Part shown: positions 1 to 32,000 of the stretch, piece after piece
Layout: each line of letters starts with the position of its first letter
Position numbering within the stretch: the stretch's first letter is position 1
From: Methanocella conradii HZ254
Lineage (GTDB): Archaea; Halobacteriota; Methanocellia; Methanocellales; Methanocellaceae
DNA length: 32,000 bases
Assembly (NCBI RefSeq): GCF_000251105.1
Contig: NC_017034.1
Location: 1,540,746 to 1,572,745 of the forward strand
Direction: 5' to 3'
Program-made: the position numbers and the translations under genes
The notes under the pieces: generated by a model
Told to the model about the DNA's origin: nothing
The model's input: the letters and a program-made list of their open reading frames with translations, nothing else
The model's database searches: none

Positions 1-694
1 CCGTCGGAATCTTATCTCCAGGCCTTACGACCAGGGTTTCGCCAACCATCACGTTTTCCACCGGTATGTCCATCTCCTTGCCGTCGCGGATGACCCTCGC
101 CATGCTCGGCCTCAGGTCCATGAGCTTCCTCACTGCTGCCGAAGTGCTGGCCTTCATGTAGTCCTCCATGAACTTGCCGAGCAGGACGAAAGCGATGATG
201 ACCGCTGAGACCTCGAAGTATACGTCCGTCTTGGGAACGGGGAGCAAGCCCGGGAAAAACAAGACCACCACGCTGAATATGTACGCGGTAAGCGTCCCCA
301 TGGATATGAGCACGTCCATGTTGGTTGTTCCGCCCTTAAGCGCCTCGAAAGCCCCCTTATAAAAGCTCCAGCCGCCGATGAACTGAACGGGAGTAGTCAA
401 AATGAACAGCCAGTAGCCCCAGGTGAACCATGGAAGCTGGGGTATTGGCGCCCAGGTGATGATGCTCACGCCTGCCGCCAGGGTTAGAAAAGCAACGACT
501 CGCAAAAGGCCAATCAGGAGCACGCCCGAGAGGGCGATGGTGACCCGGCGCTTCATGCTCTTTAATTCTCTCTCCGGGTTCTCGAACGTCCTGAGGCACT
601 GCTCAGAGCAGAAATAATAGGTCCTTCCCCCTACTTCCTTTTTAAAGGGCGTATCTAACTCCACGCTCATTCCGCAGATGGGATCAACTGGCAC
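1..694 (-). CDS. Heavy-metal-translocating P1B-type ATPase, N-terminal part (gene runs off the left window edge)
   Basis: Absent from the supplied ORF track because it is truncated. Hand translation of the minus strand from GTG (694-692) gives VPVDPICGMSVELDTPFKKEVGGRTYYFCSEQCLRTFENPERELK, a YHS/TRASH-type Cys motif. TM helices follow (WGYWLFILTTPVQFIGGWSFYKGAF; NMDVLISMGTLTAYIFS), then the start of the actuator domain (RVIRDGKEMDIPVENVMVGETLVVRPGDKIPT), typical of CopA-like pumps. An in-frame TAG at 708-706 bounds the N-terminus. Metal specificity cannot be read from this fragment. Confidence 0.8.
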   Translation of the reverse strand, partial: MPVDPICGMSVELDTPFKKEVGGRTYYFCSEQCLRTFENPERELKSMKRRVTIALSGVLLIGLLRVVAFLTLAAGVSIITWAPIPQLPWFTWGYWLFILTTPVQFIGGWSFYKGAFEALKGGTTNMDVLISMGTLTAYIFSVVVLFFPGLLPVPKTDVYFEVSAVIIAFVLLGKFMEDYMKASTSAAVRKLMDLRPSMARVIRDGKEMDIPVENVMVGETLVVRPGDKIPT

Positions 695-705
695 GATCTC
701 AACCC

Positions 706-1155
706 CTATTTTCTAACGGTCAAAACAGGCACCCGTGAATGCCTCATCACTTTATCGGCGGTGCTTCCAAGCAAATATCTTTGAATCCCGGTAAGCCCCA
801 GCGTGCCCATCACTATGAGGTCAGCCGATTCCTCCCGGGCCAGCCTTATGATCTCCCCGGCCGGGTGGCCTTCGACAACGCGCTTATCGACGCTTACGCC
901 TTCTTTCGTGGCAGCGTCTTCCACGTATTTAACGGCGCTCTCTCCTCGCTCGTATAATTTCATTAGGGCCTCCTTTTTTGGCGTGGTAAGCGTTATGCAT
1001 TGCTCCAGGCCACAACCCGTCTTCACGTCTACCACATAAACGGCCATCAGTTCTGCCCCCGCGAGCTTAGCAAGGCTGACCGCATAGTGTACGGCCTTTC
1101 TGCTACATGACGACCCGTCCGTCGCCACCAATATTTTCTTAAATAGCTTATCCAT
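706..1155 (-). CDS. Universal stress protein (UspA family)
   Basis: 149-aa ORF. KKILVATDGS at the N-terminus and GTLGLTGIQRYLLGSTADKVMRHSRVPVLTV at the C-terminus are classic USP motifs. It sits on the same strand, 11 bp upstream of the ATPase start. Confidence 0.85.
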   Translation of the reverse strand: MDKLFKKILVATDGSSCSRKAVHYAVSLAKLAGAELMAVYVVDVKTGCGLEQCITLTTPKKEALMKLYERGESAVKYVEDAATKEGVSVDKRVVEGHPAGEIIRLAREESADLIVMGTLGLTGIQRYLLGSTADKVMRHSRVPVLTVRK

Positions 1156-1177
1156 AGTCCATCTCTTAGCCCCTGGC

Positions 1178-1378
1178 TCATTGCTTGCTGCTCATGCTCT
1201 TCCACAATTTTAATATCCACAGGTAAACGTAAATGACCAGGCCGAACAGGAGCAAGAGGAGAAGGATATAGAATATCGTCATGTATATAGATGTCCACTC
1301 GGGGCCCCGAGTGGGCATCCAGTGCTGGCCATTTTCCATGAGGGCACAATATGCCATGGTCATGCCAATCGGTATCAT
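1178..1378 (-). CDS. Small hydrophobic protein with one clear TM helix (hypothetical)
   Basis: 66-aa ORF. IYMTIFYILLLLLLFGLVIYVYLWIL is an obvious TM segment. Its ATG overlaps the stop of the upstream mini-ORF (ATGA at 1378-1375), which suggests translational coupling. Confidence 0.5.
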   Translation of the reverse strand: MIPIGMTMAYCALMENGQHWMPTRGPEWTSIYMTIFYILLLLLLFGLVIYVYLWILKLWKSMSSKQ

Positions 1379-1533
1379 TTCCGTCTGCTCGCCTCTTCTT
1401 TCAAGAATTTATCTTTACAGGCCTCGCAGCAGAACTTTAAAGTCTTGCCGCCGACCGTAGCCGTTACACATTCCTTCGGCAAGAATCGCCCGCACACTTT
1501 ACATCGCATGCCCTCTATAGCGTTCGACCTCAT
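1375..1533 (-). CDS. 52-aa TRASH-type zinc-ribbon / metallochaperone-like mini-protein (below the ORF-track length cut-off)
   Basis: Hand translation of the minus strand gives MRSNAIEGMRCKVCGRFLPKECVTATVGGKTLKFCCEACKDKFLKEEASRRK*. The Cys spacing is C-x2-C-x20-C-x3-C, which fits the TRASH signature (C-x2-C-x19-22-C-x3-C). It heads a same-strand string of genes ending in the P1B ATPase, and it has an AT-rich promoter-like region upstream (1534-1615). Confidence 0.6.
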   Translation of the reverse strand: MRSNAIEGMRCKVCGRFLPKECVTATVGGKTLKFCCEACKDKFLKEEASRRK

Positions 1534-1615
1534 AATATGCGCATCTCAATTTCTAGATATATAAAATACTTAAATTTATATAATGATTGCCAAATTTTAT
1601 TTATGAGGGGATGAA

Positions 1616-2554
1616 ATGCAGTTGAAGCTCTCTTATTTAGCATATACATTAATTGCCATTGCCTTTATATCGCTCTTATTCGGCTTTTCTCAAGCCACTA
1701 AACCGGGCCAGCATAGCGTAGGCTCATATTGGGGGCCGGTTGAAAAGGCTATCGGTAAAAGCGGGACAATGCTGCCGGGAGGCGTATTCAAGGTCGACCT
1801 GACGAGGGGCGACGTGGCAGTAGCTGTCGGAGGCGTGCGATTAAAGCCCGTCATGGCCACGGACTCATGGGTCTCGTTCATGCGCATGGGCGACGAAGCG
1901 ATGATGATGGGGGACATCGTGCTAACCTCTGAAGAGGTGGGTCCGGTACAGGCTAAGCTCAGCGCCGAAGGCATAGACATTACGGCTATCCACAACACGC
2001 TCATCGGCGAGTCTCCCCGGCTCTATGACCTTCATATCGGCGGGCGTGGAGACCCCGCCATGCTGGCGACAAAGGTACGCATAGCGCTCGATACGGCACG
2101 AATATCTTCGGCTGGCGAGAGTCCCCGGCCCGAACGGCCCGCCCCGGCTGTCGGGCAGCTCGACAGGGCCATGGGCTCCGAATATACGCTGGAAGATGGC
2201 GTATACATGTTCAGCATCCCTAGGGCAGAACGGATAACCGTCGATGGCATGGAAATGCCGCCCTCAATGGACGTGGCCACCATGATAAAACTTCAGCCGC
2301 TTGGCGATGGAAATGTGGCAGCCACCGGCGACTTCTTATTAAGGCCGGACGAGGTCCAGCCCGTGATACGTGCGCTAAACGAGAACGGCATCGAAGTGAC
2401 GGCTCTCCATTCGCATATGCTGGTGGAGGAACCCCGCTTATTCATGCTTCATTTCTGGGCTATGGGGGATGAAAACCGGTTAGCAAATGGGCTCAGGCTG
2501 GCCCTTAATAATACTAATAGCATCCCCATTAAAGCTGGCCTGGCTTATCGGTAA
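1616..2554 (+). CDS. Secreted or membrane-anchored protein with an internally duplicated domain (resembles the LppY/LpqO, DUF1259-type family)
   Basis: 312-aa ORF with GAGGGGA 5 nt upstream of the ATG and an N-terminal hydrophobic signal/anchor (YLAYTLIAIAFISLLFGF). Two homologous halves are visible: ...GGVFKVDLTRGDV...GIDITAIHNTLIGESPRLYDLHIGGRGD... and ...DGVYMFSIPRAERI...GIEVTALHSHMLVEEPRLFMLHFWAMGD.... The family name is from memory. Confidence 0.7.
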   Translation: MQLKLSYLAYTLIAIAFISLLFGFSQATKPGQHSVGSYWGPVEKAIGKSGTMLPGGVFKVDLTRGDVAVAVGGVRLKPVMATDSWVSFMRMGDEAMMMGDIVLTSEEVGPVQAKLSAEGIDITAIHNTLIGESPRLYDLHIGGRGDPAMLATKVRIALDTARISSAGESPRPERPAPAVGQLDRAMGSEYTLEDGVYMFSIPRAERITVDGMEMPPSMDVATMIKLQPLGDGNVAATGDFLLRPDEVQPVIRALNENGIEVTALHSHMLVEEPRLFMLHFWAMGDENRLANGLRLALNNTNSIPIKAGLAYR

Positions 2555-2605
2555 GCCCATATTGGGCAAAGTATATAGCGTCACAGCCCTTTAGTAAAAA
2601 CGCAT

Positions 2606-3274
2606 ATGACGGTTACTTTTGACCCTTCCATCCCCGGCGTTTTCATCTTCGGGCTGCTCGCCGGCATCTGCCCGTGCAATAGCGTCCTATGCCTGGGATT
2701 GATTGGCTATCTAACCAGCGGAGAGACGAGGCTGTCGCCTCTTAATGTCTTCAGGCTGGTGGTCGCCTTTTCCATCGGCACGGTGCTCGTGCTGTTGCCG
2801 CTCGGCATCATTGCCGGGCTCATCGGCAAATACATATTATTTTTAAACAGTACCATTGCATGGTCCCTTGGAGGCGTCTTGATGATATTAATGGGACTCC
2901 AACTGCTACACGTCTATAAGCCTCCGATAAAAATCATTTTTAATTTTTTTAAGCTGCCTTCTTCCTATACCGTTTTGGGCGCATTCTTATTGGGGCTGTC
3001 TTTTGGCGCCATAACGGTGGGGCGTGGCGCCCCCATGCTCATCATCGTATTAACGTATATCGCGTTATATCAGGCCCCTCTCCAGGGATTGTTGACCATG
3101 CTCATCTATGCGGTGGGGATGAGCATCCCGCTAATAGTTATCAGCTCGATAGGCGGGGCCATAGGCAAAAAGATAAAAGAGATAGCCAGGGTGGGAGGCG
3201 ACGTCGCCGACCGGGTCACAGGAGCGCTGATCATGATGATAGGCATTTATTTCCTATACCTGGCCTTTGCTTAA
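2606..3274 (+). CDS. Polytopic membrane protein, DsbD/CcdA-superfamily-like, with a CPC motif in TM1
   Basis: 222-aa ORF with about 6 hydrophobic helices. TM1 reads FIFGLLAGICPCNSVLCLGLIGYL. The overall layout resembles cytochrome-c-biogenesis/DsbD_2-type transmembrane proteins, but I do not see a second conserved PC motif, so the family assignment is tentative. Confidence 0.55.
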   Translation: MTVTFDPSIPGVFIFGLLAGICPCNSVLCLGLIGYLTSGETRLSPLNVFRLVVAFSIGTVLVLLPLGIIAGLIGKYILFLNSTIAWSLGGVLMILMGLQLLHVYKPPIKIIFNFFKLPSSYTVLGAFLLGLSFGAITVGRGAPMLIIVLTYIALYQAPLQGLLTMLIYAVGMSIPLIVISSIGGAIGKKIKEIARVGGDVADRVTGALIMMIGIYFLYLAFA

Positions 3275-3280
3275 AAACCC

Positions 3281-3523
3281 CTATCTCCCACTTCGCTTAC
3301 AAGGCGATAGGATCTGCAGTATCTCCTTACCTTTTGGCGTAACCTTATACGGAAACCCCGATGGGTCGCAATCCTTTTCAACGTACCCCGGCTTAAGGGC
3401 GCAGTCGATCTCGCTCAAGATCAAGGCATCGATCTCCTCGCGTGTCATCCACCGCAATTCCTTTTTCTTTTCCGGCTCCATGAACGCGAGCACGAGGTCC
3501 TCGATGTCGTCCGGGATGCGCAT
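3281..3523 (-). CDS. Hypothetical 80-aa soluble protein
   Basis: Protein-like charged/hydrophobic pattern (MRIPDDIEDLVLAFMEPEKKKELRWMTREEIDALILSEID...YKVTPKGKEILQIL). The overlapping plus-strand ORF 3267-3602 is Ser-rich, low-complexity, and looks like a shadow ORF. No family recognised. Confidence 0.4.
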   Translation of the reverse strand: MRIPDDIEDLVLAFMEPEKKKELRWMTREEIDALILSEIDCALKPGYVEKDCDPSGFPYKVTPKGKEILQILSPCKRSGR

Positions 3524-3666
3524 AGTATACCATTACGCTTGCATCAACTTTAGCTTTCCCGAATACTTACAATTGATGGGTAGGCGATATTGTTATATAT
3601 GAGGTGATATATGTACAATACAATACTTTAATGTATAAATATATACAATGATATTGGTGAAAAGTC

Positions 3667-4443
3667 ATGAAGTCTAAGGATATAGTCATTGTAGGCATAT
3701 TGCTCGGCATAGGCGCCATCGTGAGGTATGTGTCCCTCATAGCGCCCGGCCCTATCACGAGCAACCTAGTAATAGCTTTCTATAGCCTGGCAATAATATT
3801 GGTGGCCCCAAAAGCGGGCGAAGCGCTGGGCATCGGCATCGTCGCGGGCATCGTATGCGCGCTGATAAGCCACTCGCTCTTCCCGCCCGCCAACCTGATA
3901 AGCGAGCCGGTCGGCGCGCTGGTCGCGCTGGCGAGCCTGACGCTGATAAACAAGCTCACCGGGATCAAGGAAACCGTTAAGGCGGCCGCTGACGGCGGCG
4001 CAGGCGGGCGAAAAGACGATGCCGCAGGGTACGTCATTGCCGCCCTCGGCCTGCTGGGCATGATATCGTTTACGGCCCTCATGTTTATAAAAGAGCTCAA
4101 AGCGCTGGTCGCTAATACCCCCCTGGCAAGCCAGAATAACATGATAATATTCGGAGCCATATCCGTCCTGATAGCGCTCGCAGGGCTATACCTCATGCCG
4201 GCCACGCTTAATAAGTATAGCGCGGGAGTGGTCTCGCTTATAGCCACTCTTGCGAGCGGCCTGACGTTCGTGACGGTCGCCGCATTGGTGATATTCGCCA
4301 TGCCGGGCATACTTAATACGACTAAAGCGCCGCCCATCGACGTATTCGTATTCTCCGCCCTGCCAATCGTGATCGGCTGCGCCATCATCAACATGATACT
4401 AGCGCAGGCCCTCTATTTCCCCGCGAAGAAGGCGATGCGCTAG
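3667..4443 (+). CDS. ECF-transporter substrate-capture (S) component, TrpP-like, with a large internal insertion
   Basis: 258-aa all-hydrophobic ORF immediately upstream of the ECF A-A' and T genes. Its N-terminus (MKSKDIVIVGILLGIGAIVRY...SNLVIAFYSLAIIL...GIGIVAGIVCALISH...ISEPVGALVAL) and C-terminus resemble TrpP-type S components as I remember them. Substrate unknown. Confidence 0.6.
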   Translation: MKSKDIVIVGILLGIGAIVRYVSLIAPGPITSNLVIAFYSLAIILVAPKAGEALGIGIVAGIVCALISHSLFPPANLISEPVGALVALASLTLINKLTGIKETVKAAADGGAGGRKDDAAGYVIAALGLLGMISFTALMFIKELKALVANTPLASQNNMIIFGAISVLIALAGLYLMPATLNKYSAGVVSLIATLASGLTFVTVAALVIFAMPGILNTTKAPPIDVFVFSALPIVIGCAIINMILAQALYFPAKKAMR

Positions 4444-4470
4444 CTAAAAAACCCATCTGGTCGGTGACCC

Positions 4471-6111
4471 ATGATAAAGTTCAGCCACTTCACTTATCGG
4501 TATCCGACGCAGGCCGAACCCACCCTCATAGACATCTCGCTCGAGATTAAGAAAGGGGAGTTTTTGTTGATAACGGGGCGTTCAGGTGCCGGCAAAACAA
4601 CGCTATGCAGGGCAATGTTCGGCGCCCTTCACCACGACATTGGAGGTGAGTTCAGCGGCACGCTAACGTTAAAGGGCATGGACGTATCAGGGCTGAGCAT
4701 CGGCCAGATCGGCTCTTTCATGGGAGTGGTGTTTGACGACCCTGACTCACAGCTATTCATGCCCCAGGTCGAGGATGAGATAAAGTTCAGCCTCCAGGCA
4801 AGGAGCCTGCCGTCCAGCCAGAAGGATATCGAGAAAGCGCTGGCCCGCGTCGGCATCGCCCATTTAATTAAGCGGCCGACCCATGAGATATCAGGCGGTG
4901 AGAAGCAGAAGGTGGCCATAGCGGCTGCGCTCGCCGTAGACCCTGAAATATTTCTTTTTGACGAGCCTACTTCTCAGCTAGACCCCCAAAGCACTCTCGA
5001 AATATACGCCATCCTGGAGGAATTAAAGGCTGAAGGCAAGACCATAATTCTAATAGAGCAGAAGATAGAGGACATCGTCGATAAGGTTGACCGCATCGCC
5101 GTGGTCGACGCCGGGAGGATTGTCGCGTGCGGCAGCCCGCGGGAAGCCTTTAAGAGCCGTGAGCTATACGAGACGATGCCTTACCCTTGCGTGTCCAGGC
5201 TGGCCGTGGAATTGAAGGCGGATGACATGCTCCTTAGCCTGGATGAAGGGAGGCGGTTTTTAAAGTCCAGGGGCATCAAGTTGAAGCCGGCATCGGGCGA
5301 TAGGAGTGCTGATGGCGAAGGCTCGAAGCCCATCCTTGAGGTAAAGGATTTATGGTTTGGCTATGATGGGCGCGACGTGCTAAGGGGCATCTCTTTTGAT
5401 GTCAGGGCGGGCGAGGTAGTGGCCGTATTGGGCCGTAACGGGTCGGGCAAGACGACGCTTTTAAAGAACCTCATAGGGCTTCTTAAGCCCCGCGGCCATG
5501 GCATGGTACTGTTGAACGGCCTGGACGTAAAGGGCCTTAAGGTGGAAGAGGCAGCTCGAATCGCCGGGTTCCTGTTCCAGAACCCGGACAACATGCTATT
5601 CGCCGATACTGTCATGGAGGAGGTCATGTTTAGCCCTGTGAATCTTGGGCTGCCGGATAGCGCCGGGAGAAGCGTCAGGGCTCTTGAAGAGGTGGGCCTT
5701 TTACATAAAAAGGATGAGTATCCCAGGTACCTGGGGAATGGCGAAAAGCTGAGGCTTTGTGTCGCTTCTATACTGGCCATGGGCCCCCGCCTAATAGTTT
5801 TGGATGAGCCTACGACGGGGCTGGACGACAACGAGTGCGCCCGGCTCATGGAGGTTGTCTTGAAGATGAAGGCGGAGGGCGTCGGCATCATCATGGCCAC
5901 CCACGACATGAACCTGGTAGCCCGCTATGCTGACAGGGTCATCGTGATAGCGGACGGCCGGATATTCAGGCAGGGCCGCCCTGCCGAGGTGCTCAGGGAC
6001 TCGGCAGCGCTGAGCGCCGCATCCTTAAAGTCCCCTCCCATAGTCGAGCTTTCGAGCGAAGTGGGCCGGGTTTGCTTGACTGTTGAAGAGTTCCTGGAGG
6101 CGATGGTTTGA
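4471..6111 (+). CDS. ECF transporter ATPase, fused duplicated EcfA-EcfA' (CbiO-like)
   Basis: 546-aa ORF with two ABC nucleotide-binding domains. Walker A motifs are GRSGAGKTT and GRNGSGKTT. Walker B motifs are IFLFDEPTSQLD and LIVLDEPTTGLD. The signature is SGGEKQKV in NBD1 and a degenerate GNGEKLRL in NBD2. H-loop ATHD. Confidence 0.9.
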   Translation: MIKFSHFTYRYPTQAEPTLIDISLEIKKGEFLLITGRSGAGKTTLCRAMFGALHHDIGGEFSGTLTLKGMDVSGLSIGQIGSFMGVVFDDPDSQLFMPQVEDEIKFSLQARSLPSSQKDIEKALARVGIAHLIKRPTHEISGGEKQKVAIAAALAVDPEIFLFDEPTSQLDPQSTLEIYAILEELKAEGKTIILIEQKIEDIVDKVDRIAVVDAGRIVACGSPREAFKSRELYETMPYPCVSRLAVELKADDMLLSLDEGRRFLKSRGIKLKPASGDRSADGEGSKPILEVKDLWFGYDGRDVLRGISFDVRAGEVVAVLGRNGSGKTTLLKNLIGLLKPRGHGMVLLNGLDVKGLKVEEAARIAGFLFQNPDNMLFADTVMEEVMFSPVNLGLPDSAGRSVRALEEVGLLHKKDEYPRYLGNGEKLRLCVASILAMGPRLIVLDEPTTGLDDNECARLMEVVLKMKAEGVGIIMATHDMNLVARYADRVIVIADGRIFRQGRPAEVLRDSAALSAASLKSPPIVELSSEVGRVCLTVEEFLEAMV

Positions 6112-6872
6112 GCGAGGTATTTCAGTATATAGACCGTGACACGTTCATACACCGTCTGAACCCGTTGACGAAGATCGTCTTCTGCGTAGTGGTCATTCTG
6201 GCCGGTATCCTGTGTAACGATCCGCATGTATTATTATTTTTATTGGCCCTTCCGCTGGCGGGCTTGCTTATATCGGGCATGTCACGGGATGTCGTGCAAC
6301 AGGCTAAGATGCTATCGCTTGTGTTCGCATTTCTCATGGTATTGACAATGCTAACCGTCAGGAGCGGCGAAGCTTACGCTTTCAATGGCATTACGCTGTT
6401 CACCTACGATGGCCTCGCCCTGGGCATTATCATATCGCTAAGGCTTGCCGCAATGTTCTTCGCCTTCATGCTGCTCGTTAACACTACGAGGCCGTCTGAC
6501 CTTGTGAACACGCTCGTGAGCAGGCTTTATTTTCCCGTGGATTATGCCCTGATGCTCATGATCACGCTGCGCTTCATACCGACGCTGCAGATTGAAGCCC
6601 GTAAGATAAGGGATGCTCAGGCCGCCAGAGGCTTCAACGTGAGGGGCATAAAGAACATCTCGAAGAGCATCAGGCCGACCATCACGCCGCTGCTCTCGAA
6701 CTCCATCGGAAGGGCGGGCAGCCTCGGGCACATCATCGAGCTAAGGGGCTACCACAGTGGCTCGAAGATCAAGTTTACCGTGATACCCCTGCATGGCATC
6801 GATTTCGTGCTTATCGGCCTGATGCTCGCCGGGCTGGCCGCGTACACGATACATGCTTTAAATTTTATATAA
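6108..6872 (+). CDS. ecfT: ECF transporter transmembrane (T) component, EcfT/CbiQ family
   Basis: 254-aa membrane ORF. Its TTG start overlaps the ATPase stop (TTGA). It carries the conserved EcfT coupling-helix region (...RFIPTLQIEARKIRDAQAARG...) and begins FQYIDRDTFIHRLNPLTKI, a typical CbiQ/EcfT N-terminus. Confidence 0.85.
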   Translation: MSEVFQYIDRDTFIHRLNPLTKIVFCVVVILAGILCNDPHVLLFLLALPLAGLLISGMSRDVVQQAKMLSLVFAFLMVLTMLTVRSGEAYAFNGITLFTYDGLALGIIISLRLAAMFFAFMLLVNTTRPSDLVNTLVSRLYFPVDYALMLMITLRFIPTLQIEARKIRDAQAARGFNVRGIKNISKSIRPTITPLLSNSIGRAGSLGHIIELRGYHSGSKIKFTVIPLHGIDFVLIGLMLAGLAAYTIHALNFI

Positions 6873-6945
6873 AATCGGGAAGAGAATATAAATATAATAT
6901 TAATAAATTATTTATATGGCCGGGGTGTAACTCGCCAATGTTAAA

Positions 6946-8511
6946 ATGAGCAATCTGAAACATGCTGATGCGCCACGGGAATCGCTGGAACGAGAGATGG
7001 ATTCGCTGAAGAGGCTGCTGAAAAAGCAAAAAGAGGAGCTGGACAGGTGTAGTGATGCCGTGCGCTCCCTGCGCGAGAGCGAGGAAAACTTCAGAGCCCT
7101 TGCCCAGACGACTTCGGCCATCATCTTTTTCTACCAGGGCGAAAGCCTCGTCTACGTTAACCGTGCCGCCGAAAGGGTCACAGGCTATTCAAAAGACGAG
7201 CTTTTAAAGATGAAATTCTGGGAAATAATACGCCCGGATTACCAAAAACGGGTCAGAGAGTATTGCCTTGCGAGGCAGCGCGGCGAGCAGGTGCCATCGC
7301 CTTATGAGGCCGGGATCATCACGAAGGGCGGCGAAATGAGGTGGGTGGAGATCACGGCGGAACGCATCACGTATACGGGAAAGCCTGCAGGAATGGCGAC
7401 GTTTTTCGATATCACGGATCGTAAGCACGCCGAGGAAAAGATGCGGCTCACCCAGTTTGCCATCGACAATTTCATGGATTCATCCATATGGCTTAACTTA
7501 GAAGGGCAAATTATCTACGCCAATAAGGCGACATGCCAAAGCCTGGGATATTCTGCCGACGAGCTATTATCCATGAGGATCTGGGACGTCTACCCCGACT
7601 GCCCATATGAAAGGTTTTTGGAGAGATGGGATAAAGCTAAAAGGAGTGGTGCCTTCAATTTTCAGTCCATGCACGTTAGAAAAGACGGCAGCGCCTTCCC
7701 CGTAGAAGTCAGCGCCAACTACCTGAAATTTGAAAATAAGGAGTACCTTATAACATTCGCCCGGGACATAACGATACGTAAACAATATGAGGAAGCCCTA
7801 TCAGATGCTAATGCACAAACAGAATTTTACCTGGACTTGATGGGCCACGATATCAATAACCTGAACCAGGTCGCCCTTGGGTACCTGGAATTGGCGGACG
7901 ATGCCATAAGATCCGGTGGGAAGCTCGGCGAAGACGACATTGGCCTGATTGAGAAGCCGATGGTGTCGTTGAAAGGCAGTTCCAGGCTCATCGATAAGGT
8001 TATGAGGCTTCGTAGGCTAAAATCGAAAGAGCTCATTCTTGAGCAGGTGGATATCTGTAGCGTTTTAAGCAGGTTGAAAGATAAATACTCGCACGTTCCA
8101 GGAAGGAACGTGGCCATTAATTATACGCCATCTGCGGAGTGTTTGGTGGTGGCCAACGAGCTCATAGACGAGATTTTCATTAATCTCATCGAGAACTCGA
8201 TTAAACACTCACCCGTAGATAGGCCACTGATAATAGACATACTACAAGCAATGGCTCGTGAGGATGGCAAGGCGTTTATCCGCGTCACAATAGAAGATAA
8301 CGGACCGGGCATACCGGATGATGAAAAAGAAAAATTGTTCACCCGCTTCTACAGGGGCAAGACACTGGAAAAAGGAAAAGGCCTTGGCTTATATCTCGCT
8401 AGAACGCTGGCTGAAAATTTTGGCGGCAAGATAAGGGTGGAAGACCGGGTGCCGGGGGATTATACGAAAGGCGTGAGGTTTATAGTCATGCTGCCCGCCG
8501 CCAGGAAGTGA
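6946..8511 (+). CDS. Sensor histidine kinase: N-terminal coiled coil, two PAS domains, HisKA-like H-box, HATPase_c
   Basis: 521-aa ORF. Two PAS-like repeats end in FFDITDRKHAEE and FARDITIRKQYEE. The H-box is LDLMGHDINNLNQ. The ATPase carries an N-box (NLIENSIKHS), a G1 box (DNGPGIP) and a G2 box (GKGLGLYL). There is no TM segment and no adjacent response regulator. Confidence 0.85.
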   Translation: MSNLKHADAPRESLEREMDSLKRLLKKQKEELDRCSDAVRSLRESEENFRALAQTTSAIIFFYQGESLVYVNRAAERVTGYSKDELLKMKFWEIIRPDYQKRVREYCLARQRGEQVPSPYEAGIITKGGEMRWVEITAERITYTGKPAGMATFFDITDRKHAEEKMRLTQFAIDNFMDSSIWLNLEGQIIYANKATCQSLGYSADELLSMRIWDVYPDCPYERFLERWDKAKRSGAFNFQSMHVRKDGSAFPVEVSANYLKFENKEYLITFARDITIRKQYEEALSDANAQTEFYLDLMGHDINNLNQVALGYLELADDAIRSGGKLGEDDIGLIEKPMVSLKGSSRLIDKVMRLRRLKSKELILEQVDICSVLSRLKDKYSHVPGRNVAINYTPSAECLVVANELIDEIFINLIENSIKHSPVDRPLIIDILQAMAREDGKAFIRVTIEDNGPGIPDDEKEKLFTRFYRGKTLEKGKGLGLYLARTLAENFGGKIRVEDRVPGDYTKGVRFIVMLPAARK

Positions 8512-8570
8512 CTCATGCCTGAGAGAGGCCTGCGAGAAGTTTTTAAGCCGAGGATGCCCATTATATATTA

Positions 8571-10970
8571 ATGAAATTCAGAGGCTGGCTTCTGGACGTA
8601 GATTATGTTGTAGAGAATGGCAAGCCTATTATCCGGATGTGGTGCGTGGACGATTCTGGTAAGAGCGCCGTGATCTTTGATGACTCTTTCGAGCCTTACT
8701 TTTACGTCGTGCCTTATGGTGACGTCCCCATAAGCGTGCTGGAAAACATGTCTGAGGAGGTGGGCGGGGAGACCGTGAGGCCTGTCCGCGTTGACATCGT
8801 GGACCGCAAGAACTTTGGCGTGCCTATCAAGTGCTATCGGGTTTTCACGAAGCTGCCCCGCGACGTGCCTTATTTGAGGGAGCTTGCCCTGAAGTTTGGG
8901 GACGTCCGTGAGGCTGATATCCTGTTTGGGGTACGCTATATTATCGATAGAAGGCTTATTCCTATGGGGGGGATTGAGGCGGAAGGCGAGCCTGTCTCCG
9001 TGGACTATGCAGGACTGGGGATGCTATGCCACAATCCCAAGGCCTTTGCTAGGGAGGACGAGCCGCCCCTAAAAGTGATGGCGTTCGACTGTGAGATGTG
9101 GAATCCACGGGGCATGCCCGACGCCGCGGAAGACCCGATAATCATCATCTCCATCAAGACAAACAGGGAGGAAAAAGTCCTCACGGCCACAGATGAGGAC
9201 GATAAGGGCCTGATAAAGGAATTCATAAGGTATATTCGAGATTATGATCCTGATGTTATAGTGGGGTATAATCAGGATAGCTTTGACTGGCCGTATATAA
9301 ATGAGCGGGCCAAGAAGCATAAGATAAAGCTGAGCGTGTGCAGGGACGGCAGCACTCCCATGTTTGGGCGGGGAGGCCTTCAGAAGAAAGTAAAGCTTGT
9401 GGGGCGGCTCAACATCGACCTTTTTCAGGCGGCCCAGAGGGACATGGACGGCGTAAAGGTAAAGACGCTCGAAAACGTGGCCGACTACCTGGGAGTGATG
9501 AATAAGGAGAAGCGTACCTACATCCCCGGAGGTGAAATCTATAGATACTGGGCTGACAGCAAAAGGCGAGACATCCTGATAAGGTATTCGAAGGACGACG
9601 TGGAGAGCACGTATGGGATAGCGGGGGAGCTGCTGCCGCTCCAGTTCGAGTTCGCCAGGATGGCACACGAGCCCGCCGACAACGTCTCAAGGATGGGCCG
9701 CGGCAGGCAGGTCGAGGCGTACCTCGCATACGTTGCCTATGAGTACGGCGAGCTCATCCCCTCGAAAGGAGGAGAGGTTGAAACGTATGTTGGAGGCTTC
9801 GTGTTTCCGCCTGTGAAGGGGATACACAGGAACGTTGCAGCCCTCGACTTCTCAGCCATGTACCCCTCCATAATGATCGCGTATAACATATCCCCTGATA
9901 CGGTTTGTAAGGATTGTAAGGATGACTGCTATCCGCCCGCCCCTGAGGTGGGCCATTGCTTCAAGAAGGCCCCGGAAGGCTTCTTCACGCGCATCCTGAG
10001 GTCTCTGGTGGCTCACCGCGCCGCCCTCAAGAAGAAGCTCGCCCAGACGGACAGGAAGGACAAGAGCTACCGGATGCTCGATATACGGCAAAAAACGATC
10101 AAGATATTGACGAACGCCTTTTATGGCTATACGGGCTGGGCGCAGGCCAAGTGGTACCGCCGCGAGTGCGCCGAGGCCACGTCGGCATGGGGCCGATACT
10201 TCATAAAGAGGGCCAGCGAAATCGCGCAGTCGATGGGCATGGAGGTCCTGTATGGCGATACTGACTCGCTATTCGTAAAGCTCAAGGATGGCGGCGACCT
10301 CCATGCGGCTACGGGCGAGTTCATCAGAAAAGTCAAGGAAGAATTGCCCCTGGACATGGATGTGGACAACTTTTATAGGGTCATCTTTTTCACCGAGGCA
10401 AAAAAGCGGTATGCTGGCCTCACGAGCAAAGGTGAGATAGTAGTCAGGGGCCTGGAGGTGCGCAGGGGCGACTGGTGTGAGCTCGCCAAAGAGCTGCAGT
10501 CACAGGTCATCCGCATCATACTTGAAGAGGAGGACCCGGAGAAGGCCGTGAAGTTCGTCAAGGATACCATTAGCGAGGTTAGGGAAGGCAAGGTGCAGCT
10601 CGATAAGCTCGTCATCCACAAAACGCTTACCAAGGGCTTCGAGAGCTATGAGAGCGTGCAGGCGCACGTTAAGGCCGCGGAGCGGGCGCGTGAGCTGGAG
10701 CTTTCGGCGGCGGTTGGCAGCAAGATCAGCTACGTCATCGTGAAAGGCCCCGGCATAACGCTAGGCGACCGCGCATACCCCGTGGACATGTTTATCAAGT
10801 TCGAGAACGGCAAGCTGTACGCGAAGGATAAGGCATACGAGCTCGACGTGGACTATTATATAGATAAACAGATAATACCCACGGCTTTACGGATACTTGG
10901 CTATTTTGGCTATACTGAGGATGAGCTTAAAGGCAGGGGCGTCCAGGGCACGCTCGCCCAGTTTTTCTAG
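8571..10970 (+). CDS. polB: Family-B DNA polymerase (archaeal PolB)
   Basis: 799-aa ORF. Exonuclease motifs: FDCEM (Exo I), GYNQDSFDWPY (Exo II), YSKDDVESTY (Exo III). Polymerase motifs: DFSAMYPSIM (A), KILTNAFYGY (B), YGDTDS (C). The length leaves no room for an intein. Confidence 0.95.
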   Translation: MKFRGWLLDVDYVVENGKPIIRMWCVDDSGKSAVIFDDSFEPYFYVVPYGDVPISVLENMSEEVGGETVRPVRVDIVDRKNFGVPIKCYRVFTKLPRDVPYLRELALKFGDVREADILFGVRYIIDRRLIPMGGIEAEGEPVSVDYAGLGMLCHNPKAFAREDEPPLKVMAFDCEMWNPRGMPDAAEDPIIIISIKTNREEKVLTATDEDDKGLIKEFIRYIRDYDPDVIVGYNQDSFDWPYINERAKKHKIKLSVCRDGSTPMFGRGGLQKKVKLVGRLNIDLFQAAQRDMDGVKVKTLENVADYLGVMNKEKRTYIPGGEIYRYWADSKRRDILIRYSKDDVESTYGIAGELLPLQFEFARMAHEPADNVSRMGRGRQVEAYLAYVAYEYGELIPSKGGEVETYVGGFVFPPVKGIHRNVAALDFSAMYPSIMIAYNISPDTVCKDCKDDCYPPAPEVGHCFKKAPEGFFTRILRSLVAHRAALKKKLAQTDRKDKSYRMLDIRQKTIKILTNAFYGYTGWAQAKWYRRECAEATSAWGRYFIKRASEIAQSMGMEVLYGDTDSLFVKLKDGGDLHAATGEFIRKVKEELPLDMDVDNFYRVIFFTEAKKRYAGLTSKGEIVVRGLEVRRGDWCELAKELQSQVIRIILEEEDPEKAVKFVKDTISEVREGKVQLDKLVIHKTLTKGFESYESVQAHVKAAERARELELSAAVGSKISYVIVKGPGITLGDRAYPVDMFIKFENGKLYAKDKAYELDVDYYIDKQIIPTALRILGYFGYTEDELKGRGVQGTLAQFF

Positions 10971-11029
10971 TTTACTTTCACGACGCTTTTGGCCATTCAT
11001 TATATAGCCATTTGCCATCTTTTCCTTTG

Positions 11030-12142
11030 ATGGGAGAGAAATGCTTCTCGCTGTCCGAGCGTATCAAGATACTGTCGGCGGGCACTAAGTACGATAGCTG
11101 CAACCAGACCGTCGTGTGCCATACCTTTACGCCAGATGGGCGCTGTATTCAGCTTTATAAGACTCTGATGACCAACCGGTGTCTGGGCGAGTGCCTCTAC
11201 TGCCCCAACAGGTGTGGCCGTGAAGTCGCCCGCACGTCGCTGGCTCCCGATGAGATCGCCCGCATCACCTGGGACCTCTACCGCCGCAACGCTATCGAGG
11301 GGTTGTTCTTATCATCCGGGATCGTCGGCGACCCTGAAAAGACCACGCAAAAACAGCTAGAAGTGCTCAAGCTGCTCCGCGGCCAGGGGTTCAAGGGCTA
11401 CATACACGTCCGCCTCATGCCCGGCATACCCAGGGACATGCTCAGGGAAGTCTCGCTATATGCCAACAAGTTTGGCGTGAACGCCGAGACGACCTGCGAG
11501 TCCAGGTACGATGAGATATGCCCCAACTTTGACTATAGGAATGATATCCTTGATAGGCTTAAGTGGACCCACGAGTTCGTGCTCAAGAGGAGAAAGGAGG
11601 TACACTATGGGGAGGGGATTGTGGGCGCGAATGATACCCAGTTTGTGGTGGGCGCATCTGGAGAGCCTGACAAAGAGATCATTCACACAATCGACCGCTT
11701 TAAGGCGGACTATGGGCTGCGTAGGCCTTACTTCATGAGCTTCGACCCGGTGCCAGGGACGCCCCTCTCTTCGAATAGGCCATCGCCGGTGTGGCGTGAG
11801 GCCAGGCTGTACCAGGTCTCTTATTTGCTAAAGGATTACGGCCTCAGGGCTAAAGACCTCGATATTATACTGGATGATAAAGGGTTTCTGCCCGACGAGG
11901 ACCCAAAGCTATTGCTGGCCCATCATAACAGGGATATTTTCCCTGTAGACGTGAACGAAGCCCCATATGAAGACCTGATAAAGGTCCCGGGCATCGGTCC
12001 CGCAACGGCCCATCGCATCATCGCCAGCCGCCCCATAGAGGGCTACGCTGAGCTGGCAAGCATCGGCGTCGTCCTGAAGAGGGCACGGCCCTTCATAAAA
12101 GTAAAAAGCAGGCTACAAACGAGGCTGGAGGCGTTCGCGTGA
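11030..12142 (+). CDS. Radical SAM protein of the putative DNA modification/repair type, with a C-terminal helix-hairpin-helix
   Basis: The ORF track opens at TTG 11012. I prefer the in-frame ATG at 11030 (MGEKCFSLSERIKILSAGTKYDSC...) because TATA-like CATTATATAG at about 10997-11006 sits about 25-30 bp upstream. The radical SAM cluster motif is CLGECLYC (C-x3-C-x2-C). The C-terminal HhH is IKVPGIGPATAHRII. The N-terminal K-IL--A-KYD-SC pattern matches my memory of the TIGR03916-type family. Confidence 0.75.
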   Translation: MGEKCFSLSERIKILSAGTKYDSCNQTVVCHTFTPDGRCIQLYKTLMTNRCLGECLYCPNRCGREVARTSLAPDEIARITWDLYRRNAIEGLFLSSGIVGDPEKTTQKQLEVLKLLRGQGFKGYIHVRLMPGIPRDMLREVSLYANKFGVNAETTCESRYDEICPNFDYRNDILDRLKWTHEFVLKRRKEVHYGEGIVGANDTQFVVGASGEPDKEIIHTIDRFKADYGLRRPYFMSFDPVPGTPLSSNRPSPVWREARLYQVSYLLKDYGLRAKDLDIILDDKGFLPDEDPKLLLAHHNRDIFPVDVNEAPYEDLIKVPGIGPATAHRIIASRPIEGYAELASIGVVLKRARPFIKVKSRLQTRLEAFA

Positions 12143-12975
12143 TAATCGGGTATAAAAAGGACGTCGACGGCGTATTAAGGGCGGCGATAGCGCTCAATAG
12201 GAACCCCGACGCCATCATGGTATGCGGTGCGAGCGCAAGAGAGCTCAAAGAAAAGCTCGCAATGTACGACGGCGAAGTCGTTCTTAACGTCGATGAGGTC
12301 GTCAAGGACGTGCCCTTCCACGTGAAGGCCGAGCTATGGGTAAAGTTTCCATCCTGTAGCCCTATGCAGCGCTCATTATCGCTGGGCTCTTACCTGACTT
12401 TTGCGCTGCGTAACCATAATTGCGTCCCTGACGAGCTGGTAAGGCTGATGGCCCGCTACTACCCAAAATTAACGGCTATACTCGCCCATAAGGATGAGAC
12501 CGCCAGGAAATACTTCAAGTATTACAGGGAAACGATGGGCGAGCTTGAGCGATTGAAGGCACACGTCAGGTTCAGGCCTTCAGGAGACATGCTCTACGCA
12601 GAGATAAGCCCACAGCATGACGTAAAAGACCTTTTCATGGAGTGGGCGATGCGGAGGACTCCGGATAAGGTCATTGTTATTGGATGCCACTCAGAGCATT
12701 ACATATTGAATGCCAGGGCCCTCGGCTATAGCGAGGATATCGCCTGTGTCACGGCAGAAGAGGCGGCGCGCCTTCTGGGCACAGCTCCCGACTCTGATAG
12801 CGAGGTCTGGGACACGTACTATGACAGCCAGGCGATTGAGAATCGACGAAATAAGAGATACGCGAAGGGAAGGCTGCCCGCCAAATACTCATACATCAGC
12901 CCCGAGATTAGAAAAGAGAGAAAGAAGATAGAGCATGGCATATCAAATGATAAACTAGGCGACTATTTTACTTAA
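12139..12975 (+). CDS. Partner protein of the radical SAM enzyme (DUF4130 / probable DNA-metabolism protein type)
   Basis: 278-aa ORF. Its GTG start overlaps the radical SAM stop (GTGA), so the two are translationally coupled. Size and obligatory pairing with the upstream radical SAM fit the TIGR03915/DUF4130 family. I cannot verify sequence motifs from memory. Confidence 0.6.
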   Translation: MIIGYKKDVDGVLRAAIALNRNPDAIMVCGASARELKEKLAMYDGEVVLNVDEVVKDVPFHVKAELWVKFPSCSPMQRSLSLGSYLTFALRNHNCVPDELVRLMARYYPKLTAILAHKDETARKYFKYYRETMGELERLKAHVRFRPSGDMLYAEISPQHDVKDLFMEWAMRRTPDKVIVIGCHSEHYILNARALGYSEDIACVTAEEAARLLGTAPDSDSEVWDTYYDSQAIENRRNKRYAKGRLPAKYSYISPEIRKERKKIEHGISNDKLGDYFT

Positions 12976-13031
12976 GTTTAAAAAACTTTATATCTATGAA
13001 ATGAAAACAAGGCTTTTTACTTATATATTGA

Positions 13032-13039
13032 TTTATATA
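13032..13039 (+). promoter_or_regulatory. Consensus archaeal TATA box (TTTATATA) positioned to start transcription at the first unit of repeat array A
   Basis: TTTATATA at 13032-13039, preceded by a T5 run at 13014-13018 (GGCTTTTTAC) that could terminate the upstream DUF4130 gene. A TSS about 25 bp downstream would fall at about 13058-13064, where the array begins. Sequence-only prediction. Confidence 0.35.
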
Positions 13040-13056
13040 ACGTATAACATATGATT

Positions 13057-13759
13057 CACCACGGAGGTTCACAGAGGTCACAGAGAGGATTTTCACCACG
13101 GAGGTTCACAGAGGTCACAGAGAGGATTTTCACCACGGAGGTTCACAGAGGTCACAGAGAGGATTTTCACCACGGAGGTTCACAGAGGTCACAGAGAGGA
13201 TTTTCACCACGGAGGTTCACAGAGGTCACAGAGAGGATTTTCACCACGGAGGTTCACAGAGGTCACAGAGAGGATTTTCACCACGGAGGTTCACAGAGGT
13301 CACAGAGAGGATTTTCACCACGGAGGTTCACAGAGGTCACAGAGAGGATTTTCACCACGGAGGTTCACAGAGGTCACAGAGAGGATTTTCACCACGGAGG
13401 TTCACAGAGGTCACAGAGAGGATTTTCACCACGGAGGTTCACAGAGGTCACAGAGAGGATTTTCACCACGGAGGTTCACAGAGGTCACAGAGAGGATTTT
13501 CACCACGGAGGTTCACAGAGGTCACAGAGAGGATTTTCACCACGGAGGTTCACAGAGGTCACAGAGAGGATTTTCACCACGGAGGTTCACAGAGGTCACA
13601 GAGAGGATTTTCACCACGGAGGTTCACAGAGGTCACAGAGAGGATTTTCACCACGGAGGTTCACAGAGGTCACAGAGAGGATTTTCACCACGGAGGTTCA
13701 CAGAGGTCACAGAGAGGATTTTCACCACGGAGGTTCACAGAGGTCACAGAGAGGATTTT
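13057..13759 (+). repeat. Tandem repeat array A: 19 apparently perfect copies of a 37-bp unit (CACCACGGAGGTTCACAGAGGTCACAGAGAGGATTTT)
   Basis: 703 bp = 19 x 37. On reading through, every copy looks identical. There are no spacers. The 242-aa ORF 13051-13779 is the three-frame translation of this repeat, giving a 37-aa peptide periodicity. Confidence 0.97.
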
Positions 13760-13768
13760 GTTTCCTAA

Positions 13769-13802
13769 AGGGGGGCTAGTCGCCCCCCTCGGAGACCCCC
13801 TC
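13769..13802. other. GC hairpin (GGGGGGC-TAGTC-GCCCCCC) plus GAGACCCCCTC box, inner flank of array A
   Basis: The 7-bp perfect stem 13770-13776 / 13882-13888 is written here in error; the stem is 13770-13776 paired with 13782-13788, extended by an A:T pair (13769/13789). It is preceded by GATTTTGTTTCC and mirrored on the other side of the core (13894-13921). It could act as a terminator for plus-sense transcripts. Confidence 0.6.
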
Positions 13803-13893
13803 AATCTTCAATAGGTCAATCATCCGATATACAATTATTTAGTATAATATGGAAGACTCATAATACAAAAGAATCTCATTTAATAGGTAGAAG

Positions 13894-13921
13894 GAGGGTC
13901 TCTCAGGGGGCGAAGCCCCCT
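13894..13921. other. GAGGGTCTC box plus GC hairpin (GGGGGC-GAA-GCCCCC), inner flank of array B; mirror image of 13769-13802
   Basis: 6-bp perfect stem 13906-13911 / 13915-13920, plus A:T (13905/13921). The reverse complement reads GGGGGCTTCGCCCCCTGAGAGACCCTC, against GGGGGGCTAGTCGCCCCCCTCGGAGACCCCCTC on the left side. Confidence 0.6.
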
Positions 13922-13934
13922 TGAGTAATAAATT

Positions 13935-14176
13935 CCTCTGTGGTCTCTGTGGACCTCTGTGGTGAATATAACCTCTGTGGTCTCTGTGGACCTCTGTGGT
14001 GAATATAACCTCTGTGGTCTCTGTGGACCTCTGTGGTGAATATAACCTCTGTGGTCTCTGTGGACCTCTGTGGTGAATATAACCTCTGTGGTCTCTGTGG
14101 ACCTCTGTGGTGAATATAACCTCTGTGGTCTCTGTGGACCTCTGTGGTGAATATAACCTCTGTGGTCTCTGTGGTG
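13935..14176 (-). repeat. Tandem repeat array B: 6 perfect copies plus one partial copy of a related 37-bp unit (plus strand CCTCTGTGGTCTCTGTGGACCTCTGTGGTGAATATAA), inverted relative to array A
   Basis: Six identical 37-bp units span 13935-14156, followed by a truncated copy to about 14176. The reverse complement, rotated (TTCACCACAGAGGTCCACAGAGACCACAGAGGTTATA), matches the array A unit (TTCACCACGGAGGTTCACAGAGGTCACAGAGAGGATT) at 29 of 37 positions in my hand alignment. Confidence 0.97.
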
Positions 14177-14181
14177 CTTGA

Positions 14182-15078
14182 TTAAGCGTGGTAGTATTCG
14201 CCGCTGGCAGCGCGCTGGGCGGGCGACAAGGACTCCTCCCTACCGGGGATACCACACGCATCGGCACGGCACTGCTTACAAAGCCTAAACTGAGGAAGGT
14301 ACTTCTCGGCAATCGCGCGGGCCTCCTCAAGGTCCTTACACTCGGGCGGCTTCACGTCCTTAAACTTATAGAGGGGTATCATGGGGATGATATTCATCAA
14401 AATAGCACCCCTGGCGGCTGCCTCTTTAGCTATCTTCTCAATCTGATCAGCGTTGACGCCAGGCACGAGCACTGTGTTCACCTTCACGATAAGGCCGGCC
14501 TTAGCCGCTAACTCGACTCCCTTAAACTGATTATCCCTTAATATTCTCGCGCCTTCCACTCCCCTATAGGTCTGGTTATGATACCTCACCCACGAGTATA
14601 TCTTAGCTCCCACCTCAGGGTCGAAAGCATTAATTGTGACCGTAACGCTTGAAACGCCTACATCTACGAGGTCATCGATACGCTCCGGGAGCATAAGTCC
14701 GTTAGAGGCGATACACTTGATAAGCTCGGGGTGCCTCTCGTGTACGATTTTTAGGGTTTCGAAGGTCTCCTCGTTCGCGAGAGCTTCGCCAGGGCCGGCG
14801 ATGCCGACCACCCTGAGGTTACCGCCAAGCTCCTTCAGGGCCTCGTCAACCCTATCAGCGGCCTGCTGAGGCTTCATGACGCCCGAAGACACGCCGGGGC
14901 GATGCTCACACTTATCTATCTTACGATTACAAAAGTTACATTGAATATTGCATTTCGGCGCGACGGGCAGGTGGATCCTGGCCGTGGAGAAATGGGCTTT
15001 CTCGTTAAAGCACGGGTGCGCCGAGGTCATGTGGGAGAACTTGGACCTCCCGCCATCGAACACTTTCAGCTCTTCCAT
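14182..15078 (-). CDS. nifB: Minimal (radical-SAM-domain-only) NifB-type protein
   Basis: 298-aa ORF. HPCFNEKAHFSTARIHLPVAPKCNIQCNFCNRKIDKCEHRPGV is the characteristic NifB N-terminal radical SAM region. The C-terminal CKQCRADACG matches the NifB K-cluster Cys motif. There is no NifX-like extension and no other nif genes in the window. Confidence 0.85.
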   Translation of the reverse strand: MEELKVFDGGRSKFSHMTSAHPCFNEKAHFSTARIHLPVAPKCNIQCNFCNRKIDKCEHRPGVSSGVMKPQQAADRVDEALKELGGNLRVVGIAGPGEALANEETFETLKIVHERHPELIKCIASNGLMLPERIDDLVDVGVSSVTVTINAFDPEVGAKIYSWVRYHNQTYRGVEGARILRDNQFKGVELAAKAGLIVKVNTVLVPGVNADQIEKIAKEAAARGAILMNIIPMIPLYKFKDVKPPECKDLEEARAIAEKYLPQFRLCKQCRADACGIPGREESLSPAQRAASGEYYHA

Positions 15079-15236
15079 AAGTCGTCTCCAGCATTTTTAA
15101 GGCTGCGTTGTACTCTTTCTTGCAGCATGCTAAAACTTTAGTTAGAAAGGTGAGTTTTAATGGATAAATACTTTACGTGGTTGGTTACTTAATCCAACAT
15201 ATTCTACCTGGCCACGCCTTCCATAAAATCGGGGCC

Positions 15237-16463
15237 TCAAGCCCCGAACTTTTTCGTCCTGTTTATGAGGTCCAGGGCTATGGGCATCACGTCCATGCCG
15301 CGTATCCTGTGCAGCCCGCCCTTATATGCCACCAGCTCATTATAGCTTGCTACGTCGTCTATCCTTATCCCCGGCCCGTGCATCATGATGGGCACAGGAT
15401 CGGCTGAGTGGTCCTTGATGGAGACGGGAGTGCTATGGTCAACTGTAACTATGACCAGTACATCCTTTAGCTTCAACACGTCCTTAAAGGCGGCGTCTGT
15501 CGCCTCTAAAAAGCTTTTCTTCTTTTCAAAGTCCCCGTCGTGGCCAGCCTCGTCGGCGCCCTTTATGTTCACCAGCACGAAATCGTGGGTCTCAAGCGTT
15601 TCGAGCGCCTTCTTCATCTTGGCCCTGGCCGACGAGCCGGACGCCTCTACTTCCATGCTTCCGACCGGTATGTGCTCGAGCCCGCACATCTTGCCTATCC
15701 CGATTATCAGGCCTGCGGCGGCTATGACCGCCCCCTTGAGGCCGTATCGCTCCTGGAATGGGGGTATATGTGGCACTTCGCCTGCGCCCCTTATTAATAT
15801 GGCATTGCCTGGCGGAAGCCCTTGCCTTTTTCTTTCGAGGTTCTCGGGCATGCCATCCAGCAAGCTGAGGACCTGTCTCGATATGCTGTTCACCGCCTCC
15901 GCCGTCCGCTTTGCCTCAGGCGTATCATCCAGCGCGTGGCACTCCTTGATCGGTAGCCCCTCTTTTTTAGGGTCTGTATCAGATATGGCTGCGGATAAGC
16001 CTCTCCCCCTCAGCACGAGAGCACCCCTGTGGCCTGTAGAACGCTTGAAAATCACTTCTATGCCCGGCACTTTTACCTCTTCATTTATCGCCTTTGCCAG
16101 CCCGTCAGTGTCGGATATGCGCCCCGCCCTTCTATCAATTACTACGCCATTCTCGACTGTGGCAAAGTTGACGCGGAAGGCGATGTCGCCCCCCTTCACG
16201 TCTATTCCCACGCCCGCCGCCTCGAATGGCCCGCGGCCCGTGTAATACTTATAAGGGTCATATCCCAGTATGGCGAGGTGTGAGGTGTCCGAGCCTGGCC
16301 TTATTCCGGGCCCTACCGTGTCCATTATCCCGTTGATGCCGCCGTATGCCAATGCGTCCAGGTTTGGCTTGTCCGCCTCCGATAGCGGCGTCCTGCCTTC
16401 GACGGGCCTATCCGATGCGCCGTCTAGCACGATGAGAAGGATCTTGTTCGCAACGTCAGACAT
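15237..16463 (-). CDS. apgM: Cofactor-independent phosphoglycerate mutase, archaeal type (ApgM)
   Basis: The ORF track starts at 16481 (MYACDIM...). I prefer the in-frame ATG at 16463 (MSDVANKILLIVLDGASDRP...), which matches ApgM N-termini, with a T/A-rich TATA-like box at about 16493-16503. Metalloenzyme-superfamily motifs are present (LDGASDRP; NIKGADEAGHDGD; VTVDHSTP). Confidence 0.9.
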   Translation of the reverse strand: MSDVANKILLIVLDGASDRPVEGRTPLSEADKPNLDALAYGGINGIMDTVGPGIRPGSDTSHLAILGYDPYKYYTGRGPFEAAGVGIDVKGGDIAFRVNFATVENGVVIDRRAGRISDTDGLAKAINEEVKVPGIEVIFKRSTGHRGALVLRGRGLSAAISDTDPKKEGLPIKECHALDDTPEAKRTAEAVNSISRQVLSLLDGMPENLERKRQGLPPGNAILIRGAGEVPHIPPFQERYGLKGAVIAAAGLIIGIGKMCGLEHIPVGSMEVEASGSSARAKMKKALETLETHDFVLVNIKGADEAGHDGDFEKKKSFLEATDAAFKDVLKLKDVLVIVTVDHSTPVSIKDHSADPVPIMMHGPGIRIDDVASYNELVAYKGGLHRIRGMDVMPIALDLINRTKKFGA

Positions 16464-16504
16464 GATATCACAAGCATACATCCACGCTCAATACATAAAA
16501 AAGT

Positions 16505-16581
16505 CTCTAAGTCTAAGAAGCCCACTATGAAGACCATTAATTCTCGCCCTAATAACCTTCATAGCGGGCTTAGACTTAGAG
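16505..16581 (-). terminator. Long bulged hairpin followed by T6 on the minus strand (candidate cofD terminator or structured RNA)
   Basis: The left arm CTCTAAGTCTAAGAAGCCCACTATGAAG (16505-16532) pairs with the right arm CTTCATAGCGGGCTTAGACTTAGAG (16557-16581), giving about 25 bp with a 2-nt bulge and one mismatch and a 24-nt loop. On the minus strand the hairpin is followed by CTTTTTTATG. It lies 7 nt downstream of the cofD stop. Confidence 0.55.
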
Positions 16582-16587
16582 AGCTTA

Positions 16588-17481
16588 TCAAACGCATTTG
16601 GTGAGCATGAAATCGGCGAGCGCTTTGCTCTTCTCGACGCTCGTCATAAGGGTGTCAAAGCGGGCAACCTCGAAGTCATAGCCAGAGAGATCCGTAGTAT
16701 CGCGCTCGTCGATGATAAGGACGTCAACGATGTCCTTATAGAACTCGGCCACGCCCCTTGTAGACGGCTCAAGCCCTTTCGCCTTCATGAGCTTTGCAGC
16801 GGGGCCGCTGACGGGCTTATCACCTATGAAAGGACTAACTGCAACGACGAATTTAATTTGCAGAGTCTCACGGACACCCTCCAGGGCCAAAATTGGGCCT
16901 ATACTTGTGATGGGATTGCTGGGGCCTATGAAAATGTTATCAGAGGCATTCAAGGCCTCCATGACCTCGGGCGTGGGAACCAGATCACCAAAAAGCTTAA
17001 CTGAGATGACTTCCGGCTCGCCCCGCATGCCAACCCAAAAGTCCTGGAAGTGAAAGTCGCCATCAGGCGTGCATATCACGGAGGCTATGTCATTCTCGCT
17101 CATTGGGAGCACAATGGTCTTTATCTGAAAAACGTCACAAAGCTCCCTCGTGGCATCCGTCAAGGAGTTACCGTTTTTTAGAAGCTCAGTTCGAAGGATA
17201 TGAGTCGCACGGTCCTTATCCCCAATCATTATCTCCTCAAAGTGCCCCATCGCCTCAAGCGCCTTAAAAGTGTTAAACGTGTCACCTTTAATGCCCCACC
17301 ACTTCTCATCATCTATGACGCCGGCAATTGTATAGATTACCGAGTCGATGTCTGGCGTCACCTTGTTTCCGGATATCCACACGTCCTCGGCAGTGTTCAC
17401 GATAACGGCTATGTCTTCGCTATCCTTGAAGCCCCTCAGCAATTTCGGGGTGCCCGTGCCCCCTGACAGAATGGATAACAT
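16588..17481 (-). CDS. cofD: 2-phospho-L-lactate transferase (F420 biosynthesis)
   Basis: 297-aa ORF beginning MLSILSGGTGTPKLLRGF, the signature CofD N-terminus. Length and overall pattern are typical. Confidence 0.9.
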   Translation of the reverse strand: MLSILSGGTGTPKLLRGFKDSEDIAVIVNTAEDVWISGNKVTPDIDSVIYTIAGVIDDEKWWGIKGDTFNTFKALEAMGHFEEIMIGDKDRATHILRTELLKNGNSLTDATRELCDVFQIKTIVLPMSENDIASVICTPDGDFHFQDFWVGMRGEPEVISVKLFGDLVPTPEVMEALNASDNIFIGPSNPITSIGPILALEGVRETLQIKFVVAVSPFIGDKPVSGPAAKLMKAKGLEPSTRGVAEFYKDIVDVLIIDERDTTDLSGYDFEVARFDTLMTSVEKSKALADFMLTKCV

Positions 17482-17563
17482 GGCTATCGCTGTATCATAT
17501 GCGGCACATCATTATAAGGCTTTCAGGAAAGACAGGTTTATCATTAGCGCCGCCTACTATGTA

Positions 17564-18760
17564 ATGTTTATGAGCCCGATCAGAGACCCCATCCATGGCT
17601 ACATCGAGGTGGCGCCACACATCGAGAGGCTGCTGGACACGGGAATAGTGCAGCGTTTAAGAAATATTAAGCAGCTAGGGTGGACAAACCTCGTCTATCC
17701 TGGCGCAAACCACACGAGGTTTGAGCACTCTTTGGGAACCTATTATTTGGCCAGCAGGCTGGCAGGCGAGCTATCTGAGGAAGAGCGCAGGGAAATTGAG
17801 ATAGCGGCCCTGCTACACGACGTCGGGCACGGGCCGTACTCGCATGATAGCGAGGACATCATCGAGCAGTACACCAGGCGCAGGCACGATGACGTGGCCT
17901 TCCTCATTGAAAGCGAGGAAATAGCTGGCATTCTCGACGAGTATGGCATCAAGCCTTCGGCCATATCCGGCCATATACAGGGTAAGACTAAGATAGGGCA
18001 GATAATCTCAGGCTCGCTAGACGTGGACAGGATGGACTACATAATAAGGGATGCCTATTATACCGGCGTGGCATACGGCATCGTCGACTATGAGCACCTG
18101 CTGCGCAACATCAGGTTTTATGATAATAACATAGTGTTATACTATAGGGGCCTGAAGTCGGCCGAATCTCTGCTCATGTCGAGGTTTCTGATGTACCCGT
18201 CCGTCTATGATCACCACGTTGGCCGCATAGCTGGCTCCATGTTCGTGCACGCCCTTGAGGCGGCCATCCTGAACGGCGACGTGAACGCCTTTGAGCTACA
18301 GCAGATGGACGACTACGAGCTTAATGCCCGAATGAGGAATTTTAATGAGTACTCGGCCGACATGATACGCCGCCTCAACTCGCGAAACCTGTTCAAGAGG
18401 GCGCTTTACGTCGGCTTTGACTCGGTGGACAAGAGCATCGTGAGGTATACAAGGATACAGAAGGATATCGAGCGAGAGATAGCCCGCATGGCGGGGGTAG
18501 AGGAAGGCTACGTGCTCGTGGATATTCCGAAAATGCCAGAGTTCAGGGAACGTAACACAATGGTGCTCATGGAAAACGGACAGCTTAAATACCTGGAGGA
18601 CGTCTCGAAGCTGGTAAAGATCATGGAGGAGTCGTACTTTGATGACTGGCGGATGGGCGTCTATACGCTGCCCGAGTGTAGGGATAGGGTTGCGAGGGTG
18701 GCGCGGGCCTACTTTAACGTGGAGCGTGTGCCCAGGCAAAGCAAGCTAGGGGTAGCCTGA
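17564..18760 (+). CDS. HD-domain phosphohydrolase of the SAMHD1/dNTP-triphosphohydrolase-like type (COG1078-like)
   Basis: The ORF track begins at 17348, but that extension overlaps cofD on the opposite strand. The in-frame ATG at 17564 (MFMSPIRDPIHGYIEV...) follows TATA-like ATTATAAGG at about 17510-17518. Motifs: RFEHSLGT, LLHDVGHGPYSH, SLDVDRMDYIIRD. Confidence 0.8.
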   Translation: MFMSPIRDPIHGYIEVAPHIERLLDTGIVQRLRNIKQLGWTNLVYPGANHTRFEHSLGTYYLASRLAGELSEEERREIEIAALLHDVGHGPYSHDSEDIIEQYTRRRHDDVAFLIESEEIAGILDEYGIKPSAISGHIQGKTKIGQIISGSLDVDRMDYIIRDAYYTGVAYGIVDYEHLLRNIRFYDNNIVLYYRGLKSAESLLMSRFLMYPSVYDHHVGRIAGSMFVHALEAAILNGDVNAFELQQMDDYELNARMRNFNEYSADMIRRLNSRNLFKRALYVGFDSVDKSIVRYTRIQKDIEREIARMAGVEEGYVLVDIPKMPEFRERNTMVLMENGQLKYLEDVSKLVKIMEESYFDDWRMGVYTLPECRDRVARVARAYFNVERVPRQSKLGVA

Positions 18761-19119
18761 TGGAATTGGTGAAATCAAATAGCGCTGGGAGAATTTCTGT
18801 CGACTTGAAGGCGGTCGAGGTAGGCGATGGCCTTCTCGTGGTCATTACGGGTGGAAATGCTCATATTGGCGCTGCTGCAGTCGGCATTAATTATGGCGCG
18901 ATGGCAACTTCTTCGGTTATAACAGTCCCTGGGCACAGGGAGGACAGGGTGGTGAAGGATGCAGCGGAAAAGCTCGCCAAAGAGCTAGGCAGGACCGTCG
19001 TAGTCGTGGCGGGCATCCATTATGATAAGATGAGTAAAGAGGAAATACGTGACGCCCTCCGGCTCTCCGGCGAGCTGGTGGACGCGCTGGCGGGAGAACT
19101 ATGCAAAAGAAGATCGTGA
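18760..19119 (+). CDS. LpdD-like protein (prenylated-flavin chaperone family)
   Basis: 119-aa ORF. Its ATG overlaps the HD gene stop by 1 nt (TGATG). GLLVVITGGNAHIGAAAVG and VPGHREDRVVKDAAEKLAKELGRTVVVVAGIHYDKMSKEEI parallel the LLIVVTGG-NPHIG and AGIH segments of Lactobacillus LpdD as I remember them. It overlaps ubiX by 19 nt. Confidence 0.65.
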   Translation: MELVKSNSAGRISVDLKAVEVGDGLLVVITGGNAHIGAAAVGINYGAMATSSVITVPGHREDRVVKDAAEKLAKELGRTVVVVAGIHYDKMSKEEIRDALRLSGELVDALAGELCKRRS

Positions 19120-19706
19120 TAGGGATGACAGGGGCGAGCGGGGTGCGATACGGCATCCGGCTTCTAGAGGCGCTTGAAGGCATCGAGGAGACGCACCTCA
19201 TATTATCAAAGGAAGCGAGAGAGCTTATAGAGATTGAGACAGACGTGCAGGTAAGCGATCTCATACAAAAGGCGACCTTCCACTATGAGGACGACGATTT
19301 CATGGCGCCGGTGGCAAGCGGCTCGTACCGATTCGACGCCATGGTCATAGTGCCCTGCACCATGAAGACGCTCTCCGGCGTGGCGAACGGCTATGCTGAC
19401 ACGCTCATAGGGCGGGCGGCCGACGTCGCTTTAAAGGAGGGGCGCAGGCTCATCTTAGTGCCAAGGGAGATGCCGCTAAGCCTCGTCCATCTGGAGAATA
19501 TGGTAAAGGCGTGTAGGGCGGGCTGTGTGGTCATGCCCGCCTGCCCTGGCTTCTACAATAGGCCCAGGACTATAGACGACCTCGTCGATAACGTGGTCGG
19601 CCGAATACTGGACCAGCTTGGCATCGATAATAGCCTGTACCAGCGATGGGGAGAGAAAGGGAAAAAGCACGATGTTCTACCGTCCACGCCTCACAGGATA
19701 AGATAA
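19101..19706 (+). CDS. ubiX: Flavin prenyltransferase UbiX
   Basis: 201-aa ORF. The N-terminus KKIVIGMTGASGVRYGIRLLEAL and the core VIVPCTMKTLSGVANGYADTLIGRAADVALKEGRRLILVPREMPL are typical UbiX/Pad1 flavoprotein motifs. Confidence 0.9.
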   Translation: MQKKIVIGMTGASGVRYGIRLLEALEGIEETHLILSKEARELIEIETDVQVSDLIQKATFHYEDDDFMAPVASGSYRFDAMVIVPCTMKTLSGVANGYADTLIGRAADVALKEGRRLILVPREMPLSLVHLENMVKACRAGCVVMPACPGFYNRPRTIDDLVDNVVGRILDQLGIDNSLYQRWGEKGKKHDVLPSTPHRIR

Positions 19707-19719
19707 AACCTTTGCTGAA

Positions 19720-20169
19720 TCAGGCGTGGTACTGGTCGAACTTGTCCTTCTCCGCTTCTACCTTCTGGAAGTTTATGACGGGCAGCGGCGTAGCAGGGGG
19801 CAGACACAGGCTCTGGGAAATAAGCATCGCCAGCGGTATAATCCTCGCCATCACGTTATTCGCAGCCTCATTCTGTACGGCAACGTCCGGCCTGCCCCCT
19901 TCCCACTCCTTAAGTATCTTCTCGATATTGCCTCCCGCATAGTCACAAAAGCCCTCGAACCTGATGAACCCGATGGAAGGGCTAAAATAGTTAATAGTTA
20001 TGCTGTACTCGATGCGGAGCACCTTATCAGGCCCCATGGGGGGCTTCACTGCCGACAAATTCCTCAAGTTAATGTCATAGTTCACGTTAATGTTCCTGTA
20101 CTTGGGTAGCTCTTCCAGGGAAACGTGCCTGGCAGACTCTATCTTGTTTATTGCGAATCCGACTATCAT
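19720..20169 (-). CDS. Hypothetical 149-aa protein, possibly SecB-like fold
   Basis: ORF 9 nt downstream of pth2 on the same strand. Its length and segment order loosely parallel E. coli SecB. The clearest match is the C-terminal NNVMARIIPLAMLISQSLCLPPATPLPVINF against [32 protein letters not shown]. The comparison is from memory only. Confidence 0.5.
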   Translation of the reverse strand: MIVGFAINKIESARHVSLEELPKYRNINVNYDINLRNLSAVKPPMGPDKVLRIEYSITINYFSPSIGFIRFEGFCDYAGGNIEKILKEWEGGRPDVAVQNEAANNVMARIIPLAMLISQSLCLPPATPLPVINFQKVEAEKDKFDQYHA

Positions 20170-20178
20170 GGTCTTCCC

Positions 20179-20526
20179 TTACATTAGTTTTAGGTGGCCT
20201 ACCAGCCTATCGAGCTTTTCCGCCTCCGCGGGGCCCAGGCCCAATGCGGTGATTGTGCCAGGAGGAACTGTCGTGAGGCCAGCGTCCTGTATGAGCGCCG
20301 TTGGGATGTCCATCTTTCGGGCCTCTTCCTTGTATTTAAACAAATCTTCCAGCCGGTCGACCTTTAAGACTATCTTTTTCTGGCCCTGCCGCTTCCACTC
20401 CTCCTGTACTGCGGGCTTCGCCCACTCGTATGCTGATAGCGATGCGTGGGCAACCTGTACCGCCATCTTCCCCTTTGGAAGCTTTAGGTCATCCCTTACA
20501 AGTATGCATTGCTTATACTCAGTCAT
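20179..20526 (-). CDS. pth2: Peptidyl-tRNA hydrolase, archaeal/eukaryotic type (Pth2)
   Basis: 115-aa ORF. KQCILVRDDLKLPKGKMAVQVAHAS...IQDAGLTTVPPGTITALGLGP is the canonical PTH2 pattern. Confidence 0.9.
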   Translation of the reverse strand: MTEYKQCILVRDDLKLPKGKMAVQVAHASLSAYEWAKPAVQEEWKRQGQKKIVLKVDRLEDLFKYKEEARKMDIPTALIQDAGLTTVPPGTITALGLGPAEAEKLDRLVGHLKLM

Positions 20527-20602
20527 TTCTTTTACGTTAGTACGGCAAAAAAGATAAACGTTAAGGTTGTAGAGTTGGTTATCACGATTCAGGTTGACAA
20601 GA

Positions 20603-21787
20603 ATGTGCTATGATGTGGTCGTGGTCGGCGCAGGCCCTTCGGGCTCGATGGCCGCCAAGTATGCGGCGAAGAATGGCGCCAGGACTCTCTTAATAGAGGA
20701 GCACGGGATGATAGGCTCCCCTGTGTCTTGCACGGGCCATATAAGCGTGAAGGCGCTCAATGAGTGCGAGCTCCCTGAGGGTAATTTTATTAATAAGAGG
20801 ATTAGGGGAGCTTTTGTTTACGCCCCTAATAACCATTCTATACCTATCGATGGGCGGCGTACCATGACTTATGTGGTGGAGAGGAAGATATTTGACAGGG
20901 AACTGGCAAAGGCCGCCGCCTCGGCGGGGGCGGAGGTACTGGTCGATACGGCGGTGAGAGGCGTCAGGAAGGTGCCAGGAGGAGTGGTGCTCGATGCCGT
21001 GAGCGAGGGAAAGAAGACCGAGATAGCTGCGAAGGTCGTGATAGGGGCGGATGGCGTGAGGAGCAAGGTAGCGCGAAGCGCCGGATTGGGCAGGATACCG
21101 CACGTATGCACGGGCATCCAGGTTGAGGCCAGCTATGAGCCGAGAGACCCTGAGTTTGTCGAGGTCTTTTTAGGGCATCGGTATGCGCCCGGCTACTTTG
21201 CGTGGTCCGTCCCCACTACAGGCGGCTGCTGTCGCATAGGCTTGAACGCCGATAACGATGCCCACGTTTACCTGGAACGCCTTTTGAAAGAGCACGAAAT
21301 CGTGTCGAAGAAGGCCCGCTCGGCCGTCGACCTGATCATGGGTGGCATACCCGTGGGCACGCTGAAGCGCACCGTTTCTGATGGAGTATTAATCGTGGGA
21401 GATGCGGCGGGACAGGTGAAGCCCATCTCTTATGGCGGCATATATACGGGCGCTAAATGCGCTAAGATTGCGGGGGAGGTTGCCGCGAAGGCCGCCCTGG
21501 AAGGCGACGTGAGCGCTCAAAGGCTGATGGAGTATGAGAGGCGCTGGAGGGGTGAGATAGGCATGGAATTGACGTTTGGGCTTAAGGCGCGGCAAATATT
21601 TGGGAAGATGTCTGATGGCGACCTGAACGAGGCAATCGCCGCGCTGGACGACCCCGACATCCTTGAAATGATCACTAAGTATGGCGATATAGACCACCCA
21701 TCCATGCTTGCGCGCCAGTTCCTGGGACTCTCCATGAATAAGAGCGCGTGGCGTTTTATCAAGTTGTTTGCCCGTATTATCATCTAG
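20603..21787 (+). CDS. Geranylgeranyl reductase family FAD-dependent oxidoreductase
   Basis: The ORF track starts at TTG 20594; the in-frame ATG at 20603 gives MCYDVVVVGAGPSGS (FAD-binding GxGxxG). Also present are VIGADGVRSKVAR and VGDAAGQVKPISYGGI, typical of archaeal GGR. Confidence 0.85.
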   Translation: MCYDVVVVGAGPSGSMAAKYAAKNGARTLLIEEHGMIGSPVSCTGHISVKALNECELPEGNFINKRIRGAFVYAPNNHSIPIDGRRTMTYVVERKIFDRELAKAAASAGAEVLVDTAVRGVRKVPGGVVLDAVSEGKKTEIAAKVVIGADGVRSKVARSAGLGRIPHVCTGIQVEASYEPRDPEFVEVFLGHRYAPGYFAWSVPTTGGCCRIGLNADNDAHVYLERLLKEHEIVSKKARSAVDLIMGGIPVGTLKRTVSDGVLIVGDAAGQVKPISYGGIYTGAKCAKIAGEVAAKAALEGDVSAQRLMEYERRWRGEIGMELTFGLKARQIFGKMSDGDLNEAIAALDDPDILEMITKYGDIDHPSMLARQFLGLSMNKSAWRFIKLFARIII

Positions 21788-21837
21788 GTGGCAGTCAGCT
21801 TGAAGCGCGTCAAGATGAGGAAAAAGTAGAGGGCGGC

Positions 21838-22371
21838 ATGGTGCGCGTCCATTACGCTAAGGGTTTGCTGGAGCTATTTGAGAAAGCCCCGGCGCTTCAA
21901 AATCGTATCGAGTATACGTTGTGGTTTTTTCCAGAGATAGAGGATATCAGGTTTGGGAGGGCCGCAAGGAGCGCCTATTATGATTCGGGGTCGGGTACGG
22001 TAAGGCTAACGAGGGGCAGTAGCGTTTATGTCATTGGCCATGAGATAACGCATTACTTGCAGGATGGGCGGCACTTCAATGGCAAGACGCTTCCAGAAGG
22101 CGAGAGGCAGTGCGACCTCTTTTTATTTGCCCGTAGCCCTGCGCTCGTGTTCGACGTATGGGAAGGCAGGGATTCCTCATACCTTGGAAAAGCGCTCAAC
22201 CTTGGCTTACTTAAAGAGCTATACTCGAAGGAGGAGGGGCAGATGATGGTTTATGAAGCATGTAGGGAAGCCGTTGCCATGTATAAAGAAAGGCCATGCC
22301 ATTACATAAGGTGGGCGGAGAAACGCATTAACGAGAATATCATGCAGCGCCTCAGGCATCGATATTCTTAA
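21838..22371 (+). CDS. Hypothetical protein with an HExxH motif (putative zinc metallopeptidase-like)
   Basis: The ORF track starts at 21748, overlapping the GGR 3-prime end. The first ATG after the GGR stop is 21838 (MVRVHYAKG...), giving 177 aa. It contains VYVIGHEITHYLQDG. No family recognised. Confidence 0.5.
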   Translation: MVRVHYAKGLLELFEKAPALQNRIEYTLWFFPEIEDIRFGRAARSAYYDSGSGTVRLTRGSSVYVIGHEITHYLQDGRHFNGKTLPEGERQCDLFLFARSPALVFDVWEGRDSSYLGKALNLGLLKELYSKEEGQMMVYEACREAVAMYKERPCHYIRWAEKRINENIMQRLRHRYS

Positions 22372-22416
22372 ATATATAACCGCACATCTCTGGGTTCATC
22401 CTAAACATTGCCGTTC

Positions 22417-23553
22417 ATGGAGGCCCTGTGCTTGAACTTTTTCATCACGCTTACGACAGCTTGCGATTTACAGTGCAGATATTGCTATGGCGAGTGCTGT
22501 GACGATTTCGACGAGTCCTGCGATGAGGATGATATCGATTACTACTTGCCCCGTGACCTGTCTTATGATGCTGGTGCCTTGAAGGCTTTCATGGCTAAGG
22601 ATCCCGATGCCACGCTCATCTTTTATGGTGGTGAGCCGCTCCTGAACGTCGAGAAGATGTACGAGCTTATGGACGTGGTGCCAGCTAAGCGGTTCATGCT
22701 TCATACGAATGGCACGATGCTTCACAGGGTGCGGCCAGAGTACCTTAATAGGCTTCACACCATTTCTATCTCGATAGATGGCGATGAGGCGCTTACTGAC
22801 TATAACCGGGGCAAAGGGGTTTATAGGAGGATAGCCTCGAATGCGAGGCTTGTGAGGGAGAATGGCTTCAAGGGTGAGATGATCGCCCGCATGACTGTTA
22901 CCGAGGATTGCGATATATACAGGCAGGCCTTGTTTTTATTGAATAGCCAGGATTTTTCTTTTGATAGCGTCCACTGGCAGCTCAACGCTTTGTTCTGGAA
23001 GAACGATTATGGTAGGCGGCAATTCTCGAGATGGGCCAGGGATAGCTATAACCCGGGCATAACTCGATTGGCTGGCGAGTGGGTCAGGGTGATGCGTGAG
23101 GAGGGCAGGGTTCTTAGAATGTATCCATTTATGTCGATCATGCGCTCGCTATTGCTAGAGGAGAAGACGCTACTTAGATGTGGGGCTGGATGGGCAGAGT
23201 TTAACGTGCAGACAGATGGCATGATATCGCCATGCCCCGTGATGTCCGGCATGAAAAAGTACTATGCTGGCGATATATTCAAGGGCGACCCGCTACGCTT
23301 AAAGCAAACCCTCATATCAGGGCCATGCGAGGGGTGCGAGATGCTGGATATATGTGGTGGCCGATGCCTCTACGCAAACGTCACCATGAAATGGGGCGAC
23401 AAGGGGTTCGCAGAAGTATGCTCCACCGTAAAGCATCTCATAAATACGCTCAAAGATGCCCTCCCGGAAATAAGGCAACTCCTAAAAGAAGGAAAGATAT
23501 CAATGGAAGACTTCGATCACATTAAGTTCAACAGCTGTGAAATAATTCCTTAA
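22417..23553 (+). CDS. Radical SAM / SPASM-domain enzyme (archaeal AF0577-like or anSME-like maturase)
   Basis: The in-frame ATG at 22417 gives MEALCLNFFITLTTACDLQCRYCYG, containing C-x3-C-x2-C. The C-terminal CGAGW...GMISPC...CEGCEMLDICGGRC contains C-x2-C-x5-C-x3-C, the SPASM auxiliary-cluster signature. Confidence 0.8.
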   Translation: MEALCLNFFITLTTACDLQCRYCYGECCDDFDESCDEDDIDYYLPRDLSYDAGALKAFMAKDPDATLIFYGGEPLLNVEKMYELMDVVPAKRFMLHTNGTMLHRVRPEYLNRLHTISISIDGDEALTDYNRGKGVYRRIASNARLVRENGFKGEMIARMTVTEDCDIYRQALFLLNSQDFSFDSVHWQLNALFWKNDYGRRQFSRWARDSYNPGITRLAGEWVRVMREEGRVLRMYPFMSIMRSLLLEEKTLLRCGAGWAEFNVQTDGMISPCPVMSGMKKYYAGDIFKGDPLRLKQTLISGPCEGCEMLDICGGRCLYANVTMKWGDKGFAEVCSTVKHLINTLKDALPEIRQLLKEGKISMEDFDHIKFNSCEIIP

Positions 23554-24284
23554 TATCCCGTGAAGTCTTCGAGCTTTATCTTTTCATCTGGAATGTCAAG
23601 CGTTTTGAGGGCTTTTTTTAGGGCTTCGTTCATGCTGGGTGGGCCGCATATGTAAAAGACTCTTTCTTTATAGTCGGGTATCTGCTCCTTGACCATCGTT
23701 CCATCTATGTGGCCCTTAAGCCCTTTCCAGTCAGGCTGCCTTGTGATGACGTGCTTAATCGTTAAGTGAGAATCGGCATTCTGCATCTCCTCAAGCTCTT
23801 CCCTGAATACTATATCATCAACGGTCTTGTTGGAGTAAAGCATTATGATGTCCGCGGGCAACCGCATATCCACGCAGTACCGGCAGATGCTCCTGAGGGG
23901 CGTGATGCCAATACCGCCGGTCAAAGCGCCAATCTTTATGCTCTCCCCTGCATAAGTGAACTCCCCGAAAGGCGCGTTAAGCTTAGCCCAATCGCCTGGC
24001 CTCATCCTGTCAAGGGCTTGCGAGTATTCGCTATCAGTTATCTTCTTGGTAAACTCTATGTAATCCTCAGTCGGGCTGCTGGACATCGTGAAGTGGTGCA
24101 TCTTTTCAACGCCGCCAATCCTGATGTTTATGTACATCCACTGGCCAGCCAGGTAGCGGAAACCTTCTGGCTTTTTAAAGCGGAAGCTCTTCACGTCTTT
24201 TGTACGTGGTATGACCTTATCCAGGGTCGTTTCCCAGACGATGGGCTGGATGGCCTGCGCCGCCGCCTCAAATACCATAAACAT
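23550..24284 (-). CDS. FNR-like FAD/NAD(P)-binding oxidoreductase
   Basis: 244-aa ORF. HHFTMSSSP is an RxYS-like FAD-binding motif, GGIGITP is the NAD(P)-binding motif, and the C-terminal YICGPPSM fits the ferredoxin-reductase-type fold. Confidence 0.8.
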   Translation of the reverse strand: MFMVFEAAAQAIQPIVWETTLDKVIPRTKDVKSFRFKKPEGFRYLAGQWMYINIRIGGVEKMHHFTMSSSPTEDYIEFTKKITDSEYSQALDRMRPGDWAKLNAPFGEFTYAGESIKIGALTGGIGITPLRSICRYCVDMRLPADIIMLYSNKTVDDIVFREELEEMQNADSHLTIKHVITRQPDWKGLKGHIDGTMVKEQIPDYKERVFYICGPPSMNEALKKALKTLDIPDEKIKLEDFTGY

Positions 24285-24392
24285 GCCACCAGGTAATGGT
24301 AAGCCTCACATGTCGATAAAGCTGACCTGAAGAAATAAGGGTACAAATGCCATGCAAAGTATTAATAAAAGCGCGTTATACTTTATTCTTCG

Positions 24393-26000
24393 ATGAATTC
24401 CAGGGCTTCAGATGCTCCCATAGCCGTTGAGCTGGCTAAAAAGCAGAAGGCGATAAGCGTCGCCGAGTTCTTCGAGAAGAACAGGCAGATGCTGGGCTTC
24501 GACTCACTCCCCCGAAGCCTCATAACGTGCGTCAAGGAGGCGGTGGATAACTCGCTAGATGCTTGCGAGGAGGCGTCTATACTGCCGGATATCTATATTC
24601 GGATTAAAAAGGTGGACGAGAGGATTCTGAGCGTGGTCGTCGAGGACAATGGGCCTGGGGTGCAGCGTGATGTCCTGCCTCGCGTGTTTGGCAAGCTGCT
24701 GTATGGCAGCCGCTTTCACGCGATAAGGCAAAGCCGGGGCCAGCAGGGCATCGGCATATCGGCGGCCGTGCTCTACGCCCAGCTCACGAGCGGCAAGCCC
24801 GCCCGCATTACATCTAGAATAGACCCGAAGCTGCCCGCATACGTATACGAGCTGAAGATAGACACCGAGACCAACGAGCCTAAGATAATATCCGAGAATT
24901 ATGACGATTTTTTTACTTCGAGGGGCACCAGGATTGAGCTGAGCCTGGAGGCTACGTATGTGAGGGGCAAGCAGTCTGTGCTCGAGTATTTGAGGAATAC
25001 GGCCATCGTGAATCCCCATGCCCGCATCACTTTGGTGGACCCGTATGACGAGAAGTTCGTTTTCGAGCGCGCTTGCGATGTGCTTCCCAGGCAGCCAGTC
25101 GAGATAAAGCCGCACCCGCATGGCATCGAGCTGGGCACGCTCGTAAAGATGCTGCAGTCCACGGATAGCCACAGGCTTAGCACTTTTTTGTCCTCTTCAT
25201 TTGCAAAGATAGGCGGCCACACGATGGAGTCCATATGCAGGGAGGCGAGCCTGGACCCGGGAATGTCCCCGCAGGAGCTTGCTAAGGATATCGAGGCGGT
25301 TAAGAGGCTTCTCGCGGCCTTCCAGAAGATAAAGATAATGGCGCCGCCGAAGGACTGCCTTTCGCCCATCACCGATGACCTCTTGAAGAAGGGCATAACT
25401 CAGAACCACCGTGTGGATTTCATATCGACCGTTTCAAGGCCGGTGAGCGTCTACCGGGGCAACCCGTTTTTGGTGGAGGCAGCGATAGCGTATGGCGGTG
25501 ACATTGACTCGGAAGGCAGGGCTGAGATATACCGTTTCGCTAATAGGGTGCCTCTCATGTACCAGCAAGGCGCCTGCGCCATCACCCACGCGATAGAGCG
25601 TATCAACTGGAAGAACTATGGCCTGGAGCAGCCGAAGGGCGCTAAGGCGCCCATTGGGCCTCTCATGATAATGGTCCACGTGGCCTCCACGAACGTGCCC
25701 TTCACCTCCGAGTCGAAGGATGCCATAGCCGACATACCGGAGATAGAGGACGAGATAGAGCTCGCGGTCAGGGAGGCCGCGAGGGACCTCGGTCGTTACC
25801 TCTCAGAGCAGAAGAAGGCGCTCGATGCCCGTAAAAAAATTAAGATGTTCGAGGCGTATACAAGGGAACTTGCGATTGCCTTAGAAGGCCTTACAGGAAA
25901 GGATCATACAGTGATCGAGTCTAAATTCATGGAAGTGTTATCCAAAAAGTATTCGAGGTTCGTTGGGCCGGAGGAGGCGGAAGAGAATGGCCCGCAGTAA
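24393..26000 (+). CDS. top6B: DNA topoisomerase VI subunit B
   Basis: 535-aa ORF. It begins ...[21 protein letters not shown], carries the GHKL ATPase motifs ([10 protein letters not shown]; DNGPGV; [11 protein letters not shown]), and is immediately followed by and overlaps top6A. Confidence 0.95.
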
Positions 26001-27084
26001 GGAGATAATCGAAAAGCTGGCCAGGATGGGGGAGGGCGTACTGGAGGACGTCGAGGCTGGAAAGAACCCATCCCTTGACATAACGATAAGATCATTGAAT
26101 AACGTCTACTATGATGAGAAGTCGGGCCTGATAAAGCTGGGCGATGAAAAGCAGAAGCGGTATTACTTTAACCTGGCCCAGGCCAAGAAGTTTCTTCAGA
26201 CCATCCTCATAGCGAAGCAGATAAAGGCTTTACTGGAGCAGGATAAGCCCGCCCTGTCTATACGTCAGCTCTTCTATACGCTTAAGCATGAGATCCCCGG
26301 GACGGGGGAGAATACTTTTGACGTGCAGGAGGAGTCCGATCCCATCATTGAGGACATGGAGCTGATGACTGATAGCCTTCGTGAGGAGCTTAACCTCATA
26401 GCAACGCCGAATGGCGTGCTGGCTGGCCCCATGATAGTAGAGGATAAGACGGGAGACGTTTTGGACTTCACAAAGATGGGCTCGGCTGGGGGCGCGGTGC
26501 CGCCAATCGTGGAAGATGATTATTTCCACATCAAGGAGATGAGCGCCGACTACATCCTCGTCGTGGAGAAATACGCGGTCTGGAACCTCTTGAACCAGGA
26601 GAAGTACTGGAAGAAGAATAATTGCCTGCTTTTGACCGGTAAGGGCCAGCCCGCCCGCGCTGAGCGCAGGCTTCTCGCAAGGTTTGGGGAAGAGTATAAG
26701 ATTCCTATTTATGTTTTCACCGATATGGACCCGTGGGGGTACTATATTTACTCAGTCTATAAGTCTGGGTCCATTAACCTGGCCTTTTTTTCGGAGAAGG
26801 CAGCGTGCCCCAGGGCAAAATACCTCGGGCTTTCCGTAAAAGACGTCATGGACTTTGACATACCAAGAAGCTCGTGGGTCAAGCTTAACGAGGAGGACTT
26901 CAAGCGAATGGAGGAGATAGCCGCATATCCCTGGTTTAAGAAAGAGAGGTGGCAGAGGGAGCTGGCCGACCTCAAGAAGTTCGGCTATAAGATAGAGCAG
27001 GACGCCCTCGTATCGAAGTCCATCGAGTTCACCGCTAACAACTATTTGCCGACGAAGATATCTAATAATGATTATTTCGATTAA
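25987..27084 (+). CDS. top6A: DNA topoisomerase VI subunit A (Spo11 homologue)
   Basis: The ORF track starts at 25963; the in-frame ATG at 25987 ([11 protein letters not shown]...) overlaps the top6B stop by 14 nt. It has the catalytic-Tyr region [12 protein letters not shown] and the Toprim region [11 protein letters not shown] ... [16 protein letters not shown]. Confidence 0.93.
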
Positions 27085-27091
27085 AAGAGGT

Positions 27092-27109
27092 GGGGGCGAG
27101 AGGGCCCCC
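27092..27109. terminator. GC hairpin (GGGGGC-GAGAGG-GCCCCC) between convergent top6A and the surface-protein gene
   Basis: 6-bp G/C stem 27092-27097 / 27104-27109, in the 33-bp gap between two convergent stop codons. It belongs to the same stem family as the hairpins at 13770, 13906 and 31437. Confidence 0.5.
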
Positions 27110-27117
27110 GTATGCGA

Positions 27118-30100
27118 TTAACCCATTTTTCCTAGCAGTTCATAGTAGAGGACGATTACGTCATCAAAGTCCATCCTCGAGTTGTGGTTGAAATCGAAGG
27201 GCGAAAGCCCAACGTTTGCATTGCCCGCCATCCACTCCATACTCTTATAGTAAGCGACGACGTCGTCGAAGTCGAGCCTACCGTTACCATTGATATCCTC
27301 TACGAGGCCATCATCGTCAAGGTCAACGGGCATATTCGAGTAGCCCGGAAACACCTCAACGTAAGGCTTCAACACTATGTACCCGGCCATCGTTTTTGTA
27401 TCGCTCGAATGCTCGTTGGCCACCGCGAGGGAAACGGTATACCTGCCCGGAGCCCTGTACGCATGCGTCGGGTTTTTGAGCGCTGAAGTATCGTTATCGC
27501 CAAAGCTCCAGCTCCACGAGGATGGGCCCGGGTCTCCAGTCGTGAGGTCGACGAAACTAATATTAATCGGCATTAATGGCCCCACCGTACCGCTCGTCGT
27601 GCTCGCCGTGAAATTCGCCATAAGAGGCGTAAACACGGTCAGGCCCCCGTCTAGCGGTGCGCACTCAACAGCCGAGCCATTATCATCATCAAGGTGAGCG
27701 CCATCTATCAGAACGCTCGTCCAGCCTGGCACGTCGCCTCTCACCGTCAACGTCGCAAGCGTAATGTTCGAAGCGCCTGGCCCGACTTGCCCTTCAAGGT
27801 CGACGCCGCTTATCCTCACGGAATCGCCTGGCAGCGCTGTAGTATTATTCAACAAGGCCCATGACGGGTAGCTCACTCCGACGATTTCGCCAACGCTCGA
27901 ATTGACAAGGGACACGTTTAACGAGTAACCCGCGAGCCCTGAACGCGCGTTATCCAGCACGATTTTCACCTCCGTAGTGTTGCCCACCGCCGAGGCCGTA
28001 GAGACTGGCAACATCGACACATTAGCCGGGTTATAGTATTCTAGCACAAGGATGGCGTTACACGCTTCTATCCATCCGCCATCGCTCCTGATCGCCATCT
28101 CATTCCCCGTTGCATTCAACATGCCGCTAACATCAACGTCGCTCACGGATATCTCAGAATCGCCCATATAGACCCATGGGTGATACCATGAATGGCCGTT
28201 AAAGTACATCACACCCTCGCCTCCCGCCCCCGTAGGGCTGCTTATAAGCCTTGCCCCGGCAAGCTTGGCTACATCGATCGCCGTGCCAGTAAACGGCACA
28301 TATGAAGTCGCAAACTCCGGGCTCGAGCCGTAATCCCCATTGCCGCAAAGCATGTCAAACTCCTCGTTCATGAATATCTTTTTCCTCGTGGCGTTTGAGT
28401 TCTCGTATATTACATACAGTATCATGCCGCGGGGGCTTATCCGCTTATCCGAGGGTTTTGTGAAGACTGCATGGTTCTCAGTAGTATTGTACACGCCTGT
28501 CACGTTGTATACGAACATGCCATAGGGCAGGTCGAAATCGCCCCACATTTTCCTATCAGTGTAATGGGCCTCATAAGGTATGGTCACGCCGTTGAAAGTC
28601 ATGGTCGAGCTCTCGGGCACGAACCCATCCTTATCCCAGCACCATGGTAGATACAGGTAAGCAGCGACTACCCTGCTGCCAGGGGGCAGCGGCAAATCAT
28701 TCGCCGTCCAGTTCGCCGTGTAGTTTGCCCACCAGTTCTCCCCGCTCTTATACTGGCTATCTCCAATAGAGTAAATGATATCGCCGCGCACGTCGATGAT
28801 GCGTCTGGTTAGCAGGTCGCTCCCCCCAGAATATCGCTTGCCCATATACCCATTATTAATCACGGCCTTCGTCATCGCCTTAACGTTGTTCGTCTCATCG
28901 GCTTCATCGATAATGTTGTCCGGGTCAACCGTTACCATAGCTTCGGACTGTTCGCCGCTCACATGGATTGTGGGGTCTTGTACTTTTAGCCTGCCCGTGC
29001 CAATGGCTGGCGTTGTCGCGCCCATTGCGAGGCCATCAATGTGTACGGTGTGATTAATCCCATTCAGGGTGACTGTCACGTTGAACGGCCCTGCATCAGC
29101 GTAGCCTATATTCTGAATGACGAACCACAGCGAGTTCGTGGTGCAATTTGCGAAGTAGTACCCTGTGGCGTATCCCATAGACTGTACGCTTAAATCCGGC
29201 GCTACTGAGGAAGCGAGAATATAATCTGACTTTATTGTACTATTAGACATTGTGGCATTGGATATCGTTAGATTGACAGTATAGACGCCTGGCTCCGCAT
29301 ACGTATAGACTGGATTTTGTTCGGTGCTATCGATGGTCCCATCGTTGTCGAAGTCCCAAGCCCAGGAAGTTGGAGCTCCACTTGATTCGTCCGTAAACCT
29401 TACGGTTAATGGAGCGAGGCCACGCGTAACATTAGCCGAAAAACCGGCCACAAGCGGACTGGAATCGAGCACAGTGATAGTTAGACTACGATCAGATGTA
29501 AAATTATCCCATTGACCATCGTAATTTTTACAGGCTGTCACAACTGGATGATATACTCCTGGAACTGTATAAGTGTAAATAGGATATCCCTCTGTGCTAT
29601 CAATGATACCATCGTCATTAAAATCCCAATAATAATAATCCGGAATTGTTTGCATCATGTGATATGAAAATTGAACTGTTAGCGGGTTAAATCCTTCACT
29701 TATATTAACCTTCGGGTCTAGATAAATAGGGGTCACACGCCGAATATAATTTTCTTTTATAATTGTATTGCTTGATGTATTATTATATATAGTTAATTGT
29801 ACTTTATAATATCCGTTTCTCCAAACTAAGTATGAAGGATTTTGTTCATATAACCTTGTAGAAGCACTACTAGGGTCTTTAATTTTCCATTCCCATCGAA
29901 TTGGATTTCCAGAGGACAGATCAGTAAAATGAACGGTTTGAGTACCTATACATAGTCTTTTGTCTACCGTGAAGTCTGCTATGAGCTCGGTGGTTTGGGC
30001 CTTTACGTATGCCGTTTTTGTTTCTGTGTCTGTACCGTTTTTATTTGCTACAGTCAGGCTTACAGTATATGTGCCAGGGTTATTATACGTATAGATCGGA

Positions 30101-31269
30101 TTTTGTTCGGTGCTATCGATGGTCCCATCGTTGTCGAAGTCCCAAGCCCAGGATGTAGCCGCTGTGGACTGGTCGGTAAACTGCACTGTTAGCGGTACTG
30201 TCCCTATAGTCGTATTTGCCATAAAGTCTGCTACTGGCATTACTAATGGCTCCTGGATGGTGAGGAATGCCAGGGGTATCTTAAACGACATGGCATAGCC
30301 GCTGCCCGCAAGGTCTCTATGATAGCCTAGCGTGTAAATAGAGCCACCCGTAATGCTATTGGTCACATCCCACGTCTGCACACCAGAGTAGTCGCCTTGC
30401 ACGTCATAGCCATGTGGAAGAGGGTTCTGGTACGTCTGGGTACTCTGATCGAATCCCGCTGTCGGGAAAGAGTAATACCCATTCAGGCTAGACATGTACG
30501 CGACGGTAAGCCTAGCAGACCCCACCCTGGAAACTTCGCGAGCGTCAAACTCGGTTTCGCCAACGTAGATTTCACCAGAGTCCTCCGCATATTTTGAGGC
30601 GACATCGTGGCCTTGGTTAACCCAGTAATGGACGACTTTTTCCGAGCCGTCATTATACGCTACGACGAGCGCTATCTCCTTGACCCTTCCGTCAAAGCTT
30701 GGATTCACCTTTTGAGTAAGCACATGTACCCTTAAATGGGTCGAATTTATCAGCGAGGTCACATCATACCACATGAAATAGTCGCTGGTCACCCTGTTTA
30801 AGTGGTCGTTTATTATGACTGGACCGGTACCCCCCTGGCCCGGGAAAGAATAAGGCACGTTTAGGTCCTCAAACCATTCATAGTCGTAGATGCCATCGCC
30901 GTTCACGTCTAGCTGGGTGGTGATGTTACCCTGGTAGTTGTTTTGCATGTGTCCGCAGTAGGTTGAAACGTAAAGCCTGGCCCATTGAATGCTCGTATAC
31001 TCGGGTAATGTGAAATCCTTGATTACGTCTTGTGTTCCCCATGTTGGAGGGGTTGCATCCACGTATAGCCCGCCCGACACAGAGCCGTTCTGGACGTTCG
31101 TCAGGGGGATGCCGCCCACGTAACTGTCAGCCATCGCCGTCATTGGCGAGATCATAAAAATAAATAAAATGGTTAGAACGCAATACAGCACCTTGGCATC
31201 TCCAAAAAGCCCTAAGATACCTCTAGAAACGTTTGAAACACTATCATTTAATTGGGATTGGATAACCAT
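27118..31269 (-). CDS. Large secreted mosaic surface protein: signal/anchor, DUF3344-like, 4 PKD, CARDB, second DUF3344-like, cohesin-like, PKD, dockerin-like tail
   Basis: The ORF track opens at 31422, but the first 51 codons lie in a ~20% GC promoter-like tract. The ATG at 31269 gives MVIQSQ...VLYCVLTILFIFMISPMTAMA, a signal peptide. PKD signatures appear as WDFDNDGTIDSTEQNP(I/V)YTY (twice), WDFNDDGIIDSTEGYPIYTY and WSFGDNDTSALKNPTHAY. CARDB is suggested by APDLSV...VTVDPDNIIDEADETNN. The C-terminal EF-hand-like duplicated DINGNGRLDFDDV / FDFNHNSRMDFDDV marks a dockerin. Domain names are from memory. Confidence 0.85.
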   Translation of the reverse strand: MVIQSQLNDSVSNVSRGILGLFGDAKVLYCVLTILFIFMISPMTAMADSYVGGIPLTNVQNGSVSGGLYVDATPPTWGTQDVIKDFTLPEYTSIQWARLYVSTYCGHMQNNYQGNITTQLDVNGDGIYDYEWFEDLNVPYSFPGQGGTGPVIINDHLNRVTSDYFMWYDVTSLINSTHLRVHVLTQKVNPSFDGRVKEIALVVAYNDGSEKVVHYWVNQGHDVASKYAEDSGEIYVGETEFDAREVSRVGSARLTVAYMSSLNGYYSFPTAGFDQSTQTYQNPLPHGYDVQGDYSGVQTWDVTNSITGGSIYTLGYHRDLAGSGYAMSFKIPLAFLTIQEPLVMPVADFMANTTIGTVPLTVQFTDQSTAATSWAWDFDNDGTIDSTEQNPIYTYNNPGTYTVSLTVANKNGTDTETKTAYVKAQTTELIADFTVDKRLCIGTQTVHFTDLSSGNPIRWEWKIKDPSSASTRLYEQNPSYLVWRNGYYKVQLTIYNNTSSNTIIKENYIRRVTPIYLDPKVNISEGFNPLTVQFSYHMMQTIPDYYYWDFNDDGIIDSTEGYPIYTYTVPGVYHPVVTACKNYDGQWDNFTSDRSLTITVLDSSPLVAGFSANVTRGLAPLTVRFTDESSGAPTSWAWDFDNDGTIDSTEQNPVYTYAEPGVYTVNLTISNATMSNSTIKSDYILASSVAPDLSVQSMGYATGYYFANCTTNSLWFVIQNIGYADAGPFNVTVTLNGINHTVHIDGLAMGATTPAIGTGRLKVQDPTIHVSGEQSEAMVTVDPDNIIDEADETNNVKAMTKAVINNGYMGKRYSGGSDLLTRRIIDVRGDIIYSIGDSQYKSGENWWANYTANWTANDLPLPPGSRVVAAYLYLPWCWDKDGFVPESSTMTFNGVTIPYEAHYTDRKMWGDFDLPYGMFVYNVTGVYNTTENHAVFTKPSDKRISPRGMILYVIYENSNATRKKIFMNEEFDMLCGNGDYGSSPEFATSYVPFTGTAIDVAKLAGARLISSPTGAGGEGVMYFNGHSWYHPWVYMGDSEISVSDVDVSGMLNATGNEMAIRSDGGWIEACNAILVLEYYNPANVSMLPVSTASAVGNTTEVKIVLDNARSGLAGYSLNVSLVNSSVGEIVGVSYPSWALLNNTTALPGDSVRISGVDLEGQVGPGASNITLATLTVRGDVPGWTSVLIDGAHLDDDNGSAVECAPLDGGLTVFTPLMANFTASTTSGTVGPLMPINISFVDLTTGDPGPSSWSWSFGDNDTSALKNPTHAYRAPGRYTVSLAVANEHSSDTKTMAGYIVLKPYVEVFPGYSNMPVDLDDDGLVEDINGNGRLDFDDVVAYYKSMEWMAGNANVGLSPFDFNHNSRMDFDDVIVLYYELLGKMG

Positions 31270-31436
31270 AATACCACCTGCAATATAGGCATTAATATAT
31301 ACATAACATGACTTAAATCTTACTACGATATTAAAAAAATAATGCAAACAATAATACATAAAAATATTATTAACATCTGTAATGTTAAGAAATTTTAAAA
31401 AGTTATGAATTGATAACACCATAATAAGATAAATAA

Positions 31437-31460
31437 TTTGCCCCCCATATAGGGGGCAAA
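31437..31460 (-). terminator. Perfect 9-bp hairpin (TTTGCCCCC-CATATA-GGGGGCAAA) downstream of the 31472 gene, in T-rich context on the minus strand
   Basis: The stem 31437-31445 / 31452-31460 begins 11 nt after the stop codon of the upstream minus-strand gene. TTATTTATCTTATT follows on the minus strand. Confidence 0.6.
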
Positions 31461-31471
31461 AAATCTTTTAA

Positions 31472-32000
31472 TCAGGGGTCATGTACCTCCAATATCGCTA
31501 GCGGTATCTTGAATGTCGTATTATACCCCGTGTTGATACTATAATCCCTCTGATAGTGGAACGTGATATCATTGGTCTTGATATTCAAATTACTGACATT
31601 GCTCGTAATGTCCCAAGTCTTCACCCCAGCATATCTTCCCTGTATATCATACCCTTTTTCTAATTTAATTGAGGTATCAGGGTCATAGTTCCCTCCAACG
31701 GTTAGATTATAGTACCCATTGGCGCTCGCCAGGTATATCGACGTTAGCTCAACTGAACGAATGTCATGGTCATCGGGGATGATCGAGGTGCTGAAAGTCG
31801 TATTGCCCATAAACGGTGGGTTACCCGTCATATCCTCGTAAGTCTTTGAGCAAACATCGTGGCCCTGATTAACCCAGTAGTACGTCGTATTACCGCCAGT
31901 GGTGTTGTAGGCGACGATGAGGACTATATCCTTGATACGCCCGTCGAATTTATTGGCGGAAGGAGGGTTATAGGTCCCATCATCGACTCTCTGAGTCGTC
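31472..32000 (-). CDS. DUF3344-like surface protein paralogue, C-terminal part (gene runs off the right window edge)
   Basis: The ORF track lists 31472-31831 from an internal Met. The frame stays open to position 32000. Hand translation gives ...FDGRIKDIVLIVAYNTTGGNTTYYWVNQGHDVCSKTYEDMTGNPPF..., which parallels FDGRVKEIALVVAYNDGSEKVVHYWVNQGHDVASKYAEDSGEIY in the neighbouring large protein. The C-terminal FKIPLAILEVHDP parallels FKIPLAFLTIQEP. Confidence 0.8.
   Translation of the reverse strand, partial: TTQRVDDGTYNPPSANKFDGRIKDIVLIVAYNTTGGNTTYYWVNQGHDVCSKTYEDMTGNPPFMGNTTFSTSIIPDDHDIRSVELTSIYLASANGYYNLTVGGNYDPDTSIKLEKGYDIQGRYAGVKTWDITSNVSNLNIKTNDITFHYQRDYSINTGYNTTFKIPLAILEVHDP

Follow-up and report, generated by a model that had tools for sequence, protein, structure and literature searches.

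Perfect inverted 37-bp tandem arrays in Methanocella conradii HZ254 as a probable strain-specific expansion of a dispersed palindromic intergenic repeat

In the chromosome of Methanocella conradii HZ254, two perfect tandem arrays of a 37-bp unit lie in opposite orientation around an AT-rich core, which raises the question of what kind of element they belong to and how they arose. The locus was analysed within a window of 32,000 nucleotides (NC_017034.1, positions 1,540,746 to 1,572,745), the whole stretch of DNA studied here. An earlier note, made from the letters of this window, did not recognize the locus as a described element and proposed a repetitive ncRNA or 3'-UTR platform, a phased protein-binding array or an origin-like element. 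The present analysis suggests that the locus probably belongs to a family of non-coding palindromic repeats dispersed through intergenic regions of Methanocella, of which it would be one copy, likely REP/BIME- or MITE-like and with arms that have been amplified in HZ254. Its anatomy, strain-specific copy number, family membership, non-coding status and position between convergent genes are established by the data given below. What appeared to be a mysterious origin-like site or ncRNA platform would consequently be an ordinary REP-like palindromic repeat, the arms of which recently expanded in one strain. The parts of the locus and its flanking genes are as follows (window coordinates).

12139..12975, + strand: DUF4130 gene (Pfam PF13566), which ends the polB / radical-SAM-HhH / DUF4130 operon
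12976..13054, + strand: AT-rich 79-nt spacer, including a T5 tract and TATA-like strings, from the DUF4130 stop codon to array A
13055..13759, + strand: array A, 19.05 perfect copies of TTCACCACGGAGGTTCACAGAGGTCACAGAGAGGATT
13770..13788, no strand: left GC hairpin GGGGGGC-TAGTC-GCCCCCC (sequence, local fold)
13789..13802, no strand: left box TCGGAGACCCCCTC, complementary to the right box in the palindrome alignment
13803..13892, no strand: AT-rich, non-palindromic core of 90 bp and 25.6 % GC (script)
13893..13904, no strand: right box GGAGGGTCTCTC (sequence, palindrome alignment)
13906..13920, no strand: right GC hairpin GGGGGC-GAA-GCCCCC (sequence, fold)
13935..14174, − strand: array B, 6.49 perfect copies, − strand unit TTCACCACAGAGGTCCACAGAGACCACAGAGGTTATA
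14182..15078, − strand: radical-SAM (NifB-like) gene, the product of which is 100 % identical to the M. conradii HZ254 protein; it ends the cofD-apgM-radical-SAM operon, with a stop codon 7 nt away from array B

Tandem Repeats Finder assigned to both arrays a period of 37 with 100 % matches (19.1 copies and a score of 1410 for array A, 6.5 copies and a score of 480 for array B), and a script found perfect periodicity over the exact array spans, with 19.05 and 6.49 copies. The large-scale palindromic layout described in the earlier note, in which two perfect arrays of opposite orientation enclose mirrored GC hairpins and boxes around an AT-rich core, was borne out by the sequence and the palindrome alignment; the size and composition it had given for the core (91 bp, approximately 26 % GC) nearly coincide with the measured values, and its count of 8 differing positions out of 37 between the two unit types was reproduced when unit A was compared by script with the reverse complement of unit B in the best rotation. 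In the unit of array A, three CAC-purine words spaced by 10 and 9 bp are combined with a TTCAC cap and a GGATT(TT) linker. A GATT microhomology lies on both sides of the module, and the same module is seen on the − strand in array B. Array B lacks a T tract of at least 4, so that a reading of the units as simple repeated archaeal terminators fits array A only. A degenerate pattern of the unit matched the window 25 times, always within the two arrays, while shuffled sequences are expected to yield 0.00 matches. The operons that flank the arrays are convergent, which places the locus between two stop codons, and the GC skew in the window merely tracks gene orientation.

The proposal that the locus is non-coding was upheld by several observations. 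Neither of the two ORFs over the arrays contains a Pfam domain, no homologue of the 242-aa ORF across array A was found among 5.8 billion proteins, the period of 37 is not divisible by 3, and in a sister strain the array A ORF is reduced to one unit; a coding reading was therefore rejected. Rfam searches of the window at the gathering threshold and of the locus at an E-value of ≤10 returned only chance miRNA and C/D-box matches far below threshold. A tRNA/tmRNA scan and a scan for bacterial-type terminators found none, and promoter-like matches occurred at chance level. The units of array A are predicted to be unstructured on their own (z of +1.6 and +1.2), and the left GC hairpin gives a local fold of −25.8 kcal/mol (z of −2.5). 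The one-copy allele of the sister strain is predicted to form a single long hairpin of approximately 240 nt on either strand (z of −9.3 and −9.4), with the AT-rich core as its loop.

This allele is found on the sister-strain contig L124, the flanks of which are 98.7–99.4 % identical to HZ254. The contig has this palindrome too, but with a single unit in arm A and 1.5 units in arm B, all identical in sequence to the units of HZ254, and its intergenic region measures 353 bp, compared with 1206 bp in HZ254. The 79-nt spacer before array A is conserved with one substitution, and the stem of the left hairpin is retained with a loop changed to TTC. The count of 1.5 B units is also given by L125, a k=31 contig of the sister strain that crosses array B unbroken. 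HZ254 contigs from other runs end exactly 30 nt (k−1) into array A (L131) and into array B (L121–L123). Since a break at k−1 reflects a repeated 31-mer cycle, independent data point to more than one unit per array in HZ254, and since L125 passes through the point at which the HZ254 contigs break, the difference appears to lie between the strains and not in the habit of the assembler. Both observations speak against the suspicion that the array length is a finishing artefact of a 2012 short-read or 454 assembly and that the true locus has one copy or some other number of units. That suspicion is nourished by the length of the perfect 705-bp arrays, which exceeds the reads of that time, by the 1 and 1.5 units in the only other assemblies of the species, and by the odd presence in HZ254 of two unrelated perfect arrays of the same size (21 bp x 29); on balance, an artefact is considered unlikely. 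The exact copy numbers of 19 and 6.5 are those of the reference assembly alone, and the one-copy allele is known from short-read assemblies.

The identity of the single units in the sister strain implies that the difference at 8 of 37 positions is older than the expansion, and that the arrays are perfect because their expansion is recent and not because they were homogenized. Given the 1 and 1.5 units of the sister strain, the arrays appear to be young, independent expansions that grew in place, neither homogenized nor transposed as blocks. Of the earlier suggestion that each arm had been homogenized or expanded independently, independent expansion is consequently retained and homogenization abandoned.

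The locus is not an undescribed element, as array A was already listed in the supplement to Subirana & Messeguer 2019 (BMC Evol Biol 19:181) as a member of the satellite family Fam_27_37_5 (NC_017034.1:1553798-1554464, unit TTCACCACGGAGGTTCACAGAGGTCACAGAGAGGATT, perfect, non-coding; PMC6749651), and the word block of its module is known from Geobacter (Geomonas) bemidjiensis (PMC2996986). Genome, coordinates and unit of array A match the listed 37-mer, and the array is likewise perfect, non-coding and built from a repeat whose length is not a multiple of 3. The two are the same object, although the paper gives 18 units, does not include array B, and makes no mention of the inverted pairing, hairpins, core or transcription. 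The family comprises at least six arrays in HZ254 with units of 31–37 bp, namely array A, sister arrays at 1012743, 1189260, 1428993 and 1772547, and a related 31-bp array at 1420999. The unit variant differs from array to array, and all are internally perfect apart from the 31-bp array, in which the units are 93 % similar; related arrays occur in M. arvoryzae (PMC6749651). The scattering of the 37-mers at unrelated loci, one part of the condition under which the earlier note would have reduced the locus to a generic dispersed minisatellite, is thus found. The same paper accounts for the family by 'satellite transposition' and reports no satellite family common to Archaea and Bacteria (PMC6749651). 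The sister allele argues instead for growth in place from single modules, and the different unit variants at different loci fit an in-place amplification of modules that already existed, so that the one-copy allele would correct the idea of transposition.

The same architecture was recognized at other loci in Methanocella: in L126, with the word CACAAGG and two modules 37 bp apart; at two loci in L133, with the word CACAAAG and approximately 90 % alike by eye; and in L134, with the word CGCAGAG. Together with the window, 5 of 5 loci of this architecture lie between convergent genes. The words differ within the genus and even within a genome (CACAAGG, CACAAAG, CGCAGAG, CACGAAA). In other Methanocella lineages, the same gene is followed at this site only by a GC hairpin and a T tract, which suggests that the element is dispensable at this site.

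Transcript-like contigs that set in approximately 40 nt ahead of polB or cofD reach into arrays A and B. The polB / radical-SAM-HhH / DUF4130 operon forms a single transcript-like contig in L130 and L131, the latter of which continues through the 79-nt spacer into array A, while contigs L121–L123 extend from the radical-SAM gene 30 nt into array B. Runs SRR6014204-10 are taken to be RNA-seq from the shape of the contigs and the existence of GSE103596, and their assemblies carry no strand information; a strand-specific RNA-seq study of HZ254 exists (PMC6046458). The earlier idea of a 3'-UTR thereby gains indirect support, as the contigs that reach into both arrays are of operon size. Transcript contigs covering the core were also sought with a guessed partial ORF of 41 aa from that region, which returned no record.

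Beyond Methanocella, blocks of CACAGAG-type words were found at at least 120 loci in at least about 65 bacterial and archaeal genomes of many phyla. Among the matches listed, most blocks contain four words (93 of 129), the period between words is 9 bp (219 intervals) or 10 bp (140 intervals), and TTCAC is the second commonest 5' flank in the bacterial set, behind ATGGC. An inverted partner lies downstream of 79 and upstream of 3 of the 129 matches listed, with the same polarity as array A followed by array B. The arms of a pair are on average 82 % alike, and the words are more conserved than the hairpin. Two Geomonas species (L024, L072) share an identical block with differing flanks at seemingly orthologous sites, and word blocks also occur within bacterial operons. 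Home-made ORF calls around the bacterial loci, an analysis of at least 120 of them that is too coarse to be relied upon, gave no clear orientation bias relative to genes, and the annotated table of G. bemidjiensis described below was preferred for this question. A search of at least 120 loci for transposon-sized intervals between inverted blocks revealed nothing convincing. In Rfam, 18 bacterial word-block loci matched no family and produced chance matches far below threshold and one tRNA. The word pattern gave a single match in viral contigs, from which it follows that the block is not a phage feature, and the one-copy element had no BLAST match among plasmids or phages. In metagenomes, a 20-mer taken from the core matched once (L136), in an unrelated coding region, and a literature search for CACAGAG-type strings retrieved only primers and eukaryotic matches.

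The closest published counterpart is formed by the 'nonanucleotide repeats' of G. bemidjiensis, with the consensus TTT[WCCTCTGTGR0-1Y0-1]nGTGAG (Gbem_R9001-R9068; Aklujkar et al. 2010, PMC2996986, Table S6). Its 68 annotated copies occupy 42 intergenic regions, of which 28 are co-directional, 11 convergent and 3 divergent (PMC2996986), and they show the 3'-side bias typical of REP elements. They share with the Methanocella module the word CCTCTGTG / CACAGAGG and the 9–10-bp period, which in array A takes the form of three words per unit at 10- and 9-bp spacing. Their cap is CTCAC, one mismatch from TTCAC, and an A/T tract adjoins the block in both cases (GGATTTT in array A, where the cap is likewise the outer element). 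Both are intergenic, multi-copy and mostly 3' of genes, the Methanocella element being represented by at least six arrays in HZ254 and lying between two stop codons, and the Geobacter regions often contain two features. Unlike the Methanocella arrays, the Geobacter repeats are single blocks of a few words and not tandem arrays of whole 37-bp modules; they reside in a bacterial host, many copies lie inside operons, and no function is assigned to them in the paper. The sharing of the word block with bacteria departs from the separation of archaeal and bacterial satellite families in the 2019 survey. The archaeal satellite family of 2019, the Geobacter nonanucleotide table of 2010 and the blocks in at least about 65 genomes, which had not been connected previously, are thereby linked.

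The preferred reading as a REP- or MITE-like element can be set out as follows. Its basic form, as in the sister strain, would be an imperfect palindrome of approximately 250 bp (module-GC hairpin-box-AT-rich core-box'-GC hairpin'-module') at the place where two operons converge, bounded by their stop codons. Each 37-bp module contains a TTCAC cap, three CAC-purine words at 9–10-bp spacing, and a short T-rich or AT-rich linker. In the HZ254 lineage, each arm would have grown on its own at its original position, arm A from 1 to 19 units and arm B from 1.5 to 6.5, likely by replication slippage or unequal recombination in a 37-bp register. The arrays would form part of the 3' untranslated extensions of both operons, upstream of the GC hairpins, and may be transcribed in the CACAGAG sense. 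The element probably acts as a structure-forming 3'-side spacer between transcription units, which may stabilize or insulate transcripts and may also promote rearrangement. Most likely, the additional units amount to a variable-number repeat under weak selection or none and not to a dedicated device, although the simultaneous expansion of both arms and at least five other loci in one strain could reflect selection or dedicated amplification rather than neutral slippage. Mobility of the element is suggested by its patchy distribution and dispersed copies.

REP elements are short, dispersed and extragenic, and commonly occur as inverted pairs that can form hairpins in transcripts. They favour positions 3' of genes or between convergent genes, are depleted from divergent promoter regions, and constitute strain-variable hot spots of rearrangement. 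A GTAG-type tag marks the REP unit, itself imperfectly palindromic, which is mobilized by a REP-associated tyrosine transposase (RAYT) with a cognate gene that is flanked by the repeats in the same genome. The REP, BIME and REPIN sequences of Proteobacteria were reportedly described by Higgins in 1982, by Gilson in 1984 and by Bertels and Rainey in 2011. The Methanocella element resembles them in its inverted doublets, extragenic location and 3'-side bias. However, each of its arms is a non-palindromic run of 9–10-bp words, so that only the pair of arms and not the single unit folds, and its word, in contrast to the species-specific REP sequences, is found in different phyla. MITEs have terminal inverted repeats, a target-site duplication and a parent transposon with matching ends; in the Methanocella element, inverted arms are present, and by eye no clear direct duplication is seen at the ends of the L124 copy. 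A further likeness is offered by the Borg elements of Methanoperedens, also a methane-cycle archaeon, in which perfect, recent and independently arising tandem repeats are described, some of them intergenic (Schoelmerich et al. 2023, PMC9879509). The Borg repeats are extrachromosomal, pervasive and often situated within genes, where they create disordered protein regions (PMC9879509); unlike the Methanocella arrays, they are not known to derive from a palindromic element with dispersed copies or to come in inverted pairs.

A functional explanation of the repeats has also been weighed. The arrays might be a copy-number-dependent platform on which phased CAC-purine words, as 3'-UTR RNA or as DNA, titrate or load a specific factor, the expansion being adaptive; candidate factors include an RNA-binding protein, the 30S subunit via GGAGG/GAGG, a nucleoid protein, and gyrase between convergent operons. 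Such a role would accord with the recurrence of the heptamer word, four-word block and YTCAC cap across bacterial phyla and two archaeal lineages, with the block shared by the Geomonas species despite differing flanks, with the polarity of pairs and the better preservation of words than hairpin among the matches listed, and with the expansion of both arms and several other loci in HZ254. It is nevertheless regarded as rather doubtful, because 1 and 1.5 units suffice for the approximately 99 %-identical sister strain, the site is devoid of the element in other Methanocella lineages, and the words vary within the genus and genome. Many bacterial words also lack a GAGG string, which indicates that a Shine-Dalgarno mimic is not the conserved feature. 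A broader version, in which the capped block of approximately four words, YTCAC + [CACAGAGGN]n, is one cross-domain element class read by a conserved factor or process and the arrays are a 19-fold amplified recognition module, is similarly tentative; its reader might be a topoisomerase between transcription units, or else the machinery of transcription or RNA decay at 3' regions. If one factor does read the words, the M. conradii arrays would provide a convenient handle or bait for finding it. CsrA and Shine-Dalgarno sponges, DnaA boxes, parS, matS, MC1 sites and MraZ boxes were dropped, as their motifs did not fit.

Far less probable is a replication origin or centromere-like site, with inverted sites for an initiator or segregation protein around the AT-rich core. 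In archaeal origins, ORB or mini-ORB boxes (origin recognition box) flank an AT-rich element, usually beside orc1/cdc6. The inverted arrays do flank a core of 26 % GC, and the genes for polB and topoisomerase VI are present in the window. However, no orc1/cdc6 gene was found in the 32 kb, and an ORB-like motif matched 5 times against 6.8 expected, at no point within the locus. Together with the multi-copy nature of the family (at least six arrays in HZ254 and single-copy elements in other Methanocella lineages) and the one-copy sister allele, this makes the origin-like role suggested earlier unlikely; the element is also missing from the same site in other Methanocella, and the same blocks lie inside bacterial operons. 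The origin reading was rejected. Equally rejected, and deemed scarcely credible, was the idea of a repeat RNA that is processed, as in a type III toxin-antitoxin array resembling the 36-nt ToxI or in a spacer-less CRISPR-like array. ToxI consists of perfect direct repeats of approximately 36 nt followed by a hairpin, an order that the perfect 37-nt repeats and GC hairpins of the locus recall. In type III systems, a toxN/abiQ-type endoribonuclease gene comes directly after the array. Here, however, neither array is followed by a toxN/abiQ-like or cas ORF, and what comes next is the core and then the opposite array; the arrays are an inverted pair from a multi-copy dispersed family, the units do not fold, Rfam gives no match, and the sister strain has a single A unit. 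CRISPR repeats are separated by unique spacers and accompanied by a leader and usually by cas genes. The view that the locus is not a CRISPR was upheld, as the units run head to tail without spacers and the ORFs scanned contain no cas domains.

For the comparison of Methanocella genomes, the arrays matter in a further respect. Such arrays break short-read assemblies and mark a synteny breakpoint within the species, and they are therefore relevant to assembling and comparing these genomes. Among M. conradii lineages, synteny breaks at window position 14170, in the last partial unit of array B.

The locus is enclosed by genes that point toward it from both sides, and its parts are arranged together with these neighbours as follows:

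8571-10970, polB, on the left side, followed by a radical-SAM/HhH gene and then the DUF4130 gene
ending at 12975, the DUF4130 gene, on the left side, the last before array A
13055-13759, array A, period 37, 19.1 copies, 100% matches, score 1410 (Tandem Repeats Finder)
13770-13788, left GC hairpin, GGGGGGC-TAGTC-GCCCCCC, between the arrays
between the left GC hairpin and the core, left box TCGGAGACCCCCTC
13803-13892, core of 90 bp, 25.6% GC, between the two boxes
after the core, right box GGAGGGTCTCTC, complementary to the left box
13906-13920, right GC hairpin, GGGGGC-GAA-GCCCCC, between the right box and array B
13935-14174, array B, period 37, 6.5 copies, 100% matches, score 480 (Tandem Repeats Finder)
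minus strand, right side, cofD, apgM and the NifB-like radical-SAM gene, the stop codon of the last lying 7 nt from array B

Perfect periodicity was recovered by script over the same two spans (19.05 copies in A and 6.49 in B), and the two units, with B reverse-complemented, differ at 8 of 37 positions. A degenerate unit pattern had 25 matches in the window, all within the arrays, with 0 expected. The anatomy proposed in the earlier note, namely inverted perfect 37-bp arrays, mirrored hairpins and boxes and an AT-rich core, was accurate on both analyses, and its description of the locus as non-coding also held, as the array ORF has neither a Pfam domain nor a protein homologue, which excludes a coding reading. 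The copy numbers of 19 and 6.5 have a single source, the 2012 reference assembly. The product of the radical-SAM gene beside array B matches its M. conradii HZ254 counterpart at 100% identity.

The element had been taken for an undescribed one, but array A is already listed (NC_017034.1:1553798-1554464), with exactly the unit A of the window, in the supplement of 'Satellites in the prokaryote world' (Subirana & Messeguer 2019; PMC6749651). The same catalogue records related HZ254 arrays at 1012743 and 1189260 (35 bp x 4), 1420999 (31 bp x 7), 1428993 (37 bp x 7) and 1772547 (37 bp x 10), as well as related arrays in M. arvoryzae (108822, 1363475 and 2409198), each published array of the family having its own unit variant. 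It makes no mention of inverted pairing, hairpins or transcription for these arrays, which are thus described, with their anatomy and origin not worked out. The explanation proposed there is 'satellite transposition'; the array-specific unit variants would be better accounted for by local amplification of existing modules. Palindromic repeats in dispersed copies are likewise a known kind of sequence, as are variable-number tandem repeats. What is new here is the anatomy, with each array an amplified arm of a hairpin-bearing palindrome, the evidence for strain-specific growth in place, the putative 3'-UTR position of the arrays and the connection of a satellite family in an archaeon to the nonanucleotide-repeat blocks of bacteria. 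The PMC6749651 supplement also contains two unrelated perfect HZ254 satellites of the same size (21 bp x 29 = 610 bp), TCATGCCATAAAATAACATGG and AGCGCTCCGCGCGGTTACTAG, at 588154-588763 and 1722946-1723555, and a perfect 61 bp x 12 array at 2199352-2200084.

The growth of the arrays can be followed by comparison with L124 (GCA_030019315.1), another M. conradii assembly, in which the gene order is as in the window and the flanks match those of HZ254 at 98.7-99.4% identity. The intergenic region, 353 bp in this sister strain versus 1206 bp in HZ254, keeps the leader, hairpins, boxes and core; unit A occurs there once and unit B in 1.5 copies, both with the sequence that they have in HZ254. Since both units already exist in 1 and 1.5 copies, the 8/37 differences between the arms are older than the expansion; the L124 allele therefore indicates that the arms grew separately and that their perfection reflects recency rather than homogenisation. 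The suggestion that each arm had been homogenised or expanded independently is thereby upheld for independent expansion and abandoned for homogenisation. Contigs from HZ254 runs end exactly 30 nt (k-1) inside array B (L121-L123) or array A (L131), as recurring 31-mers would produce, but L125, an independent k=31 contig of the sister strain, runs unbroken through B, and the copy difference is therefore a strain difference. On the basis of this sequence comparison, the arrays are best read as young expansions, formed in place and arm by arm.

The one-copy allele folds into a single hairpin of ~240 nt on either strand (z -9.3 and -9.4), and array A units by themselves are unstructured (z +1.6 and +1.2). 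Each 37-mer module consists, in order, of TTCAC, three CAC-purine words at 10- and 9-bp spacing and a linker, GGATT(TT) or GTTATA. In HZ254 the modules separate each stop codon from a GC hairpin, i.e. they lie in the operon 3' extensions. Logan contigs from runs SRR6014204-10 are of operon length: they begin ~40 nt before polB or cofD and reach 109 nt beyond the stop codon of the DUF4130 gene and 37 nt beyond that of the radical-SAM gene, i.e. into the arrays. We infer that these runs are the RNA-seq of the strand-specific study of M. conradii (GEO entry GSE103596, 2017; PMC6046458), in which case both arrays would be transcribed in the CACAGAG sense as 3' UTR.

Comparable palindromes with different words were found in other Methanocella lineages, and in several lineages the orthologous radical-SAM gene is followed only by a simple GC hairpin and T tract:

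L126 (GCA_902810565.1 lineage), CACAAGG words, one arm with two modules 37 bp apart
L133 (Methanocella sp. CWC-04), two elements with CACAAAG-type words, ~90% alike by eye
L134, a CGCAGAG pair
L132 10925-10975, GC hairpin then T tract 3' of the radical-SAM gene
L134 10905-10935, the same
L140 3893-3915, the same
L142 3900-3945, the same

Convergent genes flank all five Methanocella elements (window, L126, two in L133 and L134), and the lineages without a word-block element after the radical-SAM gene indicate that the element is dispensable and patchy. The hairpin and T tract resemble a bacterial-type intrinsic terminator, which is unusual in an archaeon. In one Methanocella MAG, the NifB-like radical-SAM gene is followed after ~95 nt by a 17-codon ORF, MCDTCEKHNPKKAKPKK (L137 3993-4046, also L139 1368-1421), whose GGAGG ribosome-binding site is strong and which may encode a small Cys-containing peptide. 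Synteny between HZ254 and L126, at 96.8% identity, ends at window position 14170 (L126 10909), within the last partial unit of array B, past which L126 carries an H+-pyrophosphatase gene where HZ254 has the polB operon, so that the element marks a breakpoint of rearrangement within the species.

The reading favoured here, with some confidence, is that of a REP/MITE-like palindromic intergenic element between converging operons, in which slippage or unequal exchange would have tandemly amplified both arm modules in the HZ254 lineage. The arrays as such are probably a by-product, variable in copy number. REP/BIME elements act through structure in transcript 3' regions or DNA, and by analogy the basic element probably acts in the same way and promotes rearrangement. 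A copy-number-dependent binding platform for some factor is a possible, though considerably less probable, role for the arrays. It is unlikely that the copy numbers are partly artefactual, which would in any case be compatible with a REP/MITE-like element: the two unrelated HZ254 satellites of identical size could reflect either a general propensity of the strain for perfect tandem expansion or lengths set by assembly finishing, but HZ254 contigs break at k-1 in both arrays and the sister-strain contig passes B.

An origin or centromere, the former raised in the earlier note, is very improbable, as no orc1/cdc6 gene lies within the window, an ORB-like motif is not enriched there, the family occurs in multiple copies and the element can be dispensed with. 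Even less credible is a ToxI-like or CRISPR-like array, given that no toxin gene follows either array, no cas domain occurs in the ORFs scanned, spacers are absent and the units do not fold; CRISPR had already been rejected from the sequence, correctly.

Beyond Methanocella, the palindromic element shares its words with blocks in many lineages, although PMC6749651 reports no satellite family common to Archaea and Bacteria. A search of 185,579 species genomes with the pattern CACNGAGGNNCACAGAGNNCACAGAG, which covers one word only, returned at least 120 rows, against ~1 match expected by chance in random sequence if 20 positions are specified and all four bases are equally frequent. The matches listed come from at least about 65 genomes and include Alpha-, Beta- and Gammaproteobacteria, Acidobacteriota, Planctomycetota, Verrucomicrobiota, Bacteroidota, Gemmatimonadota, Chloroflexota, Geobacterales, Firmicutes, Actinomycetes, Spirochaetia and Thermoplasmata. 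Among these listed matches, blocks have four words in 93 of 129 cases, word periods are 9 bp (219 intervals) or 10 bp (140), and an inverted partner within 150 bp lies downstream in 79/129 and upstream in 3/129, the downstream polarity being that of A then B. Paired arms, again among the matches listed, are 82% alike on average versus 70% for random partners and seldom perfect, and the same genomes also carry CACGAAA, CACGAAC, CGCAGAG and CACGGAA words. No Rfam family covers the blocks at the 18 bacterial loci searched, and the word pattern is nearly absent from viral contigs (1 match). A more interesting question than the arrays is what reads CAC-purine words across so many lineages. A 3'-side bias is a known trait of REP elements. 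In the paper on the genome of G. bemidjiensis (Table S6 of PMC2996986), 'Nonanucleotide repeats' with the consensus TTT[WCCTCTGTGR0-1Y0-1]nGTGAG are annotated as 68 features in 42 intergenic regions, of which 28 lie between co-directional, 11 between convergent and 3 between divergent genes, several of the co-directional regions being within operons such as nuo, pdh, hemCD and aroCK. These repeats have the same 3'-side bias as REP elements.

Two bacterial sequences contain larger assemblies of words. At 4400-4900 of L084, a Caulobacteraceae contig, six blocks built of other words (CACGAAAGG, CACGAACCA and complements) within 500 bp are interspersed with the conserved segment gacggcgcctgcggcg; the cluster is composite and belongs to the same class of element. 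In L025 (Geomonas propionica) a ~150-bp unit is repeated in tandem about four times at 1120-1660, and a nine-word block of period 8 (ACGCAAAG / ACGCAGAG) lies nearby, at 2349-2420, between inverted CTTTGCG blocks; bacteria thus show expansion at the level of words as well.

Elsewhere in the window, the longest ORF of an HD-domain protein (470 aa from 17348; region 17348-17563) shares 134 nt with the start of cofD (16588-17481, minus strand); in relatives the HD-domain gene is called at 396-398 aa, and its true start is probably downstream of 17348, so that the overlap would not be real. A 1434-aa DUF3344/PKD/CARDB surface-type protein is encoded at 27118-31422 on the minus strand, and GC content falls to ~42% in 29001-30000 and 31001-32000 versus ~52% elsewhere in the window.
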